Shown piece after piece: positions 1 to 64,000 of a stretch of DNA of 64,000 nucleotides. This DNA is from Pseudohongiellaceae bacterium (GTDB taxonomy: Bacteria; Pseudomonadota; Gammaproteobacteria; Pseudomonadales; Pseudohongiellaceae): positions 62,879-126,878 of the forward strand of contig CBFICB010000004.1 in NCBI GenBank assembly GCA_965661005.1, in the 5' to 3' direction. Each line of letters opens with the position of its first letter. Within the stretch, counting starts at the first letter, position 1. A model generated the notes under the pieces. The model ran no database searches and was not told the origin of the DNA. It worked only from the letters and a program-made list of their open reading frames with translations. The position numbers and the translations under genes were made by a program.

Positions 1-664
1 ACGAGAAGGCGATTTTTATATATTGGCATTTCCCAAAAACCTTGCCTTAATGGACCTTTTAGATGAAATAGGGCATATGCCTTTGCCACCTTATATCAAA
101 CGTGAGGATGAGCTCTCCGATAAAGAACGCTATCAAACAGTTTATAGCGAAAAACAAGGTGCTGTCGCGGCACCAACAGCAGGATTACATTTTGATAAGC
201 CCCTGCTTGCAGAGATAAGCGCTAAAGGTATTGATACTGCAAAAGTCACTCTGCATGTTGGGGCTGGAACATTTCAGCCTGTAAGAGCTGAAAAGATAGA
301 AGCACACCAAATGCATGCTGAATATTTGGAAGTGGATGAAGCTGTTTGCCAGAAAGTAAAGGCCTGTCGTGCCAGAGGCGGTCGTGTGGTTGCTATAGGC
401 ACCACTACAGTTCGCTGTTTGGAAACAGCCAGTCGTTCCGGCGAAATTACACCATTTAAAGGTGATACTGATATTTTTATTTATCCAGGCTATACATTTA
501 AATCTGTGGATGCCTTGCTAACTAATTTCCATCTGCCGGAATCGACATTGATTATGTTGGTGAGTGCCTTCGCAGGGAAGGAAAATATTTTGCATGCCTA
601 TAATGAGGCCATCAAAGAAAAATATAGATTTTTTAGTTATGGAGATGCAAGCTTTATTAGCTAA
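1..664 (+). CDS. queA: S-adenosylmethionine:tRNA ribosyltransferase-isomerase QueA, C-terminal part (5' end is outside the window)
   Basis: The frame is open from base 2. The translation contains [47 protein letters not shown] and [10 protein letters not shown], colinear with the QueA C-terminal half as I remember it. Confidence 0.9.
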
Positions 665-758
665 AGGCTGTGGTGCTTAACTAATGCTTTAATTATTCGC
701 TAGGCTCGTGACGTTTTTTATAGCTTAGTGTTTGGTGGGTATAGCTGAAGTTTTATGA

Positions 759-2171
759 TCAAGGTAGATAGCGAATCTGAATTCCAACACTATCCTGATC
801 GATTAACAGATCAGAAATCACCACCACTTTATCATTGCTTTCAAATCCAGCTTTCTGTTTAAGTTCATTAAATGCGCGACCTAAAGTTTCTTCTGGATCA
901 TCACTAAATTCAATTTTAAAAGGGTATAGATAACGGTTTAGTGTCATCAGGCGCCGAGTAATTCCAATGTTGGTGAAAGCGAAAATTGGAGAATTTTCGG
1001 GATGACAATTAGTCACATAATTAGCCATGATGCCGTGTCGGGTTACTACGATAATACCTTTGGCGTTAAGGCTGTCGGCTAGCTCTACGGCGGTTGCAGC
1101 CAAATGTTCTTTATCAGAAGATTTAATCAAATCATCCGTTAAATTCAGTCCGGGTTGTTTTTCATTAGCGCGGGCGATGGCATCTAATTGCTTAACACAT
1201 CGCACCGGGTGTTTGCCGATGGTAGTTTCTCCTGACAGCATAATGGCATCTGCGCCTTCATAGACCGCATTGGCAACATCAGTCACTTCTGCTCTTGTAG
1301 GAATTGGGTTTTCGATCATCGATTCCAGTAGATGTGTGGCTACGATAACGCGTTTACCATAACGAGCACACAAACGAATGATATTGCGTTGCACGATGGG
1401 TAATTCTGCTAAATCAATTTCCACTCCTAAATCACCACGGGCGACCATAATGCCATCAGATGCCTGAACTATTTCTTCCAGGTTTTTTACCCCTTGTTGA
1501 TCTTCGATTTTTGCGATAATTTTTATTGTGGATAATTTTTCCGGAAAATTTTCTTCAATTAAGTCTCGAAGTTGCTGGATATCCTTCGCTTCTCTCACAA
1601 ATGAAAGCGCGATGTAGTCTAATTCGTGTTTAAGTCCATACAGGATGTCTTCTCTGTCCTTGTTAGTGATTGCTGGCAAGTTGACTCTAATGCCCGGCAG
1701 GTTGACATGCTTCTTGCTACCCAGTTTGCCGCCATCCAAAATCTTACAGCGTAAAACTGGGTTACTTTTCTCCAGCACCTCAAGGTTAATCAAACCATTA
1801 TCGACGGTGATTTTATCGCCGACATTTACTGTCTCAATAAGCTCGTCATAATTTATTCTGATGGAGGACTCTTCAACATCAACCCCATCACGAACAGAAA
1901 TTGAAATTTCATCGCCGGCTTTTAGGTCCAGATCATTTTCCAACACGCCAGTCCTAATTTCAGGTCCCTGAGTGTCAAGTAAAATGCCAACGGGGAAGGC
2001 AGTATGCTTATTTAATTCAACAATATGTTCAATCATACGGTCTACCCAATTATGTGGAGCATGTGACATATTGAGCCGGATAATGTCCATGCCGGCGGCA
2101 TGCATTTCCTGAAGTTTTTCATAGTTACTGGTGGCAGGGCCAAGGGTGCAGATTATTTTAGTTTTGCGCAT
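759..2171 (-). CDS. pyk: pyruvate kinase
   Basis: 470 aa. N-terminus MRKTKIICTLGPAT, MVARGDLGVEI motif, and a C-terminal allosteric-domain-like tail. Confidence 0.95.
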   Translation of the reverse strand: MRKTKIICTLGPATSNYEKLQEMHAAGMDIIRLNMSHAPHNWVDRMIEHIVELNKHTAFPVGILLDTQGPEIRTGVLENDLDLKAGDEISISVRDGVDVEESSIRINYDELIETVNVGDKITVDNGLINLEVLEKSNPVLRCKILDGGKLGSKKHVNLPGIRVNLPAITNKDREDILYGLKHELDYIALSFVREAKDIQQLRDLIEENFPEKLSTIKIIAKIEDQQGVKNLEEIVQASDGIMVARGDLGVEIDLAELPIVQRNIIRLCARYGKRVIVATHLLESMIENPIPTRAEVTDVANAVYEGADAIMLSGETTIGKHPVRCVKQLDAIARANEKQPGLNLTDDLIKSSDKEHLAATAVELADSLNAKGIIVVTRHGIMANYVTNCHPENSPIFAFTNIGITRRLMTLNRYLYPFKIEFSDDPEETLGRAFNELKQKAGFESNDKVVVISDLLIDQDSVGIQIRYLP

Positions 2172-2291
2172 GAATGCGTCCGTAAAAGATAGAATGAGAG
2201 CCTAAAAATATAATCTGGATTCTAGCAAAAAAGCAGGGCTAAAGTCAGTAAACATAATACTTTTCAGAATACTGCCGATGTAAAGAAAGTC

Positions 2292-2300
2292 TGTTATAAT
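2292..2300 (+). promoter_or_regulatory. candidate extended -10 promoter element (TGTTATAAT) for mdh
   Basis: Exact TGnTATAAT lies about 90 nt upstream of the mdh ATG. No good -35 is seen. It is followed by a CGTTAGC...GCTAACG inverted repeat in the putative leader. Confidence 0.35.
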
Positions 2301-2387
2301 CGCGCGCTCACGCCGTTAGCTGTATATTTTTCGGCGCCGGCTAACGCTAACTTGTATCTAACATTAACAACGCTAAAGGGATCCCAA

Positions 2388-3365
2388 ATGAAATCACCTG
2401 TTCGTGTTGCAGTCACAGGGGCTGCTGGACAAATTAGTTACTCACTTTTATTCAGAATTGCATCTGGTGCCATGTTGGGGCCAGATCAACCGGTTATTCT
2501 ACAATTACTGGAAATCACCCCAGCCTTGGATGCGCTTGCAGGGGCCGCGATGGAAATTGATGACTGTGCTTTTCCGCTAGTACACGGCATCGTTCAGACA
2601 GATGATCCTAATGTTGCATTTAAAGACGCAGATTACTGTTTGCTGGTTGGAGCTCGTCCACGTGGGCCAGGCATGGAACGCAAAGATTTGTTGGAAGCTA
2701 ATGCCGCGATTTTTTCAGTACAAGGTAAAGCAATAAATGATAATGCCAGCCGCGATGTGAAAGTGATCGTTGTTGGTAATCCAGCGAATACCAATGCCCT
2801 GATCGCTTATCGCAATGCACCAGACCTGAAACCTGGACAGTTTACTGCAATGACTCGTCTAGACCATAACCGTGCCATGGCGCAGTTGGCAGAGAAAACT
2901 GGTAAGCACAGTTCTGATGTAAAAAGTATGATTATCTGGGGTAATCATAGTGCTACTCAATATCCGGATATCCATCATTGCACTGTGGACGGAACTGCAG
3001 CGACTGATTTAGTTGATATGGATTGGGTCGTTGATGACTTTATTCCTACAGTTCAACAACGTGGCGCTGCAATTATCAAAGCTCGTGGCCTTTCTAGCGC
3101 TGCTTCTGCTGCTAATGCTGCAATTGAGCATATGCGTGATTGGGCCCTCGGTACTAACGGTCAAATTGTCAGCATGGGTATTCCAAGTGACGGTAGCTAT
3201 GGAATTGCTGAAGGCTTGATTTATTCTTTCCCGGTTACTTGTGAAAACGGAGAGTACTCAATCGTTCAGGGACTAGATGTTAATGAGTTCAGCCGTAATC
3301 TGATGCAGGCGACCGAAACAGAATTGAGCGAAGAGAGAGACGGCGTTTCTCATTTGTTGCCTTAA
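2388..3365 (+). CDS. mdh: malate dehydrogenase (long, LDH-like type 2 form)
   Basis: [27 protein letters not shown] Rossmann N-terminus and the [12 protein letters not shown] motif. I chose the ATG at 2388, which has AAAGGG 7 nt upstream, over the longer track ORF starting at 2352. Confidence 0.93.
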
Positions 3366-3527
3366 TATTTGTGGCGATGGCTATTTCGTTCTCATGCGTT
3401 GTTGCTTATGTGCTCGGTCAGTCACGTATTCCTAATGCGTTCTTTCGCCGCATCCATAAGCGCTTAGCCTGAGAGATAAATATCCAAGCGCTACGTTTTA
3501 AATTAAGGTTATGTGGCATAAGAAGAA

Positions 3528-4693
<1,166 letters not shown>

Positions 4694-4720
4694 CTAATTT
4701 TCTAACTTAAAGGCAATATT

Positions 4721-5062
4721 ATGGATTTTTTTATCAGCTCAGCATATGCACAAACCGCAGACGGAGCCGCTCAACAAAGCCCCTGGACCAGTTTTATTTT
4801 CCTGGGAGGCTTTATACTTATTTTTTACTTTATGTTGATTCGGCCACAATCAAAACGAGCAAAAGAACATAAAGCACTAATTCAGGGTATTGGCAAAGGC
4901 GACGAAGTGATTACAGCCGGAGGAATTCTGGGTAAAGTTACTAAAGTTGATGAACAATATGTGTCGGTATCAGTGACAGAGAATGTTGAGTTAAAGATGC
5001 AAAAGTCATCAGTGTCTGCTGTATTACCCAAAGGCACTATAAAATCTATTGAACAAGCTTAA
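4721..5062 (+). CDS. yajC: preprotein translocase subunit YajC
   Basis: 113 aa with a single TM helix followed by IRPQSKRAKEHKAL. It sits in the conserved tgt-yajC-secD-secF order. Confidence 0.9.
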   Translation: MDFFISSAYAQTADGAAQQSPWTSFIFLGGFILIFYFMLIRPQSKRAKEHKALIQGIGKGDEVITAGGILGKVTKVDEQYVSVSVTENVELKMQKSSVSAVLPKGTIKSIEQA

Positions 5063-5106
5063 AAGACGGCACTAATAAAACTCCAACTGCAACTGGTCTG
5101 TGATGC

Positions 5107-6987
5107 ATGCTAAATAAATATCCTCTTTGGAAAAACCTCTTGATAGTGTTTGTTATTGCATTGTCAGTTGTCTATGCTGCGCCGAATTTTTATCCGCCGG
5201 ATCCTGCCATCCAGATTTCTCATGATAGCGGCCTGGTTGATCAAAGTGTTATAGATACAGCATCTGCAGCATTGATTTCTGATGGCATTAACTTCCTGTC
5301 AGCAGAATTGGAAGATGGTTCAGGTTTGATTCGCTTGCAGGATCAGAATGATCAACGACGTGCGCAGGAAATCGTACAACTGTCCTTGCCAGATGAATAT
5401 CTGATTGCTCAAAACATGGCACCAAATACACCAGGTTTTTTACAGTCATTTGGGGCTGGCCCAATGGCTTATGGTCTTGATTTAAGTGGTGGTGTTCACT
5501 TCCTGATGGAAGTTGATATGGAGCAAGCTATCAGCAATCAGTTAAGCGATTCTATAGCTGTAATGCGTCGTTTATTGCGTGAAGAGCGTTTACGTTATCG
5601 TCCTCCCATAGAAGTAGATGACACTAACCGTATTGTGATCCGCTTTAATGATGCAGAAACCAGGACTGCCGCCAATAATTTAATCAGGGAAGAATTTCCT
5701 GACTTGATAAGCCGCAACAGTGAAATTGCTAATGAGTTTATTTTGTATTATCAGCCAACTGAAGCCAGCATCTTGTTATTGCAGGATTATGCTTTGCAAC
5801 AAAACCTTTCAACACTGCGAACTCGTGTTGATGCTTTAGGTGTCAGGGAGCCTAAGGTGCAGCGCATGGGGCAAGACCGTATTGTTGTAGAGCTACCTGG
5901 AATACAGGATACAGCTCGTGCCAAGGATATTATTTCTACAGTGGCGACCTTACGCTTTCATCTGGTTGCAGAAAGCAATGCTGCTCCAGGTACTACGACT
6001 GATTATGATTATGAAGGTCTGCCTCTTACGCTGGAAAATGATTTGATCGTTGGTGGTGATAGCGTCACCCAGGCCCAGGCAACATTTGATGCTCAGACGT
6101 CATTGCCTCAAGTTAACATTACACTTGATGCTGCAGGAGCCAGGCAGATGAATGAGGCTACTCGTGGCAACATAGGTCGAAACATGGCTATTCTGCTTAG
6201 CGAGACCAAAGTACGAACCGTGACGGAATTACTGCCCAGTGGTGAAATTGTTTCCAGCTCTGAACCCTATGAAGAAATTAGAGTGATAAGTGCTCCGACT
6301 ATTCAGGCTGCTTTGGGTAGGCAATTCAGGATTACCGGCTTAATGGGCAATGAAGCAAATGATTTGGCTTTATTAATTCGTTCAGGCGCATTAGCAGCCC
6401 CTATGTATTTTCTTGAAGAAAGCACCATAGGGCCGAGCCTTGGGCAGGAAAATATCGATCGAGGGGTTTTATCGGTACAAATTGGTTTTACCCTCGTGCT
6501 TGTTTTTATGATGGCTTACTACCGTTTATTTGGTTTAGTGGCCAACGTGGCGCTGGCCATCAATCTATTTTTATTAATTGCGGTGATGTCTATTATCGGT
6601 GCGACATTAACCTTGCCAGGAATTGCAGGGATAGTATTGACAGTGGGCATGGCCGTGGATGCTAATGTACTGATCTTTGCTCGTATCAGGGAAGAGCTTA
6701 AAAATGGTTTAAGTGTGCAAAAGGCAATTGATTCGGGTTATGGCAGGGCTTTTGTCACTATTCTTGATGCAAACGTTACGACACTGCTGGTCGCCATAAT
6801 TTTATATTCTATTGGAACCGGACCCGTTAAAGGTTTTGCAGTGACTCTCTCCATTGGAATTTTAACTTCAATGTTTACCGCAATAGTTGTAACACGTTCC
6901 ATCATTAACCTTATTTATGGTGGGCGCAAAGTTAACAAACTTTCTATAGGCATAAAAATGCCTGAGCCGAACGCAGGGAAGGCTTAA
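5107..6987 (+). CDS. secD: protein translocase subunit SecD
   Basis: 626 aa with an N-terminal TM helix, a large periplasmic domain and C-terminal RND-like TM bundle motifs (GIAGIVLTVGMAVDANVLIFARIREE). Confidence 0.95.
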   Translation: MLNKYPLWKNLLIVFVIALSVVYAAPNFYPPDPAIQISHDSGLVDQSVIDTASAALISDGINFLSAELEDGSGLIRLQDQNDQRRAQEIVQLSLPDEYLIAQNMAPNTPGFLQSFGAGPMAYGLDLSGGVHFLMEVDMEQAISNQLSDSIAVMRRLLREERLRYRPPIEVDDTNRIVIRFNDAETRTAANNLIREEFPDLISRNSEIANEFILYYQPTEASILLLQDYALQQNLSTLRTRVDALGVREPKVQRMGQDRIVVELPGIQDTARAKDIISTVATLRFHLVAESNAAPGTTTDYDYEGLPLTLENDLIVGGDSVTQAQATFDAQTSLPQVNITLDAAGARQMNEATRGNIGRNMAILLSETKVRTVTELLPSGEIVSSSEPYEEIRVISAPTIQAALGRQFRITGLMGNEANDLALLIRSGALAAPMYFLEESTIGPSLGQENIDRGVLSVQIGFTLVLVFMMAYYRLFGLVANVALAINLFLLIAVMSIIGATLTLPGIAGIVLTVGMAVDANVLIFARIREELKNGLSVQKAIDSGYGRAFVTILDANVTTLLVAIILYSIGTGPVKGFAVTLSIGILTSMFTAIVVTRSIINLIYGGRKVNKLSIGIKMPEPNAGKA

Positions 6988-7005
6988 ATCAGGTATTAAT
7001 TAAAC

Positions 7006-7953
7006 ATGATAGATTTTAATAACACGATCGATTTTATGGGCAAGCGCAAGTTTGCCACCATAATATCAGCGATCCTCATTATTCTTTCCATAGGCTCATT
7101 CTTTGTTAATGGCATGCGCTTTGGTTTGGATTTTACTGGTGGTACTCAGGCTGAACTCTTGTTTGAGGAATCACCCGATCTAGAAGGTATCAGAAGTACC
7201 CTAGAGCGGAATGGGTTTCAAAATTATGAAGTGGTTTTCTTTGGTAGCGATTTGGATGTCGTCATTAGAATACAAGATGTTCAGGAAGAAGGCTTGCCAC
7301 TGGAAGAGTCTAATCAGACCGGTGATCGCGTATTGGCAATGCTGGAAGAAGCATCAGGGCAAAATATTGAGTTACTGCGTTCAGAATTCATAGGTGCTCA
7401 GGTTGGAGATGAGTTAAGAGAACAGGGCGGCTTGGGTATGTTGGTCGCATTGATCATGATTATGATTTACATCTCTTTACGCTTTCAGTTTAAATTTGCA
7501 ATTGGAGCAGTAGTCGCTCTGGCACATGATGTGATTATTGTGCTGGGCTTTTTCTCTTTTATGCAATTTGATTTTGATCTGACAGTATTAGCTGCAGTAC
7601 TTGCAGTAGTGGGTTATTCGCTGAATGATACTATTGTTGTGTCAGATCGTATTCGTGAAAACTTTCGTTTGCTTAGAGGAGTTGATGCAAATGAGACTAT
7701 CAACACTTCAATTACTCAAACCTTTAGTCGAACGATTATTACGTCATTAACTACATTGTTAGTGCTTCTGGCGTTATTGTTGGTTGGTGGTGAAATGATT
7801 AGTGGCTTTGCTATTGCTTTAACAGTAGGTGTTTTGATTGGTACTTATTCATCAATTTATGTTGCGGCAAATGTATTACTTTATATGCATATCAGTAAGG
7901 AAGATTTAATTCCTGCCCAAAAAGACGATTCAGAACTGGATGCTCTTCCTTAA
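7006..7953 (+). CDS. secF: protein translocase subunit SecF
   Basis: 315 aa. LDFTGGT motif and a TM bundle with YSLNDTIVVSDRIREN, immediately downstream of secD. Confidence 0.95.
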   Translation: MIDFNNTIDFMGKRKFATIISAILIILSIGSFFVNGMRFGLDFTGGTQAELLFEESPDLEGIRSTLERNGFQNYEVVFFGSDLDVVIRIQDVQEEGLPLEESNQTGDRVLAMLEEASGQNIELLRSEFIGAQVGDELREQGGLGMLVALIMIMIYISLRFQFKFAIGAVVALAHDVIIVLGFFSFMQFDFDLTVLAAVLAVVGYSLNDTIVVSDRIRENFRLLRGVDANETINTSITQTFSRTIITSLTTLLVLLALLLVGGEMISGFAIALTVGVLIGTYSSIYVAANVLLYMHISKEDLIPAQKDDSELDALP

Positions 7954-7976
7954 GAAAAATAAGCTTTACAGAAGTC

Positions 7977-8007
7977 AAAAAAAACCGCCGTTAGGCGGTT
8001 TTTTTTT
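7977..8007. terminator. bidirectional rho-independent terminator between secF and the convergent cspA
   Basis: A-run, CCGCC-GTTA-GGCGG hairpin, then a T-run of 9. The flanks are symmetric, so it can serve both convergent genes. Confidence 0.8.
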
Positions 8008-8021
8008 ATCTATATGTGTAA

Positions 8022-8228
8022 TTAAACAGCTACAACTTTATTGGCGCAAGGGCCTTTTTGTCCTTGTCCAACTTCGAACTCAACTGCTTGTCCATCATTT
8101 AGAGTCGCATATTCTCCACCACTTTGGATTTCAGAATGATGGACAAAAAGATCTTTGCCGCCATCTTCTGGAGTGATGAAGCCAAAACCTTTATCCGGGT
8201 TGAACCACTTAACAGTACCTTTACTCAT
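8022..8228 (-). CDS. cspA: cold-shock protein, CspA family
   Basis: 68 aa. [34 protein letters not shown] contains the RNP1 and RNP2 motifs. Confidence 0.95.
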
Positions 8229-8585
8229 TACATATACTCATTTTATTGGTGAAAATTAAATTATTATATTCGAGCTCACCTCATCAAATATAAACAATTA
8301 CCTACAAATGTAGATAACCGCTGATAAAAAAATATCAGTTCCACTGGCAATGATTACATAGTGAGTCGCTTTTAAATAGGAATATATGAAAATATATTTA
8401 ATTCCAGATGAGGATTTTAAAGAATGAAGGTCAAATATTGATGTATTAGGGAGAGAGACGAATCAGTTAAATCAGGATGATATTTTGACTGATAGATTCA
8501 AAACCAGAATATTAATAATTACCTAACTTATAAAAAATTTTGAACCGTATAGTTAGTTCATCTGAATCATGTAAGAGTTATAGGG

Positions 8586-8873
8586 CTAATCTTGGATATC
8601 GATTTCATGTGTCCATTTGGGGAAGCCGACTTTCGCCAGATATTTTGCCAGGTCTGTAGAGCCATAAAAACGTAATTCATCGTCTTCCTTATAAAAAAGC
8701 ACAGCCTGGTCTACTTTGAATTTGTTCGCTCGCGCATTATCAGTTAAGTCATTTAATAGCTTGAGATTATCACTTTCGGTGCCGGACTCTGATTTGGCAT
8801 CAAAAATAGCAAAATCCATAAAATCGCCATTTGATGTCTCTTGTCGGAAATGCGCCATATTTATTTTCATCAT
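8586..8873 (-). CDS. hypothetical protein (95 aa, acidic, no signal peptide)
   Basis: The only long ORF in an AT-rich stretch. I recognise no motif. The coding call rests on ORF length and isolation only. Confidence 0.45.
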   Translation of the reverse strand: MMKINMAHFRQETSNGDFMDFAIFDAKSESGTESDNLKLLNDLTDNARANKFKVDQAVLFYKEDDELRFYGSTDLAKYLAKVGFPKWTHEIDIQD

Positions 8874-9069
8874 GTCTCCTGTATATTGATTAAGTCAACC
8901 GAAATTGTAACTGTAAAAATTGTATTTTCAATTGTTAAGATCTAATAATCGTGATCCGAGTTTAAATCATAATAAAGTCAAAGTGGTATAGATAGATTTT
9001 TGTTCAACATGGAATTACGAGCTGAATGTTTAATTAGCATTTAAGTGCTGAAAACACTCAGTTCAGTGT

Positions 9070-9462
9070 TCAAAATTTTTCACATTGTAGTGTTTCTAAA
9101 TATATGGAATTTTTATGGTTTAAATTGGGATCTTGATAAATCCCTCCAAAAAATCGGATCAATTCAGCTGTAGATAAGTTTTTATTGAGCTCTAAAGAAG
9201 CAGCATCGTTAGAGCAACTCCATGACCAGGTTTTTGATTGGCACTGCATATTCAAAAGAGCGGGGTCGTTGTTCTCAGATATCACAGCTGTTGAACTCTG
9301 TAGCTCAATTCTATAAATTCTAGTGCCAAATTCTTCGGGTTCCCAGTTATTACCTGACCAGAGTAAGCCTCCAGCGGCGGTTCCTTCACATGACCAAAAT
9401 TCGACTTCTTCTGCAGCAAAAGCGAGAGGGCTTAGTAAATAAAGAAGGAGTAATTTACGCAT
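9070..9462 (-). CDS. hypothetical secreted Cys-containing protein (130 aa)
   Basis: Clear Sec signal peptide (MRKLLLLYLLSPLAFA-AEE). The mature part has five Cys. No family recognised. Confidence 0.6.
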   Translation of the reverse strand: MRKLLLLYLLSPLAFAAEEVEFWSCEGTAAGGLLWSGNNWEPEEFGTRIYRIELQSSTAVISENNDPALLNMQCQSKTWSWSCSNDAASLELNKNLSTAELIRFFGGIYQDPNLNHKNSIYLETLQCEKF

Positions 9463-9719
9463 CCGATAGTTTCATTACGTAGCTTTTTTAGTCGCAAAAT
9501 TTCCATATTTCTGCCTTAGGTATGGCAATGCGAATGATAGTTTCAGGTCTTATTGTTATAGCGCTTCCCTAATTAGGCAAAAGCCGATCAAGTTGTTACA
9601 AAGCTATATAGGTAAAGGCAGGCGAATTGAAAAGTATAAGTCTGCACTTAACAATTGCTGCTCCATATTTACTATGACCAGATTAGATTTTTCGAAATAG
9701 CTTGGTTGTTAGTATTTGC

Positions 9720-10772
9720 CTAGTTTTCATATGTCTGTTCAAGGCACTCATATGGATTCACTTGACGATAGGGTAACCAGACGAAATATTTGGTTAGGTC
9801 AAAAGTTTCAGTGTAATAAACTGGATCAGTCACAGTCAGGCGATAATCCATGCGCTCATAATCGGCTGAAGGCATAAATCTTTCAACAACAGTGATTTGA
9901 TCGCTTTGCGGTTCCCCCGTCCAACCAAAATAGCCGGCGCTGATATGATCCGTTTCGACGACCAGAGTACTTCCTTCCCAATGACCGCGGGAAAAACCAA
10001 ACATCGTGTGCTCTTCAGGTGCTACGGCATCAGGATTCATATGAATAGTCCGCATGGCATCATATTCTTCCATATGTAATTCGATGGTGTCTTCGACTTG
10101 AGTGAACTCTACAGGGAAAGGAGTCATCATGATCAGTGGAGTGCCTTTGGTGCCGCAGGCTAGTAGATCGTTATCCCATGGATCCCATTGTGCCAGGAAG
10201 GCTTCACCATCTTCGTTGAGAGGGTAGCCACCTCTGAACATAGGAAAGGCTTCCGGGTCATTCATAATGGTGCTCCAGGTGCGGAAAATACCATCAGCTG
10301 ACGCCATGGCAGCGTCAATATCAACACCTGAGTTTTCAGCATCGACATAGCCAATTAAATTTCCTGCTTTTCCGGCTGAGAAATAGGGCCTTCCTGTACC
10401 GAAATCAAACTCATAACCAGTGGGTAATAAAACGTTGCTGGCTAGAATCTCAGGTCGATTAAGTTTGGAAGGGGAGCCTGCCATGGTTATGGTGTCACCA
10501 ACCTTGATTTCATCGCCTTCAACACCACGATTTCGCATGACGCTATAGGATATAGTTTCAGCACGCCAAAGCCGGGAATCCCCGGATTCATCCTCTACTC
10601 TAAAAAGAATATAGCCGTGCGGGTTGCGCCAGGACACCTGTTCTATGACCCCCGTGACTTCGATGGTCTGGTCTCCATCAAATAAAGCAACAGTAGAGTG
10701 GTGAGCGAAAGTTGTACCGGTAAAAAGAACAAAAGAAAAAAGGACGGCAACAAGTGTTAAAAAACGAGGCAT
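9720..10772 (-). CDS. secreted two-domain protein: N-terminal DUF6152-like domain fused to a domain paralogous to the 27509-28303 and 29341-30234 proteins
   Basis: Signal peptide ending TFA-HHS. The pattern HHS..FD....EVTGV...V.WRNPH......V......W..E matches my memory of DUF6152. The C-terminal half has RTIHM...GFSRGHWEGSTLVVET...GEPQSDQITVVERF...LTVTDPVYYTETF. GGAG lies 8 nt before the ATG. Confidence 0.8.
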   Translation of the reverse strand: MPRFLTLVAVLFSFVLFTGTTFAHHSTVALFDGDQTIEVTGVIEQVSWRNPHGYILFRVEDESGDSRLWRAETISYSVMRNRGVEGDEIKVGDTITMAGSPSKLNRPEILASNVLLPTGYEFDFGTGRPYFSAGKAGNLIGYVDAENSGVDIDAAMASADGIFRTWSTIMNDPEAFPMFRGGYPLNEDGEAFLAQWDPWDNDLLACGTKGTPLIMMTPFPVEFTQVEDTIELHMEEYDAMRTIHMNPDAVAPEEHTMFGFSRGHWEGSTLVVETDHISAGYFGWTGEPQSDQITVVERFMPSADYERMDYRLTVTDPVYYTETFDLTKYFVWLPYRQVNPYECLEQTYEN

Positions 10773-10874
10773 GATTAGCTCCAGATATTATTATTTATTG
10801 GAATACTGCCACAAATAATGCGGTAGCAATAGCGTATTTGATATTAAACGATAAATAAAGGTTTACAGACTCTT

Positions 10875-13712
10875 TCAATTCGTTTGCATAGAGGCTTTAG
10901 TTTGTTTTGCCTGATAATCCAGATAATGTTGCTGCCATTCTGAAATGTGATCGGTTAGTTCACATTGAACAGCAGTGACCTTATATTCGGGGCAACTTGT
11001 TGCCCAATCGCTATATTCCGTTGTGACAATATTGGCGCCAGAAAAAGGCATATGAAAAGTTGTATAAACCACGCCGGGTTGCATGCGTTGTGATATCAAT
11101 GCATGTAAGGAGGTTTCACCTTTTCGACTTTTCAACATAATCAGATCCCCATTTTTAATGCCGCGCTCAGCGGCATCATAGGGATGAATTTCCAGAATAT
11201 CTTCAGGGTGCCAGACATTATTGTCGGTGCGGCGTGTTTGTGCGCCGACATTATATTGGCTGAGTATCCTGCCGGTGGTTAATAGCAATGGAAATTTTGG
11301 GCTAACCTTCTCTTCGGTGGGTATGAACTCTGTAATTTCAAATGCTCCCAAACCACGTACAAACTTATCAATATGCATAATGGGAGTGCCGTTCGGCGCC
11401 TCATCATTACAGGGCCATTGTACACTGCCATCCCGGTCGAGCTTGTCAAAACTGACACCTGCAAAAGTCGGTGTCAGGCGTGCAATTTCATCCATGATCT
11501 CTGATGAATCATTGTAGTGCATGGGGTAACCCATGGCCTGAGCGATTTCCATGGTAATTTGCCATTCATGTTTTCCTGTGCGTGGCTTGATCGCTGGTCT
11601 GACCCGGCCTAGACGGCGTTCGGCATTAGTGAAGGTGCCATTTTTTTCCAGAAAAGAGGTCCCCGGCAGAAAAACATGTGCGTATTTTGAGGTTTCATTT
11701 AGAAATAAATCCTGTACCAGAAGGCAGTCAAGATTGCGTAAGGCAGCTTCGACATGATGAATATCAGGGTCAGATTGCGCGACGTCTTCACCTTGTATGT
11801 ACATGCCTTTGAAAGAACCTCCAACGGCTTCATTAAACATGTTAGGAATTCGGTAACCGGGTTCATTATCCAGTCTAATACCCCAGTCTTTTTCGAAGCT
11901 TTGCCGAGTCGGGTCATCACTGACCGGTCGGTAACCCGGTAATTCATGAGGGAATGAGCCCATATCACAGGAGCCTTGCACATTATTTTGCCCCCTCAAG
12001 GGATTAACCCCACAGCCATTAAAGCCCAGATTGCCGGTGAGCATAGCCAGATTAGCCATGCCCATTACCATGGTGGAACCTTGTGAATGCTCGGTAACAC
12101 CCAAGCCATAATAAATAGCAGCTCGTTCAGCACTGGCATAAAGTCGGGCTGATTTGCGAAGAATTTCAGCCTCTACACCTAGTACTTTTGAGACAAATTC
12201 AGGGGCGTTCTGTTTCTGTTTAATAAAATCCAGCCATTGTTCAAATAAAGCTTTGTCACAGCGTTGATTAACATAATTCCAATCAACCAGGTTTTCCTCA
12301 ACAATGGTGTAAGCGAAGGCATTGATTAGTGCTACATTCGTGCCGGGCAAAATAGCCAAGTGAGCAGCAGCTTTAATATGCGGACTTTCAACCAAGTCTA
12401 TACGACGAGGGTCTACAACGATAATTTGCGCACCTTCACGCAACCTTTTTTTAATTCTGGAGGCAAATACAGGGTGCGCATCAGTTGGATTCGCCCCAAT
12501 AAGTAAAATGACGTCAGTACTTTCAACGCTGATAAAATCTTGAGTGCCTGCGGAAGTGCCAAGTGTCTTATTTAAACCAAAGCCGGTAGGGGAATGACAA
12601 ACACGGGCGCAGGTATCAATATTATTATTTTCGAACGCAGCTCGGATCAGTTTTTGTACAACATACACTTCTTCATTGGTTGCGCGTGATGAGGAAATTC
12701 CTCCGATAGACTTGCGTCCATATTCTTGTTGAAGTTCTTTAAATCTTTTGGCAGCAAATTGAATGGCTTCTTCCCAGCTCACTTCCTGCCAGGGGTCCTC
12801 AATGGATGCCCTGAGCATTGGCTTCAATATACGTTCTTTATGACTGGCATAACCCCATGCAAAACGCCCCTTAACGCAAGCATGGCCCTCGTTCGCTTTG
12901 CCGGTTTTAGCCGGTACCATTCTGACAACTTGATCTCCTTTCATTTCAGCATTAAAGGTGCAACCGACTCCGCAATAAGCACAGGTAGTTTCAATGCTAT
13001 GTTCGGGTACACCATGATCAATGACGGATTTTTCCATTAATGTTGCAGTGGGACAGGCTTGCACACAGGCGCCGCAAGAAACACACTCTGAGTTTAGAAA
13101 ATTATTTTCAATACCGGCACTAACATGAGATTCGAAACCGCGTTTACTGATAGTGAGCGCAAAAGTTCCCTGCACTTCATCACAGGCTCTAACGCAACGT
13201 GAACAAACAATGCACTTGCTGGGATCGAATGAAAAGTAGGGGTTAGAGTTATCCAATTCAGCGCTAAGGTGATTTTTGCCTTCATAGCCATAACGCACAT
13301 TCCTTAAGCCAACAGTGCCAGCCATATCCTGTAATTCGCAATCACCATTAGCGCTACAGGTTAAGCAATCCAGTGGGTGATCGGATATATACAGTTCCAT
13401 CACTCCTTTTCGTAATTTTGCCAGTTTCTGGCTTTGCGTATGTACTACCATTCCAGCCTCGACAGGTGTTGTGCATGAGGCCGGGGTGCCACGTCGCCCT
13501 TCAACTTCTACAAGACATAAACGACAGGAACCAAAGGCCTCGAGGCTATCAGTTGCACAAAGTTTGGGTATGCTCGTGCCTAGCTGTTTGGCTGCACGCA
13601 TGATGCTGGTATCTTTAGGCACTACGACCTGATGGCCATCAATTTCCAGGCTGACTAAATCCTGATTTAGGGATTCAGGAGTTCCATAATCGATGTCACT
13701 TTTTAGACTCAT
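10875..13712 (-). CDS. fdsA: NAD-dependent formate dehydrogenase, molybdopterin-containing alpha subunit (FdsA type, Cys ligand)
   Basis: 945 aa. NuoG-like N-terminus with 2Fe-2S and 4Fe-4S Cys clusters (CRLCLVEV, CIVCSRCVRAC, CVSCGACVQACP), a bis-MGD domain with DTCARVCHSPT, and no in-frame TGA. Confidence 0.9.
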   Translation of the reverse strand: MSLKSDIDYGTPESLNQDLVSLEIDGHQVVVPKDTSIMRAAKQLGTSIPKLCATDSLEAFGSCRLCLVEVEGRRGTPASCTTPVEAGMVVHTQSQKLAKLRKGVMELYISDHPLDCLTCSANGDCELQDMAGTVGLRNVRYGYEGKNHLSAELDNSNPYFSFDPSKCIVCSRCVRACDEVQGTFALTISKRGFESHVSAGIENNFLNSECVSCGACVQACPTATLMEKSVIDHGVPEHSIETTCAYCGVGCTFNAEMKGDQVVRMVPAKTGKANEGHACVKGRFAWGYASHKERILKPMLRASIEDPWQEVSWEEAIQFAAKRFKELQQEYGRKSIGGISSSRATNEEVYVVQKLIRAAFENNNIDTCARVCHSPTGFGLNKTLGTSAGTQDFISVESTDVILLIGANPTDAHPVFASRIKKRLREGAQIIVVDPRRIDLVESPHIKAAAHLAILPGTNVALINAFAYTIVEENLVDWNYVNQRCDKALFEQWLDFIKQKQNAPEFVSKVLGVEAEILRKSARLYASAERAAIYYGLGVTEHSQGSTMVMGMANLAMLTGNLGFNGCGVNPLRGQNNVQGSCDMGSFPHELPGYRPVSDDPTRQSFEKDWGIRLDNEPGYRIPNMFNEAVGGSFKGMYIQGEDVAQSDPDIHHVEAALRNLDCLLVQDLFLNETSKYAHVFLPGTSFLEKNGTFTNAERRLGRVRPAIKPRTGKHEWQITMEIAQAMGYPMHYNDSSEIMDEIARLTPTFAGVSFDKLDRDGSVQWPCNDEAPNGTPIMHIDKFVRGLGAFEITEFIPTEEKVSPKFPLLLTTGRILSQYNVGAQTRRTDNNVWHPEDILEIHPYDAAERGIKNGDLIMLKSRKGETSLHALISQRMQPGVVYTTFHMPFSGANIVTTEYSDWATSCPEYKVTAVQCELTDHISEWQQHYLDYQAKQTKASMQTN

Positions 13713-15279
13713 TAGGCCGCCTCATTTTTTCAGTTTCATCAGTTTGCTGAATGAATAATTGATGCAGTTTGACGGCGCTACGCACCGGCATTGGTGTTAA
13801 TCCACCCATTGCGCAAAGTGAAGCATCTTCGAGTGTTTCACAAAGATCTTCAAGCAATTCATAGTGCTCAGTACTTTCCGCCTGATTTTGGCTAGTGCGA
13901 ATTCGATCAATTACCTCTATGCCCCGAACTGAGCCTATTCTGCAGGGAGTGCATTTTCCACAGGATTCAATAGAACAGAATTCCATGGCAAATCGAGCCT
14001 GCTGCAGATAATCAACACTATTATCAAACACCACAACACCCCCATGCCCGAGCATGCCGCCGGCTGTAACAAAGCTTTCATAGTCCAGACTCGTATCAAG
14101 CTGGTCACCTGAAAAATAGGCGCCTAAAGGTCCTCCGACCTGAGCCGCAGTAAGTGGATTGCCTGTATTAGTGCCGCCACCAAAATCGTTTATCAGTTGT
14201 CGAAGCGTCATACCAAAGGGAATTTCTACCAAACCGCCATGTTTAATATTGCCACTGAGCTGAAAAGGCATAGTGCCTAATGATTTATTCTGACCAAAAT
14301 TGGCATAATATTCAGCTCCTTTGGAAAGAATGATGGGGACAGAAGCTAAAGTGATGACATTGTTGACTACTGTTGGCTTTCCAAAAAGCCCCTTAATAGC
14401 CGGCAGTGGTGGTTTAAATCTGATTTGTCCGCGCTTGCCTTCAAGGCTTTCCAGTAGCGAAGTTTCTTCACCGCAAATATAGGCTCCAGCGCCAATGTGT
14501 ATGCGTATATCAAAATTATAATTACTGCCTTTAATTTTATTACCGAGATAACCGGCTTCTCTGGCCTTTAATATGGCTTCTTCAAGGATGACTTTTGTTA
14601 ATGGATATTCAGAACGCAAATAAATAACACCAAGCTCTGCTTCCACGGCAATTCCTGAGATTACCATGCCTTCTATCAGGCAATAGGGATCACCCTCCAT
14701 CAGTAAGCGATCAGAAAAAGTACCGCTATCACCTTCGTCGGCATTGCATACAATGTATTTGCAGTTATCGTCAGCATTAGCCACTGTCTGCCATTTTATG
14801 CCAGCAGGAAAAGCTGCGCCGCCACGCCCCCTTAGGCCTGAATTCAAAAGAGTTTTTATAATATCGCCAGGTTTGGTTTTAAGCGCTTTCGTTAATCCAT
14901 CAAAGCCCCCGTGTTGAATATAGCCGTCCAGGGAAAGTGACTCTATATGGCCACAACGTGAAAAGGTTAAGCGTTTTTGTTGCTTGAACCAGGGAATGCC
15001 AGAGATTTCTCCAAGCTTGAGTTCGTGCTCTCCGGCATTTAAAAAATCTGCATCAAACAAACTTGTAATCAAGGATAGAGAGACTGGACCATAGGCTATG
15101 CGCTTACCCTTGTATTCAACTTCTAGCAGAGGCTCTAGCCACGATGCGCCGCGTGAACCATTTCTAAGGATTTGTAATGAAATTTTACGTTGAGAGGCTT
15201 CTCTCTCAATTGCGCTTATTATTTCTTCAACACCTAAGGAAAGAGCAGTGGTTTCTCTAGGCAGATAAATTTTAGTCAT
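13696..15279 (-). CDS. fdsB: formate dehydrogenase beta subunit (NuoF-like FMN/NAD/4Fe-4S subunit)
   Basis: 527 aa. GLRGRGGAAFPAG FMN/NAD motif and ESCGKCTPCR 4Fe-4S motif. It overlaps fdsA by 17 nt and fdsG by 8 nt. Confidence 0.88.
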   Translation of the reverse strand: MTKIYLPRETTALSLGVEEIISAIEREASQRKISLQILRNGSRGASWLEPLLEVEYKGKRIAYGPVSLSLITSLFDADFLNAGEHELKLGEISGIPWFKQQKRLTFSRCGHIESLSLDGYIQHGGFDGLTKALKTKPGDIIKTLLNSGLRGRGGAAFPAGIKWQTVANADDNCKYIVCNADEGDSGTFSDRLLMEGDPYCLIEGMVISGIAVEAELGVIYLRSEYPLTKVILEEAILKAREAGYLGNKIKGSNYNFDIRIHIGAGAYICGEETSLLESLEGKRGQIRFKPPLPAIKGLFGKPTVVNNVITLASVPIILSKGAEYYANFGQNKSLGTMPFQLSGNIKHGGLVEIPFGMTLRQLINDFGGGTNTGNPLTAAQVGGPLGAYFSGDQLDTSLDYESFVTAGGMLGHGGVVVFDNSVDYLQQARFAMEFCSIESCGKCTPCRIGSVRGIEVIDRIRTSQNQAESTEHYELLEDLCETLEDASLCAMGGLTPMPVRSAVKLHQLFIQQTDETEKMRRPNESKK

Positions 15280-15784
15280 TCTTAGCTTCCTTAAGATTCT
15301 GCAGAAGCAGTTTTAATTTTTCGCTGTTAAGGCGGCTAATGATGTTGGAATTAATCATGAGATTAGGCGAGCAAGAACAGTTCCCCAGGCAATAAACAGG
15401 CTCTAGAGTAATATCAGCAATTTCATTAGTTTGATGAAAATCAATCTCCAGTGCTGCTTTAAGCTCAGCAGTTAATTTTCTTGACCCCATAGCCTGACAG
15501 GATTCCGCCTGGCAAATTTTTAATACATATGAAGCTGGCTTGCTGTCTCTAAAGTCACGATAAAAACTGATAACGCCGTGGACTTCTGTTTTAGATAAAT
15601 TGAAAAATTTTGCTAATAGAGGGATTAGCTCTTTGTCTATATAACCAAAGCTAGCTTGAAAAAAATGAAGAACATCTATCAGGTTGTCATCTTCGATATC
15701 AAAGTTTTTTAAGTAAGCCTGAGCCAGTTCCAAGTTCCAGTCTTCATAGCTGTTTTTAGGGATGTTATTAGCAAAATCTGACAC
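15272..15784 (-). CDS. fdsG: formate dehydrogenase gamma subunit (NuoE-like 2Fe-2S subunit)
   Basis: 170 aa, GTG start. The CQAESCQAMG...CLGNCSCSP cysteine pattern is typical of NuoE/FdsG. Confidence 0.8.
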   Translation of the reverse strand: MSDFANNIPKNSYEDWNLELAQAYLKNFDIEDDNLIDVLHFFQASFGYIDKELIPLLAKFFNLSKTEVHGVISFYRDFRDSKPASYVLKICQAESCQAMGSRKLTAELKAALEIDFHQTNEIADITLEPVYCLGNCSCSPNLMINSNIISRLNSEKLKLLLQNLKEAKND

Positions 15785-15799
15785 GTAAAGCCCTTGTAT

Positions 15800-15817
15800 A
15801 TCGATAATGTTATCGAT
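15800..15817. promoter_or_regulatory. perfect inverted repeat ATCGATAA-TG-TTATCGAT immediately upstream of fdsG (candidate operator)
   Basis: 8-bp arms with a 2-bp spacer, read directly. It lies 16 nt upstream of the fdsG GTG, just upstream of the putative SD. Confidence 0.3.
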
Positions 15818-16081
15818 TCTATAAGCAAAAATAATGAGTCCAATAATCCTACCATATGCCTAGGTGACTGGCACGAATCTATTGAAATAGCGCTTATGAC
15901 TGAGTTTTTCCATTGAACCTGGTTTTAGCTTAAATAGTTAGATGTAGTTCGCACTTTTGATGCATTAAGTAATAGAAGTAATGTTAATGTGATGTCATTA
16001 ACAGATTAGTTTTCCCTATTTTCATTAGACTCAGTCCTCAGCTAACAAATAGCTGTATAGGAAATGCTGTTGAGGTGAATT

Positions 16082-16396
16082 ATGAAGATGCTTGGATATG
16101 GTTTAATAATATTTATGACATTAGGAATTACCCTGAGTCGAGCATTACTTGAACGGGTTGGTATGGAAACCAACTATTTATTTATTGCGCTTGGGGATTT
16201 CGTGGTTAGCGGCTTATTGGTTTATCGAGGCCTATTACTGATTATGATCGCGATAGGGATGAGCATTGCAGTGAATATGCCTGAAGGTTTCTTATTACAG
16301 TATTCCGTTGACAGAGATATTCTACTGGTCATTCTTCTTATGATGGTGATATTTCCGATTGGTCTTAGGGGAGCCAATAAGGTTCAGTTTAATTAG
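16082..16396 (+). CDS. hypothetical small membrane protein (104 aa, about 3 TM helices)
   Basis: GAGGTG SD lies 5 nt before the ATG. The sequence is strongly hydrophobic. It sits on the opposite strand between fdhD and fdsG. Confidence 0.5.
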   Translation: MKMLGYGLIIFMTLGITLSRALLERVGMETNYLFIALGDFVVSGLLVYRGLLLIMIAIGMSIAVNMPEGFLLQYSVDRDILLVILLMMVIFPIGLRGANKVQFN

Positions 16397-16428
16397 AATC
16401 TTATAATTAAGTGTCAAAATCAGACAAT

Positions 16429-17244
16429 TCAAACGATGATACGATCATCGTCATGGTAAATGTTGAAGTTGGTTTCACTTAAAAAGCCTACCAAGGAAAT
16501 ATTAAATTCCTGTGCCAGTTCAACAGCTAATGATGAGGGTGCTCCTACAGAAACCACCATTGGACACCTGGCCATAAGCGCTTTTTGCAGCAACTCAAAA
16601 CTTGCACGTCCACTAAGTATTAAGCCGTTATTCCGCAAAGGTAAAGATTTTGCCATCATTAGCTCGCCAATTATTTTATCCATAGCGTTATGGCGGCCAA
16701 TATCTTCTGCCAGTTTGATGACTACACCCAGATTGTCAAAAATTCCGCAAGCATGGGTTCCTCCGGTACTGTGAAATAGATCTTGCTTAATTCGTAAGTT
16801 TTTACCAAGAGTGGCGAGTTCTTCACTACGGATTTGGAATTGATCCTGCCCAAGGGGTTCGGCGCCATTATTACTAAGTGCCTCCAGCGATGCTTTTCCA
16901 CATATTCCGCAACTAGACGTTGTGTAGAAATGTCGATCAAGTTTTTTAATATCGAAACTGGCATCGTCGGATAATTCGAGTCTGATTAAATTTTCCTTAG
17001 TGGTATCAACATCAATGACCTGTTTCTCAGATTGAATAATATTTTCGCTAAACAAAAAACCCATTGTGAGCTCAATGTCCAGTCCTGGTGTTCGCATGGT
17101 TATGGCAATACTTTTGTGCACGCGTCCTTTTTTGGGGTCAATATAACCCAGACGTATTTCCAACGGTTCCTCATCAGCAACGACATCGTCTTGCTCTTTG
17201 CTTGTGGCATTCAATGGATTTACTTTTGTTGTTTGGACGAACAT
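16429..17244 (-). CDS. fdhD: formate dehydrogenase accessory sulfurtransferase FdhD
   Basis: 271 aa with the TTSSCGICGKASLE active-site loop and the GGTHACG motif. Confidence 0.9.
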   Translation of the reverse strand: MFVQTTKVNPLNATSKEQDDVVADEEPLEIRLGYIDPKKGRVHKSIAITMRTPGLDIELTMGFLFSENIIQSEKQVIDVDTTKENLIRLELSDDASFDIKKLDRHFYTTSSCGICGKASLEALSNNGAEPLGQDQFQIRSEELATLGKNLRIKQDLFHSTGGTHACGIFDNLGVVIKLAEDIGRHNAMDKIIGELMMAKSLPLRNNGLILSGRASFELLQKALMARCPMVVSVGAPSSLAVELAQEFNISLVGFLSETNFNIYHDDDRIIV

Positions 17245-17250
17245 GCCGGT

Positions 17251-17817
17251 TTAAAAATGCCTGGTAGTGATGTCTTTTGTGTTTGGGTCAACAAGTATTT
17301 CAGCGCAATGCATTGGGAATATATTCTGATTTCTGTCATGAAAATAGTGTTTTAAGGTTTCCATAACAGGGGTAAAGGCTAATTGATCCCAGGGTATATC
17401 ATTCTCAGTATAAAGTTTAACGTCTAAACTTTCTGCGCCTGATGAAAAATTTAAGTCGAGTAGATTGGCGCGAAAAAATAAATGAACCTGATTAATGTGG
17501 GGCAGGTTGAATAAGCCATAGAGGTCCAGCAGCTCAATGTTAGCGCAAGCTTCTTCCCAGGTTTCTCTTATTGCGCCTTCATGGGTTGATTCGCCATTTT
17601 CCATAAAGCCCCCAGGTAAGGTCCAAAGGCCATAACGAGGTTCAATAGCACGTTTGCATAAGAGTACTTTGTCTTCATATACAGGAATGGTACCAACAAT
17701 AATTCTGGGATTCTGATAATGAATATGACCACAGTCATCACAGACATACCGTTCCCGGTCGTCATCTTTTGGAATGACTAGACTTAATTTGTTACCGCAC
17801 TGGTTGCAGTGATTCAT
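17251..17817 (-). CDS. NUDIX hydrolase with N-terminal zinc ribbon
   Basis: CNQCG...CDDCG zinc ribbon, then the Nudix box GGFMENGESTHEGAIRETWEEA. Confidence 0.85.
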   Translation of the reverse strand: MNHCNQCGNKLSLVIPKDDDRERYVCDDCGHIHYQNPRIIVGTIPVYEDKVLLCKRAIEPRYGLWTLPGGFMENGESTHEGAIRETWEEACANIELLDLYGLFNLPHINQVHLFFRANLLDLNFSSGAESLDVKLYTENDIPWDQLAFTPVMETLKHYFHDRNQNIFPMHCAEILVDPNTKDITTRHF

Positions 17818-17855
17818 ATTGCTTTTTTATTCTACACTCGACATAAAGTAGTTAT

Positions 17856-19142
17856 TTAAAATAGCCGCGCCTGCTCGGCTTCATCAGGGTTGTAGTACCA
17901 CATTCTTACATTTTTTATCATGTTATCTTTAACCTGAATGACTTCTGCACGGTAAAAAGGCAGCTCTATTCCTACATTGTTTTCTGGAATATTTTCAAGA
18001 AATTCGGTCAAAAGGCCATTCAGTGTTTTAGCACCTATGGTTGGCAAATCCCAATCTAGCGCACGATTTATTTCACGAATATTGGCGCTGCCCTCAATTA
18101 AGTAAGAGCCATCTTTTTGCGGGTGAATTTCATCGGTTTCATCAGCCATGCTGGTAGTAAAATTGCCGACTATTTCTTCCAGAATATCTTCAAGGGTGAC
18201 AATGCCCTGCACATCACCATATTCATCGACAACCATCGCAATGCGGCGTTTCTTTTTCTGGAAATTTATGAGCTGGGAATGTAATGAAGTGGATTCATGA
18301 GCAAAATAACTTTCACGAGTAAGTTGCAAAAGCTCAGCTTTATTGACTTCATCCAAGTGAATTAATTTTGCTGTATTGCGCATGTGTAGAAAACCAATCA
18401 CATTATTCAGGTTTTCCTTGTAGACAGGTAGTCGAGTGTGATGGCTATTCTCTATGGTTTGCATGATGGTATCTACACTATCGTCTATATTGATTCCGAC
18501 TACCTCGTTACGTGGGATCATAATGTCACTGACTGAAACTTTTTCCAGATCAAGAATGTTGACCAGCATGTTTTGGTGACGAACAGGTAAGTGGGTGCTT
18601 GATTCATAGACCACTGTCTTTAATTCTTCTGTAGTGAGATGGTCGCCATCCATGTCGTCAATATCGAAGCCCAGCAGACGAACCAGATAATTTGATAGGG
18701 TATTTACCAGCCAAACCAAAGGGTGAAAAATTCTTAATAAAAAAACTAATGGTAGGCTAAAGGGAAATGCAACTTTTTCCGGATGAACAGCAGCAATAGT
18801 TTTTGGTGTCACTTCAGAGAAGATTAAAATGACAATAGTAAGAATGATGGTGGCAATAAGAATGCCGGCGTCGCCAAATAACCTGACGGCAATAATGGTC
18901 GCAATCGCTGAGGCAAAAATATTAACAAAATTATTGCCGATCAGGATTATGCCGATCAGACGATCAGGTTGCTCGAGTAATTTATTGGCACGGATTGCAC
19001 CCTTGTGATTACGTTTAACCAGATGCCTCAGTCTATAGCGATTAAGCGCCATCATCGATGTTTCTGAGCTGGAGAAGTACCCTGAAATAATAATTAAAAT
19101 AAGCAGAATGCTGAAAAGGGTTTCTAAAGAAAGATTACTCAT
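17856..19142 (-). CDS. yfjD: HlyC/CorC family transporter (DUF21 TM domain + CBS pair + CorC_HlyC), YfjD-like
   Basis: 428 aa. N-terminal 4-TM DUF21 with SETSMMALNRYRL, a CBS pair and a C-terminal transporter-associated domain. The yfjD-ypjD-ffh neighbourhood matches E. coli. Confidence 0.85.
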   Translation of the reverse strand: MSNLSLETLFSILLILIIISGYFSSSETSMMALNRYRLRHLVKRNHKGAIRANKLLEQPDRLIGIILIGNNFVNIFASAIATIIAVRLFGDAGILIATIILTIVILIFSEVTPKTIAAVHPEKVAFPFSLPLVFLLRIFHPLVWLVNTLSNYLVRLLGFDIDDMDGDHLTTEELKTVVYESSTHLPVRHQNMLVNILDLEKVSVSDIMIPRNEVVGINIDDSVDTIMQTIENSHHTRLPVYKENLNNVIGFLHMRNTAKLIHLDEVNKAELLQLTRESYFAHESTSLHSQLINFQKKKRRIAMVVDEYGDVQGIVTLEDILEEIVGNFTTSMADETDEIHPQKDGSYLIEGSANIREINRALDWDLPTIGAKTLNGLLTEFLENIPENNVGIELPFYRAEVIQVKDNMIKNVRMWYYNPDEAEQARLF

Positions 19143-19173
19143 TGTGGTTATGAACTATTAATTCGACGGATAA

Positions 19174-19983
19174 TTAGGCGCGTTCTAAGATCAGTTCAAG
19201 TACAAACTTGCTGCCAAAATAGGCCAGCACAAGAAATATGAAACCTATTAGAGTCCAACGTATCGCTATAGCGCCTCGCCAACCGGCGAAGTGTCTTCCC
19301 CAAAGTAGGATTGCAAATACAATCCATGAGCTAATTGAGAGTACAGTTTTATGTGAAAGATGTTGACCAAGAAAGTCTTCAGTAAAAAGTATGCCGGTAA
19401 TAATGACGCCGCTCAATAAAAAAATTCCCACCCAGACAATTTCGAACAATAAACTTTCCATAGTTTGTAAGGCTGGCATGTGTCTGATTAAACGATAACC
19501 ATGCTTTTGTTTTAGTTGGTGATTTTCATAGGACATAAATACGGCCTGAACTGCACCAATGGTGATAATGCTGGTGGCTAAGATGGCTAATACGATATGC
19601 AAGGCCAAACCTCTACTGTAATCTGCATGCGGGGTATAGCTGCTTGGAATCAACAGAGAACATAAAATACTGATAACCGCTAAAGGAAAAATTATTAAAA
19701 ATAAATTCTCCAGCGGCTTTTTTAAACTGCTCAAAATCACCAGACAGGAAATAGAAAAGCTGAATAAAGTGGCTATTTTGAAGAATCCAAAATTATAGCC
19801 TAGAGGCGTACTGATCACTTCAACCATATTGATCAGATGAGCGAGTAAAGCTATGCCGCCACAAATTAAGACAAGTGTTCGGCCATTAGGTTTATTATCA
19901 CCCTGAAATATACGCTGAGCCTGAAACCATGTCCCTAGTAAATATAGTGCGACTGCGATGATTCCTGAAAGTGTTGCGAGCAT
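19174..19983 (-). CDS. ypjD: cytochrome c assembly family inner membrane protein (YpjD/CcsA-like)
   Basis: 269 aa polytopic membrane protein, divergent from ffh as in enterobacterial synteny. Confidence 0.75.
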   Translation of the reverse strand: MLATLSGIIAVALYLLGTWFQAQRIFQGDNKPNGRTLVLICGGIALLAHLINMVEVISTPLGYNFGFFKIATLFSFSISCLVILSSLKKPLENLFLIIFPLAVISILCSLLIPSSYTPHADYSRGLALHIVLAILATSIITIGAVQAVFMSYENHQLKQKHGYRLIRHMPALQTMESLLFEIVWVGIFLLSGVIITGILFTEDFLGQHLSHKTVLSISSWIVFAILLWGRHFAGWRGAIAIRWTLIGFIFLVLAYFGSKFVLELILERA

Positions 19984-20072
19984 TGCGAAAGTCTCTCATA
20001 AGTACGCACGCCATTGAAGCTTTTTTGTTGTAGAATTATCCACAATAACCAGCAAGCAAAAAGTGGTGAAAG

Positions 20073-21458
20073 ATGTTTGAAACCTTAACAGAGAGATTAT
20101 CCGGGGCCTTAAAAAGCATTACCGGCAAAGCCAAGCTATCTGAAGACAATATTCAGGAAAGTTTACGAGAAGTTCGCCGCGCTTTACTTGAGGCGGATGT
20201 GGCTTTGCCTGTCGTAAAAGACTTTATCGACCAAGTTAAACAGCGTGCGATTGGGCAAGAAGTTAGTGCCAGTTTAAATCCAGGGCAAGCTTTTCTGAAA
20301 ATTGTACAGGCCGAGCTACAAGCCTTGATGGGAGATGCTAATGAGGCATTAAACCTGAAGGCGGTGCCGCCAGCCGTTATTTTAATGGCAGGATTGCAGG
20401 GTGCTGGTAAGACTACCTCTGTCGCCAAACTAGCACTGTGGCTAAAAAACAATCAGAAAAAATCAATTATGGTCGTCAGTGCGGATGTTTATCGCCCGGC
20501 CGCCATTAAACAGCTGGAGACCTTGGCTGAGGAAGTAGGAGTCGAATTCTTCCCTAGTGATGTTGGGCAAAAACCTGAAGATATTGTTAATAGTGCTTTA
20601 GCTGCTGCCAAGAAAAAATTTATAGATGTGTTGTTTGTGGATACAGCCGGTCGCTTGGCAATCGATGATGAAATGATGTCTGAAATCAAGACCTTGCATG
20701 CTGCCATCAATCCGACTGAAACGCTGTTTGTGGTGGATGCCATGACCGGTCAGGATGCGGCCAATACTGCCAAGGTTTTTAATGAGGCCTTACCCTTAAC
20801 AGGCGTTATTCTGACCAAAACTGATGGTGATGCCAGAGGTGGTGCAGCCTTATCAGTGCGGCATATCACTGGCAAGCCTATTAAATTTATGGGGATTGGT
20901 GAGAAAGTCGATGGTCTGGAAGCTTTTCATCCTGACCGGGTTGCCTCAAGAATTCTCGGCATGGGAGATGTCTTATCCCTGATTGAGGATGTAGAAAAGA
21001 AAGTCGATAAGCAAAAGGCTCAACGTCTGGCTCAGAAAATCAAACGCGGTAAGCGGTTTGATCTCGAAGATTTCAAAGAACAATTGCAACAAATGCAAAA
21101 TATGGGTGGCATAACCAATATGCTGGATAAAATGCCGGGCATGGGAGGCATGGCGCAAGCTGCTGCAGGCAAGGTGGACGATAAGATGTTTGCTCGCATG
21201 GAGGCGATTATAAACTCCATGACCATGCAGGAAAGGCGCAACCCTGATGTTCTGAATGGATCTCGCAAACGACGCATTACCCAGGGCTCTGGAACCAATA
21301 TTCAGGATTTAAACAGGCTCATCAAGCAACATAAGCAAATGCAACGTGTGATGAAGAAAATGAAAGGCGGAAAAATGGCCAACATGATGCGAGGTTTGGG
21401 TGGAATGAATAAGCCTGGCGGCATGCCTCCACCAGGTGGCGGTTTTCCGGGTAGATAA
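20073..21458 (+). CDS. ffh: signal recognition particle protein Ffh
   Basis: GLQGAGKTT, DTAGR and TKTDGDARGG GTPase motifs, plus a Met-rich M domain. Confidence 0.97.
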   Translation: MFETLTERLSGALKSITGKAKLSEDNIQESLREVRRALLEADVALPVVKDFIDQVKQRAIGQEVSASLNPGQAFLKIVQAELQALMGDANEALNLKAVPPAVILMAGLQGAGKTTSVAKLALWLKNNQKKSIMVVSADVYRPAAIKQLETLAEEVGVEFFPSDVGQKPEDIVNSALAAAKKKFIDVLFVDTAGRLAIDDEMMSEIKTLHAAINPTETLFVVDAMTGQDAANTAKVFNEALPLTGVILTKTDGDARGGAALSVRHITGKPIKFMGIGEKVDGLEAFHPDRVASRILGMGDVLSLIEDVEKKVDKQKAQRLAQKIKRGKRFDLEDFKEQLQQMQNMGGITNMLDKMPGMGGMAQAAAGKVDDKMFARMEAIINSMTMQERRNPDVLNGSRKRRITQGSGTNIQDLNRLIKQHKQMQRVMKKMKGGKMANMMRGLGGMNKPGGMPPPGGGFPGR

Positions 21459-21628
21459 AAGAATAATATTTTATGTGAAATCAGTGATTTAAGGTTCCAA
21501 TGCAGGTGCTTTTCCCTTAGAATACTCGCCTTTTTTCCGGTCAGGAAAGTCCTGGCTGGAAAACGCTCAGCATAAAGCTATTTATTTGTTGGGCAATAAT
21601 AGAATTTATCATTTAGGAACAATAACTT

Positions 21629-21886
21629 ATGTTAATGATCAGACTTTCTAGAGGCGGTGCCAAGAAACGTCCTTTTTATCATTTTACAGTTGCGGACAAG
21701 CGTAAAGCTCGTGATGGTCGCTTTGTAGAACGTATTGGTTTTTTCAATCCTGGTGCTAAAGGTCAGGAAGAACGCTTGCGTATTGACCTCGAGCGAGTGG
21801 AATATTGGAAAGGACAAGGTGCTCAGCTTAGCGACCGAGTTGCTAGTTTGTTAAAAGAAGCGGCAAAGGAAACAGCGGCAGCCTAA
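21629..21886 (+). CDS. rpsP: 30S ribosomal protein S16
   Basis: [21 protein letters not shown]-terminus. Confidence 0.95.
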
Positions 21887-22420
21887 ATGAATGAGCAGCT
21901 CTTTGCTGATCATGTTCTGATTGCTCGTATCGGCGCTGCTCACGGAATCAAAGGCTGGGTAAAGTTAATATCTTATTCCAGCCCAAAAGCCAATATCCTC
22001 AATTATCAGAATTATTGGACGCTGCAAGCGGGCTCTTTAGTCAAGCTGGAAATAGATAATTGTAAGGCTCAAGGAAAGGGCTTTGTTGCCCATATCAAAG
22101 GGTGTGATGACAGGGATAAGACCCAAGAATTTACGGGAAAAGATTTATATATAAAAAAATCTTTTTTACCCCAACTGGATGACGATGAATATTATTGGTA
22201 CCAGTTATCCGGGTTAAGGGTGCAAACACTGAGTGGAGATGATCTTGGAGTAGTGGATCATCTGTTAGAAACTGGTGCAAATGACGTCTTGGTTGTTAAG
22301 GCTGATGAGCACAGTGTTGATGAAGAAGAACGATTAATTCCTTATCTGCTTGAGCAGGTAATTGACAGTATCGACCTAAGTCAAAAAATGATAAGGGTGA
22401 ACTGGGAAAAGGAATACTGA
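21887..22420 (+). CDS. rimM: ribosome maturation factor RimM
   Basis: 177 aa. GAAHGIKGWVKL motif and a PRC-barrel C-terminus. It sits in the rpsP-rimM-trmD-rplS order. Confidence 0.9.
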   Translation: MNEQLFADHVLIARIGAAHGIKGWVKLISYSSPKANILNYQNYWTLQAGSLVKLEIDNCKAQGKGFVAHIKGCDDRDKTQEFTGKDLYIKKSFLPQLDDDEYYWYQLSGLRVQTLSGDDLGVVDHLLETGANDVLVVKADEHSVDEEERLIPYLLEQVIDSIDLSQKMIRVNWEKEY

Positions 22421-22474
22421 AATATAGTATTAAAAATAACAGCACTTACTGCTGTTAGGGTATAGGGGAACGTG

Positions 22475-23260
22475 ATGAAAATAGCCATAGTCACTCTGTT
22501 CCCTGAAATGTTTACCGCGGTGACCGAATACGGTGTAACGGGTAGAGCTGTGAAGCACGGGCTGGTGCAAACACAGTGCTGGAATCCAAGAGATTTCACT
22601 CAGGATAAACATCGCACAGTAGATGACAGACCATATGGCGGTGGCCCCGGTATGCTGATGAAAACTGAGCCTGTAGTGGCGGCAATAAATGCGGCACGTA
22701 CAGCATTGTTAGATTCAGAATTGTCAGGGTCAGAATCAACAGGAAGCACGAATAAGAACAGCAGGCCTAAAGTATTGTGTCTAAGCCCTCAGGGTAAAAG
22801 ATTAAAGCAGAACGATATTGAGGGTTTGGCCAAAGAAAGTAGTTTGATTTTACTTTGTGGCCGTTACGAAGGTATAGATGAAAGGGTTATAGAAACCCAG
22901 GTAGATGAAGAATACTCATTAGGTGACTATGTCATTAGTGGGGGTGAATTGGCAGCGATGGTTTTGATGGATGCCATGATTCGTTTGCAACCGGAGGCGC
23001 TTGGCCATGAAGACTCAGCTTACGAGGATTCTTTTGCTGCTGGTTTGCTGGATTACCCGCACTATACCAGGCCAGAAGATTTTTCTGGCTATAAAGTGCC
23101 GGAGGTGCTGCTTAGTGGAGACCATGCCGCTATTGCGCGTTGGCGGTTAAAACAAAGTTTAGGCAGAACCTGGTTAAGAAGACCGGATTTGTTAAAAGAA
23201 ATAGAACTGGATGATGAACGAAAGACCTTACTGGAAGAGTTCATCAATGAACAAGGTTGA
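22475..23260 (+). CDS. trmD: tRNA (guanine37-N1)-methyltransferase TrmD
   Basis: [33 protein letters not shown] and HYTRPE motifs. The ATG at 22475 aligns with the E. coli N-terminus; the track ORF starts one codon earlier at a GTG. Confidence 0.95.
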
Positions 23261-23325
23261 TCAATATCGATAATTATCCATAGCAACTAAATAGTTTGGC
23301 TGGATAAGTAAACTGGAGTAAGAAG

Positions 23326-23703
23326 ATGAGTGGCAAGAACGCTATTATTCAAAAAATTGAGCAAGATCAGTTAAAAACTGATATCCCTGAATTCAGTCCT
23401 GGTGACTTAGTTGTTGTGCAGGTGCGAATTAAAGAAGGTGATCGTGAGCGTTTACAGGCTTTTGAAGGTGTTGTTATCGGCAAACGTAACCGTGGATTAA
23501 ATTCAGCTTTTACGGTTAGAAAAATGTCTCATGGTGTTGGCGTGGAAAGAACTTTTCAGGCCCATAGCCCTTTAATAGAAAGCATTGTCGTCAAACGACG
23601 TGGCGATGTTCGCCAAGCTAAGCTTTATTACTTGAGAGAGCTAACTGGACGAGCTGCGCGCATCTCTGAAAAACTGGATAAGAAAGCAGGGCAAGACGCT
23701 TAA
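23326..23703 (+). CDS. rplS: 50S ribosomal protein L19
   Basis: [29 protein letters not shown]... is typical L19. Confidence 0.95.
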
Positions 23704-23806
23704 TTGTTTAGGGAATTTTGCGTAGTCGCTTTGCGACTTGTTACAATGCCTGCAAACGTACTGGTCTGGATAGTTTAGAACCCAGATCATCTGAAAAGAG
23801 GCAAAC

Positions 23807-24595
23807 ATGTCGATTCATCTTTCTAAAATATTGTCTGGCAAAGTTGCGTCAATTGTTCTGTCGTTCCTGTTTGTTCCTCTTGTAGACCAAGCTCTAGCGC
23901 AAGGTGTGTCAAGCAGTCTGATCGATGATACTCCTGAAGTTGCTGCAATACGTTCAGTGTTGCTGCAAACCCAGCCCGGAATAGAAATTCAAAGTATCGC
24001 TCCTAGTCCTATTGATGGCCTATACGAAGTCAGAATTCAAAATGGCCAGGCTATCTTTGCCAGTGCCGATGCAGAATACTTTCTTCCCAGTGACCTTTAT
24101 CAGGCTACCTCTGACGGTTTTGTGAATCTGGGAGAAGGGCGTCGTAATGACATAAGACGTGATTTAATTGCAGCCGTAGATGAAGCTGATATGATCATTT
24201 ATCCTGCTGAAGGAGAATCTAGAGCGACGCTTACAGTTTTTACTGATGTTGATTGTCCTTACTGTCAGCGCCTGCATAGTGAAATTTCCAAACTCAATGA
24301 ATATGGTATTACCATTCGTTATCTGGCATTTCCCCGCAGCGGCTTGGATCAAGTCACCTACCCTAAAATGGTTTCGACCTGGTGCGCTGAAAATCGTAAT
24401 TTAATTTTCACAACGGTATCAAGAGGGGCTGCCATTCCTCAGCTTGAATGTGAAAACCCTGTTGCTGAACAATATCAATTGGGTAGGGAAGTCGGTGTAA
24501 CGGGTACACCGACTCTGGTGTTTGAAGATGGGTCTTCTGTACCAGGTTATGTGCCTGCTGATGATTTGGCAGCATTTTTATTCGAAGACGAATAA
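23807..24595 (+). CDS. dsbC: periplasmic thiol:disulfide interchange protein, DsbC/DsbG family
   Basis: Signal peptide, an N-terminal dimerisation domain and a thioredoxin fold with DVDCPYCQRLH. It lies upstream of hom-thrC, as in Pseudomonas-type synteny. Confidence 0.8.
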   Translation: MSIHLSKILSGKVASIVLSFLFVPLVDQALAQGVSSSLIDDTPEVAAIRSVLLQTQPGIEIQSIAPSPIDGLYEVRIQNGQAIFASADAEYFLPSDLYQATSDGFVNLGEGRRNDIRRDLIAAVDEADMIIYPAEGESRATLTVFTDVDCPYCQRLHSEISKLNEYGITIRYLAFPRSGLDQVTYPKMVSTWCAENRNLIFTTVSRGAAIPQLECENPVAEQYQLGREVGVTGTPTLVFEDGSSVPGYVPADDLAAFLFEDE

Positions 24596-24641
24596 GCCCT
24601 TTCCTTAATTAATTTAATTCAAAGGATTTCAGGAGATTAGC

Positions 24642-25964
24642 TTGCAACCAATCAATATTGGTATTTGTGGCTTGGGTACTGTTGGCTATGGCAGCTTCAA
24701 AGTGCTTGAGCGCAATCAAGAAGAAGTTTCTCGTCGCTTGGGGAGAGCTATACGTGTCTCGCATATTGCACTAAAGACTCTAAAGGACGGGCAAGATGTT
24801 GGTGAAGTAAGCATTACTAATGATGCTATGTCTGTTGCCTCAGACCCTGCTGTGGATATTATTCTGGAATTAATTGGCGGAACTGAATTTGCTTATGAAT
24901 TAGTACTTAAAGCCATTTCAAATGGTAAACATGTGGTCACGGCAAATAAGGCACTTATTGCAACTTATGGCAACGAAATCTTTAAAGCCGCTCGTGAAAA
25001 TAATGTTACCGTTGGTTATGAAGCGGCTGTTGCGGGTGGGATTCCAATCATAAAAGTAGTAAGAGAGGGCTTGACGGCCAATAAAATTAATTGGCTCGCT
25101 GGAATTATCAACGGAACCGGTAATTACATTTTGACTGAAATGCAGTCAAAGTCTCGACCTTTTGCAGATGTTTTGAAAGAAGCTCAAGAATTAGGCTATG
25201 CCGAAGCCGACCCTACTTATGATGTCGAAGGAATTGATGCCGCTCATAAATTGACTATTCTTTCCGCGCTGGCATTTGGAACACCACTGCATCTTGAAAA
25301 AGCCTATACCGAAGGTATCAGCGAGATAACACCTGAAGACCTGAAATATGCTGGAGAACTAGGTTATCGGATTAAACATTTAGGGATTAGCAGCATCTCA
25401 GAACAGGGTATCGATCTACGAGTGCATCCAACATTAATAGCCAAGCAGGCTTTGATTGCAAAAGTTGATGGCGTTATGAACGCAGTATTAATGCATGGTG
25501 ATGCTGTGGGCTCAACGCTTTACTATGGCGCTGGAGCAGGTGCTGAACCTACAGCATCGGCAGTACTTGCAGATGTGATTGATATTGCCAGACGCATGGA
25601 ATGCATGCAAAAAGGGCAAGAGCAGATACCGGCTTTAGGCTTTCAGGCAGAAGCGATTAAAGAAACCAGGATATTGCCGATTGAAGAAATTATCTGTGCC
25701 TACTATTTGCGAATTTTGGTGCAGGATAAAGTTGGTGTGATTGCTGATATTACTGAAATATTGGGTGAGAACGGCATTAGTATTGATGCGATGATACAGA
25801 AAGATCCTGATAAATCTGGCCAGGACCATAATGCAATTTCCGTGATTATAATGACTCATGAGATTCAGGAATCTGTTATGAATAAAGCAATCACTGAACT
25901 GGAGGCTCTCGATGCGGTGACTGCTAAAATCACGCGAATTCGAGTGGCTGAGTTAGACGAATAA
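24642..25964 (+). CDS. hom: homoserine dehydrogenase
   Basis: TTG start with AGGAG upstream. GICGLGTVG Rossmann motif, a catalytic domain and a C-terminal ACT domain. Confidence 0.93.
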   Translation: MQPINIGICGLGTVGYGSFKVLERNQEEVSRRLGRAIRVSHIALKTLKDGQDVGEVSITNDAMSVASDPAVDIILELIGGTEFAYELVLKAISNGKHVVTANKALIATYGNEIFKAARENNVTVGYEAAVAGGIPIIKVVREGLTANKINWLAGIINGTGNYILTEMQSKSRPFADVLKEAQELGYAEADPTYDVEGIDAAHKLTILSALAFGTPLHLEKAYTEGISEITPEDLKYAGELGYRIKHLGISSISEQGIDLRVHPTLIAKQALIAKVDGVMNAVLMHGDAVGSTLYYGAGAGAEPTASAVLADVIDIARRMECMQKGQEQIPALGFQAEAIKETRILPIEEIICAYYLRILVQDKVGVIADITEILGENGISIDAMIQKDPDKSGQDHNAISVIIMTHEIQESVMNKAITELEALDAVTAKITRIRVAELDE

Positions 25965-26013
25965 GCTTTATCTTTATCCAGTTAGAAATAGTCGAAAATC
26001 TAGAAAAAATAAA

Positions 26014-27402
26014 ATGAAATATATAAGCACTCGCGGGCAATGCGAACCACAGAGTTTTGAGGAAGTTGTTCTAACTGGCTTGGCGCCAGATGGAGGACTG
26101 TTTATTCCTGATACAGTTCCTCAGCTTAGCCATGAGCAAATTTTAAGCTGGAAAAACCTCAGTTATGCTGATCTTGCCTATGAAGTAATTCGTCTATATG
26201 TCGATGGGGCAATAGAGGATGAGGTGCTAAAACAGATGGTGGCAGAAACCTATGCCGAATTTGATCATTCAGAAGTGGCACCATTACATGCCTTAAACAA
26301 TAACGAGTGGGTGTTGGAATTATTTCATGGGCCGACATTGGCTTTTAAAGATTTTGCCTTGCAATTGCTTGGTCGCTTACTGGATTATTTTTTACAAAAA
26401 CGTCAGCAGCATGTTGCCATCTTAGGCGCGACCTCTGGCGATACGGGTTCTGCTGCTTTGGAAGGTTGCAAGCATTCAGAATTTGTCGATATTTTCATAT
26501 TACATCCACATAACAGAGTGTCCGAAGTCCAACGTAAGCAAATGACGACGGTCCTTGGCGATAATGTTCATAACATAGCAATTGCCGGTAATTTTGACGA
26601 TTGCCAGCAAATTGTGAAACAGGCATTTTCAGATCAAAGCTTTTTGCCGGATGGTTATCAGCTAGTCGCAGTAAATTCTATAAACTGGGCAAGAATCATG
26701 GCGCAGATTGTGTATTATTTTTATGCTGCCTTGAAATTTATTGATCACAATGAGACGGTTTCTTTTTCTGTGCCTACTGGAAATTTTGGTGACATTTACG
26801 CTGGTTATCTGGCTAAAAAGATGGGCTTACCAATTAAACAGCTAATCATTGCCACTAATAAAAACGATATCCTTCATCGCTTTATCAGTAAGAATCAGTA
26901 CAACTTAAGTGGTCTGGAAGCTAGTCTTTCTCCAAGTATGGACATCATGGTGTCAAGTAATTTTGAGCGATTTCTTTTTGATATGTTTAAGGGCGATGCT
27001 GAAAAAGTCACCAACTTTGTTACTGGTTTAAGCAGCGATATAGAGAAAGTTTCTAAAGACGAGTGGGAGTTTGCCAAAGCTATTTTTGATTCTGCAAGCG
27101 TTGATGATGAAACAACCTGCTCAGTGATTAGAGAGGTTTTTGACAGCCAGGGGTATTTACTCGACCCACATACTGCTATTGGCCTTAAAGCCGCACAGCT
27201 TTGCAAGAACGACGATGTAACACCAATGATAGCCTTGGCTACAGCGCATCCGGTTAAGTTTTCCGAGGCCATCACCAAAGCAGGTTTGGCAATGCCAGCT
27301 TTGCCTCAGCACTTGAGTGATTTATTAGAGCGTGAGGAAAATTACGCCGTTATGCCAAATGCACTCTCAGAAGTTGAAAGCTACATTAAGCAAAGCTTGT
27401 AA
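26014..27402 (+). CDS. thrC: threonine synthase
   Basis: MKYISTRG N-terminus and FHGPTLAFKDFA containing the PLP lysine. 462 aa. Confidence 0.95.
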   Translation: MKYISTRGQCEPQSFEEVVLTGLAPDGGLFIPDTVPQLSHEQILSWKNLSYADLAYEVIRLYVDGAIEDEVLKQMVAETYAEFDHSEVAPLHALNNNEWVLELFHGPTLAFKDFALQLLGRLLDYFLQKRQQHVAILGATSGDTGSAALEGCKHSEFVDIFILHPHNRVSEVQRKQMTTVLGDNVHNIAIAGNFDDCQQIVKQAFSDQSFLPDGYQLVAVNSINWARIMAQIVYYFYAALKFIDHNETVSFSVPTGNFGDIYAGYLAKKMGLPIKQLIIATNKNDILHRFISKNQYNLSGLEASLSPSMDIMVSSNFERFLFDMFKGDAEKVTNFVTGLSSDIEKVSKDEWEFAKAIFDSASVDDETTCSVIREVFDSQGYLLDPHTAIGLKAAQLCKNDDVTPMIALATAHPVKFSEAITKAGLAMPALPQHLSDLLEREENYAVMPNALSEVESYIKQSL

Positions 27403-27433
27403 AAGATTTTAAGAGTATAGAAGGATAAAACTA

Positions 27434-27472
27434 AAACGGCTCTCTTAAAAACCTCCAGAAAGCCGTTTTTGG
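27434..27472 (+). terminator. possible terminator after thrC
   Basis: AAACGGCT ... AGCCGTTT stem with a roughly 19-nt loop followed by TTTTT. The large loop lowers confidence. Confidence 0.4.
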
Positions 27473-27508
27473 TTTGCTGATTAATATAAAAACAGCTTAA
27501 GGGTTTGT

Positions 27509-28303
27509 TTACCAACCTGGGTTAGTGACAAAACAGTCCTGAGGATTCCATTTAGAATCATCAGTTTCTTTTTTAAAGTTTCTGCTAACCACATAAGGTT
27601 GATTCAGATAAACCGGGTCATCAACAATGACAACATCAATCAGCCATGTGCTGCCATCAGCAATCTCGATCACATCAAAATACTCGGTGACCGTCGTCTG
27701 GTCACTGTGAGGAATTCCGTTTTTGCGTAAGTAACCGGGTATAAGGTTTGTTGTAAATGCTTCCATGGAGCTAGGTGGTTGGTTAACCATGTTCATTCCT
27801 AGACCAAATTGTCTAGGGCTTGGGTCAGATGGGCCAGCCCATCTGGCAATTGTGTGTCCTTGTCTTGAAGGCGAACCAGTGGGCTCTGAATCATCAAAAT
27901 GAAAGTATCGGGTTTGCATGCCGGAATCGATTTCCATTTTTAAAGTAAGATCATCCTCCCAGCTGATTCTTAATCGTGAAGGCTCACTCATGATGGCTGC
28001 AGCGCCGTAGGCTCTGCATTCGTTGCCTTCATCCATTTCGGGGCGCCAGGCCATGGCGATCTCTTTTGCGGCCTGGTTTTCCGGAATGCTGGAGGTATCA
28101 CCAATTAGAGGTGTAACCATGCGTGTTGGCCAGTCTTCTGTAATGATAGAAACCCATGTGCCGGTCAAATCTATAGGGGCGCTTTCTCTTCCCTGAATAA
28201 CGTCCGGTCCTTGTGGTATTGGTATGAATTGCGCAGTAGTTATGCTATTCAGGCCAAATAAAGTGATTGATAGTATGCAAATGCGTTGTATAAAAGTCTT
28301 CAT
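27509..28303 (-). CDS. secreted protein of unknown function (264 aa), paralogue of the 29341-30234 protein and of the C-terminal domain of the 9720-10772 protein
   Basis: Signal peptide (...NSITTA-QF). Shared motifs DLTGTW..I.ED, IPGYLRKNGIPHSDQTTVTEYF and VDDPVYLNQPY. It starts 11 nt after the upstream MBL gene. Confidence 0.8.
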   Translation of the reverse strand: MKTFIQRICILSITLFGLNSITTAQFIPIPQGPDVIQGRESAPIDLTGTWVSIITEDWPTRMVTPLIGDTSSIPENQAAKEIAMAWRPEMDEGNECRAYGAAAIMSEPSRLRISWEDDLTLKMEIDSGMQTRYFHFDDSEPTGSPSRQGHTIARWAGPSDPSPRQFGLGMNMVNQPPSSMEAFTTNLIPGYLRKNGIPHSDQTTVTEYFDVIEIADGSTWLIDVVIVDDPVYLNQPYVVSRNFKKETDDSKWNPQDCFVTNPGW

Positions 28304-28314
28304 GGTGGAGGTCC

Positions 28315-29298
28315 TTATTCTTGAGTCAGGCTTTGATAAATAGCCGTGATGAATTCTTCATTGCTGGGGCCGCCGCGATGACCGCCATATTCCGTGTCGT
28401 AATCGAAGCTTGGATCTGCCGCCAGCACTTGTCGGAGGCTCATGTTTCTATCGATCATGTCTTGAATGCGATCTCTAATTATATAAATCATATTACGGTA
28501 TTCGACGATATCAATTTCGTCTCCGATGCGACCATGTCCTGGTACTACATAGGTCCCAGCTTCAGCGAAGGGCCCTGGTACCATTAATTCAAGCATGAAA
28601 TTCAGAGCATCGATTAGACCATTGACACTGCCGCCGCGCTCAATATCAATATCAGGGTATTGACCAGGGATGTATATATCGCCAGTGCTGATAACATCCG
28701 AGCTTCTGAAATAAACGATACTGTCACCGTCGGTATGAGCATTTGGCATGTGGTATATGATGATACCTTCGCCATTGGCATAAAAATCTTTAGTCTCTGT
28801 GAAGTAGGTTGTCGTCAGGTTAAGGCTAGGGATGTCATGCTCGGTTAAATAAAAACGATTTAACATGTTTTCATGGCCGATTATGGTAACTCCGCCTGCA
28901 GCGCCTCCGGCAACTACAGCACTTGGTCGAGGAGGGCCGAAAGAAAATAAGCCAATGCCAGCTTCGTCTCCCATCGTGCTAATAATGTCATTACCAGAAA
29001 CATGTTGAAAATCCAGTCCAGTGTTAACAATATATCTGGCAGGTCTATCAGAAATCTCGCCAATTAAAGCCATCATTTCAGGGATAAGCTCAGGTGCGGG
29101 GCTATCAACAAAGACTAGAGATTCTTCACCAATCTGAACGGTGACATTCACATTCGCTCCTGAGAGCATGTAAACATTTCCCTGTACATGAAGTAGTTGC
29201 AGATTTTGAGCATGTAAGGCTGAAGAGAAAAGCAGCAAAAGGGCTAAAGGTAAGACCCGAATACTTTTGTATTTAGTAAAAATCTTTTGTACTAACAT
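28315..29298 (-). CDS. secreted metallo-beta-lactamase-fold protein with a degenerate HxHxDH motif
   Basis: Signal peptide (...SSALHA-QN). MBL-like blocks NTGLDFQHVSGN (in place of NTHxHxDHxGGN), HMPNAHTDGDS, TGD and VPGHG. Confidence 0.8.
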   Translation of the reverse strand: MLVQKIFTKYKSIRVLPLALLLLFSSALHAQNLQLLHVQGNVYMLSGANVNVTVQIGEESLVFVDSPAPELIPEMMALIGEISDRPARYIVNTGLDFQHVSGNDIISTMGDEAGIGLFSFGPPRPSAVVAGGAAGGVTIIGHENMLNRFYLTEHDIPSLNLTTTYFTETKDFYANGEGIIIYHMPNAHTDGDSIVYFRSSDVISTGDIYIPGQYPDIDIERGGSVNGLIDALNFMLELMVPGPFAEAGTYVVPGHGRIGDEIDIVEYRNMIYIIRDRIQDMIDRNMSLRQVLAADPSFDYDTEYGGHRGGPSNEEFITAIYQSLTQE

Positions 29299-29340
29299 TG
29301 ATTTACTCCAATGTGTAAAAACAGGTTCAAGGGGGCTAGG

Positions 29341-30234
29341 CTAGGCATCGCAATCTTCATGACTACAAAATTCATTCTCGCCTAGCAGAGGGCCCATTTC
29401 TTCACGAAACTCAGGATACAAAGTTTCAGCCCCGCCGCTGACGCCTGACATCGGTAGATGATAGATTTCAGCAAACTCTTCCAGATAAGGATTCTGATTG
29501 GGCAGATAATTAGGCACTAGATTGTCTGGATTAATAGGGACTTCAATAGTGTATTCACAATTATTAAAGCCGCCACGACGCAAGGGGTCTAGCACAAAAT
29601 CCTGGCTGCGCACCAAAGGCTCTGTTAAAAATACTGGATCATTGATGACAGTGATTACAGTCAGGTATTTTCCGCCATGTAAAAGCCAGTGTTCTGTGAA
29701 AGTACGCTCACTGCTAGCCGGTAAGCCATTTCTTCTCAAATAGCTTTGTTTCAGGTGGGTGGTAGTGATCGTCAGCATGTTGCCTTCAAAGACGCCTGTA
29801 GAGAAGCCTTGAAAAGTATGAGGCGCATCAGCTGGTGGGTGATCGCGACCATCTAGCCAAATTGTACGTTGCATATTGTGAAAGCCCATTCTGGTTTTGA
29901 ATGCGACTGCTTGCTGTGTACGTTCGTCAATTTCTCGTAAAATTCGTAAGTCTGCTAAGCCTCTCATGGCATAATCGCCACCATGTTGACGGCAAATATA
30001 TTCTGTCACGACTGAAATTCGATTAGGGTCATAGCTATGGCCACGCATGAGGGCAGCATCATTAATTGGGATGCCTGAAAAATCACCAAAGGCCGGACCG
30101 GGCAGGCGTTCAATAGCGTCTTCATGAAAGATAGGGCGCCATTCACCAGAAAAGTCGACCTGTTGAGCTGAGGCAAAAGTGCTAAGAAAAATGGAAATGA
30201 TTGCTAGCAGTTTTAGCAGAGTAATACTTTTCAT
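29341..30234 (-). CDS. secreted protein of unknown function (297 aa), paralogue family member
   Basis: Signal peptide (...TFASA-QQ). Motifs DFSGEW..I.ED, RTIWLDGRDHP, GFSTGVFEGNMLTITT, YLRRNGLPASSERTFTEHW and INDPVFLTEP. Confidence 0.8.
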   Translation of the reverse strand: MKSITLLKLLAIISIFLSTFASAQQVDFSGEWRPIFHEDAIERLPGPAFGDFSGIPINDAALMRGHSYDPNRISVVTEYICRQHGGDYAMRGLADLRILREIDERTQQAVAFKTRMGFHNMQRTIWLDGRDHPPADAPHTFQGFSTGVFEGNMLTITTTHLKQSYLRRNGLPASSERTFTEHWLLHGGKYLTVITVINDPVFLTEPLVRSQDFVLDPLRRGGFNNCEYTIEVPINPDNLVPNYLPNQNPYLEEFAEIYHLPMSGVSGGAETLYPEFREEMGPLLGENEFCSHEDCDA

Positions 30235-30399
30235 AATCTCCCCTGTGGGTTTTAGAATTTTATGGTTTCTGGAATTTAACGAGCGCTACACCGCTTTGAA
30301 GAGGTCTGATTGTATGGTTTATTAAAAAATAAATGCAAGCCTTTCCGAGAAATCTTCTTAAGGAGCTGTCATAAAGGCGTAAAAAGATGAGCTAAAAGA

Positions 30400-31485
30400 C
30401 TATAAAGGTTCTGATAGTTCGACTTCAAACGACATTTCATCCTGATTGCGGCGTTTAGTCAGGACTTCAACCAGATCGCCTGGTTGAAATTGCTCGAGTG
30501 CATTTAGGAGGTCGTCATTATTTCTGATAGTCATGCCTTCAATTCCGACTATTACATCGCCCAGGATAATATTGCCACTTTGGTCCTGATTCAGGCCGAT
30601 GAGCCCTGCTTCTGCAGAACCTAGCCCATTAGTTACTTCTGCGACGATAACGCCTTCGATATTATTTCTGGCGCTCACTGCATCGTTCAGGTTTGATATT
30701 CCCAAGATAGGTCTAATTTCTCGACCAAATTCCATTAATTGTGGAATAACCCGTCTGACAGTGTTGACTGGTATCGCAAAGCCAATACCGGCATTGGCGC
30801 CAGATGGGCTGACAATTTGGGTATTGACGCCAACAAGTTGACCAAGTGAATTCAGCAGGGGGCCTCCTGAATTACCTGGGTTGATGGAGGCATCGGTTTG
30901 GATAACATCCCTGATAGTACGATTGGTCAGAGAGGTCATTTCTCTTCCCAGGGCGCTAACTACACCCACGGTAAGAGTGGTATCGAGTCCAAAGGGGTTG
31001 CCTATTGCTATAACCTTGCGACCCACCTGCAGGTCGGCTGAATCGCCCACTGGAAGAGGGCTTAGTATATCTGCAGGGGCATCAATCTTGAGTAAGGCAA
31101 GGTCCTTGTCGGGCGCTACACCAATAATTTCTGCTGCCCAGCTGCTTTGATCCTGAAGCCTGATCATTATTCTATTAGCTCCCTGAACAACATGATAGTT
31201 AGTTACTATCAGTCCTTCTTTGCTCCAAACAAAGCCCGTTCCAGCACCTTGAGGAATTTCTTGGACATTTCTCGTGAAAGGGCTTCTCCTTACCAAAGCC
31301 GTATTGGTAACGTAAACTACCGACGGGCTGGCTTGACTAAAAATCTCTATGTTATTCGCTTCATCCTCGGTCTGAAAACTCAGGTAATCCGGTGCAGCTT
31401 GCGTGATTAGCTGTGTTAAAGCGGCGCTAGCAAGTACTGCGCTTACCAGCAGGAAGTTAATAGTCTTTTTCATAGTAATTTTCAT
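30400..31485 (-). CDS. periplasmic trypsin-like serine protease with one PDZ domain (S1C, DegP/DegS-like)
   Basis: Signal peptide, catalytic triad context TNYHVV / DKDLALLK / GNSGGPL, and a C-terminal PDZ domain. Confidence 0.88.
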   Translation of the reverse strand: MKITMKKTINFLLVSAVLASAALTQLITQAAPDYLSFQTEDEANNIEIFSQASPSVVYVTNTALVRRSPFTRNVQEIPQGAGTGFVWSKEGLIVTNYHVVQGANRIMIRLQDQSSWAAEIIGVAPDKDLALLKIDAPADILSPLPVGDSADLQVGRKVIAIGNPFGLDTTLTVGVVSALGREMTSLTNRTIRDVIQTDASINPGNSGGPLLNSLGQLVGVNTQIVSPSGANAGIGFAIPVNTVRRVIPQLMEFGREIRPILGISNLNDAVSARNNIEGVIVAEVTNGLGSAEAGLIGLNQDQSGNIILGDVIVGIEGMTIRNNDDLLNALEQFQPGDLVEVLTKRRNQDEMSFEVELSEPL

Positions 31486-31722
31486 GGTTATGTACTAGGT
31501 TTATCAATTCAGATGTTTTAAAAGTTTCGAGTTTGCATTTAGGTAAGTTTTATATTCAAAAGTTCCAGCCTGTCTGTTGACAAGCGATGAATTTTATAAA
31601 TTTTCAATTTTGGTTCACATTTACTTTATGTCGAGGTTAGCTAATCGTTTTTCAAGTGTGACTGATTATTAAAGATGAAAAGGTACATAAGTGAAAGATG
31701 GGGAAGTTTTAAAGGTGAGTAG

Positions 31723-33354
31723 TTGTTAGAAGTTACAGGAAATATCATCAGCCATCTTAGTGATGCGTGTAAACAGCATGCTGACAATACAGCCTATACA
31801 CTACTCGGTAGGAATTTAAGTTATCGCGAATTGGATGAATTAAGCGACGATCTGGCTGCTTATCTAATTAAACATACACAACTAGAAACTGGCGATAGAA
31901 TAGCTATACAGCTACCCAATATTCTTCAGTTTCCAATCGCTGCTCTTGCCGTATTTAAAGCAAATATGGTCGTGGTAAGTACCAATCCCGAATATTCAGA
32001 AGACGAACTCAAGCATCAATTAAATGATTCCGGTGCAAAAGCATTAATTGTTTTTTCTGGTTGTGCCAATACCTATCTTAATATTCAGGAGCAAACCAAG
32101 ATTGAAGAAGTCATCATTACCAATATTGCCGATTTGCATCATCCTTTAAAAAGCTCGGTGATTCACACATTGGCACGTGTCGTTGGTGGCTATCGATCTT
32201 GTTTGGAATACCCAAAATTACAGAAATTTAGAAAGGCTTTACGTCTTGGCAGGCAAAAAAAAGAGAGTTGTGATTTAAAACAGGCACATGACAACCATAG
32301 CGACCAAGTGGCCATACTGCAATATACCGGAGGCACAACAGGTATATCCAAAGGCACTATGCTATCTCACCGAAATCTGTTATCAAACTTTTTACAATTG
32401 AAAGCTCAGTTAGGAGATGATTGTCCGGCAACTAAATCAATAGTGGTAGCGCCTTTGCCTCTCTATCATGTATATGCTTTCACCGTGAATATGCTTTTTA
32501 GTCTTATGATGGGTTATCACAATATTTTGATAGCCAATCCAAGATTTATTTCTCTATTCATTAGAGACATTAAGCCTTACAAAATAAATATTTTCTGCGG
32601 AATAAACCCTTTATTTAAAAAACTGTGTGAACATTCGGAGTTTAAGAAACTGGACTTTTCTGAGCTGTTAATTTGTACAACCGGCGGAATGGCTTTGGGT
32701 AAAGATATTGCTGAAGAATGGTATAAAGTGACCGGCTGCAGAATTCTGGAGGGCTATGGTATGACAGAAACATCGCCGCTAGTGGCTTGTAATACTTATG
32801 ATGATTATCAAACCGATAGCATTGGTAAAGCACTTCCCCTTACTCAATTAAAAGTCATTGATCAAGATGGCGTAAGACTCTCTCAGGGAGAAGAGGGTGA
32901 ACTTTGTATTCGTGGTCCACAGGTAATGCAAGGTTATTGGCAGCAACCTGAAGAAACAGCCAAGGTTCTGAACAAGGAAGGTTGGTTAAGAACAGGTGAT
33001 ATCGCTAGCATCGACGCCTTTGGAAATTTAAAAATTATCGACCGTTTAAAAGATATGATCATAGTTTCCGGATTTAATGTTTATCCTGTGGAAATTGAAA
33101 ATGTTGTTAGTACTTATTCGGGGGTAAAGGATGCTGTTGTGATAGGTGTTAAAGATTCTGAGGGCGTTGAACAAGTAAAACTCATAGTTGTTCCTGCTAA
33201 TTCAGCGCTGGATAAAACTGCACTTTTAAATTATTGCAAAAGAAAGTTGGCAGCCTATAAGGTTCCCAAAATCATAGAATTCAGAACTTCATTGCCAAAA
33301 TCAAATGTGGGCAAAGTGTTAAAAAGAGAACTGCAGAATGATTTAACACGATAA
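31723..33354 (+). CDS. fadD: long-chain-fatty-acid--CoA ligase (AMP-dependent synthetase)
   Basis: TTG start preceded by AAGGTGA and an in-frame TAG. Motifs YTGGTTGISKG, GYGMTE, TGD and a C-terminal KVPK...GK. Confidence 0.85.
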   Translation: MLEVTGNIISHLSDACKQHADNTAYTLLGRNLSYRELDELSDDLAAYLIKHTQLETGDRIAIQLPNILQFPIAALAVFKANMVVVSTNPEYSEDELKHQLNDSGAKALIVFSGCANTYLNIQEQTKIEEVIITNIADLHHPLKSSVIHTLARVVGGYRSCLEYPKLQKFRKALRLGRQKKESCDLKQAHDNHSDQVAILQYTGGTTGISKGTMLSHRNLLSNFLQLKAQLGDDCPATKSIVVAPLPLYHVYAFTVNMLFSLMMGYHNILIANPRFISLFIRDIKPYKINIFCGINPLFKKLCEHSEFKKLDFSELLICTTGGMALGKDIAEEWYKVTGCRILEGYGMTETSPLVACNTYDDYQTDSIGKALPLTQLKVIDQDGVRLSQGEEGELCIRGPQVMQGYWQQPEETAKVLNKEGWLRTGDIASIDAFGNLKIIDRLKDMIIVSGFNVYPVEIENVVSTYSGVKDAVVIGVKDSEGVEQVKLIVVPANSALDKTALLNYCKRKLAAYKVPKIIEFRTSLPKSNVGKVLKRELQNDLTR

Positions 33355-33386
33355 GCTTGCACACTGGATAACGAAATAATCAAGAA

Positions 33387-35111
33387 ATGAAAATAAAAGC
33401 TCGAGAAGTTTCAGCGTCTGCTGAATTGTCACAAGGTTTGCATCCTGTATTGCAACAAATAATGCTAAGCAGGGGTGCCACAGATGAAAAAGATTATGCC
33501 CTTTCCATTAGCGACCTGTTAAAACCGGATCTCTTACTAAATATTGATAATGTAGTGACTTTGCTGCTCGATTCTGTTGGGCAGAGAAGCAAAATTCTTA
33601 TTGTTGGTGATTTTGATGCTGATGGCGCGACCAGCACTGTTTTATTAAAGCTTTGTTTGGAAAAATTTGGTTTTACGCACGTTGACTATCTGGTTCCCAA
33701 TCGATTTGAGTTTGGTTATGGGTTAACGCCTGAGATAGTTGAAGTAGCAAAGGAAAGGCAGCCAGCACTCATAATAACAGTTGATAATGGCATTGCCAGC
33801 TTCGAAGGTGTAAAGAAAGCTCATGAATTTAATATAAAAGTGCTGGTCACCGATCATCACCTGCCTGCTGCTGCCTTGCCAGAAGCAGACTGCATTTTAA
33901 ACCCTAATCAGCATGACTGCTCCTTTCCATCCAAAAACCTGGCAGGAGTGGGTGTTGTTTTTTATTTAATGCTGGCACTGCGCACAGCCTTGCGTGACCG
34001 GAATTGGTTTGCAGAAAATAAAGTGTCAGAACCGAATATGCTGCAGTTTCTAGATTTGGTCGCACTTGGGACCGTTGCGGATGTCGTTCCTCTGGATAGA
34101 AATAATCGTTGTTTGGTCAAACATGGCGTCAATCTGATTCGTGCTGGACGTTGCCGTCCTGGTATTAGTGCAATTCTGGATATTGCGAGTAAAAACAGAG
34201 CAAGCATTAATGCTGGCGATTTAGGTTTTGTACTAGGACCACGTCTGAATGCGGCAGGCCGACTGGATGATATGAGTGTTGGTATTGAATGCCTTTTAAC
34301 TGAAAATCCTCACAAGGCTTATCAGTTGGCTCAGCAACTTGATGATCTCAATAAAGATCGAAGAAGTATTGAGCAGTCTATGCAAACTGATGCAATGAAG
34401 TTGCTTTCTGAAATAAACATTCAAACTAATGAGGATCTGGGAATTTGTTTATTTAGTGAAGGCTGGCACCAGGGCGTGGTCGGAATTCTGGCGTCACGTC
34501 TCAAAGACAAATTCCACTTACCAGCTATTGTTTTTGCTGCTTCTACAGATAACCCCGATGAAATAAAAGGCTCGGCTCGTTCAATACCAGGTTTACATAT
34601 ACGAGACTTACTGGACCTCGTAGCAACCAATAACCCAGGCCTGCTCACAAAGTTTGGAGGTCATGCGATGGCAGCTGGTCTAAGTCTGCATCTAAAAGAC
34701 TTCCAAGCTTTTAAAAAAGCACTGGCGGCCGAATTAACAGGGTTGCTTGATGCTGCAATGCTTGAGCAGGTGATTTATACCGATGGCTGCTTGGATGAGG
34801 AGTGTTTAAATCTCAGTTTCGCTGAGTTATTACAGGATGCAGGGCCTTGGGGACAGCAATATCCAGAGCCTTTATTTACAGGTGGTTTTGAGGTTGTTGA
34901 AGCCAGAGTTTTAGCTGAGAAACATTTAAAGTGTATTTTGAAACTCTCAGACTCGGAACATATGATTGATGCGATTGCGTTTAATGTCGATGTCGAAATC
35001 CTGAAACAAGCATTAAGTGTTGTCGAAATTGTATATCATCTTCAGGTGAATGAATTCAGAGGGAAAAGGTCGGCACAACTGTTGATAGTTCATTTTGTTA
35101 GTGCCGATTAG
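33387..35111 (+). CDS. recJ: single-stranded-DNA-specific exonuclease RecJ
   Basis: DHH motifs (VGDFDADGATS, VDNG, TDHH) and DHHA1 GGHAMAAG. 574 aa. Confidence 0.95.
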   Translation: MKIKAREVSASAELSQGLHPVLQQIMLSRGATDEKDYALSISDLLKPDLLLNIDNVVTLLLDSVGQRSKILIVGDFDADGATSTVLLKLCLEKFGFTHVDYLVPNRFEFGYGLTPEIVEVAKERQPALIITVDNGIASFEGVKKAHEFNIKVLVTDHHLPAAALPEADCILNPNQHDCSFPSKNLAGVGVVFYLMLALRTALRDRNWFAENKVSEPNMLQFLDLVALGTVADVVPLDRNNRCLVKHGVNLIRAGRCRPGISAILDIASKNRASINAGDLGFVLGPRLNAAGRLDDMSVGIECLLTENPHKAYQLAQQLDDLNKDRRSIEQSMQTDAMKLLSEINIQTNEDLGICLFSEGWHQGVVGILASRLKDKFHLPAIVFAASTDNPDEIKGSARSIPGLHIRDLLDLVATNNPGLLTKFGGHAMAAGLSLHLKDFQAFKKALAAELTGLLDAAMLEQVIYTDGCLDEECLNLSFAELLQDAGPWGQQYPEPLFTGGFEVVEARVLAEKHLKCILKLSDSEHMIDAIAFNVDVEILKQALSVVEIVYHLQVNEFRGKRSAQLLIVHFVSAD

Positions 35112-35114
35112 TAT

Positions 35115-35145
35115 AAAAAAGCCCCGTTAAATAACGGGGCTTTTT
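35115..35145. terminator. rho-independent terminator after recJ (A/T-flanked, possibly bidirectional)
   Basis: AAAAAA, then a GCCCCGTT-AAAT-AACGGGGC hairpin, then TTTTT. Confidence 0.85.
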
Positions 35146-35239
35146 GGTCATACTTTAAAGTGTTATCAGCACTGTTAAGGCTGATAATGCTATTAAAATG
35201 GAAGCCCAAAATATGAGCAGTCCCATTAAAAACGGATAT

Positions 35240-35575
35240 TTAACCGCCTAAACTCTCAATATATGCGGATACATCTTTAATTGCCTGATCAGTCGTCAAG
35301 GTTTGAGCCATTGGAGCCATTTGCTGACCATAGACGTCGCGGGGGTCTGAGCCGCGAGCACCAGATTTAAAGTTTTGTAATTGGCGCTCGGTATACCAGG
35401 CTTGCTGTCCGGCGATTCTTGGGCCATTCAAGGCTTGTAGGCCTTCTCCATTTGGACCATGACATGCGCTGCATACGCCATAGAGAACTCTGCCAGCTTC
35501 TAGATCTTGAGCCAGTAGGTTGCTAGAAAAAAATGATAGAAAAATACCTGATGCTAATATCAGTTTGAACTTCAT
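35240..35575 (-). CDS. monohaem class I cytochrome c (periplasmic)
   Basis: Signal peptide, CSACHG haem-binding motif and a distal Met region (QQMAPMAQ). 111 aa. Confidence 0.88.
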   Translation of the reverse strand: MKFKLILASGIFLSFFSSNLLAQDLEAGRVLYGVCSACHGPNGEGLQALNGPRIAGQQAWYTERQLQNFKSGARGSDPRDVYGQQMAPMAQTLTTDQAIKDVSAYIESLGG

Positions 35576-35798
35576 TATAAAACTCCCGATAAATGTTTAG
35601 TATGTAATATATACGGAACGACGCTGTAAGTGGATTTAAGCTGCAAGACTCCAAAAAAAGCGGACATATTATAGCAAATTTTATACTGTCAAAGTTAGTC
35701 TTAACTGCGTAATATGTGCATTTTTTTGATTCGCTTAGATCGCTCAGCGTGAGTAGGTAAATCAAGCATTTTTAACCAAGCAATAACTGGAAAAAAGT

Positions 35799-36368
35799 AT
35801 GACAATTAAATCTGACAAATGGATTCGCACCATGGCGGAAAATGAGGGCATGATTCAGCCGTTTGAGGCTGGTCAGGTTCGAGAAATAGGGGGTAATAAA
35901 GTTATTTCCTATGGCACTTCCAGTTATGGCTACGATGTGCGCTGTGCTAGTGAGTTTAAAATTTTTACTAATGTTCACACCACTAGCGTTGTTGACCCCA
36001 AAAATTTTGATGAAACCAGTTTTGTCAGTATCGATGAGGACTATTGTATTATCCCTCCAAACTCATTCGCCCTTGCCAGAACGGTTGAATATTTTAAGAT
36101 TCCTTCAAATGTACTAACAGTATGTTTGGGCAAGTCTACCTATGCCCGCTGCGGGATAATCGTCAATGTAACCCCTCTTGAGCCTGAATGGGAAGGGCAC
36201 GTAACTCTGGAGTTTTCTAATACAACCCCCTTGCCTGCAAAAATTTATGCGAATGAAGGTGTGGCTCAGATGTTATTCTATGAGTCTGATGAGCAGTGTG
36301 AAGTGACTTATAAAGATCGTCAGGGTAAATATATGGGGCAGACAGGAGTGACTCCTCCCCGCTCTTGA
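35799..36368 (+). CDS. dcd: dCTP deaminase
   Basis: 189 aa. [10 protein letters not shown]-terminus, SSYGYDVRC and GHVTLEFSN motifs. Confidence 0.93.
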
Positions 36369-36563
36369 TAAATATAGCTTTTGTGCTTGCAAATTCTTCG
36401 TCGAAAGCAGGATTTAATTCAGTCACTTACAGCTTGGTGAGCGTCTTCTTTAAAACCTTCTTAGGCCTCGTTTTTTTGTCCTCATCACGCTATTCAAAAA
36501 TTATGAAAATCCTTTTTTGTTTCATCAAGTTACATCTTTTCTGTAAGGTATAATGCACCAGTT

Positions 36564-37196
36564 ATGCTGAAAGTTAATAAACTATATTGTGAACGTGATG
36601 AACGGGTGCTTTTTCAGGATCTTGATTTTAGCGTTACTGAAGGAGAGGTCTGGCAGATACAGGGCTCCAATGGAAGTGGCAAAACGACTTTGTTAAGGAT
36701 TTTATGTGGATTAAATGATGAGTTTTCAGGCGAAATCCACTGGCGCGGCAAGCAGCAAAGACAAGCTCGTCAGGAATTCAATCTTGAGGTTTTTTTTCTT
36801 GGACATGCACCCGCTATTAATAAAACCCTTAGCCCCAGAGAAAACCTTAGCTGGTTTTGCGCATCGCGAGGTCTAGAGAATACAGATCAAATTAAAACGG
36901 TTCTGCATAGTTTTAATCTCTATGGTTATGAAGACATGCCTTGTTACTTGATGTCTGCAGGCCAGCAACGCAGAGTGAGTTTGGCCAGGATGCTGCTGAG
37001 CCAGGCCAAGCTATGGATAATTGATGAACCCTTTACTGCCCTGGATAAACAAGGGGTGCAGGAGTTAGAGACCTTGCTAAGTGCACACGCTCAAGCTGGA
37101 GGTTCCATCATTCTGACAACGCACCATAGTTTACAAATGGATTATCCAATACGGGTTATTGACCTGGATGCTATGGCAGGATCAGTAGGCGTATGA
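36564..37196 (+). CDS. ccmA: cytochrome c biogenesis haem exporter ATP-binding protein CcmA
   Basis: Walker A GSNGSGKTT, signature MSAGQQRR, Walker B LWIIDEP. First gene of the ccm operon. Confidence 0.92.
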   Translation: MLKVNKLYCERDERVLFQDLDFSVTEGEVWQIQGSNGSGKTTLLRILCGLNDEFSGEIHWRGKQQRQARQEFNLEVFFLGHAPAINKTLSPRENLSWFCASRGLENTDQIKTVLHSFNLYGYEDMPCYLMSAGQQRRVSLARMLLSQAKLWIIDEPFTALDKQGVQELETLLSAHAQAGGSIILTTHHSLQMDYPIRVIDLDAMAGSVGV

Positions 37197-37858
37197 ATAT
37201 CATTAAAGCCACCTTAAGGCGGGAATTACTAATTGCCTTTCGCAGTCCGGGTGACATCATTAATCCATTAATGTTCTTTGTTATTGCAGTCAGTTTATTC
37301 CCTCTGGGAGTGGGCGCTGATCAAGCATTTTTAATGGAAATAGCCAGCGGAGTAATCTGGGTCACTGCCTTATTGGCGGTAATGCTTTCAATGGATAGCC
37401 TGTTTCGTTCAGATTATGAAGACGGCTCGCTGGAGCAGTTGTTATTAAGCCCCCAGCCCTTATATTTCATTATATTGGCCAAGGTATTCAGTCATTGGCT
37501 GGTTTCAGGCTTGCCACTGGTTATATTGGCCCCATTGTTTGCGAGCATGCTGGCCCTATCTGAAGAGGGCTTGTTTCCATTGATAGCCAGTTTGTTGATT
37601 GGAACCCCAATTTTAACCTTGCTTGGAGCTGTAGGTATGGCATTAACGGTAGGCCTTTCAAGGAGTGGTTTGTTGTTGGCTGTGCTAATATTGCCGCTTT
37701 ATGTGCCTGTGCTGGTTTTTGGCACTGGCGTAGTTGATTCAGCTTTAAATAGTTTAGGTACGGCTGGTTTATTAGCCTTATTAGGGGCGATGCTGGTATT
37801 GGCTATCAGTCTGGCTCCACTGGCGATAATCGCGGCATTAAGAATCAGCGTAAGTTAG
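37193..37858 (+). CDS. ccmB: haem exporter membrane protein CcmB
   Basis: 221 aa polytopic protein. FRSDYEDGSLEQL motif. Overlaps the ccmA stop by 4 nt. Confidence 0.92.
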   Translation: MNIIKATLRRELLIAFRSPGDIINPLMFFVIAVSLFPLGVGADQAFLMEIASGVIWVTALLAVMLSMDSLFRSDYEDGSLEQLLLSPQPLYFIILAKVFSHWLVSGLPLVILAPLFASMLALSEEGLFPLIASLLIGTPILTLLGAVGMALTVGLSRSGLLLAVLILPLYVPVLVFGTGVVDSALNSLGTAGLLALLGAMLVLAISLAPLAIIAALRISVS

Positions 37859-37889
37859 TGTATGAACAGGTAATCAATAGGTTTTGTTA

Positions 37890-38654
37890 ATGTGGCAATG
37901 GCTTTATAAATTAAGTTCTCCTAAGTGGTTTTATACAATTAGTGGACAAGTAATGCCTTGGTTGGTAGCTCTCACTACCTTCTTGCTTGGAGTAGGCTTG
38001 GTCTGGGGTTTGGCCTTTACACCTCCAGACTATCAGATGGGTGAGAATTACAGAATTGCTTATATCCATGTTCCAGCAGCATCCATCGCCATGGGTTGCT
38101 ATTACATGATGGCACTCATGGCAGCAGCTTTTTTAATATGGCGTATTAAAATGGCGGACATGGTAGCCAAAGCCTGTGCTCCGGTGGGTATGACATTTAC
38201 TGCTTTGGCTTTATTTACCGGCTCAGTCTGGGGTATTCCAACCTGGGGCACCTGGTGGATTTGGGATGCCAGATTGACCTCGACCTTAATTATGCTGTTT
38301 TTGTTTATTGGCGTGATGGCTTTGCGATCTGCCTATGATTCAGAAAGCTCAGGGGGTAAGGCTTGCGCAGTATTGAGTTTAGTCGGTGTTGTGAATGTGC
38401 CCATCATTAAATATTCAGTTGAATGGTGGAATACCCTGCATCAGGGAGCCAGTTCTTTGTCCTTAAGTAATACCGCAGCAAATCCTCCTGAGATCTGGTT
38501 GCCGGCTATTTTCGTAGGTTTTGGTTTATTCGGCTTTTACTTAATAGCGATTATTTTACGAACACGTAATGAAATTTTGATCCGTGAACGCAGAGCTGAA
38601 TGGGTTGGTGAAGTTCTCAGTGCTAGCCTTAGTATTGAAAAGGGCAAAGCCTGA
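37890..38654 (+). CDS. ccmC: haem lyase/exporter subunit CcmC
   Basis: WGTWWIWDARLT tryptophan-rich WWD motif. The ATG at 37890 aligns with the E. coli CcmC N-terminus; the track ORF begins two codons earlier at a TTG. Confidence 0.92.
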   Translation: MWQWLYKLSSPKWFYTISGQVMPWLVALTTFLLGVGLVWGLAFTPPDYQMGENYRIAYIHVPAASIAMGCYYMMALMAAAFLIWRIKMADMVAKACAPVGMTFTALALFTGSVWGIPTWGTWWIWDARLTSTLIMLFLFIGVMALRSAYDSESSGGKACAVLSLVGVVNVPIIKYSVEWWNTLHQGASSLSLSNTAANPPEIWLPAIFVGFGLFGFYLIAIILRTRNEILIRERRAEWVGEVLSASLSIEKGKA

Positions 38655-38881
38655 TGGGAAGCTTTGATAGTTTTAGTGACTTTATAGCGATGGGTGGTTA
38701 TGCATCTTATGTTTGGTCGGCATATGCATTTTTCGTATTGGTGCTAGTTTTTAATGTTTTACAGCCTGTCCTATCCAGAAAAAAGTACCTTAAGCAGCAA
38801 TTAAGGCGTGAGCAGGTACAGCAAGAAAGAGCGCAAGCGCAACAAAAACGTAAGGAGAATACAGATGGCAGCGCCACGTAA
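38654..38881 (+). CDS. ccmD: haem exporter protein CcmD
   Basis: 75 aa. FIAMGGYASYVWSAY motif, one TM helix and a basic, Gln-rich tail, like E. coli CcmD. Confidence 0.85.
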   Translation: MGSFDSFSDFIAMGGYASYVWSAYAFFVLVLVFNVLQPVLSRKKYLKQQLRREQVQQERAQAQQKRKENTDGSAT

Positions 38882-39308
38882 ACAACGTATGGCAATTGTC
38901 GGTTTTATCGTAGCAGGCTCGGCTATTGCTATAGGTTTAGTGTTATTTGCCCTTAATGAAGGCATCAATGTTTTTTATACCCCGACTGAGGTAGCTCAGG
39001 GTGCAGTCCCAAGTGGTCAGAATTTTCGCATTGGCGGTATGGTAAAAACCGGTAGTCTACGAACTGGAGAACTTGAAGGTACTCTGGTTGAGTTTTTAGC
39101 GACTGATTGTGCTCAGGATATTCCGGTTACCTTTACTGGCGTGTTGCCGGATTTATTTAGAGAAGGTCAGGGGGTTGTTGCCGATGGTTATATTGATAGT
39201 AACGGTGTATTTCAGGCGTCTCAAATTCTGGCCAAACATGATGAGAACTATATGTCTGCGGAATCGGTAGCAGCCATGGAAGCATCAGGAGCGACATGTG
39301 ATCCCTGA
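38865..39308 (+). CDS. ccmE: cytochrome c-type biogenesis haem chaperone CcmE
   Basis: The ATG at 38865 is preceded by AAGGAGA. Membrane anchor, OB fold and the LAKHDENY haem-binding His motif. The longer track ORF (38808) overlaps ccmD and is unlikely. Confidence 0.9.
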   Translation: MAAPRKQRMAIVGFIVAGSAIAIGLVLFALNEGINVFYTPTEVAQGAVPSGQNFRIGGMVKTGSLRTGELEGTLVEFLATDCAQDIPVTFTGVLPDLFREGQGVVADGYIDSNGVFQASQILAKHDENYMSAESVAAMEASGATCDP

Positions 39309-41313
39309 ACTCGGTAATTTTTCGCTGATCTTAGCTTTTTGCCTGGCCTCGCTGATGGTGGTTATTCCCATGGCGGGAGCAGTCACCAACAACCAGCTTT
39401 GGATGTCATTATGCAGACCTTTAAGCTCTGGTATCTGGGTGTTTATGGTTTTAAGTTTTGCCTGCTTGGCTTATGCCTTCCTGCAGGATGACTTTTCAGT
39501 CAATTATGTCGCCAGAAATTCAAATAGCCTGCTACCAGATCGCTATAAATTTGCGGCGGTTTGGGGCGGTCATGAAGGGTCGCTATTGCTGTGGGTGCTG
39601 ATACTTGCCTCTTGGTCTTATGCAGTGAGCCTGTTCAGCAAAAATTTGCCACAGGATATATTGGCCCGGGTTCTATCGGTGATGGGTATTATCCTCGTAG
39701 GCTTTTTGTTATTTATGTTGCTGACTTCAAACCCTTTCGATCGTACTTTATTAAACACGCCGCTTGATGGCGCTGATCTTAATCCATTGCTTCAGGATTT
39801 TGGGCTCATTGTTCACCCACCGTTTTTATATATGGGATATGTCGGGTTTTCAGTCGCCTTTGCTTTTGCCATAGCTGCCTTGTTAAGTGGCAGGCTTGAT
39901 GCGGCCTGGGCTCGCTGGACACGTCCGTGGACCAATGCTGCCTGGGCATTTTTGAGTATTGGGATTGCACTGGGAAGCTGGTGGGCTTATTACGAACTCG
40001 GTTGGGGCGGTTGGTGGTTCTGGGATCCCGTTGAGAATGTTTCTTTCATGCCCTGGCTAGTAGGCACAGCGTTGATTCATTCCTTAGCGGTTACAGAAAA
40101 GCGTGGTGTATTCAAAAGTTGGACAGTCTTGCTGGCTATTGCTGCTTTTTCATTGAGTTTGCTGGGTGCTTTTATTGTTCGATCTGGGGTTCTAACTTCG
40201 GTTCACTCCTTTGCCGTCGATCCAGAGCGAGGAATGGTTCTGCTAACCATAATGCTAATCGTTATAGGGTCTTCTCTTTTACTTTATGCTATTCGAGCGC
40301 CAGTGGTTAAGGGCTCAGCCTCTTACACGCTTACCTCACGAGAAGTGCTCTTGTTAATCAATAATATTATTTTGGTTGTATCGACTGCTGCTGTATTACT
40401 GGGAACCTTATACCCATTAATTCATGAAGCAATTTATGGTGAGGCAAATCGGGTTTCAATTGGACCTCCTTATTTTAATACGGTGTTTGTTCCTTTAATG
40501 GCGCTTTTGGCATTTGCTTTGGGCATAGGGACTTTTTCACGTTGGAAAAAAACATCCGTCACTTATTTAAAACAACAACTTTCTAAAATACTGATAGCAA
40601 GTCTCGCTCTAGGTATTGTTATTCCGGTTGTTGTGACATCGGAATTTAATATATCAGCTATCGTTGCTGTCTGCTTAGCCTTGTGGATTGTGTTCTCAAT
40701 CTTAAAAGATATTTTTAATAAAACCTCCAATAAGGAAAGTTTTATCAAAGGCTTGAAAGCTTTAAGCCTAAGCTACTATGGTATGCAGTTTGCTCATTTT
40801 GGCATGGCAGTCACTATTTTAGGGGTATGTCTGACCAGCCATTACAGCGTAGAAAGAGATGTCCGTTTAGCCCCGGGAGATTCAGAAACAATTGGTAAGT
40901 ATGAATTTATTTTTGAGGGTGTCACTCTGGAGGGGGGCGCAAATTATCAGGCTGATCGCGCCGTTATCAGAGTGTTGAGAAATGGCGATGAATATATAAC
41001 TCTGCAACCAGAGAAGCGTCTCTATTATGCCTCTCGTACAACACAGACCGAGGCAGGGATAGACGTCGGATTATTTAGAGACCTGTTTACCGCTTTGGGA
41101 GATGAAAGAGGGGATGGCAGCTGGGTTGTACGCATCCACTATAAACCCTTTGTACTTTGGATCTGGTTAGGTGCCATTTTTATGGCTTTTGGTGGCATTT
41201 TGGCGATTACAGACAAGCGTTATCGAAGCAAAAAAACAGTTCAACAAACGCAAAGCCGAAGAACTTCAAACAACACTATTACTGAATCTGAACTCTCAGC
41301 GGGGGCTGGATGA
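39298..41313 (+). CDS. ccmF: cytochrome c haem lyase subunit CcmF
   Basis: 671 aa, GTG start. WGGWWFWDPVEN WWD motif. Confidence 0.93.
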   Translation: MIPELGNFSLILAFCLASLMVVIPMAGAVTNNQLWMSLCRPLSSGIWVFMVLSFACLAYAFLQDDFSVNYVARNSNSLLPDRYKFAAVWGGHEGSLLLWVLILASWSYAVSLFSKNLPQDILARVLSVMGIILVGFLLFMLLTSNPFDRTLLNTPLDGADLNPLLQDFGLIVHPPFLYMGYVGFSVAFAFAIAALLSGRLDAAWARWTRPWTNAAWAFLSIGIALGSWWAYYELGWGGWWFWDPVENVSFMPWLVGTALIHSLAVTEKRGVFKSWTVLLAIAAFSLSLLGAFIVRSGVLTSVHSFAVDPERGMVLLTIMLIVIGSSLLLYAIRAPVVKGSASYTLTSREVLLLINNIILVVSTAAVLLGTLYPLIHEAIYGEANRVSIGPPYFNTVFVPLMALLAFALGIGTFSRWKKTSVTYLKQQLSKILIASLALGIVIPVVVTSEFNISAIVAVCLALWIVFSILKDIFNKTSNKESFIKGLKALSLSYYGMQFAHFGMAVTILGVCLTSHYSVERDVRLAPGDSETIGKYEFIFEGVTLEGGANYQADRAVIRVLRNGDEYITLQPEKRLYYASRTTQTEAGIDVGLFRDLFTALGDERGDGSWVVRIHYKPFVLWIWLGAIFMAFGGILAITDKRYRSKKTVQQTQSRRTSNNTITESELSAGAG

Positions 41314-41855
41314 ATAAGCGTGCCTTACTAATCATTCCGGGGCTTTTCTTTTTTGCCATGCTCGGCCTTTTGCTTTTTGGCTTAGGGCGAAATCCAAACA
41401 TGGTGCCTTCAGCATTGGTTAATCGCCCCTTGCCCGAGTTCTCCTTGCCAGGCCTGGAAATGGACACATCTGCAAGCATTGATAATATTGCTTCGGAAGA
41501 TCTTTTAGGTGGGATTAGTATTATTAATTTTTGGGCTACCTGGTGCCCGCCATGCCATATTGAACATCCTTATCTGGTCGAAATTAGTGAGCGTGAACAA
41601 GATCTCAGTTTCATTGGTGTGAATTACAAGGATGACCTTGATGAAGCACGCCTGTTTTTAGATGAGAAAGGTTCGCCTTTCGAAAAAATAATTGTTGATC
41701 TCAATGGCAGTCTTGGAATTGATTTCGGGGTTGCCGGGGCGCCAGAAACATTTATTGTCGATAGCTTTGGTATGATTCGTTATCGTCATGTCGGTGTGAT
41801 TGATCATCAAATATGGGAAGAAACATTTGTCCCTGTTATTTCTCGCATCAAGTGA
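41310..41855 (+). CDS. ccmG: thiol:disulfide oxidoreductase CcmG/DsbE
   Basis: Membrane anchor plus a thioredoxin fold with WATWCPPCHIEHP and the GVAGAPETF motif. Confidence 0.92.
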   Translation: MNKRALLIIPGLFFFAMLGLLLFGLGRNPNMVPSALVNRPLPEFSLPGLEMDTSASIDNIASEDLLGGISIINFWATWCPPCHIEHPYLVEISEREQDLSFIGVNYKDDLDEARLFLDEKGSPFEKIIVDLNGSLGIDFGVAGAPETFIVDSFGMIRYRHVGVIDHQIWEETFVPVISRIK

Positions 41856-41857
41856 TT

Positions 41858-42316
41858 ATGCGCAAGTTACTCTTCATCTTTCCATTATTTTTTGTCTGTA
41901 TTTTATCGGCTAAAGCGGCAATAGAAGTCTATCAATTTGATGATAACAGCCAGCAAGAGCGCTTCAATCAATTAAGCGATCAGTTACGTTGCCCCATGTG
42001 TTTGAATTCAAATTTGTCAGGTTCTGATGCTCCGATAGCGGCAGATTTGCGTGCAGAGATATATGAGCAAATTTTAGACGGAAGATCGAATGACCAGATC
42101 GTTGAATTTATGACCCAACGCTATGGTGATTTTATTAATTACCGACCTCCATTAAATTCCGGCACTTTTTTACTTTGGTTTGGTCCGTTATTTTTGCTGA
42201 TAGCCGGTTTGCTAATTGTTTGGCGTATTGGTAGAGCCAGTCAACGCTTAAAGCCAAGCGAGCTGAGTGATAGTGAAAAACAAAAGTTAAATGATATTTT
42301 GGCTAGTAAAAAATAA
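41858..42316 (+). CDS. ccmH: cytochrome c-type biogenesis protein CcmH
   Basis: The ATG at 41858 gives signal peptide MRKLLFIFPLFF. LRCPMCLNSNL (LRCxxC) motif and a C-terminal TM helix. The track ORF start at 41813 overlaps ccmG. Confidence 0.9.
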   Translation: MRKLLFIFPLFFVCILSAKAAIEVYQFDDNSQQERFNQLSDQLRCPMCLNSNLSGSDAPIAADLRAEIYEQILDGRSNDQIVEFMTQRYGDFINYRPPLNSGTFLLWFGPLFLLIAGLLIVWRIGRASQRLKPSELSDSEKQKLNDILASKK

Positions 42317-42356
42317 ACTAAAACTTAAAACTCCAGGATTCAATAAGATTTAAAGA

Positions 42357-43604
42357 ATGACAACTCTCATCCCCTATATATTATTGCTAATGCTGGTTGC
42401 AGTATTGTTTGTATTAGTGCCGGTTTTACGTTTTCGTAATCATGGTGCAAAGCTGCAAAGTGAAGACAGAGAACAACAAAATATAAGTCTGTTTCAGCAA
42501 AATATTAGTGAACTGGAAGATAATCTAGCCGATAAATTAATTGAGCAGGATGAATTTGAAAAGTTAAAACTGGAGCTTGAAAGAAACTTTCTGAATGACA
42601 TGGAAAGCGGAAAGGCCAGCAAAAAAATATCTGCTTCTGCTTATACCAAGCTGCTGCCTTTGGCGTTGGTGTTTTTTATTCCGATAGTCAGTTTTTTGTT
42701 CTATCGTAGTATTGGTTCTGGCCCTGAACTGGTTTTGCCTGAACTCATTGATAAACTGAATGTAAGCGAATCTGTCGATGAGCAATTATTGGTATTAACT
42801 GAAATTGCTGATGTTCTGGATCAACAATTTCAGCGTCGTGATGATGATGTTCAGGCAGGTTATACGCTAGGAACCCTTTATATTTCTCTTGAGGAATTTG
42901 CGAATGCTGTTCGAGTTTTCTCGACTCTTGCCGCAGGAATGGAGGCTGACCAGGATAAAGCGGCGGTGCTTGGTCAGCTAGCGCAATCCCAGTATTTATT
43001 GGCTGACTCAACTCTTACTCCGGCTGTACAAGAAACGATTGATGAAGCCCTTTTGCTCAATTCCAATGAGCAGGCCATTATGAGTATTCTAGCAGTTGAA
43101 GCTTTATTAGCTGAAGATCTTGCCGGCGCTGCAAATTACTGGCGAAGACAGGTGTCACAACTACCTGTAGGCAGTGAGCAAATTGCCCAATTAAACCAAC
43201 GGATTGAGACAATCGAATCCTATCTTGTCGAAGAGAATGATGAAGAAATTGTTGATGCTAATGATGGAGTTGAACTTTCGGTAAGAGTGAATATCGATGA
43301 GAGTATTCAAGATCAAATAGAAGCAGGGATGAAAGTTTATATTTTTGCTCGTAGTGAAGGCACGCCACCTCTAGCCGCATTGGAGTTGAACCCTGAAGAT
43401 CTGCCAGTTACGGTCACCTTGAATGATGGCATGGCTATGCTGCCTCAATTTAATTTGTCTTCTGTCACTACTGCTTATGTTGGAGCCAGTATTGCCCGTC
43501 AGGCTGTTGCACAATCGGGTGATTTTCAGGCCTTATCTGAGACATTTGTAATAGCCGAACAAGAAGAAACCATTGTACTGTCCATAAAAGATAGACTTCC
43601 GTAA
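42357..43604 (+). CDS. ccmI: c-type cytochrome biogenesis protein CcmI (TPR-containing)
   Basis: 415 aa. Two N-terminal TM segments separated by a charged loop, then TPR-like repeats. Last gene of the ccm operon. Confidence 0.8.
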   Translation: MTTLIPYILLLMLVAVLFVLVPVLRFRNHGAKLQSEDREQQNISLFQQNISELEDNLADKLIEQDEFEKLKLELERNFLNDMESGKASKKISASAYTKLLPLALVFFIPIVSFLFYRSIGSGPELVLPELIDKLNVSESVDEQLLVLTEIADVLDQQFQRRDDDVQAGYTLGTLYISLEEFANAVRVFSTLAAGMEADQDKAAVLGQLAQSQYLLADSTLTPAVQETIDEALLLNSNEQAIMSILAVEALLAEDLAGAANYWRRQVSQLPVGSEQIAQLNQRIETIESYLVEENDEEIVDANDGVELSVRVNIDESIQDQIEAGMKVYIFARSEGTPPLAALELNPEDLPVTVTLNDGMAMLPQFNLSSVTTAYVGASIARQAVAQSGDFQALSETFVIAEQEETIVLSIKDRLP

Positions 43605-43628
43605 CAACTTCATAAAGAGAGATTTCTT

Positions 43629-44852
43629 TTGGCAGACCTTTCTGCATTACGCTCACTTTTTTCTAATAGAAATTTTGCTATTTATGTCAGTGGCAATAGC
43701 ATTTCTCTTATTGGTTTTTGGATGCAAAGGGTGGCCATCAGCTGGTTAACCTGGGAGATTACTGAATCAGAATTTTGGGTTGGCGCTGTTGCTTTTGCAG
43801 AGCTCGGGCCTTTATTAGTGATTAGCCCCATTATGGGTGTTTGGACAGATCGGGTAAATCGTAAGCTTCTGACAATTATAAACCAATCAACCATGATGCT
43901 AGTTTCATTTGTATTGTTTCTTCTTATCATTTTTGACCTGATTTCTATTCAGGTACTGTTTACATTTGCACTACTTGATGGAATTTTACAAGCAACTCAC
44001 CAGCCAATACGCATGGCTATCATTCCAAATTTAGTTGATAAAAAAGATATCGTTTCGGCCTCATCTTTCACAGCTGTTGTCTTTAATGTAGCCAGGTTGC
44101 TTGGACCTGCTTTGGCAGGGATTATTATTGCTCTATTTGGCACTTCGGTTGCAGTTATTTGTAATACTATCTCCTACATCCCTATTTTACTGGCATGGTG
44201 CTATATCAAACTGCCTGCAATGAAAGCTCATAATTCTGAAGATAGTTTTACAAAAGGTTTGGTTGAAGGGATTAATTATGTAAAAAATATTCCTGCGCTA
44301 GGACATATATTTGTTTTGCAGACCATCCTTGCCTGTGGAATTCGACCAGCGACTTTGATGTTGGCTGCGTTTGTGGGTGCTGTGTATAAGGGTGGAGCAG
44401 AGCAATTGGCTCTTTACACCGCAGTATTAGGTATGGGCGCTGTGATTGGCGGTATGTATATCACCCTGCGCGGCAAGGCCAAAGGCCTGGTTAATAGCAT
44501 GCTGAGAAACAGTCTGATTTCAATTCTCGCCTTGGCTGTTTTTGCCTGGACGACGAATGTCTATACAGGTTTGTTCTCTATATTTGTGATTGGCTGGACT
44601 ATTACTTTAAGTTCTGTCTCCAGCCAAACCATGGTGCAGAACAGTATTGATGACGAAATACGTGGACGTGTTTTAAGTTTGTGGGCAGCATTAACGCGGG
44701 GTGCTGCCGCAATAGGAGTCTTGGTAATTGGTTTTTTTGCTGATTATTTTGGGCTGTTCTGGACGAATATCACCGCCGCCCTGTTATGTCTGATTGGTCT
44801 AATTTGGTTTTGGCAAAAATCTATGCAAATGCAGTCTTACTTCGAAAAATAA
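43629..44852 (+). CDS. MFS transporter (MFS_3 / EntS-like family)
   Basis: TTG start with AAAGAGAG upstream. About 12 TM helices. FRNRNF-like N-terminus and GVWTDRVNRK loop motif. Confidence 0.85.
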   Translation: MADLSALRSLFSNRNFAIYVSGNSISLIGFWMQRVAISWLTWEITESEFWVGAVAFAELGPLLVISPIMGVWTDRVNRKLLTIINQSTMMLVSFVLFLLIIFDLISIQVLFTFALLDGILQATHQPIRMAIIPNLVDKKDIVSASSFTAVVFNVARLLGPALAGIIIALFGTSVAVICNTISYIPILLAWCYIKLPAMKAHNSEDSFTKGLVEGINYVKNIPALGHIFVLQTILACGIRPATLMLAAFVGAVYKGGAEQLALYTAVLGMGAVIGGMYITLRGKAKGLVNSMLRNSLISILALAVFAWTTNVYTGLFSIFVIGWTITLSSVSSQTMVQNSIDDEIRGRVLSLWAALTRGAAAIGVLVIGFFADYFGLFWTNITAALLCLIGLIWFWQKSMQMQSYFEK

Positions 44853-44869
44853 ATGTATCTGCAGAGTCG

Positions 44870-45709
44870 CTAGTGGGTCAAAGAGTAAACTGCATAATTC
44901 ACACCCATTTGTATTCCTAGCGCTGCATCCCGTTGAGGGTAACGTGGATTATCCTGATGCTGCCAGGAATCTCCCATATCATTATTAAATGATATGGCGA
45001 CCATTACACGACCATTATCATCCAAAACAGCTTTCCATTGAGGGTCGTGACCATCTGCACGGTAGGGTACACCGCGACCAGAAAGTGAACGCATATTAGC
45101 AATTTGTTGACGGTCACTTAAATCATAAATAATATCAAAAACAGGGTGCTCATCCGCCAAGTCAATTACAGCCCTGCCTGGAAAAACTCGCCGAAGGCTT
45201 GTTATAAATCCTGACCATTCGCTGGTGCCAAAAAAACTATCGGCTAATAAAAAGCCTCCCCTGAGTAAATATTCTCGGAGTTTGGCAGCCTGGCTGTCAG
45301 TTAAATCCCAGCTTCCGGGCATGCCTACAATCAGAAACGGCCAGTTGAAAATATCATCGCCATCATCCAGATTAACTGGCTGTTCGACAGAACGCACATC
45401 AACAGTCGTTAGACGTCTTAATAAGCGGGCATAGGTTCTATCACCAAGTGGATAGTCGACTGCCCAGTTAGTTCCTCCCATCTGCCAGTTGCCTCCACCA
45501 CCAAACATGCCTCCATAGGAAGGATACATCAAGCGACCGACCACAAATTCTCCAGGCACCATGTAATCATCCGGTAAAGCAGCATAGGCATCACCCTCCA
45601 GGCTTTGTAATACTCGGAATTCGCGTTGTGCAAAGATAAAAGAGCTGGACAGACTAAGCACTAAAGCCAGAAAGAGGGAGGATTTGTTATTGCTAAGCCA
45701 TGAAGACAT
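44870..45709 (-). CDS. secreted DUF4159 domain-containing protein
   Basis: Signal peptide (...SFIFA-QREF). NWAVDYPLGDRTYARLLRRLT and NWPFLIVGMPGSWDLTDSQAAKLREYLLRGGFLLADSFFG match my memory of DUF4159 proteins. Confidence 0.75.
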   Translation of the reverse strand: MSSWLSNNKSSLFLALVLSLSSSFIFAQREFRVLQSLEGDAYAALPDDYMVPGEFVVGRLMYPSYGGMFGGGGNWQMGGTNWAVDYPLGDRTYARLLRRLTTVDVRSVEQPVNLDDGDDIFNWPFLIVGMPGSWDLTDSQAAKLREYLLRGGFLLADSFFGTSEWSGFITSLRRVFPGRAVIDLADEHPVFDIIYDLSDRQQIANMRSLSGRGVPYRADGHDPQWKAVLDDNGRVMVAISFNNDMGDSWQHQDNPRYPQRDAALGIQMGVNYAVYSLTH

Positions 45710-45907
45710 GAGCTAGTTATATCAGATAAAAAGCAGCGCGTACAAGATGGGAGAATTTTTTAATTCTAATTACTGTTTTAAATGCAGTATTTTCTTTATC
45801 TAGACATTATAAGGCGAGATCGCTAAAGTGGATTACGATTTTAAAATCATGAAAATAACGAATAGCGATATAAGAAACAACCAAGGCTTAAAGGGGTAAG
45901 CAGCAAG

Positions 45908-46705
45908 ATGCATGGTAAGGAAATTGAATCTACTGCGACAGCTACTGCCAGTGCCTTACATCGTTTTAACCGTTACGAAATAAAGTATTTCCTGCCTGAG
46001 AATCAAATAGCCGAATTCAAGGAAAATGTGCAACAGCGCATGGATACTGACGCCCATGCAAAAGAGAGTTCGAAACGCATTACCAGTCTTTATTACGATA
46101 CTGAAGATTTAAGGTTCTACTGGGAAAAGATTGAAGGATTAAGGTTTCGACGCAAGTTACGCATTCGTGCATATGGTGAACCTGATAGTATTAAGGACGA
46201 CAGCATGGTCTTTGTTGAAATTAAACAGCGAGTCAATCGAGTAACGCAAAAACGTAGAGTCCCATTGCCGTATGCCATGGCAAAAATTTTATGTGATGAA
46301 AAAATTGATCCGGAATACCCGGGAGTTCGGCAAGCCTTTGTTGATGAAGTGCTCGCACTCGGTGAAATAGCTGACTTACGACCCATGGTAATTACGACCT
46401 ATCACCGTGAAGCCTATGTGGGCGTGGATGCGGATCTTGGTCTGAGAATTACTATGGATCACCGTGTACAGGGGCGAGAAAAAGATTTTAATTTAGGTGT
46501 AAGATCAGAAAATAAATTTATTATTCCCTCATATTTATCTATAGTCGAAGTCAAAGCCAATGAACGGATACCCACATGGTTTACAGATCTGGCTGCAAAA
46601 ATGAGTTTGGATGTTATTCGTGTATCAAAATATTGCAAAGCAATTGAAGCAAATTTGGTAGGGGTGAGAGCTAACTTGCACGCAAGGAACTTGCCTGGAT
46701 CATAA
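45908..46705 (+). CDS. VTC-domain (polyphosphate polymerase-like, triphosphate tunnel metalloenzyme fold) protein, soluble
   Basis: 265 aa with no TM helix. RFNRYEIKYF N-terminal motif plus RFRRKLRIRAY, VFVEIKQR, IVEVKANE and RVSKY, the alternating basic/acidic strands expected for a TTM/VTC tunnel. Confidence 0.8.
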   Translation: MHGKEIESTATATASALHRFNRYEIKYFLPENQIAEFKENVQQRMDTDAHAKESSKRITSLYYDTEDLRFYWEKIEGLRFRRKLRIRAYGEPDSIKDDSMVFVEIKQRVNRVTQKRRVPLPYAMAKILCDEKIDPEYPGVRQAFVDEVLALGEIADLRPMVITTYHREAYVGVDADLGLRITMDHRVQGREKDFNLGVRSENKFIIPSYLSIVEVKANERIPTWFTDLAAKMSLDVIRVSKYCKAIEANLVGVRANLHARNLPGS

Positions 46706-46744
46706 GAATTATATGAAATTAATTAGCGCTGGGAGTGAGAGTAA

Positions 46745-47422
46745 ATGAATTTTGATGTTGTTGATTTGTCAGGTACCTTCAATACTCTGGATATTATTTT
46801 AGCGCTTTCTTTATCCTTTGTTTTATCTACAATTGTAGGATTGGTTTACAGAGCAACTCACAGAAATATTTCATATAGCCAGTCTTATGTGCAAACCTTG
46901 GTTGTAGTTTGCATGGTGCTTTCCGTACTTATGTTGATTGTCGGGTCTAATATTGCCCGAGCCTTCGCTTTGGTGGGCGCTTTCTCAGTCGTGCGATTCA
47001 GGAATGCCTTAAAAGAGACGCGTGATGTAGGCTTCATCTTTTTGGTTATGGCCATCGGTATGGCTACTGGAACTCAGTTTTATGTATTGGCCATTGCAGC
47101 AACAGTTGCGATTTCAGTCGTCATACTATTGATGACAAAGTTAAATGCATTCGCCAGTAATATTCATCGCCAGGTAGTTAAAGTTCAAATTCCACCGCAA
47201 GGTGATTTTGATAAATTGGTCGAAGATGTCCTAATAAAACTGACAAAAAGTTTTGAGTTAGTGAGTACCGAAACAATTCGAAATGGCGCTTTGATGGAAT
47301 TATTCTATACAGTAGAGCTCAATCGTAAAGTTGAACCCAGAGATTTAGTCAATCAGATCACTGAAGTAAATACGGGGCAACGCGTTACGATACTAAGTGG
47401 TTATGATCAAACGGATCTCTGA
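46745..47422 (+). CDS. DUF4956-like integral membrane protein (4 TM helices + C-terminal soluble domain)
   Basis: 225 aa. Hydrophobic N-terminal two thirds with ARAFALVGAFSVVRFRNALKETRDVGFIF. It follows the VTC gene after 39 nt. I remember this family as the usual partner of bacterial VTC-domain genes. Confidence 0.7.
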   Translation: MNFDVVDLSGTFNTLDIILALSLSFVLSTIVGLVYRATHRNISYSQSYVQTLVVVCMVLSVLMLIVGSNIARAFALVGAFSVVRFRNALKETRDVGFIFLVMAIGMATGTQFYVLAIAATVAISVVILLMTKLNAFASNIHRQVVKVQIPPQGDFDKLVEDVLIKLTKSFELVSTETIRNGALMELFYTVELNRKVEPRDLVNQITEVNTGQRVTILSGYDQTDL

Positions 47423-47517
47423 TGGCTCAAGGCCTATGATTGTGAAGCTCTGTGTTTTAGCAAGCTAGTCTGGGTGTTGCCGGTAAGCTATTACACTTCA
47501 AGTCAAAAAAAATTCTA

Positions 47518-47526
47518 TGCTAAGAT
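47518..47526 (+). promoter_or_regulatory. candidate extended -10 element (TGCTAAGAT) upstream of the CotH-family gene
   Basis: Read directly in the 161-nt spacer. The weak -35 candidate TTCAAG/TCAAGT lies at about 17-bp spacing. Confidence 0.25.
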
Positions 47527-47583
47527 AGAAGCAGGGTTTATGAACAATATACTTTTATCACTTAAGCACTATGACTCTCGATT

Positions 47584-48921
47584 ATGAATCGAAAAAGTGA
47601 TCCTGTCTCTTATGACCGCTCCTGGTGGCAACGGACAATTCCTGTGCGTATCAGGCACAACAGTCGTTTAATTTTTAGTTCCATTTTTATATTAGTGATC
47701 ACTGGCCTGATACTAGGGTCTTTTCGTATTGATCCGATTGTTTTCACTCAAGAAAGCCAAGAACAAAGCTACAAATCCCGTTTCAATGTTATTGGGGCTG
47801 TTGATTTATTTGATTTAAATGTGCCTCATGAAATAGAGATGGTGATTAGTCCTGGTGATTATCAAATCATGATGAATGATTACCAGCGCCTGGGTTTAAA
47901 AACCTGGGTGCCAGCAAACATTACAATTGATGGAACTTTGATTGAAAATATTGGAATAAGATTGAAAGGAAATTCTACCTTAAGACAACTGAGTAGAAGC
48001 GCTCGAGGTTGGGGAAGACCAGGTCGAATGAGTAATGCGACATTTGATAATCCTTCTACTTTGCCTTTTGCCGTAAGTTTTGATGAATACGAAGACGATG
48101 TTACCTATCAGGGGAGGGAAGAGTTAGCCATCAGACCAGCAAAAACTGGCGGTACAAATATTAATGAAGCGCTTGCCTTGCAACTGATAGAAGATTCCGA
48201 GCAAATATCTCAGGATTATACTTGGGTCAATTTTAGTGTTAATGGTTACCCGAGTGTAACACGCCTGGTTATAGAAAATCCTGATAAACGTTATGCTGCG
48301 GCTTTGGGCTTGGGTAGTGGGGTGCTTTATAAATCCACTAGCACTAACCGCTTTCGGTATCTTGGAGACGCCCCTTTGAATTACGAGTCAGATTTTGATC
48401 AGATTAATGCTAAAGGAACCCATGATCTAACACCGATTATTAATTTGCTAAAGTGGTTGTCAGAAGCTGATGCCGATACCTTTGAAAACGAATTAGCGCA
48501 ATGGGTAGATATAGATAGCTTTGCCCGTTATGTGGCTACTCAGGATATTTTACAAAACTTTGATGATATGTCTGGTCCAGGGCATAACTTTCTTCTTTGG
48601 TATGATCTGATTGATGGAAGATTTACTGTTATTAGTTGGGATATGAATCTGGCCCTAGGGGCTGGAGACTTTATAGGCGGTTTTGATGGTTTTGGTTACG
48701 GTGGTGGAAATGCTCTGAAAGAACGGTTTATGCGTAGCAATTTTAGAAATGAAATTGCTCAGGCTCGCGAAGAGCTACTTGGTTTATGGGTTAATAATAA
48801 CTATGCGCTCAGAACTATGGATAGACTGGCAGATGTAATCCCGCTATCTGATACCTTGACTGAAGAGCAATTTTTGAGAGATATCGCTTTAACTCGCAGA
48901 ACCGTGCAATTTCTTCGGTAA
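47584..48921 (+). CDS. CotH-family atypical protein kinase, N-terminally membrane-anchored
   Basis: 445 aa. A basic N-terminus is followed by one TM helix (LIFSSIFILVITGLILGSF). IRLKGNST and HNFLLWYD....F.VISWDMNLALG resemble the CotH signature (RGNS..., NYYLY...WD.D..FG). Confidence 0.8.
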   Translation: MNRKSDPVSYDRSWWQRTIPVRIRHNSRLIFSSIFILVITGLILGSFRIDPIVFTQESQEQSYKSRFNVIGAVDLFDLNVPHEIEMVISPGDYQIMMNDYQRLGLKTWVPANITIDGTLIENIGIRLKGNSTLRQLSRSARGWGRPGRMSNATFDNPSTLPFAVSFDEYEDDVTYQGREELAIRPAKTGGTNINEALALQLIEDSEQISQDYTWVNFSVNGYPSVTRLVIENPDKRYAAALGLGSGVLYKSTSTNRFRYLGDAPLNYESDFDQINAKGTHDLTPIINLLKWLSEADADTFENELAQWVDIDSFARYVATQDILQNFDDMSGPGHNFLLWYDLIDGRFTVISWDMNLALGAGDFIGGFDGFGYGGGNALKERFMRSNFRNEIAQAREELLGLWVNNNYALRTMDRLADVIPLSDTLTEEQFLRDIALTRRTVQFLR

Positions 48922-48969
48922 GCTTATTATTAACTGGACTTGTTATTAACCAGAAAAGGAAGATAAATT

Positions 48970-49713
48970 TTGACAGCCTGGATTGATGGTACGGTAGTAG
49001 AAAGTATACATTGGCATGAGAATTTGTTTTCTCTGAAAATTGAGGCAGATATTCCACTGTTTTCTGCCGGACAATTTGTCAGCCTAGCACTCGACATTGA
49101 TAATGAAAGAGTAGCCAGACCCTACTCAGTTTTAAGTTCACCCGGTCAAAACCCTTTGGAATTTTTCTTCTATGTTGCCTCTGATGGTGTGCTTTCCAAT
49201 GCTTTGGTTAATCTTGAAAAAGGAGATAAAGTATTTCTTAAAGATAAAGCTCAAGGTTTTTTTATACTGAATGAAATTCCAAGCGCTAAAGATTTATGGA
49301 TGATTGGTACAGGCACTGGTATCGCTCCATACTTTTCTATTCTGGGAGATGAAGAAGTTTGGCGAAAATATGAAAATGTTGTTTTGGTCGAAGGTGTTCG
49401 GTCAAGCAAGGATTTGCCGTATCAGGATTTAATAGAAAAGCTTGCACAAGAGCATCCTGATAATTTTAGATTCCAGGCCTTCGTGAGCCGGGAAGATTAC
49501 CCGGGCGCAATTAAAGGTAGAATACCTGCCAGCCTTGATGATGGTGGTCTTGAAGATAAAGTTGGATTAACTCTCAGCCCTTCAGATTCACAAATTATGT
49601 TGTGTGGAAACCCGGATATGGTTAAGGATTGTGTCGGAATTCTTAAGAGCAGAGGGTTTGAAAAGAATCTGAGAAGAAAACCAGGTCAAATTACCACAGA
49701 AAATTATTGGTAG
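48970..49713 (+). CDS. fpr: ferredoxin--NADP(+) reductase
   Basis: TTG start with AAAGGAAG upstream. RPYSV FAD motif, GTGIAP NADP motif and a C-terminal ...ENYW. Confidence 0.88.
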   Translation: MTAWIDGTVVESIHWHENLFSLKIEADIPLFSAGQFVSLALDIDNERVARPYSVLSSPGQNPLEFFFYVASDGVLSNALVNLEKGDKVFLKDKAQGFFILNEIPSAKDLWMIGTGTGIAPYFSILGDEEVWRKYENVVLVEGVRSSKDLPYQDLIEKLAQEHPDNFRFQAFVSREDYPGAIKGRIPASLDDGGLEDKVGLTLSPSDSQIMLCGNPDMVKDCVGILKSRGFEKNLRRKPGQITTENYW

Positions 49714-49750
49714 TAATATTGTTATTTTGATTATGATGTTCAGATAGCTC

Positions 49751-50815
49751 TTAAGCTAATACTGCAACACTTTTAATTTGAGCAAAAACTGCCTTTCCTC
49801 TTTTGATCTTTAAATTTTCTGCGGATTTCATCGTAATCCTTGCTAATACGGGTAGCTCTTTGATGATTAATCGCACAGTAAGCTGGGCCTTGCTTTCTTC
49901 ATAAAGCTCATCAATAACTGCTGGGAAAATGTTTAGGATGCTAGTGTTGCTTTGTTCTTCAAGCGTGAGGCTAATATCCTGAGCCAGCAAACGAAGTCTT
50001 AGTTTTTTTTGTGGTGCTAATTTTTTTCCGGGTACTGTAAAAGTGCCAACATCGGAAGATAAATAATTCAACTGAAATTTTTCATCATAATTATCTGCTG
50101 TTGCAAAAATTAATGATTCCGCCTGTCGCCGATGTGCCAATGATAAATCGGTTCGAGTGAGTAGTTCACTGATAGGGCCGAAAGCTTTTATAACAGTATC
50201 TTCTATAAATATAAGCTGGTCAGCTAATCTGCCTATTTCCTCATTGGAATGACTGACATAAAGAATAGGGATTTTCATCTCTTTATTGACGATTTCAATG
50301 TAAGGCAATAGTTCAGTCTTGCGGACTTGATCAAGGGAGGATAAGGGCTCATCCATTAATAATAGCTTTGGGTTAGCCGCTAAGGCTCTGGCAATTGCAA
50401 CGCGTTGGCGTTCCCCTCCTGAAAGAAAAGCGGGTTTTTTATTCAGTAAGTTTTGCAGCCCTAATAGATCGATGACTTGCCCAACAGAAATACTTCTGCG
50501 GTCAGCAGGAGCTCTTTTAAAACCATATTCAATATTTCCTTTAACGCTAAGATGTTCAAACAAGCTGGCTTCCTGGAAAACATAGCCAAGGGAACGCTGG
50601 TGTGGCGCCAGAAAGATATTTTCATCCTGCCAGATTTCATCGCCGACTTGCAGTGTCGAATTTGGATGCAATTCAAGCCCGGCGATGGCTCTTAGTAATG
50701 ATGTTTTCCCGCAACCTGATTCCCCGAATATTGCAGTGATACCTTCAGCTGAAATATTAAAATTGAAATTTAGCAATTCAGAACGTGCAATTTGAAACTG
50801 TGCTTTTAACCTCAT
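49751..50815 (-). CDS. modC: molybdate ABC transporter ATP-binding protein ModC
   Basis: Walker A GESGCGKTS, LSGGERQR, LLMDEP, and C-terminal TOBE-type domains. 354 aa. Confidence 0.88.
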   Translation of the reverse strand: MRLKAQFQIARSELLNFNFNISAEGITAIFGESGCGKTSLLRAIAGLELHPNSTLQVGDEIWQDENIFLAPHQRSLGYVFQEASLFEHLSVKGNIEYGFKRAPADRRSISVGQVIDLLGLQNLLNKKPAFLSGGERQRVAIARALAANPKLLLMDEPLSSLDQVRKTELLPYIEIVNKEMKIPILYVSHSNEEIGRLADQLIFIEDTVIKAFGPISELLTRTDLSLAHRRQAESLIFATADNYDEKFQLNYLSSDVGTFTVPGKKLAPQKKLRLRLLAQDISLTLEEQSNTSILNIFPAVIDELYEESKAQLTVRLIIKELPVLARITMKSAENLKIKRGKAVFAQIKSVAVLA

Positions 50816-51492
50816 AATCGGACAACCTTAAAGCGGCCATTGATGGCATAAACGGCTACAAGCATAAGGAAGGATAAGATGACAAGACTGCCAGCTAATA
50901 AATGGGCATTTGCGTATTCGAGAGCTTCGACATGCTCATAGATTGCAATCGAAAGCACCTTGGTTTCGCCAGGAATATTTCCACCAATCATCAATACAAC
51001 CCCAAACTCACCCAAAGTATGGGCAAAGCCAAGCACGATTGCAGTCAGCACACCTTGTCGAGCCAAAGGCAAGGCAACGCTTATAAAGCGATCAAAGGGC
51101 GAGGCACCAAGCGTGGCTGCAGCTTCCATGGGTCTTTGACCAATATTATTGAAAGCGTCTTGCAAAGGTTGTACAACAAAAGGCATGGAATAAAAAACAG
51201 AGCCAATTACCAGCCCAGTAAAGCTAAAGGCTAATGGTTCAGCACCGATGGATTCCATCAAGTACCCCAGCGGACCATTATTGCCAAGTAATAATAATAA
51301 ATAAAATCCTAATACGGTCGGGGGCAGTACCAGTGGCAGTGCAACAAGGGCTTCGAGGAAAAATTTATATCGCCAGCGACTTCGAGCGAGGTACCAGGCC
51401 AAAGGCGTACCTAAAATTAATAAAATTAAAGTGGTAATGAAAGCGAGTTGTAGTGTTAAAAAGAATGCTGTTAAATCTGCTGATATAAACAT
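50812..51492 (-). CDS. modB: molybdate ABC transporter permease ModB
   Basis: 226 aa, 5-6 TM helices. LVLPPTVLGFYLL and EAA-loop (EAAATLGASPF...) motifs. Overlaps modC by 4 nt. Confidence 0.85.
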   Translation of the reverse strand: MFISADLTAFFLTLQLAFITTLILLILGTPLAWYLARSRWRYKFFLEALVALPLVLPPTVLGFYLLLLLGNNGPLGYLMESIGAEPLAFSFTGLVIGSVFYSMPFVVQPLQDAFNNIGQRPMEAAATLGASPFDRFISVALPLARQGVLTAIVLGFAHTLGEFGVVLMIGGNIPGETKVLSIAIYEHVEALEYANAHLLAGSLVILSFLMLVAVYAINGRFKVVRL

Positions 51493-51671
51493 TAGCCTTG
51501 GCTTGCTTCAGATGCTTTCTAATAATGAGTAATTCAATGGTAAGTGTGCTTGAGGCACCGTGTCCAGTTATATGGCTTTTTGGCCAGTTAAATTTAGCGA
51601 CAGTTTTTTAATTCCTGTATTATTGCCCTTTGCTGTTAAAAATTAATCCAGCAAACCTAGAGCGTAAACGA

Positions 51672-52673
51672 ATGTCTGAATCTGCAACAACTTTGATTGA
51701 TAAACATGGGCGTCATATTGATTATGTACGACTGTCGCTGACAGATCGTTGTGATTTTCGTTGTGTTTATTGTATGTCTGAAGAAATGACCTTCTTGCCA
51801 CGTAAGCAAATATTAAGCCTTGAAGAAATATACAAAGTCGCATCAGCGTTTACTGAATTAGGGGTTAATAAAATTCGCTTAACGGGTGGAGAGCCATTAG
51901 TGCGAAGGAACGTCATGTCCTTAATCGAAAATATCGGACGCTTACCTGGTTTGGATGAGTTTCTACTCACAACGAATGGTTCGCAATTAGAAAAAATGGC
52001 AGGCCCTTTAAGAGACGCGGGTGTTAATCGCATTAATATCAGTCTTGATAGTCTAAATGCTGAAAAGTTTAAAGCTATGACGCGCACAGGTAAGCTGGAG
52101 CAAGTATTAAAAGGGATTGAAACTGCAGTGGCTACAGGTTTTGACAGCATTCGTCTGAATTCAGTAATTTTACGTGGAGTTAATGATCATGAAATTATTG
52201 ACCTGCTTGAATATGCCATAGGTTTAGGGATAAACATTGCGTATATAGAAGAAATGCCATTGGGCGATATCAGTGATCATGAAAGAGTGGATACGGTGTT
52301 TTCCAATGAGAATGTTAAGGAAAAAATTCTAGAACATTATGCTATAAGCCCAATAGATATGAACACAGCCGGCCCGTCTCGTTATTATGAAATTGAGGGG
52401 CAGCAAAGCCGAGTTGGTTTCATATCTCCGGTTAGTCACAATTTCTGCGAAAGCTGTAACCGAGTAAGGGTGACTGTCGAGGGGCGTTTATTATTGTGTT
52501 TGGGTAATGAGTACTCAACTGATCTTAGGCAATTACTCAGGGAGCAGCCTGACAATTCAGAATTGTTAAAGCAGACTATCGTTGAAGCTATGGACATCAA
52601 ACCGCTACGTCATTATTTTTATGACGAAGAGCAGCCGCAAATAGTTAGATTTATGAATATGACAGGGGGTTAG
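51672..52673 (+). CDS. moaA: GTP 3',8-cyclase MoaA (radical SAM)
   Basis: CDFRCVYC radical-SAM cluster motif, C-terminal CESCNRVR cluster and a terminal GG. The ATG at 51672 is preferred over the TTG at 51630. Confidence 0.92.
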   Translation: MSESATTLIDKHGRHIDYVRLSLTDRCDFRCVYCMSEEMTFLPRKQILSLEEIYKVASAFTELGVNKIRLTGGEPLVRRNVMSLIENIGRLPGLDEFLLTTNGSQLEKMAGPLRDAGVNRINISLDSLNAEKFKAMTRTGKLEQVLKGIETAVATGFDSIRLNSVILRGVNDHEIIDLLEYAIGLGINIAYIEEMPLGDISDHERVDTVFSNENVKEKILEHYAISPIDMNTAGPSRYYEIEGQQSRVGFISPVSHNFCESCNRVRVTVEGRLLLCLGNEYSTDLRQLLREQPDNSELLKQTIVEAMDIKPLRHYFYDEEQPQIVRFMNMTGG

Positions 52674-52676
52674 TGA

Positions 52677-53198
52677 GTGGCCAATAATAAAGCTCAGGCA
52701 TCTTTTGTCGCGTTAAACATCGCTGTTGTGACAGTGTCGGATACGCGTACTGAAGAAAATGATACTTCCGGAGGCTATTTACAAAAAGAACTTGTCAAAG
52801 CTGGTCACAGTCTGGTGGAAAAACATATCTGTAAAGACGATGTCTATCGTTTGCGTGCTCTGCTTGCAAACTTAATTGCGGATAGTAGTATCCAAGCCGT
52901 GTTGGTCACTGGAGGAACCGGATTTACTCGACGCGACAACACTGTTGTGGCGATAAAGCCTCTACTGGATTCCAGTATTGACGGCTTTGGTGAATTGTTC
53001 AGGGCCCTGTCTTATCAGGAAATTGGTTCTTCTACAATTCAATCCAGAGCTTTTGCTGGTCTCAGTAATGACACCGTAATCTTTTGTATGCCAGGCTCGA
53101 CGGGGGCATGTAAGACGGCCTGGGAAGGTATAATTGCTGAGCAGCTAAACAGTCTACATAAACCCTGTAATTTTGTTGGCAGAATTACGGATCATTAA
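52677..53198 (+). CDS. moaB: molybdenum cofactor biosynthesis protein B (MoaB/MogA family)
   Basis: GTG start, 173 aa. TVSDTR and LVTGGTGFTRRD motifs. Confidence 0.88.
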   Translation: MANNKAQASFVALNIAVVTVSDTRTEENDTSGGYLQKELVKAGHSLVEKHICKDDVYRLRALLANLIADSSIQAVLVTGGTGFTRRDNTVVAIKPLLDSSIDGFGELFRALSYQEIGSSTIQSRAFAGLSNDTVIFCMPGSTGACKTAWEGIIAEQLNSLHKPCNFVGRITDH

Positions 53199-53207
53199 AT
53201 CGCGGGC

Positions 53208-53255
53208 AAAAAAAAGCGCAGCCTAAAAAAGAAGGGATGAATCTGCAGGCTGCGC
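53208..53255 (-). terminator. GC-rich hairpin with the U-tract on the minus strand only (terminator for an unannotated minus-strand transcript; may also stop moaB)
   Basis: GCGCAGCCT (53216-53224) pairs with AGGCTGCGC (53247-53255) around a 22-nt loop. On the plus strand it is preceded by A8 (53208-53215), which reads as T8 after the stem on the minus strand. No T-run follows it on the plus strand. Confidence 0.5.
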
Positions 53256-53342
53256 GAATAGTAATTTAGTTAAAATATCAGCTGGTCAAGCAAAGGGGGA
53301 TAAGCTATCTCAGCTGAATCTAAATCTGGGTTAGGCTATCAA

Positions 53343-53531
53343 GTGAATGATGCCCACAAAGTTAATACTGGGATGATCAATATAGCCAGGGTGCTTAAGG
53401 CTGATTTGATATATTCCACTATTGTTTCTGTGTCTTCTAGACTTTCTGTTCTCTCTGTATTTACTGTATTTGCTGTATTCATTACTGCTTTGTCCATCGC
53501 GGTGCTCCTTATAAGAATATGGGATGATTAA
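53343..53531 (+). CDS. very tentative small membrane peptide (62 aa from GTG 53343, or 52 aa from ATG 53373)
   Basis: The C-terminal 24-residue hydrophobic stretch LSVLSVFTVFAVFITALSIAVLLI is followed by RIWDD. SD is weak. A minus-strand ORF (53331..53567) overlaps it completely. This may not be coding at all. Confidence 0.15.
   Translation: MNDAHKVNTGMINIARVLKADLIYSTIVSVSSRLSVLSVFTVFAVFITALSIAVLLIRIWDD
53455..53481. repeat. 3 x 9-nt tandem repeat (CTGTATTTA CTGTATTTG CTGTATTCA)
   Basis: Read directly. In the plus frame it encodes (S/T/A)-V-F three times. Confidence 0.8.
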
Positions 53532-53893
53532 GACGTCTCTTTTGAAAACGTAGCGCAATGGTAACACATTTTTCGGAATAAAAGTAACGCTTTGTTAAAA
53601 TAATTCATAATTTATGCTAATTTGTTACTTATTGTTGCTAAAAGTGCATATTTCTTAAAGTTGTTTGAGTCCAGTAAATCAGTTCTAATAGCAAGAAGTA
53701 TAAGATTAAGTTTAATGAAAGCAGTACTAAAAGTAACATATTAAATAAGTTGTACACAAAATGATCATAAATTCATTACATTTCAAGCAAAAGTGTTACC
53801 TTGCTCACATAATGCTAGGAATGGCGATCATTAAGGCCTGCATAATGTGCTTGGTCCTTGATAAGTGATTGTGCACATATATTGGAGAGCTAA

Positions 53894-54724
53894 ATGCTAG
53901 ATCCTAGTGAGAGTCTTAAGGGAAAAGTGGTTGCGGTGCCTGAAAACAGACAGCTATTGTTGTTAACAAGGATGCTGATTAATCGCGAGGCTGATGTGAT
54001 TTCAGTGCCTCTAGTTGCCATCCATGATGCACCTGATCCAAAGCCTGTATTAGACTGGATTGAGGCTTTCATCGCTAAACCGCCAGATATTTTAATTTTG
54101 TTAACTGGAGAGGGCTTGAGGCGCTTGATTAGCCTGTGTGAGAAGAGTGCTTTAAAAAATGCCTTCATAGATGCTTTAAATAAAGTAGATGTCTTATGTC
54201 GAGGACCTAAACCTAATCAGGCTTTACGAGAAATTGGACTTGAGAGACAGTTTGATGCAAAGGCACCAACAACTGATGGCGTTATTGCCAGACTCGATGA
54301 GTTGTCAATTTCGAGTAAATCTGTTGCTGTGCAGTTGTATGGTGAAGAACCCAATCTAAAGTTGATCTCTTATCTGGAGCAGCGAGGCGCTATAGTGAGT
54401 ACTGTTGCACCATATGTGTATGCCAATAAACTGGAAGATGAAAAAGTTATTGAGCTCATCAGCGCAATGTCCAATGGTCGAATTAATGTAATTGCATTTA
54501 CTTCTCAACCCCAGATACACCGTTTATTTCAAGTCGTCAAGCAAAATCAGCTTGAAGCAGAATTAAAAGCAGGTTTGGGCCTTTGTCATGTTGCTGCAGT
54601 AGGGCCAGTTGTCAAAGAGGTTCTAAATAATAAAGGCATTACAGTTGAAATAATGCCTGAGCGTACTTTTTTTATGAAACCGATGGTAACGGCAATTGTG
54701 AAGTTCTTGAACGCAAAGGGCTGA
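53894..54724 (+). CDS. uroporphyrinogen-III synthase (HemD/HEM4) family protein, orphan copy outside a hem operon
   Basis: 276 aa with a two-lobed HEM4-like pattern (L.GK.V.V....Q......L...GA.V...P...I ... repeated half with AFTS..Q). GGAGAG SD before the ATG. Confidence 0.65.
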   Translation: MLDPSESLKGKVVAVPENRQLLLLTRMLINREADVISVPLVAIHDAPDPKPVLDWIEAFIAKPPDILILLTGEGLRRLISLCEKSALKNAFIDALNKVDVLCRGPKPNQALREIGLERQFDAKAPTTDGVIARLDELSISSKSVAVQLYGEEPNLKLISYLEQRGAIVSTVAPYVYANKLEDEKVIELISAMSNGRINVIAFTSQPQIHRLFQVVKQNQLEAELKAGLGLCHVAAVGPVVKEVLNNKGITVEIMPERTFFMKPMVTAIVKFLNAKG

Positions 54725-54792
54725 ATAGCATTATAATGAGCAAACTCTATACTACCTGTAAACTATATTGAAAATTATTCAGGACCATAACA

Positions 54793-55413
54793 ATGAAATT
54801 AGTCAAAATATTAGCCAGCATTATTATCAGTGGTATCTTTGCCCTTAATTTACAACTACAGGCGCAGGCTCAGGAAAAAAAAGATCCTGCTGAACTGTAT
54901 GCCGTGATTGAAACTGATCATGGAACACTTGAGTTCCTGCTATATAAATCTGTTGCACCAATTACGGTGGCAAATTTTGTCAATCTAGCTACTCGTGGCT
55001 ACTACGATGGCTTAACGTTTCACCGTGTAATTGACGATTTTATGGCGCAAGGAGGAGATCCCTTTGGTGATGGTTCTGGCGGTCCCGGTTATAACTTCGA
55101 AGATGAAATCCGTATGCGTCATAACCAGGATGGTATTTTGTCTATGGCCAATGCAGGGCCTGATACCAATGGGAGTCAGTTTTTCATCACTCATGTTGCT
55201 ACCCCGCATTTAAATGGCTTGCATACGGTATTTGGCAAAATTCACAGCGGTAGAGAACTAATCAGGCAAATTAGAGTAGGTGACACAATCAACTCAATAA
55301 CAATTGAGGGCAATGCCAGAGCTTTTTTGGAAAGCCGGGATGATAGGGTTTATCAGTGGAATGTCATCTTGGATGAGCGCTTTCCAAATCTAAAAGAAGC
55401 ATTGACCGATTAG
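54793..55413 (+). CDS. ppiA: periplasmic cyclophilin-type peptidyl-prolyl cis-trans isomerase
   Basis: Signal peptide, [32 protein letters not shown]. Confidence 0.9.
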
Positions 55414-55415
55414 AG

Positions 55416-56036
55416 TTAGTGGCTGGCAGGAGGTTTTTCAGTGGCCTTTATGGTGGCCTCCTCATCCTCATCTTCCTGCAGGTAGGGCATCAAGTAAAAG
55501 GTTTGTCCGATTATAAAGAGGAAAATCAAACCCATACTGCCAAAAACTTTAAAATCAACCCAGTACTCGTGAAACGTAAAAGCTACGAAGAGATTGATAG
55601 CGCCCAGGAATAAGAAGAAATATGCCCAGGCGAAATTTAAACGTCGCCAGGCGTGTTCAGGCATTTCTACGGCATGTTCCAGCATTAATTGAGTGGCATT
55701 TTTCTTGGTAAAAAAATGGCTGCCAAAAAAGATGGACGCGAAAATCCAGTTAACAACAGGGGCTTTCCATTTTAGTATTGCTTCTTCGCGAAAAATGATC
55801 GTGAAAGAGCAGAAGATGATAACGGCAACAAGAGTGATAAGTTGCGTGCGTTCCAGTTTTTTATGCACAAGAAAAAGCGAGCCGTAAACCAAAATAGAAC
55901 TAACAACCAGTATCTCGGTCGCGCTGAAAATTCCACCCAGGTTATAAGTGAAGGAGCCAAGTTGTACGCTACGCTCTTCCATTTTGTAGACAATAAAAAA
56001 GAAGATCAGCGGAATATAGTCAATTAATTGTTTCAT
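55416..56036 (-). CDS. yciB: intracellular septation protein A (YciB/IspZ)
   Basis: MKQLIDYIPLIFFFIVYK N-terminus, 5 TM helices. This copy carries an acidic C-terminal tail. Confidence 0.88.
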   Translation of the reverse strand: MKQLIDYIPLIFFFIVYKMEERSVQLGSFTYNLGGIFSATEILVVSSILVYGSLFLVHKKLERTQLITLVAVIIFCSFTIIFREEAILKWKAPVVNWIFASIFFGSHFFTKKNATQLMLEHAVEMPEHAWRRLNFAWAYFFLFLGAINLFVAFTFHEYWVDFKVFGSMGLIFLFIIGQTFYLMPYLQEDEDEEATIKATEKPPASH

Positions 56037-56129
56037 AGCTGCATTCTAGAGGATATCACTAAAAGTCGCTATCTCCACTACAAGCTATGATAATCTTGCC
56101 AACTTTCAAAGTAGTGAAGTAGTACAGCA

Positions 56130-56753
56130 ATGTCTCAAGTGTTACATATACATGCCGAAAATCCGCAATTAAGGCTGATAAAACAAGCTGTTGAAATAAT
56201 TAAAGCTGCAGGGGTCATGATTTATCCAACAGACTCAGCCTATGCATTGGGTTGTCGAATAGGAAATAAAGCTGGTTTACAGCAAATATCCAGGATTCGT
56301 CAGTTTGATTCTAGGCACAACTTTACGCTGGTTTGTCGAGATCTTTCTGAAATTGCACTATATGCGAGAGTTGATAATAGTGCTTACCGTCTACTTAAAG
56401 CCTATACTCCTGGGGCCTATACTTTCATTTTACGGGCAACATCTGAAGTTCCACGTCTGCTCATGCATCCAAAACGCAAAACGATTGGTATTCGCATACC
56501 AGATCATCCCGTTGTTGAGGCTCTATTGGGAGAATTAAATGAACCCATTCTCAGCAGCACCCTGATAATGCCCGGAGAAGATAATCCACCTTATGAAATT
56601 AACGATATTAAAGATGATTTAGGCCATGCCGTTGACTTAATTATCGACTCTGGTTTTTGCGGTCTAGAAGCAACGACAGTGGTTGATTTAGTGGAGGGAA
56701 GCCCCCGCTTATTGCGAGCCGGTAAGGCTGATGCAAGCCCCTTTCAAAATTAA
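56130..56753 (+). CDS. yciO: YrdC/Sua5-fold protein YciO
   Basis: 207 aa, nearly colinear with E. coli YciO as I remember it (IH.ENPQ.RLI.QAVEI...G.V.YPTDS.YALGC.I, HNFTL.CRDLSE, TPG.YTFIL). Confidence 0.88.
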   Translation: MSQVLHIHAENPQLRLIKQAVEIIKAAGVMIYPTDSAYALGCRIGNKAGLQQISRIRQFDSRHNFTLVCRDLSEIALYARVDNSAYRLLKAYTPGAYTFILRATSEVPRLLMHPKRKTIGIRIPDHPVVEALLGELNEPILSSTLIMPGEDNPPYEINDIKDDLGHAVDLIIDSGFCGLEATTVVDLVEGSPRLLRAGKADASPFQN

Positions 56754-56877
56754 TGTTGGCGGCTTCATAAAACCCTGTGTGATTTGGCTAATAATATCTA
56801 TTTCATCTGATGATAAAGCTGCCACGCGAACGTAAAAACTAGTTATAATAATAACAATAGGTAGTTGGGGAAAAAGA

Positions 56878-58092
56878 TTGAGCTCAGTAGATTCGCAGCA
56901 GCGAGTATTATCAGGAATGCGTCCAACAGGACGTCTCCATTTAGGCCATTATCACGGCGTTATCAAAAACTGGATAAAGCTACAGCATGAATATGAATGC
57001 TTTTTATTCGTGGCTGACTGGCATGCTTTGACCACAGATTATGATAGTCCGCAAACGATTGAAGCCCACGTCTGGGATATGGTTATAGACTGGCTTGCTG
57101 CAGGTGTTAGCCCAAGCGCTGCGACCTTGTTTATCCAGTCAAAAGTACCTGAACATGCAGAACTGCATTTGCTCCTGTCCATGATGACGCCTCTGGGTTG
57201 GTTGGAAAGAGTGCCAAGTTATAAGGATATGCAAGAGAATTTAAGAGAGAAGGATCTCGATACCTATGGATTTCTGGGATACCCCTTACTGCAAAGTGCC
57301 GACATTTTAATTTATCGTTCCGGCTCGGTGCCAGTCGGTGCCGATCAGGTGGCTCATGTAGAATTAACCCGCGAAGTGGCACGACGCTTTAATCATCTTT
57401 ATGGTCGCGAACCGGACTTTGCCGAGTTGGCTGAAATCGCGGTTAAAAAAATGGGAAAGAAAGGCGCTAAACTATACAGTGCTTTACGTAAAAGTTACCA
57501 GGAAGAAGGAGATCAGGAAGCTTTGCTTAAAGCCCAGGCCTTATTAAAAGAACAGCAAAATATAACTCTTGGAGATCGTGAACGCTTGTTCGGTTACATA
57601 GAAGGTTCCGGCAAAATGATTTTACCCGAGCCTCAGGCTTTGTTAACACAAGCAGCCAAAATGCCGGGCCTTGATGGCAGAAAAATGTCCAAGTCTTATA
57701 ACAATATCATCAGTCTAAGAGAAGACGATGATGAGATTATGCAAAAACTTAAAACCATGCCTACCGATCCTGCCAGAGTGCGTTTAACGGATCCAGGTGA
57801 TCCCGATAAATGTCCAGTGTGGCAGTTCCATCAGGTTTACTCAGATGAGTCTACTTGTAATTGGGTGAAGCAAGGTTGTCGTAGTGCTGGCATAGGGTGT
57901 TTGGAGTGCAAGAAGCCCGTTATTGATGCCGTCGTAGCCGAACTATTGCCAATAAAAGAGAAAGCCAGGCAATTCGAAGAGAATCCGTCTTCAGTAAGAG
58001 CAATTATAGCCGAAGGGACAGAAAGAGCTCGGGAAGTCGCCAAAGAAACCTTGGATGATGTAAGGCAGGCTATGGGATTAAATTACCGGTAA
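56878..58092 (+). CDS. trpS: tryptophan--tRNA ligase (long form with insertion and C-terminal Cys cluster)
   Basis: TTG start after GGGGAAAAAG. Class I motifs GRLHLGHYHG (HIGH) and KMSKS. 404 aa. Confidence 0.93.
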   Translation: MSSVDSQQRVLSGMRPTGRLHLGHYHGVIKNWIKLQHEYECFLFVADWHALTTDYDSPQTIEAHVWDMVIDWLAAGVSPSAATLFIQSKVPEHAELHLLLSMMTPLGWLERVPSYKDMQENLREKDLDTYGFLGYPLLQSADILIYRSGSVPVGADQVAHVELTREVARRFNHLYGREPDFAELAEIAVKKMGKKGAKLYSALRKSYQEEGDQEALLKAQALLKEQQNITLGDRERLFGYIEGSGKMILPEPQALLTQAAKMPGLDGRKMSKSYNNIISLREDDDEIMQKLKTMPTDPARVRLTDPGDPDKCPVWQFHQVYSDESTCNWVKQGCRSAGIGCLECKKPVIDAVVAELLPIKEKARQFEENPSSVRAIIAEGTERAREVAKETLDDVRQAMGLNYR

Positions 58093-58098
58093 ATATGC

Positions 58099-58962
58099 AT
58101 GAGTGAAGATACCGAAAAATCATTGGATCGCCAGCATAATCGTATCAGTCTTCTGAATGAAGCCCGACAACAAATGGGTGAACAAGCCGAAATGCCCTTT
58201 GCTTTCGTGGCCGGTCAAGCCTTCACTGATTTACCAAAAGATTTATATATTCCACCTGATGCTCTTGAAGTATTCCTTGAAGCCTTTGAAGGCCCACTGG
58301 ACTTACTGTTATATCTGATCAGACGGCAGAACATTGATATTTTGGATATCAATATTGCTGAAATCACTGAGCAGTACATTGCTTATGTTGAGTTGATGGA
58401 TGCTGCGCAATTTGAACTGGCCGCTGAATATCTGGTTATGGCAGCCATGCTGGCAGAAATTAAATCAAGGTTTTTGCTGCCGCGTATGGAAGAAGAAGGT
58501 GAAGATGAAGAAGATCCTAGAGCGCAACTCATCCGTCGTTTACAAGAATATGAGCGTTACCGCGATGCCGCAGAAAAAATTGATGAACTGCCCAGGCGTT
58601 ATCGCGACTACCATGTTGCTTCGGCAGAGTTGCCGGTTTTAGAGAAAGAAATTCCTTTACCTGAGGTTGATTTGCAGGAAATTTTAATGGCCTTTGCCGA
58701 TGTGCTGCGGCGTTCTGATTTAAAAGAAAGCCACCATATACAACGTCAGGCATTATCTACTCGGGAAAAAATGTCACAAATATTATTGCGTATTTCAGAT
58801 AAGCAATTTACACCTTTGATGTCACTGGTTTTGAAGGATGAGGGTAAGTTAGGAATTGTAGTGACTTTTCTGGCAGTGATGGAATTAATAAAGGAATCGC
58901 TTGTGGAATTAGTTCAAAGTGAGCCCTTTGCTCCTATTCATATTAAGGCAATTAGCACATGA
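58099..58962 (+). CDS. scpA: segregation and condensation protein A (kleisin ScpA)
   Basis: FEGPLDLLLYLIRRQNIDILDINIAEIT motif. 287 aa. Confidence 0.9.
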   Translation: MSEDTEKSLDRQHNRISLLNEARQQMGEQAEMPFAFVAGQAFTDLPKDLYIPPDALEVFLEAFEGPLDLLLYLIRRQNIDILDINIAEITEQYIAYVELMDAAQFELAAEYLVMAAMLAEIKSRFLLPRMEEEGEDEEDPRAQLIRRLQEYERYRDAAEKIDELPRRYRDYHVASAELPVLEKEIPLPEVDLQEILMAFADVLRRSDLKESHHIQRQALSTREKMSQILLRISDKQFTPLMSLVLKDEGKLGIVVTFLAVMELIKESLVELVQSEPFAPIHIKAIST

Positions 58963-59825
58963 ATGATCTGGAAAAAATAAAACAAATTATCGAAGGCCTC
59001 TTGCTCACAGCGGGGAAGCCTTTGACGCTTGATAAAATTGCAGAGATCTTCACTAAGGAAGAATTACCTGAGCGTAGTGTCTTGAAAATGGCAATGGAAG
59101 AAATTGAAAAAAGTTGTGAAGGCCGTGGTTTTGAATTAAAGAAAGTTGCTTCGGGTTATCGTTTGCAAGTACGACAGGAATTGAGTGACTGGGTTGGTCG
59201 TTTATGGGAAGAAAAGCCGCAACGTTATTCAAGGGCCTTGTTGGAAACCCTCGCAATTATTGCTTATCGACAGCCAATTACACGCGGCGACATAGAAAAA
59301 ATTCGTGGTGTGGCGGTAAGTTCCAGTATTGTTCGCACCTTGTTGGAAAGAGATTGGGTTAGGGTTGTCGGTCATCGAGATGTGCCGGGGCGTCCGGCCA
59401 TGTATGCGTCTACTCGTGAATTTCTGGATTATTTTAATTTACAGAATCTGGATGAATTGCCAGCCTTAACTGAAATTCGGGATATGGAAGGGCTGAATGA
59501 AGAACTGACGCTTGAAGAGGATAAACCAGAAGGCAATGTTCTTGAATTTCCAGTTATGGCCGAAGAGGATGATGAAGTGATTGTTGCTGATGAAGAAGAG
59601 TTGGCTGCAGCAGCGATTGGGACACGTTCAATCGATGAAATTCTAGGTATTAAAAAAGAACCAGAAGAAGAACCAGAAAAAGAACAGGATGGTTTATTTG
59701 AAAAACCTGAGGGTTCTGAACAAAATGATGCAGAAATTACCGAGGCATCTACAGACGAAGCAGTAGAAGAAACATTAACAGGTAGTGAAGAGCATAATGA
59801 TGAAGACGAAGAATCATTAGGCTGA
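58959..59825 (+). CDS. scpB: segregation and condensation protein B (ScpB) with a long acidic C-terminal tail
   Basis: LETLAIIAYRQPITRGDIEKIRGV and RPAMYASTREFLDYFNL motifs. Overlaps the scpA stop by 4 nt. Confidence 0.9.
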   Translation: MNDLEKIKQIIEGLLLTAGKPLTLDKIAEIFTKEELPERSVLKMAMEEIEKSCEGRGFELKKVASGYRLQVRQELSDWVGRLWEEKPQRYSRALLETLAIIAYRQPITRGDIEKIRGVAVSSSIVRTLLERDWVRVVGHRDVPGRPAMYASTREFLDYFNLQNLDELPALTEIRDMEGLNEELTLEEDKPEGNVLEFPVMAEEDDEVIVADEEELAAAAIGTRSIDEILGIKKEPEEEPEKEQDGLFEKPEGSEQNDAEITEASTDEAVEETLTGSEEHNDEDEESLG

Positions 59826-59861
59826 TCAGTGAATCAATAATTAATTTCGTGAGAAATCAAT

Positions 59862-60686
59862 ATGAGCATAGCCTCAGATGAAAAGTTACAAAAAGTCCTT
59901 GCTAGAGCGGGCTTCGGTTCTCGCCGAGAAATGGAGCACTGGATTAAGGCAGGCAGAGTTAAGGTCAACGGTAAAATAGCAACGCTTGGTGATCGGGTTA
60001 ACAGTGAAGACAAGATAACTGTTGATGGCAAAAAACTTTCTGCAAACACCGCTAAATCTGTCATTCAGACAGTATTGCTATATAACAAGCCCGTTGGTGA
60101 GATTTGTTCACGTAATGATCCAGAGGGTCGCCCTTCAGTTTTTGATAATTTGCCAAAGTTACAACATGCACGTTGGGTTGCTGTAGGGCGTTTGGATATA
60201 AATACCAGCGGACTATTGTTGTTTACTACTGATGGTGAGTTGGCCAATAAGTTAATGCACCCCTCTATGCAAATTGAGCGGGAATATGCTGTTAGAGTGA
60301 TTGGAGAAGTTACACCAGAAATAATTCAAAATATGCACAAAGGCGTGCTGCTGGAAGATGGCATGGCAAGATTTAGTGATATTCAGTTTTTTTCCGGAGA
60401 AGGTGCTAACCATTGGTATCACGTGGTTATTATGGAAGGTCGAAATCGTGAAGTTAGACGCTTGTGGGAATCTCAGGGTTTGAAAGTTAGCCGTTTAAAA
60501 CGTGTTAGATACGGTAATGTTTTTATCCCCAGTGTTATCAAGGTTGGACAGTTTCGTGAATTGCCGTCAAGTGAAGTGAAAGACTTATACAGTCTGGCTG
60601 GATTAAACTACCGCCCATCCAAAACATATCAACAGCAAAAAAGTTCGCAACATCCTGGTAAAAGGTTTTCCAGAGCGCGTAGATAA
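59862..60686 (+). CDS. rluB: 23S rRNA pseudouridine synthase RluB
   Basis: S4 domain (KLQKVLARAGFGSRRE), the catalytic GRLDINTSGLLLFT motif and a basic C-terminal tail. Synteny after scpB. Confidence 0.9.
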   Translation: MSIASDEKLQKVLARAGFGSRREMEHWIKAGRVKVNGKIATLGDRVNSEDKITVDGKKLSANTAKSVIQTVLLYNKPVGEICSRNDPEGRPSVFDNLPKLQHARWVAVGRLDINTSGLLLFTTDGELANKLMHPSMQIEREYAVRVIGEVTPEIIQNMHKGVLLEDGMARFSDIQFFSGEGANHWYHVVIMEGRNREVRRLWESQGLKVSRLKRVRYGNVFIPSVIKVGQFRELPSSEVKDLYSLAGLNYRPSKTYQQQKSSQHPGKRFSRARR

Positions 60687-60716
60687 AAATCTTCAGATTT
60701 CAATGAGGAATTCACG

Positions 60717-61304
60717 ATGGCAATTATGAAATTATATGGTAATTCACCTTCTCCATTTGTGCGACATTGTCGCATTGCATTGATAGAAAGCGGTATGGAT
60801 TTTGAATTTTTGATCGATACGGATTATCAACTTAGTCGTCAACGCTCACCTACACAAAGAATTCCATTTCTGGAATACGAAGAGCATGGGAATACTTGTG
60901 TCTTGACAGATTCCAGTTCAATACTGCGCTATGTTCGTGAGAAGTCAGGGCAGGTTTTTTTGCCAACTGTTGCAGAATTAAACAATTTCTGTACTGTGAC
61001 AACCCTAATGGATGCACAGGTAAATATATTTTTACTTAAAAAAGAAGGACTGACTTCAGACAAGGTCAATTATTTAAAACGTCAGGAAAATCGAATACAA
61101 ACTGGCTTGAAGGAGTTTGAGGCGATGGATTTGTCTTCTCGGGCGCCTTGGTCAGACGTTGAGCTCAGGCTGGTCTGTTTTCTAGACTGGGTTCGCTTCA
61201 GAAATCATTTCAGTCTAAAGAGCTTTCCGAAACTATTGGCCTTTATGGAAAACATGGAAACGCATCAACCTTTTGTTGAAACGACAATAGTTGATAATAC
61301 TTAA
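60717..61304 (+). CDS. glutathione S-transferase-like protein
   Basis: 195 aa. Thioredoxin-like N-terminus (MKLYGNSPSPFVRHCRIAL ... IPFL ... LTDSSSILRYV) with a helical C-terminal domain. Confidence 0.65.
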   Translation: MAIMKLYGNSPSPFVRHCRIALIESGMDFEFLIDTDYQLSRQRSPTQRIPFLEYEEHGNTCVLTDSSSILRYVREKSGQVFLPTVAELNNFCTVTTLMDAQVNIFLLKKEGLTSDKVNYLKRQENRIQTGLKEFEAMDLSSRAPWSDVELRLVCFLDWVRFRNHFSLKSFPKLLAFMENMETHQPFVETTIVDNT

Positions 61305-61319
61305 AACTTATTTTTAAAA

Positions 61320-62060
61320 TCATTGAGCATCAAGCTGTTTGCCGTTTTCGAACTGGCTGTCCTTGCCCATCAAGTATAAATAAAGCGGCATAATATCTTC
61401 AGGTTTTGGCAGGTTTACCGGGTTTTCTCCTGGGAAAGCCTGGCTACGCATTTTAGTCGCTGTAGCGCCAGGGTTTATTGTGTTAACTCTGATGCTTGAG
61501 GTGTTTTCCAACTCTAAAAATAACACTTGAGCCAATGCTTCAGTAGCGGCCTTAGAAACGGAATAAGCACCCCAGTAAGCATAAGGTTTTCGACCAGCTC
61601 CAGAAGAGGTAAATACAATTGAGGCTGTATCTGCTTCTTGCAGCAAAGGCAGGCAGTATTTTGTCAAAGCGAATTGGGCGTTTAGATTGGTTTGAATGAC
61701 CTGATTCCAGGTTGTCAGATTATAAGTTTGAATGGGTGTTAATGAACCCAGTATAGAGGCGTTATTAAGTAAGCCATCCAGTCTTCCAAACTCCGAATGA
61801 ATACTGTTGACGAGCTCCTGGTATTTTTCTTCATTGGCTTCAATCAAGTCAAAAGGCGTTATAGCCGCCTGAGGGTGGCCTGCGCGTTCAATTTCATCAT
61901 AAACCTGTTCCAGTCTCTCAACATTGCGCCCCATTAGAATGACGGTGGCCCCGTGTTCAGCATAAGCAAGGGCGGCAGCTTTGCCAATTCCTGAACCTGC
62001 ACCACTGACCAGTATAATTTTATTTTTTAGTAAATCTGAAGGAGCTTGGTAATCAAACAT
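61320..62060 (-). CDS. yciK: YciK-family short-chain dehydrogenase/reductase
   Basis: LVSGAGSGIGKAAA Rossmann motif and YSVSKAA catalytic motif. INPGATATKMR and IMPLYLYLMG closely follow E. coli YciK as I remember it. Confidence 0.85.
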   Translation of the reverse strand: MFDYQAPSDLLKNKIILVSGAGSGIGKAAALAYAEHGATVILMGRNVERLEQVYDEIERAGHPQAAITPFDLIEANEEKYQELVNSIHSEFGRLDGLLNNASILGSLTPIQTYNLTTWNQVIQTNLNAQFALTKYCLPLLQEADTASIVFTSSGAGRKPYAYWGAYSVSKAATEALAQVLFLELENTSSIRVNTINPGATATKMRSQAFPGENPVNLPKPEDIMPLYLYLMGKDSQFENGKQLDAQ

Positions 62061-62084
62061 GCTTTTCTCAGTTAAAGTCAGGCT

Positions 62085-62741
62085 TTAGTTAAATAATAAA
62101 GAGGCAATTTGTTCTGGAGAATCAACGATCACATCCGGCTTCCAATCCTGTAGTTGGATATGCTTAGGGAAATATCCCCAACTTACCGCGATAGTCTTGA
62201 TCCCGGCATTTTTTCCTGCATCAATATCACGCTTATGATCACCAACATAAATGCATTCTTCGGGAGCGCATTCCAGTTTTTTGCAGGCCAATAATAAACT
62301 TTCAGGAGAGGGTTTGGCCTGGCTAACATGATCGGCACAAACAATTAGAGCGGCGCTTTGCATTGCCGAAAAGTTTTGTAATAAAGGCGTAGTAAAACGT
62401 GAGGGCTTATTAGTAACAACACCCCATTGAAAGTTTTCACTATTAATTCTTTGTAAGAGCTCTGGGATGCCATCAAATAATTCAGCTTCGGTTTCAGGAA
62501 TTTTTATGGCGTATAAATCAAGTAATTCCTGTAAATAGTTATCAAAATCTTCATGGGTCTCATCAATGGCAAAACCTAGCTTTATCAAAGCTCTGGCGCC
62601 ATCAGAAACGGTCTCTTTTACTTTGGAATGATCAACTTTATCTCTGCCATATTGTTGCAGAAGCTGATTAAGTACCTGAGTGAAATCTTTGGCTGTATCC
62701 AACAGGGTGCCATCGAGATCAAAAAGAACATGTTTACTCAC
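62085..62741 (-). CDS. HAD-family phosphatase (phosphoglycolate phosphatase Gph / MurNAc-6-P phosphatase MupP-like)
   Basis: DLDGTLLDT, VVTNKP and VGDHKRDIDAGKNAG HAD motifs. The position between ubiG and yciK matches the Pseudomonas mupP locus. Confidence 0.8.
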   Translation of the reverse strand: MSKHVLFDLDGTLLDTAKDFTQVLNQLLQQYGRDKVDHSKVKETVSDGARALIKLGFAIDETHEDFDNYLQELLDLYAIKIPETEAELFDGIPELLQRINSENFQWGVVTNKPSRFTTPLLQNFSAMQSAALIVCADHVSQAKPSPESLLLACKKLECAPEECIYVGDHKRDIDAGKNAGIKTIAVSWGYFPKHIQLQDWKPDVIVDSPEQIASLLFN

Positions 62742-62757
62742 AAAGACTCTAACTCTA

Positions 62758-63468
62758 TTAAGTTTTATTCAAATACATTAAATAATTAACATCGACATTA
62801 TCGGATAAGCGATACTTTTTGGTAAACGGGTTATAAGTCATGCCCGTTAGAGTATCTAGTTCCAGAGAAGCATCCCGTGCGTATTTTGCTAATTCTGAAG
62901 GGCGAATAAATTTTTGATAGTCATGCGTTCCTTTGGGTAGCATCTGCAGTATATATTCTGCACCAAGAATGGCAAAAAGATAAGATTTTGGATTACGGTT
63001 GATCGTCGATACAAACAAGTGACCACCTGGTTTAAGTAGACGATGGCAAGCTTTTAGGATGGATCCAGGATCAGGTACATGCTCCAGCATCTCCAGGCAT
63101 GTCACCACATCATATTTACCTGAATATTCTTCGGCAAATTTTTCTGCTGAAGATTGCTGATAGTCTATTTCAAGTTGGCTTTCAAGCAAATGCAGTCTAG
63201 CAACAGCTAAAGGCGCTTCTCCCATATCGATCCCGGTCACTTGAGCGCCTCTGTGAGCCATTGCTTCCGTAAGAATGCCTCCACCACAACCGATATCCAG
63301 GACTTGAAGCTGCGCAAGGTTAATTTTTGAATCAATAAAACTCAATCGCAGAGGGTTAATGTCGTGCAGGGGTTTGAATTCGTTATTTCGATCCCACCAG
63401 CGTGAGGCCAGAGCTTCAAACTTGGCTATTTCGCTGTGATCGACATTGGCATTTGTGGCTTTAGTCAA
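62758..63468 (-). CDS. ubiG: bifunctional ubiquinone biosynthesis O-methyltransferase UbiG
   Basis: EIAKFEALASRWWD N-terminus and the LDIGCGGGILTE SAM motif. 236 aa. Confidence 0.93.
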   Translation of the reverse strand: MTKATNANVDHSEIAKFEALASRWWDRNNEFKPLHDINPLRLSFIDSKINLAQLQVLDIGCGGGILTEAMAHRGAQVTGIDMGEAPLAVARLHLLESQLEIDYQQSSAEKFAEEYSGKYDVVTCLEMLEHVPDPGSILKACHRLLKPGGHLFVSTINRNPKSYLFAILGAEYILQMLPKGTHDYQKFIRPSELAKYARDASLELDTLTGMTYNPFTKKYRLSDNVDVNYLMYLNKT

Positions 63469-63504
63469 GAAATGTTCCTTTAAGTCTTTATGGGTTAAAG
63501 CAGT

Positions 63505-64000
63505 TTAAGCTGCCTGAATTTTTGCAGCCCAATGATGCGCTTTTTCTTTCAGAATTTCTGAATTGGTATTGATCAATTTTCCGTCTTCAACATTTAGCTG
63601 TCCAGCCACCCAAACGTGACTCACTTGTGAGGCTTGTGCACTGTAAACCAAAGTGGACACAGGATCATATACGGGACTGGTGTTGATATGGTTTAGATTG
63701 ACCGCTGTTATGTCAGCAAATTTTCCAGACTCTAGCGTACCAATATGATCTGACAAACCCATTTGTTCTGCTCCATTTACGGTAGCCATAGTCAGGACAT
63801 CCCAGGCAGATAAACAACTTGCATCTTCGGAGTAGCCTTTACCTATCAAGGCTGCAAGGCGCATTTCATTAAGCATATTGAGCTCGTTATTACTGGCGCA
63901 ACCATCAGTACCAAGTGCAACATTTACCCCCGCTGAACTTAGTTTATAGGAAGGACAAAAACCACTGGACAGCTTCAAGTTAGAAGCAGGGCAATGGACG
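63505..64000 (-). CDS. mtaD: TRZ/ATZ-family amidohydrolase (MTA/SAH deaminase MtaD-like), C-terminal part (5' end is outside the window)
   Basis: The frame stays open to the window edge. LGTDGCASNN and GSLE.GK.AD amidohydrolase motifs. Upstream of ubiG, as in Pseudomonas-type synteny. Confidence 0.75.
   Translation of the reverse strand, partial: VHCPASNLKLSSGFCPSYKLSSAGVNVALGTDGCASNNELNMLNEMRLAALIGKGYSEDASCLSAWDVLTMATVNGAEQMGLSDHIGTLESGKFADITAVNLNHINTSPVYDPVSTLVYSAQASQVSHVWVAGQLNVEDGKLINTNSEILKEKAHHWAAKIQAA

Follow-up and report, generated by a model that had tools for sequence, protein, structure and literature searches.

Two paralogous calycin-like barrels and a divergent metallo-beta-lactamase-fold protein form a widespread three-gene module that may encode a periplasmic complex

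Introduction

What do three adjacent genes make when each encodes an exported protein, the outer two being paralogues of an unnamed family and the middle one having a metallo-beta-lactamase (MBL) fold? Such a trio, here called A, MBL and B, lies in a 64,000-nt stretch of contig CBFICB010000004.1 from a Pseudohongiellaceae bacterium, which we refer to throughout as the window. A preliminary description of this DNA took the trio for a dedicated periplasmic or secreted module, serving for example the binding and hydrolysis of a hydrophobic or xenobiotic ligand. We compared the locus with 80 related genome loci from Acidobacteriota, Gammaproteobacteria and one Acidimicrobiia, and find that the A-MBL-B module is real, widespread and undescribed. 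A literature search gave no mention of DUF6152, a domain that accompanies the same barrel family, and nothing relevant on 8D2Z, on lipocalins with MBL or on SAR86 with MBL.

Results

The triad is a compact operon of exported proteins

The window trio consists of co-directional A, MBL and B genes joined by short junctions, with gaps of 42 nt between A and MBL and 11 nt between MBL and B, and these coordinates agree with the three-gene minus-strand operon of the preliminary description. The triad and its surroundings comprise the following features:

29341..30234, minus strand: gene A, 297 aa, first gene of the triad; exported calycin/FABP-like barrel (predicted) with a conserved C-terminal extension
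28315..29298, minus strand: gene MBL, 327 aa, middle gene of the triad; exported MBL-fold protein
27509..28303, minus strand: gene B, 264 aa, last gene of the triad; exported paralogue of A
30238..30243, minus strand: Shine-Dalgarno-like GGGGAG, 3 nt upstream of the gene A ATG, read from the sequence
27428..27475, minus strand: stable hairpin and U-rich tract between the convergent B and thrC genes, from sequence reading and folding
30400..31485, minus strand: DegP/HtrA-like serine protease, 165 nt upstream of the triad; its NCBIfam Do-family match is under the cut-off

Sec leaders had been proposed for all three products, and reading them by eye bears this out: each opens with a positively charged n-region, which is followed by a hydrophobic core and a cleavage site of the small-x-small type (putatively FASA-QQ, ALHA-QN and ITTA-QF, the hyphen marking the cut), and no lipobox Cys or twin-arginine is present in any of these leaders. 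The hairpin beyond B (-18.5 kcal/mol, z -3.56, with equal stability in 0 of 200 shuffles) is a probable intrinsic terminator closing the operon; a promoter/terminator scan returned counts no higher than in shuffles, and an Rfam scan of positions 26800-32000 matched no RNA element. A check for horizontal transfer showed no anomaly in base composition over the triad. The setting is one of unrelated housekeeping genes, as previously described, with thrC on one side and the DegP/HtrA-like protease, fadD and recJ on the other. The protease gene is possibly co-transcribed with the triad; it is not a conserved partner, an adjoining homologue being found only at L002 among the 80 loci.

A and B belong to a large, unnamed family of calycin-like barrels

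The motif blocks quoted in the preliminary description are found in both outer proteins, and its count of three homologous copies in the window holds. A and B share 28% identity over 212 columns (BLASTP, E 9e-19), and both match (A at E 3e-11, B at E 8e-7) a third protein that is unlinked to the triad:

9720..10772, minus strand: third paralogue, exported, 350 aa; DUF6152 followed by a calycin-like domain (C-terminal half) homologous to A and B

An A-family HMM run across the window recovered B at 5.9e-21, the 350-aa protein at 1.7e-14 and no further copy. The family is as large and nameless as had been supposed: 1172 homologues of A were matched, every one annotated 'hypothetical', and in public data the family amounts to about 5100 clusters when grouped at 50% identity. 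When A, B and 56 homologues of A were scanned against Pfam and NCBIfam, nothing consistent emerged, sequence and profile searches of the PDB with A found no match, and lipocalin/FABP membership of A or B is thus not detectable at the level of sequence in these searches. Among the 56 homologues, 36 residues of A are invariant, as are many residues of B among 70 orthologues aligned from triads; at least 30 invariant residues in each protein are polar, and the invariant set is mainly Arg, His, Asp, Glu and Tyr. A ligand that is xenobiotic, or hydrophobic in particular, finds no support here. Neither A nor B shows a recognisable catalytic motif. Two Cys positions are common to A, B and the 350-aa paralogue in a three-way alignment, which would fit a disulfide in an exported protein.

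In the AF2 model of A (pLDDT 76.7), ten strands form an up-and-down barrel that has a G-x-W motif on the first strand, as in the calycins (FABP/CRBP, lipocalins, avidins), and a helical insertion after strand 1. In Foldseek the top matches are CRBP/FABP structures (CRBP1, E 7.8e-4, probability 1.0, target TM 0.58-0.61) and nearly all of the top 50 belong to that family, although the match is a weak one, at E about 1e-3 and a query-normalised TM of 0.3, and pLDDT falls below 50 in parts of the model that hold invariant residues. On this model A has a calycin/FABP-like fold, with the 8-10-strand antiparallel barrel that defines it, in line with the earlier guess of a lipocalin- or beta-barrel-like protein, and B would share the fold by homology. 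Unlike calycins, A and B are exported, have twice the size, conserved Cys positions and an MBL partner, and contain an insertion of 60 residues, many of them charged and invariant; A further carries an 80-residue C-terminal extension, which the gene B product lacks, and in the three-way alignment B has an insertion in one hairpin.

In the 350-aa paralogue, DUF6152 (PF19649) occupies residues 19-103 (E 2.3e-17, 63.3 bits against a gathering threshold of 27); the domain is absent from A and B. The mature N-terminus of this protein reads HHS, and its combination of DUF6152 with a calycin-like domain is kept in 672 homologues. H24, H25 and N50-P51-H52 are invariant in the domain, and comparison of the DUF6152 family with the PDB gave only sub-significant OB-fold matches (PriB and LytM, E about 0.06-0.07). 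The neighbourhoods of the 350-aa homologues vary, and include alpha/beta hydrolases, esterases, a PETase-family gene and PQQ dehydrogenases. A tannase fragment preceding the A domain in one homologue (P0333) was set aside as a probable gene-calling artefact.

The order A-MBL-B recurs across three phyla

The preliminary description had asked whether this family co-occurs with MBL-fold or DUF6152 genes in other genomes, and both associations are seen in the 80 loci, that with MBL being recurrent and strict. The order A-MBL-B occurs in 67 of them (73 triads), an MBL homologue in 78, and a stand-alone DUF6152 gene in 19, twice (L017 and L018) between MBL and B. Of 80 MBL-B pairs, 35 have a stop and start that overlap by exactly 4 nt and 58 have a junction within -10 to +20 nt, an arrangement consistent with translational coupling. 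In some loci A and MBL are naturally fused into one protein of about 590-640 aa. Among the 150 best representative clusters, 31 are such fusions, and 21 of these are full length. A 787-aa protein (P0311) was considered as an A-MBL-B triple fusion and rejected, its C-terminus not being B.

Unsupervised ORF clustering found no other conserved neighbour family in at least 25% of the 80 loci, alternate-frame artefacts aside; the commonest were DUF6152 (18-19 loci), PQQ dehydrogenase (10), DUF4159 (10) and an AMP-binding ligase (7-9). TonB-dependent-receptor-like genes were present in five loci, no transporter or receptor gene was a consistent neighbour, and no substrate clue emerged from the triad neighbourhood across the 80 loci. 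The divergent fadD of the window was considered as a clue to a fatty-acyl substrate and left unproven, acidobacterial ligases being only superfamily-level relatives. In soil Acidobacteria several copies often stand in tandem, and a streamlined SAR86-like marine lineage keeps the family.

The middle protein retains the MBL fold with an altered metal site

The middle protein has an MBL fold, as had been claimed, but is a divergent member. Its AF2 model (pLDDT 84.9) shows the alpha-beta/beta-alpha sandwich, and Foldseek returned 529 PDB matches at E <= 1e-3, the best 50 of which are all MBL-fold proteins, led by 8d2z and followed by SdsA1/Pisa1, Chd and B1/B2 MBLs. Against Pfam Lactamase_B (PF00753) the window protein scores 16.1 bits, under the gathering threshold of 22.7, a cut-off that many of its homologues, fusion proteins included, exceed.

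Motif 2 reads G94-L-D96-F-Q98-H99 in place of HxHxDH and aligns ungapped with the canonical NTHVHADHTGGN, corresponding to H116G, H118D and D120Q with H121 kept. Motifs 3-5 are retained (H188 = H196, D207 = D221, H255 = H263), H188 being invariant, D207 present in 43 and H255 in 38 sequences of a 45-sequence alignment. Across the loci, 38 of the 70 classified triads have the canonical set (HxHxDH with H, D and H), as do 10 of the 17 ORFs above 520 aa, which are A-MBL fusions and a few over-extended ORFs. The other 32 triads are non-canonical, and about 13 of the 70 have also lost H196, D221 or H263. No compensating change was found in A or B of triads with a degenerate MBL; both barrels are equally conserved there.

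The window copy belongs to a marine gammaproteobacterial clade that lacks H116 and has Asp fixed in place of H118. Position D120 varies within this clade (Gln in the window, often Leu, Met, Ile or Ala elsewhere), and both triads of one marine MAG (L003, L006) are degenerate in the metal site. The clade also has fixed residues that are particular to it, D96, Y150, H37 and R308, a pattern that argues for remodelling and not decay. Compared with the SAR86-like locus L001, dN/dS is 0.04-0.06 for all three genes, with dS saturated, and by this estimate the window MBL is under strongly purifying selection.

Relation to known systems

The closest known system to the window MBL is 8d2z, an MBL-superfamily protein of Burkholderia cenocepacia (327 aa), which is the best match by both sequence profile (E 2.4e-16) and structure (Foldseek E 7e-16, TM 0.63-0.68), and which has a similar length, including a C-terminal helical extension, and an incomplete motif 2 (HYHAVR). 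Identity is about 16%, however, and 8d2z has lost D120 and H121 where the window protein has lost H116 and D120. The type III alkylsulfatases SdsA1/Pisa1 are the next-best structures (Foldseek E about 1e-13), and resemble the triad in concept, since an MBL catalytic core is coupled in them to a module for binding the substrate's non-polar portion. They do so in a single chain of 630-660 aa with MBL, dimerisation and SCP-2-like lipid-binding domains and an intact binuclear Zn site, whereas the triad uses separate FABP-like subunits and the window MBL has 327 aa, lacks an SCP-2 domain and is incomplete in motif 2; their profile match to the MBL family covers the N-terminal part only (E 9e-6).

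Among exported MBL-fold proteins with H116 replaced are also the B2 enzymes CphA and Sfh-I, whose profile alignment with the MBL family extends over the first 100 residues. These enzymes have a mononuclear site and, unlike the triad MBL, no partner proteins, and the H118, D120 and C221 that define the subclass are absent from the window protein. The best NCBIfam match (E 4.7e-13) is to the periplasmic, SoxH-related quinoprotein relay system zinc metallohydrolases 1/2 (TIGR04559/TIGR04558), at 49.2 bits against a curated TIGR04559 cut-off of 280 and over residues 182-292, the C-terminal half, only. The PQQ dehydrogenases near the triad in 10 of the 80 loci recall these systems; the window triad has neither a PQQ dehydrogenase beside it nor a cytochrome or a SoxYZ-like carrier. 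MBL-fold phytases were rejected as relatives, the paper in question concerning an unrelated Lactamase_B_2/ElaC-like family.

Discussion

We posit that the triad is an operon making one obligate periplasmic complex, ancestrally a metal hydrolase with two ligand-binding barrels, which has been remodelled in the marine lineage; we hold this reading tentatively, at a probability of roughly 0.45, and in it the physical complex, its periplasmic location, its hydrolytic chemistry and the nature of its substrate are what we infer. In such a complex the paralogous FABP/calycin-like barrels A and B would be built around the MBL-fold subunit in the periplasm. The ancestral form would be that with the full HxHxDH/H/D/H set, which persists in many Acidobacteria and in A-MBL fusions and for which metal-dependent hydrolysis is the simplest reading, and the barrels would capture a small organic substrate and hand it to the metal site. 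This substrate would probably carry an anionic ester group, a guess made because so many of the invariant residues are Arg, His and Tyr. The A-MBL fusions and 4-nt overlaps would indirectly support a physical association of A, MBL and B.

Binding and hydrolysis as originally proposed assumes a working MBL hydrolase and is not supported in that form for the window copy, where motif 2 is GLDFQH, in a family that repeatedly loses its ligands whilst conserving its barrels. The absence of D120, on which nearly every MBL hydrolase depends, counts against a hydrolase in the window. A classical binuclear centre is doubtful as the means of hydrolysis in the window copy because motif 2 is altered and ligands have been lost repeatedly in the family; since H116, H118 and D120 are changed and H121, H196, D221 and H263 remain, the protein may bind a single, differently coordinated metal or serve as a non-catalytic scaffold. 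The triads that have further lost H196, D221 or H263 with A and B uncompensated count against a metal hydrolase, and suggest that the metal centre may be dispensable.

Those same triads lend some weight to an unlikely but substantial alternative, that the complex binds or shuttles a ligand without catalysis, the barrels having the conserved function and the MBL being a scaffold that has repeatedly lost its ancestral metal site, the small molecule being captured or chaperoned in the periplasm, perhaps from an outer-membrane receptor to an inner-membrane transporter. MBL framework motifs, A and B stay conserved in the 32 non-canonical triads, marine genomes have degenerate copies only, and the window MBL is under strong purifying selection; precedents are the inactive MBL-fold partners CPSF-100 and Int9, and PqsE, for which catalysis is dispensable. 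However, a perfect site persists in over half the triads and in most locus fusions, where disuse would erode it, and receptor or transporter neighbours are inconsistent. It is less probable still that the barrels are themselves enzymes, or modules positioning substrate for varied catalytic partners (MBL in the triad, DUF6152 in the 350-aa protein), within an extracytoplasmic oxidative or hydrolytic toolkit for dissolved organic matter. The His-His N-terminus and NPH motif of DUF6152 could then form a histidine-brace-like metal site, and this idea draws on the invariant polar residues of A and B, the invariant H24, H25 and H52, the 672 fused homologues, the stand-alone DUF6152 genes at triad loci, including the MBL-B intervals of L017 and L018, and the hydrolase, esterase, PETase-family and PQQ dehydrogenase genes near the 350-aa homologues. 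Yet metal binding by DUF6152 is pure conjecture, its sole structural hint being the PriB OB-fold (E 0.07), the neighbourhoods in question are variable, and A and B have no recognisable catalytic motif. A broader proposal, which we regard as improbable though better placed than that of barrel enzymes, would make the triad a new heteromeric periplasmic machine with its activity in the FABP-like barrels, an MBL repeatedly turned pseudoenzyme scaffold and a barrel also paired with DUF6152 as a possible histidine-brace centre, a toolkit of oligotrophic heterotrophs (SAR86-like marine lineages and soil Acidobacteria) for dissolved organic matter.

Two simpler accounts fare far worse. An ordinary B2-like metallo-beta-lactamase resistance gene with unrelated flanks would explain why Sfh-I and CphA match the MBL family profile in their N-terminal half (E 4e-11 to 2e-9) and why B1/B2 models in NCBIfam match weakly, but it is very improbable: the NCBIfam score is 18 bits against cut-offs of 200-240 (18.5 against 240 for the B2 equivalog), the window has G/D/Q/D/H where B2 has N116/H118/D120/C221/H263, and strict synteny and barrel fusion have no counterpart in lactamase genes. 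Chance adjacency, or a genome-local oddity of three unrelated secreted proteins, has nothing in its favour besides missing annotation and is refuted by the same gene order in loci from three phyla, the 4-nt overlaps and the fusions.

Whichever part the MBL subunit plays in the proposed complex, the module joins a barrel family without a Pfam, NCBIfam or PDB representative to an MBL-fold gene in nearly every locus compared, and its carriers are dominant, poorly cultured groups, the soil Acidobacteria and a SAR86-like marine lineage. Retention in the latter is of note, genes kept in so streamlined a lineage tending to matter. Within an unchanged three-protein unit the MBL site forms a natural series from intact to fully degenerate, and because of this series the module suits the study of how an enzyme subunit changes into a scaffold. 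If the substrate is found, thousands of genes now listed as 'hypothetical' would become annotated, and the finding might bring to light a step of environmental organic-matter turnover.

Genomic organisation and paralogy of the triad

The operon of three exported proteins singled out in the preliminary description comprises two paralogous barrel proteins, A and B, and between them a metallo-beta-lactamase-like protein, MBL. Intergenic gaps measure 42 nt (A/MBL) and 11 nt (MBL/B), and the following features were located:

29341-30234, minus strand: A, 297-aa ORF
3 nt before the ATG of A: Shine-Dalgarno-like GGGGAG, read from the sequence
28315-29298, minus strand: MBL, 327-aa ORF
27509-28303, minus strand: B, 264-aa ORF
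27428-27475: hairpin and U-rich tail 3' of B, between B and convergent thrC, from sequence and folding

The leaders of A (FASA/QQ), MBL (ALHA/QN) and B (ITTA/QF) read as Sec-type, with neither a lipobox nor a twin-arginine motif found in them. The stable hairpin (-18.5 kcal/mol, z -3.56) could end transcription in both directions, from thrC and from B. Genes beside the triad are dsbC, hom and thrC in one direction and, in the other, those for a DegP/HtrA-like protease, FadD and RecJ; base composition across it is unremarkable, and no Rfam elements were found around it.

A and B share 28% identity over ~210 columns (E 9e-19), and both match the C-terminal two-thirds of a 350-aa protein (9720-10772, minus strand; A, E 3e-11; B, E 8e-7), which carries a DUF6152 domain at residues 19-103. 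The A-family HMM matches B at 5.9e-21 and the 350-aa protein at 1.7e-14, upholding the homology that had been proposed from shared motif blocks, all of which were found to be present; family HMMs revealed no further copy in the window. Common to all three proteins in a three-way alignment (A numbering) are R43, P56, C81, G85, M90, R123, G143, T158, G170, E181 and D199-P200. A second shared cysteine lies near the C-terminus (C295 in A, C257 in B, C343 in the 350-aa protein), and the two positions would fit a disulfide in exported proteins.

Predicted folds of the triad proteins

No Pfam, NCBIfam or PDB sequence matches were found for A or for 56 A homologues. An AlphaFold2 model of A built on these homologues (pLDDT 76.7) comprises a first strand with a G-x-W motif, a partly helical insertion of 60 residues, nine more strands and a helical C-terminal extension. 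Foldseek against the PDB returned almost exclusively FABP/CRBP-type barrels, together with NanoLuc, UnaG and avidin-like barrels (best match E 7.8e-4, probability 1.0, target-normalised TM 0.58-0.61), in keeping with the barrel-like character first suggested for the family. Because this match is weak but consistent, we regard A, from its model, and B, from its sequence, as probable calycin/FABP-like barrels with large decorations, resembling calycins by fold only. The lowest-confidence segments of A (40-48 and 73-86) carry the invariant R43, C81, R82 and H84, a pattern that would suit loops gaining order only upon complex formation.

The AlphaFold2 model of the middle protein (pLDDT 84.9) clearly predicts an MBL fold. 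Foldseek ranks the uncharacterised Burkholderia protein 8d2z first (E 7e-16), ahead of the MBL domains of SdsA1/Pisa1 (alkylsulfatases), Chd (a chlorothalonil dehalogenase) and B1/B2 lactamases. The protein thus belongs structurally to the MBL-fold superfamily, but its sequence falls below the Pfam Lactamase_B threshold and far below every NCBIfam cut-off, and it fails the motif-2 test. It falls outside the B2 lactamases, TIGR04559 and the type III sulfatases, and a lactamase role is excluded for practical purposes.

Conservation of the triad across genomes

A scan of one genome per species yielded at least 599 stretches matching the sequence pattern, 581 of which encode a relative of A by tblastn; the best 80 of these, all from MAGs, were fetched with 8-kb flanks. 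Judged by record title, they comprise ~65 Acidobacteriota (Bryobacteraceae, Vicinamibacterales, Terriglobia), 14 Gammaproteobacteria or Proteobacteria and one Acidimicrobiia. The nearest is L001, a SAR86-cluster MAG (85% identity), so a marine gammaproteobacterium of related lineage is the probable source of the window. Relative to L001, A, MBL and B of the window display dN/dS of 0.04-0.06 (approximate, as dS is saturated), and all three genes are under strong purifying selection.

Recurrent association of the barrel family with MBL-fold genes, raised in the preliminary description, is borne out: 78 of the 80 loci contain an MBL homologue, and the strict order A-MBL-B occurs 73 times across 67 of them, often in tandem arrays, with a rotated order (MBL-B-A) in a few. 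In 35/80 pairs the MBL stop shares exactly 4 nt with the B start, and in 58/80 the distance is between -10 and +20 nt, some overlaps being inflated as ORF starts in high-GC loci were taken from the longest ORF. A-MBL fusions of 590-640 aa also occur, their domain order following gene order, and both domains were found in 31 of the 150 best representative clusters (full length in 21). Taken together, conserved order, overlapping junctions and fusions are a classical signature of subunits of a predicted single complex. Chance adjacency of the three genes is excluded for practical purposes, and clustering all neighbouring ORFs of the 80 loci revealed no other conserved partner. Word-indexed search recovered 1172 A-type proteins, and an exhaustive profile search gave 5100, 1861 and 491 clusters at 50% identity for E up to 1e-3, 1e-10 and 1e-30, respectively.

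Strong paralogous expansion in acidobacterial and Steroidobacteraceae genomes is indicated by two or three triads arrayed in tandem, by A-MBL fusions and by additional A or B genes within 16 kb (L011, L016, L017, L033, L038, L045). Among loci with ample downstream sequence, only L007, from a MAG whose Enterobacteriaceae label looks doubtful, has A without adjacent MBL or B; upstream lie a DUF6152 gene and another calycin-like gene.

Several other neighbours were observed. The gene for the short DegP/HtrA-like protease of the window (30400-31485, minus strand; 361 aa, scoring under the Do-family cut-off) is co-directional with A and separated from it by 165 nt on the upstream side; of the 80 loci, only L002, from a Pseudohongiellaceae genome, has a homologue upstream of its triad. 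An AMP-binding acyl-CoA ligase is divergently upstream in the window (31723-33354, plus strand), in L001 and in ~8 acidobacterial loci (L024, L028, L034, L044, L050, L058, L066, L073); as the acidobacterial ligases are related to fadD only at superfamily level, this association may be due to chance. PQQ-dependent dehydrogenases, in some cases carrying a cytochrome c domain at the N-terminus, lie near triads in 10/80 loci (L052:10638-12764 and nine others) and also close to one homologue of the 350-aa protein (L085:8462-10351); DUF4159 proteins recur likewise (10 loci near triads, plus L084).

Link to DUF6152

Co-occurrence with DUF6152, the other association raised at the outset, was also recovered: ORFs with this domain, mostly ~130 aa, are present in 19/80 triad loci; some lie immediately 5' of A (L002, L011, L025), and some separate MBL from B (L017, L018). 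Both a split form, with a DUF6152 gene followed by calycin-like genes, and a fused form, the 350-aa protein with 672 homologues, exist. Stand-alone copies share ~65% identity between Gammaproteobacteria and Acidobacteria:

L002:4417-4812, stand-alone DUF6152
L006:10847-11257, stand-alone DUF6152
L011:7518-7910, stand-alone DUF6152

Invariant in this small, possibly OB-fold domain are H24, the first residue past the predicted signal cleavage, H25 and, ~27 residues after the His-His pair, N50-P51-H52, which suggests a putative brace-like metal site using the N-terminal histidine. A literature search found nothing on the DUF6152 family.

Neighbourhoods of the 350-aa family are variable (alpha/beta hydrolase, esterase, PETase-family protein, amidase, PQQ dehydrogenase, DUF4159). 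In the window, an exported Cys- and Trp-rich 130-aa protein without family assignment (9070-9462, minus strand) is encoded just downstream on the same strand, and an NAD-linked formate dehydrogenase operon (10875-15784, minus strand; 945-aa alpha subunit, TIGR01591, with NuoF/NuoE-like subunits) ends 102 nt upstream.

Remodelling of the metal site

Canonical MBL proteins, with NTHVHADHTGGN ... AAHTDGDS ... STGDIF ... IPGHGR, hold the full ligand set H116-x-H118-x-D120-H121, H196, D221 and H263. The window protein has NTGLDFQHVSGN in the same place of an ungapped alignment, giving H116G, H118D and D120Q, and keeps H121 (H99 in its own numbering), H196 (H188), D221 (D207) and H263 (H255). In its 61 closest relatives, which form a marine clade, D96 is fixed (98%), with H, A or G found at position 116 and E, L, M, I, A or Q at 120; H37, Y150 and R308 are new fixed residues specific to the clade. 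Classified by ligands, 38 of 70 triads are canonical and 32 are not; H196, D221 or H263 is also lost in ~13 of the 70 (e.g. S-x-S-x-E-Q with H, A, R in L061), and motifs are mixed too among A-MBL fusions of the wider database. The framework around the site (AHTDGDS, FFRxSDV, PGxGR) is nearly invariant, and no columns of A or B were found that separate canonical from degenerate triads. These ligand patterns, the invariant framework, the unchanged A and B and the purifying selection indicate that the ancestral MBL protein was almost certainly a binuclear metallo-hydrolase, and that the function holding the triad together does not always depend on a binuclear metal centre.

Proposed function of the triad

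Most likely, the MBL-fold protein is the core of an obligate periplasmic heteromer, with a FABP-like barrel on either side. Where the ligand set is canonical, the barrels would capture a small organic substrate and bring the ester-type bond that is to be cleaved to the binuclear metal site; the invariant residues include many Arg, His and Tyr, which suggests that the substrate probably bears an anionic group (phosphate, sulfate or carboxylate) and is not a pure lipid. In the marine clade of the window, at most D96, H99, H188, D207 and H255 are left at the remodelled site, which would then work with one metal and a changed chemistry, or be non-catalytic. The main alternative to such an enzyme is a binder or shuttle, with MBL as its scaffold. 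Another possibility is that the barrels themselves act in catalysis or in positioning substrates, and do so for different partners, MBL or DUF6152.

A literature search found no papers mentioning the triad family, and no described system is known in which two dedicated, paralogous FABP-like subunits serve an MBL-fold protein; conceptually, the SCP-2 domain of the alkylsulfatase SdsA1 resembles the proposed substrate-delivering barrels. We rate the triad as most likely an accessory-assisted periplasmic MBL-fold enzyme, with a small but real chance of its being something more unusual.

Follow-up and report, generated by a model that had tools for sequence, protein, structure and literature searches.

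A pel-independent VTC–DUF4956–CotH gene trio as a candidate envelope module in a marine gammaproteobacterium

What would a bacterium do with a homologue of the eukaryotic polyphosphate polymerase, a small membrane protein and a predicted extracytoplasmic kinase, all encoded side by side? The question was raised by three genes in the window analyzed here, a 64,000-nt stretch of contig CBFICB010000004.1. The host is a marine, SAR86-like gammaproteobacterium, Gram-negative and non-sporulating.

Layout and family membership of the three genes

Re-checking of the open reading frames (ORF list and translations) reproduced exactly the coordinates, common strand, protein lengths and intergenic gaps (39 nt between the VTC and DUF4956 genes, 161 nt between the DUF4956 and CotH genes) given in a preliminary description of the locus, and recovered every motif quoted there (RYEIKY, RIR, EIK, EVK and SK; RLKGNSTL at CotH residues 126–133, NFDDMSGPGHN and WDMN; Table 1). 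The family assignments were borne out as well, with Pfam scores above gathering for VTC (PF09359, E = 7.6e-47), DUF4956 (PF16316, E = 3.5e-22) and CotH (PF08757, E = 3.7e-25). The trio is flanked in the window by ccm, MFS, DUF4159, fpr and mod/moa genes, and neither a pel or any other glycan locus beside it nor a DUF4832 hydrolase was found among the window ORFs (Pfam). The spacer upstream of the CotH gene is the position at which 4 of 10 SAR86-like loci carry a second, longer CotH paralogue (~515–540 aa; genome scan; L007, L009, L010 and the L001/L002 contig), which is absent from the spacer of the window.

Table 1 Features of the trio in the window (positions counted from the first nucleotide of the window).
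Feature	Position	Strand	Basis
Stand-alone VTC-domain (Vtc4-type triphosphate-tunnel) polyphosphate polymerase homologue, soluble, 265 aa	45908..46705	+	Pfam VTC
VTC Lys26 = Vtc4 K200, inside RYEIKY (residues 22–27; 45971–45988)	45983..45985	+	Vtc4 alignment; invariant among homologues
VTC Arg85 and Arg87 = Vtc4 R264, R266	46160..46168	+	Vtc4 and homologue alignments
VTC Glu104-Ile-Lys106; K106 = Vtc4 K281	46217..46225	+	Vtc4 and homologue alignments
VTC Tyr165 and Arg167 = Vtc4 Y359, R361	46400..46408	+	Vtc4 profile alignment, homologue alignment
VTC Glu214 = Vtc4 E426; Lys216 = K428	46547..46555	+	Vtc4 profile alignment (second aligned stretch), homologues
VTC Ser240-Lys241 = Vtc4 S457, K458	46625..46630	+	Vtc4 profile alignment (second aligned stretch), homologues
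DUF4956/MgtC-like membrane protein, 225 aa, five predicted helices and C-terminal ACT-like domain	46745..47422	+	Pfam, AF2
DUF4956 conserved core G67–G96, GSNIARAFALVGAFSVVRFRNALKETRDVG	46943..47032	+	Family-wide conservation, homologue invariants
DUF4956 ferredoxin-like/ACT-like domain, residues 142–217, beta-alpha-beta-beta-alpha-beta	47168..47395	+	AF2 pLDDT ~75–83
Spacer between DUF4956 and CotH genes, 161 nt	47423..47583	.	Second CotH paralogue site in some relatives
Membrane-anchored, predicted extracytoplasmic CotH-family kinase homologue, 445 aa	47584..48921	+	Pfam CotH, AF2, Foldseek
CotH basic tail (residues 1–26, RSWWxRxxPVRxRH) and signal-anchor TM helix (27–46)	47584..47721	+	AF2 helix, homologues
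CotH catalytic loop NFDDMSGPGHN, residues 325–335	48556..48588	+	5JD9 alignments; invariant among homologues
CotH WDMN, residues 352–355; D353 = B. subtilis CotH D251	48637..48648	+	5JD9 and homologue alignments

Catalytic residues and predicted topology

The VTC protein matched the Vtc4 structures 3G3Q, 5IIQ and 8I6V in profile comparison (E = 1.7e-7), and single-sequence comparison with Vtc4 gave E = 2.6e-3 at low identity; homologues from Actinomycetota and Myxococcota are 53–80% identical to it. Mutagenesis of Vtc4 showed that K200, R264, R266, K281, Y359, R361, E426, S457 and K458 are needed for polyphosphate synthesis; E426 is a Mn2+ ligand, and K458 separates active Vtc4 from inactive Vtc2 and Vtc3, which have lost it (bioRxiv 10.1101/2023.01.27.525886). 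Alignments revealed that all nine are kept, the K458 equivalent included, as residues invariant among homologues (K26, R85, R87, K106, Y165, R167, E214, S240 and K241), in agreement with the tunnel enzyme proposed in the preliminary description. Its claim of a soluble protein also held, since a hydrophobicity scan found no hydrophobic segment, signal peptide or TM helix, and neither an SPX nor a TM domain is present.

The eukaryotic VTC complex (Vtc4/Vtc3 or Vtc2/Vtc1), a vacuolar polymerase-translocase, has the same catalytic Pfam family and these nine triphosphate/Mn2+-coordinating residues in common with the window protein; each enzyme is cytosolic and has a membrane component as partner, and a product delivered outward would reach a topologically equivalent compartment. 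In contrast, the window protein has no fused VTC1-type three-helix TM domain, SPX domain or Vtc1-like subunits, an MgtC-like protein of an unrelated family, with five helices and an ACT-like domain, is encoded separately as its membrane partner, the extracytoplasmic kinase is without counterpart, and translocation is a step that we infer for the trio. PPK1 and PPK2, the canonical polyphosphate kinases of bacteria, make the product presumed for the window VTC (polyphosphate from ATP) but are unrelated in fold and family, and no membrane protein or surface kinase is dedicated to them as a partner. VTC still figures as the eukaryote type in a 2025 review, with PPK as its prokaryote counterpart (PMC12526157).

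The AF2 model of the DUF4956 protein contained five helices (14–38, 43–66, 69–83, 89–107 and 112–132), in place of the four TM helices described previously; helix count and topology are provisional because the pLDDT of the TM part is low (~45–63). Loop charge analysis predicted an outside N-terminus and an inside C-terminus, and the ACT-like domain is predicted to be cytoplasmic. For this domain Foldseek returned generic ferredoxin-like and ACT matches only (best E = 4e-3), and no sequence conservation of it was found over 95 full-length representatives of the wider family, which are only 27–50% identical to the window protein. In the same representatives, helix 3 and the basic loop after it, predicted to face the cytoplasm, formed a conserved core: no variation occurs at R84, R86 and D94, conservation reaches 85% or more at R72, K90, E91 and R93, and the basic cluster R72, R84, R86, K90 and R93 lies at the predicted inner membrane face. 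Closer homologues are 65–94% identical across phyla, and 35 of 36 are exactly 225 aa long. Similarity to the MgtC profile is weak and recurrent (E = 2.6e-4, below the gathering score, in the window protein; E < 0.01 in 30 of 37 homologues), with DUF4956 as the best family. In the protein, as in MgtC/YhiD/SapB (PF02308), a small ACT-like domain on the cytoplasmic side comes after an N-terminal domain of several hydrophobic helices; the DUF4956 signature (GSNIARAF...VRFRN..KETRD) differs from that of MgtC, which, unlike DUF4956, has no linkage to VTC or CotH genes. MgtC is a regulatory membrane protein acting on F1Fo ATP synthase and PhoR (summarised in bioRxiv 10.1101/2024.04.20.589940). Its known roles are those of a regulator, not a channel, and the homology of DUF4956 to it speaks against a conduit.

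The CotH model (pLDDT 84.5, pTM 0.79) found the B. cereus CotH kinase 5JD9 as its top Foldseek match (E = 8.3e-16, TM 0.61/0.74). Because a basic tail precedes its one TM helix, the positive-inside rule predicts the domain outside the cytoplasm. The preliminary description placed it likewise, and the rule gives this result for 39 of 40 homologues, drawn from several phyla; these 39 have an N-terminal TM helix with 2–10 (usually 4–8) K+R on its N-side and 0–3 on its C-side. Homologue alignments across phyla showed little or no variation at P20 and R24 of the tail, and conservation of the tail motif in different phyla suggests a cytoplasmic or membrane partner. D327 corresponds to D228 of B. subtilis CotH, and N335 falls opposite the HN-motif Asn of B. 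cereus CotH in the alignment. D228 and D251 of the B. subtilis enzyme have been validated by mutation; D228Q is inactive, and D251 is the metal-binding, DFG-like Asp (PMC7821199). As a check of the catalytic Asp/Asn revealed, the Asp/Asn/Asp set is conserved and invariant among homologues. The window CotH thus has the fold, the Pfam family, the catalytic Asp, the HN-motif Asn and the metal-binding Asp in common with the Bacillus spore-coat Ser/Thr kinase (5JD9/5JDA), whereas identity is only 18%, the window protein has ~100 extra N-terminal residues, and its invariant basic residues R184, R227 and K250 are N, Y and Y in Bacillus. The Bacillus enzyme lacks a TM anchor and uses ATP, which is available in the mother-cell cytoplasm where it acts on the coat proteins CotB and CotG; the window CotH, in contrast, is membrane-anchored with its domain predicted outside, in a non-sporulating host.

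Gene linkage and earlier reports

The VTC–DUF4956–CotH order was intact in every one of the 83 untruncated related loci compared, which represent three phyla (SAR86-like Gammaproteobacteria, Actinomycetota and Nannocystis), an adjacency far above chance that upheld the co-occurrence of the three families. The flanks are scrambled between loci while the trio is intact, and no fourth conserved gene was found, any other flanking family being present in at most 19 of 82 loci. The linkage is strict and includes codon overlaps: the median VTC-to-DUF4956 gap is 6 nt among the loci compared, and the DUF4956 stop overlaps the CotH start in 49 of 83. Among divergent representatives, VTC lies immediately 5' of DUF4956 in all four with an identifiable upstream gene, and in a fifth that position is occupied by a 267-aa gene without family assignment; CotH belongs to the operon in two of the representatives, with the genes arranged differently, and is absent from the 4.4-kb contig carrying VTC–DUF4956 at divergent locus L088. 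The triad occurs in Firmicutes too, at ~28% identity. Overall, the trio is found in Gammaproteobacteria, Myxococcota, Actinomycetota and Bacillota, also on plasmids, with another order in Bacillota and unclassified divergent lineages. Neither VTC–DUF4956 nor DUF4956–CotH fusion proteins were found among the best 150 family representatives. An apparent fusion at locus L008 was rejected as an artefact of masked bases.

The combination itself has been noticed before in Gram-positives. Whitfield et al. reported CotH, a polyphosphate polymerase and DUF4956 as accessory genes that accompany pel operons in Gram-positives (bioRxiv 10.1101/768473), the S. intermedius trio SIR_1592–1594 lies downstream of a pel operon (bioRxiv 10.1101/2024.04.20.589940), and C. 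perfringens NELoc-2 carries the trio as CP4_0463–0465 (PMC2879425). These reports of the trio beside Gram-positive pel/EPS loci (2010, 2019 and 2024) contain no functional tests, and the 2024 preprint reported a failure to find any trio outside pel operons (bioRxiv 10.1101/2024.04.20.589940). The novelty claimed in the preliminary description was therefore overstated for the combination, and stands for function: in the searchable literature we found no biochemical or genetic data on any trio member. What is new here is the pel-independent, stand-alone trio in a Gram-negative host. The pel accessory set and NELoc-2 resemble the window in having the same three families contiguous on one strand. 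The predictions agree too: a secreted or surface-exposed CotH, a cytoplasmic VTC, and an MgtC-like membrane protein that includes an ACT domain. They differ in gene order (CotH–VTC–DUF4956) and in the FN3 domain and DUF4832, which the window CotH and locus, respectively, lack; the window trio belongs to a subfamily 53–94% identical across Gammaproteobacteria, Myxococcota and Actinomycetota.

Possible functions of the trio

The best explanation, which we advance tentatively and place somewhat below an even chance, is that the trio forms one operon-encoded envelope module, in which the VTC product reaches periplasmic CotH via DUF4956 as a phosphoryl donor or substrate. The cytoplasmic Vtc4-type tunnel enzyme would use ATP to build polyphosphate or a short phosphoanhydride chain at the cytoplasmic face of the five-helix MgtC-like DUF4956 protein, which, with its basic loop and ACT-like domain facing the cytoplasm, would serve where the eukaryotic complex has its VTC1-type transmembrane pore. 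The product would cross, or be presented at, the inner membrane and meet the CotH kinase, whose anchor would lie in that membrane too and whose catalytic domain would project into the periplasm; the kinase may take the product as donor or substrate for modifying a protein or glycan of the envelope. In yeast, synthesis by VTC is coupled to movement of the product through the TM pore of VTC itself, and the receiving compartment corresponds topologically to the cell exterior (bioRxiv 10.1101/2023.01.27.525886). The export-and-phosphodonor mechanism, which we infer in its entirety, from complex formation to product identity, is plausible and fits the predicted topology. Export of a polyanion is favoured by the inside-negative membrane potential. 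Against a donor role, we know of no CotH enzyme that uses polyphosphate; moreover, a Gram-negative cell would need a target for the periplasmic product, and none is encoded within the operon.

Polyphosphate might instead stay in the cytoplasm as a phosphate buffer, with DUF4956 as an MgtC-like membrane regulator or anchor, either sensing a metabolite through its ACT-like domain or acting on ATP synthase or the Pho sensor, and with CotH as a co-regulated surface kinase of polyphosphate-independent chemistry. We regard this as unlikely, albeit a serious contender: it accords with the regulatory, non-transport roles of MgtC, with the cytoplasmic polyphosphate inferred for S. intermedius and favoured by the authors of the 2024 preprint (bioRxiv 10.1101/2024.04.20.589940), with a PHO4/PhoU phosphate transporter directly 5' of the trio in Nannocystis (PHO4 in four loci), and with the failure to find evidence of a pore in the AF2 model or in fusions among the best 150 representatives. 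However, it leaves unexplained both the conserved cytoplasmic tail of CotH and the retention in the operon, over at least four phyla, two gene orders and 49/83 DUF4956/CotH overlaps, of an extracytoplasmic kinase without obvious ATP supply.

A slightly smaller likelihood attaches to modification of exopolysaccharide or surface glycan, in which CotH would be a glycan or matrix-protein kinase and polyphosphate a donor or matrix component; in SAR86 the trio would act on an unlinked surface polymer. This proposal departs from the export module in its target only, the supply mechanism being identical. The Firmicutes trio lies downstream of pel operons (bioRxiv 10.1101/768473; 10.1101/2024.04.20.589940), in C. 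perfringens NELoc-2 (PMC2879425), as on a Planococcus plasmid, it adjoins a HEAT-repeat protein and a glycosyltransferase, Pseudobutyrivibrio pNP95 carries it within a GT2/GT4/acyl- and pyruvyl-transferase cluster, and one divergent CotH bears a beta-helix (NosD-like) carbohydrate-type domain; nevertheless, a conserved glycosyltransferase or pel neighbour is absent from the window and 82 loci.

It is improbable that the VTC protein is no polymerase at all but has another triphosphate-tunnel activity, such as that of a tri- or polyphosphatase or the making of some other nucleotide or phosphoanhydride, with the module handling the compound concerned. Triphosphate-tunnel enzymes are functionally diverse (PMC4641920; PMC9582702), no bacterial VTC-domain protein is known to have been assayed, and identity to Vtc4 is low, but the match is specific to the VTC family and the polymerase-critical residues are all invariant, including the lysine that marks the active subunit. 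Chance adjacency or inherited synteny without functional coupling has a negligible probability, and the comparative data as good as refute it. Shared ancestry does account for part of the co-occurrence, the 80 scanned loci being the closest relatives, but the trio survives scrambled flanks and recurs in four phyla-level groups, in different orders, on plasmids and with frequent start/stop overlaps.

With the export module as the favoured reading, the trio is a testable candidate route for phosphate-bond energy into the ATP-free cell envelope.

Organization of the trio and its flanks

The ORF list bore out the preliminary description of three same-strand genes with gaps of 39 nt (VTC/DUF4956) and 161 nt (DUF4956/CotH), and every motif cited there was found at the expected residues. 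Pfam HMMs likewise supported the three proposed family assignments (the polyphosphate polymerase-like VTC protein, the membrane protein DUF4956 and the kinase-like CotH), each with a score above the curated cutoff; in NCBIfam, no model matched any of the three window proteins. The three families are contiguous on one strand, as in the cotH/PPP/DUF4956 cluster associated with Pel exopolysaccharide (pel) operons. Neither pelDEA(DA)FG nor a DUF4832 glycoside hydrolase gene was contiguous with the window trio in its flanks.

Genes of the trio and the divergent upstream neighbour
Feature	Position	Strand	Length	Basis or remark
VTC gene	45908-46705	+	265 aa	ORF list and Pfam
DUF4956 gene	46745-47422	+	225 aa	ORF list and Pfam
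CotH gene	47584-48921	+	445 aa	ORF list and Pfam
DUF4159 protein gene (secreted)	44870-45709	-		divergent; 198 nt upstream of the VTC gene

The upstream flank contained ccmFGHI, an MFS_3 transporter gene and the divergent DUF4159 gene, and the downstream flank contained a ferredoxin-NADP reductase gene (fpr), modCB, moaA and moaB. Genes for SecD, Ffh, pyruvate kinase, hom/thrC and RecJ lie elsewhere in the window, and the remaining large ORFs are housekeeping genes. The GC content of the locus (0.39–0.40) was slightly below the window average and inside the window range (0.36–0.46), and thus gave no sign of a recent island. The closest named relatives, at 77% identity, were SAR86-cluster marine Gammaproteobacteria; judged by sequence, the genome looks like a SAR86-type marine genome. 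Promoter-like sites at the trio were no commoner than in shuffled sequence, and the terminator scan revealed nothing convincing between the trio genes. Rfam returned no family at the gathering score in all 64 kb, and no molybdenum-cofactor riboswitch near modCB/moaA (49751–52673).

The DUF4159 protein carries a hydrophobic, signal-peptide-like N-terminal segment at about residues 9–28. Its divergent gene is kept in the SAR86-like loci among our related loci (L001, L002 and L006–L013) and is missing from L015, Nannocystis and all Actinomycetota loci. We considered DUF4159 as a member of the module and rejected it; its conservation in SAR86-like loci only is probably best explained by local synteny.

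Predicted properties of the three proteins

The window VTC protein matched the Pfam VTC profile (PF09359) with 160.3 bits against a cutoff of 23 (E = 7.6e-47), and the match was near full-length (residues 21–247, profile positions 1–232 of 235). Pfam found the VTC domain alone, with no SPX domain, and no hydrophobic segment was detected in the protein. The canonical eukaryotic VTC complex, in contrast, has SPX domains, a C-terminal VTC1-type TM domain and Vtc1 subunits, and the membrane neighbour of the window VTC is DUF4956/MgtC-like, unlike eukaryotic Vtc1. Cryo-EM of the yeast complex identified K200, R264, R266, K281, R361, K458, S457, Y359 and E426 as triphosphate/Mn2+ ligands; mutation of these nine Vtc4 residues reduces cellular polyphosphate (polyP), and K458 is the sole one of the nine that differs in the inactive Vtc2/Vtc3 (bioRxiv 10.1101/2023.01.27.525886). 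Sequence and profile alignments to Vtc4 structures placed Vtc4 K200, R264, R266, K281, Y359 and R361 at window K26, R85, R87, K106, Y165 and R167, respectively. Vtc4 E426, S457 and K458 corresponded to window E214, S240 and K241 in a second aligned stretch, which is by itself non-significant and in which the motifs EVK and SKY/SKF match exactly. None of the nine mapped residues varied among 16 aligned homologues (Gammaproteobacteria, Myxococcota and Actinomycetota), so that the anticipated conservation of the tunnel residues held across three phyla. A tunnel fold has been reported by others for a Streptococcus VTC homologue (bioRxiv 10.1101/2024.04.20.589940). Judged by its sequence, the window VTC is predicted to be an intact Vtc4-type catalytic domain, and we infer that it would synthesize polyP.

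The DUF4956 protein of the window matched PF16316 with 79.4 bits against a cutoff of 30.6 (E = 3.5e-22), and all 37 homologues examined also matched this profile. Its match to MgtC (PF02308) was sub-threshold (21.8 bits against 31.4, E = 2.6e-4); since 30 of the 37 homologues matched MgtC at E < 0.01 (best E 1.1e-6), we regard DUF4956 as a relative of MgtC and not a member. The count of four helices in the preliminary description was probably one short: the AF2 model shows five (14–38, 43–66, 69–83, 89–107 and 112–132), with low confidence in the membrane part (pLDDT about 45–63, for which a mean of 62 was given), and a better predicted beta-alpha-beta-beta-alpha-beta domain at residues 142–217. 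Mean Lys+Arg counts per loop along the chain were 0, 2.1, 0, 4.0, 0.9 and 3.5 over the 37 homologues, a pattern that fits a predicted topology of N-out, five TM helices and C-in, which would place the ACT-like domain on the cytoplasmic side. For that domain Foldseek yielded only generic ferredoxin-like and ACT folds (E >= 4e-3), and a PDB sequence search yielded only spurious designed-repeat matches.

DUF4956 is strikingly conserved: its identity to 36 homologues spread over three phyla was 65–94%, and 35 of them have its exact length of 225 aa; between SAR86-like Gammaproteobacteria, Nannocystis and Actinomycetota, the identity in our alignment was 65–75%. Such conservation is normal only for core translation proteins, and means either that the protein is under extreme constraint or that the operon has spread horizontally from phylum to phylum. 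An exhaustive profile search revealed 6,411 representative DUF4956 clusters (E <= 1e-3, clustered at 50% identity). Among 95 full-length representatives that share 27–50% identity with the window protein, conservation centred on helix 3 and the following loop (residues about 66–110), the core of the family, in which R84, R86 and D94 were invariant and R72, K90, E91 and R93 were at least 85% conserved; the ACT-like domain showed no sequence conservation across the same representatives. A basic cluster at the predicted inner membrane face would be expected of a site receiving a phosphate polymer, and would suit other anionic ligands too.

The window CotH protein matched PF08757 with 89.5 bits against a cutoff of 23.8 (E = 3.7e-25). 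Its AF2 model was confident (pLDDT 84.5, pTM 0.79) and comprised an N-terminal helix (27–46), a disordered linker (48–65) and a globular domain (67–444). The top Foldseek match was the B. cereus CotH kinase (5JD9/5JDA, E = 8.3e-16, TM 0.61/0.74), with HipA/HipT, PI4K and Fam20 kinases as distant matches. The D228Q and D251A mutants of B. subtilis CotH are inactive (PMC7821199); alignments to 5JD9 placed D228 at window D327 (NFDD) and the metal-binding D251 at window D353 (WDMN), and the Asn of the B. cereus HN motif aligned with N335. These three residues were invariant in 40 CotH homologues and in both paralogue types, in agreement with the expectation that the catalytic Asp/Asn residues are kept. 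Basic residues of CotH that are invariant and specific to the trio are K106, R126, K128, R184, R227 and K250.

A single N-terminal hydrophobic segment was found in 39 of the 40 CotH homologues, with 2–10 Lys+Arg (usually 4–8) on its N-side and 0–3 in the next 15 residues. By the positive-inside rule, this bias marks the segment as a signal anchor beyond which the kinase domain would be extracytoplasmic, and the placement predicted from the sequence alone was thus supported. The cytoplasmic tail contains the motif RSWWxRxxPVRxRH, conserved across phyla; since this is unexpected for a mere anchor, it suggests that the tail interacts with a partner on the cytoplasmic or membrane side. Bacillus CotH is a spore-coat Ser/Thr kinase, whereas the window host is non-sporulating and its CotH domain is predicted to be extracytoplasmic, a context that argues against a spore-coat role. 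Some SAR86-like loci contain tandem CotH paralogues after DUF4956 (L001 9557–11122, L007 11496–13040, also L009 and L010). The first of the pair, about 515–540 aa with Pro/Gly/Met-rich inserts, resembles the actinobacterial/Nannocystis type and the second is the short 445-aa type; both retain the catalytic motifs and the tail plus TM segment. The window contains the short CotH only, with the 161-nt spacer (47423–47583) where the longer paralogue would sit.

Linkage of the trio in related genomes and earlier reports

The gene neighbourhoods of three homologues revealed the order VTC-DUF4956-CotH in a SAR86 contig, Nannocystis pusilla and Nocardia amikacinitolerans. When one genome per species was scanned, at least 529 species proved to have a close relative of VTC; the best 80 loci and five others were analysed by HMM scan of six-frame ORFs. 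These 80, the nearest relatives, comprise 10 gammaproteobacterial MAGs and 70 Actinomycetota, and shared ancestry contributes to the co-occurrence of the trio in them. The trio was complete, ordered and on one strand in 83 of the 85 loci, and the two remaining contigs end before the CotH position; the expected three-way linkage of the families was thus recovered. Experimentally tractable carriers of the trio include Rhodococcus, Corynebacterium glutamicum and Micromonospora. The gap between VTC and DUF4956 had a median of 6 nt and was <= 30 nt in 70 of 84 cases, and the DUF4956 stop overlapped the CotH start in 49/83, tight junctions that are typical of co-translated subunits.

All-against-all clustering of flank ORFs in 82 loci revealed no conserved fourth gene (maximum 19/82), indicating that the trio is kept as a unit amid changing surroundings, and no conserved glycan gene was found near the trio in these loci. 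The commonest neighbours were an OmpR-type response regulator (19/82) and a histidine kinase (16/82); both scored below every NCBIfam equivalog cutoff and therefore indicate no specific phosphate link. PHO4 was found near the trio in 4/85 loci: in N. pusilla, a PhoU_div and PHO4 phosphate transporter pair lies directly upstream on the same strand (L003 6187–7843), with two more CotH-family ORFs nearby on the opposite strand (3385–5062), and PHO4 homologues flank the trio in three Promicromonospora loci (L041, L057 and L061). In N. amikacinitolerans, and in no other species among the loci examined, the trio is immediately preceded by two genes for MspA-type mycomembrane porins (L004 6249–7953).

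We searched for fusions among the 150 best of the 6,411 DUF4956 representatives, in which full-length proteins are 222–238 aa long, and found none to a trio partner. Longer representatives were truncated chimeras (P0363), an unrelated MMPL fusion (P0382) or extensions without a Pfam match. An apparent 526-codon VTC-DUF4956 fusion on a 2.1-kb MAG contig (L008) was a frame artefact of 10 masked N (1292–1301).

In six divergent DUF4956 representatives, upstream sequence was available for five and VTC was directly upstream in four; the fifth (L092) has an unidentified 267-aa gene in the VTC position. A large CotH gene was present in the same operon in two of the six, and none was found on one 4.4-kb contig. 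The VTC-DUF4956 pair thus looks obligate, with CotH as a very frequent third member. On a Planococcus maritimus plasmid (L086 5389–12824), VTC, DUF4956 and CotH are followed by genes for a hypothetical protein (about 690 aa), a HEAT-repeat protein and a glycosyltransferase, a six-gene layout that recurs in the C. perfringens necrotic-enteritis locus NELoc-2 (CP4_0463-0468), and Pseudobutyrivibrio pNP95 contains CotH-VTC-DUF4956 within an exopolysaccharide-type cluster. A divergent lineage (L091 2285–5269) has an operon with a 994-aa CotH bearing beta-helix repeats (NosD/Beta_helix), which may extend the kinase for carbohydrate binding or display at the surface. In a further divergent lineage, the operon on a JGI 3300072015 contig comprises a protein with a weak match to Porin_O_P (the phosphate/polyphosphate-selective outer-membrane porin family), a 921-aa CotH, a 99-aa ORF, VTC and DUF4956; the porin match, if real, would offer an outer-membrane route for a phosphate polymer.

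The preliminary description overstated the novelty of the trio, as the combination had already been published. Whitfield and colleagues reported that pel operons of streptococci, clostridia and bifidobacteria adjoin a set of accessory genes made up of cotH, a polyphosphate polymerase gene, DUF4956 and DUF4832 (bioRxiv 10.1101/768473). In S. intermedius (SIR_1592-1594), a secreted CotH and a cytoplasmic VTC-like polymerase, both with catalytic residues, accompany an MgtC-like protein of 4 TM helices plus ACT, and the combination was not found outside pel operons (bioRxiv 10.1101/2024.04.20.589940). The same trio appears in the 2010 NELoc-2 table of C. perfringens, with DUF4956 misannotated as 'tubulin/FtsZ, GTPase' (PMC2879425). 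None of these three papers tested the function of the trio, and the literature searched contained no functional study of a bacterial VTC-domain protein, of DUF4956 or of a polyP-linked non-spore CotH. A 2025 review treats VTC as the eukaryote-type polymerase and PPK as the prokaryote-type (PMC12526157). What is new here is the stand-alone, pel-independent trio in a Gram-negative host, a previously unreported context, together with the residue-level and topology evidence and the idea that DUF4956 replaces a VTC1-type pore. The window trio belongs to a very large actinobacterial/proteobacterial subfamily, and the module pairs a split VTC-type polymerase of bacteria with a membrane protein of unrelated family and adds a surface kinase.

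Candidate mechanisms and their meaning

Beyond the anatomy of the trio, everything that follows is what we infer. We favour, at somewhat less than an even chance, a chain of synthesis, handover and use. The cytoplasmic VTC would make polyP from ATP; the basic inner-face loop of DUF4956 would receive it and pass or present the product across the inner membrane, a handover that the inside-negative potential would favour, like the equivalent gradient in yeast vacuoles; and the periplasmic CotH domain, anchored adjacent, would take the product as its phosphodonor or as a substrate. The best argument for this chain is logical and not direct: a catalytically intact kinase sits in an ATP-free compartment, and across phyla its translation is coupled to that of a membrane protein and of an enzyme that spends ATP on making phosphoanhydride bonds. 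Several points count against it. MgtC relatives are regulators, not channels; we know of no CotH enzyme that uses polyP; the AF2 model of the DUF4956 TM part is weak; and fusions were absent among the 150 best representatives. Rather doubtful is the more specific proposal that the trio is a polyP synthase-exporter, in which the polymerase docks on an MgtC-like pore and feeds polyP to the extracytoplasmic CotH as phosphoryl donor.

A regulatory DUF4956, as its MgtC relatives would suggest, might instead accompany cytoplasmic polyP buffering and an independent CotH, a somewhat less probable arrangement again; the S. intermedius preprint considered that polyP 'may remain in the cytoplasm' (bioRxiv 10.1101/2024.04.20.589940). 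A glycan- or matrix-modifying accessory module, which differs from the favoured chain mainly in its target, draws support from the contexts of the trio in Firmicutes but none from this window, and we consider it unlikely. With the nine ligand positions of Vtc4 all mapped, a triphosphate-tunnel activity other than polymerization seems improbable, and chance adjacency, against linkage in all 83 untruncated loci, may be set aside as extremely improbable.

If the favoured mechanism proved right, it would be truly surprising, and it can readily be tested. A polyP synthase-exporter, should the trio be one, would be the first known case of a dedicated line that supplies the ATP-free bacterial envelope with phosphoanhydride energy, and its CotH would be the first kinase-fold enzyme to phosphorylate proteins or glycans with polyP. 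Such a system would also offer a molecular explanation of how polyP comes to be secreted by bacteria and to lie on their surface, as has long been observed. VTC is still viewed as eukaryote-type, yet DUF4956 forms thousands of clusters at 50% identity and at least 529 species encode a close relative of the polymerase. Three small genes make testable both how polyP leaves bacterial cells and how a kinase could work in an ATP-free compartment. The ocean is typically short of phosphorus, and the retention of the module among housekeeping genes in an apparent SAR86-type marine genome suggests a role worth its cost. In Firmicutes the trio keeps company with loci for the biofilm matrix (Pel and other EPS) and for pathogenicity, so that an activity, once defined, would be relevant to the chemistry of biofilms and to virulence in addition to the marine phosphorus cycle.
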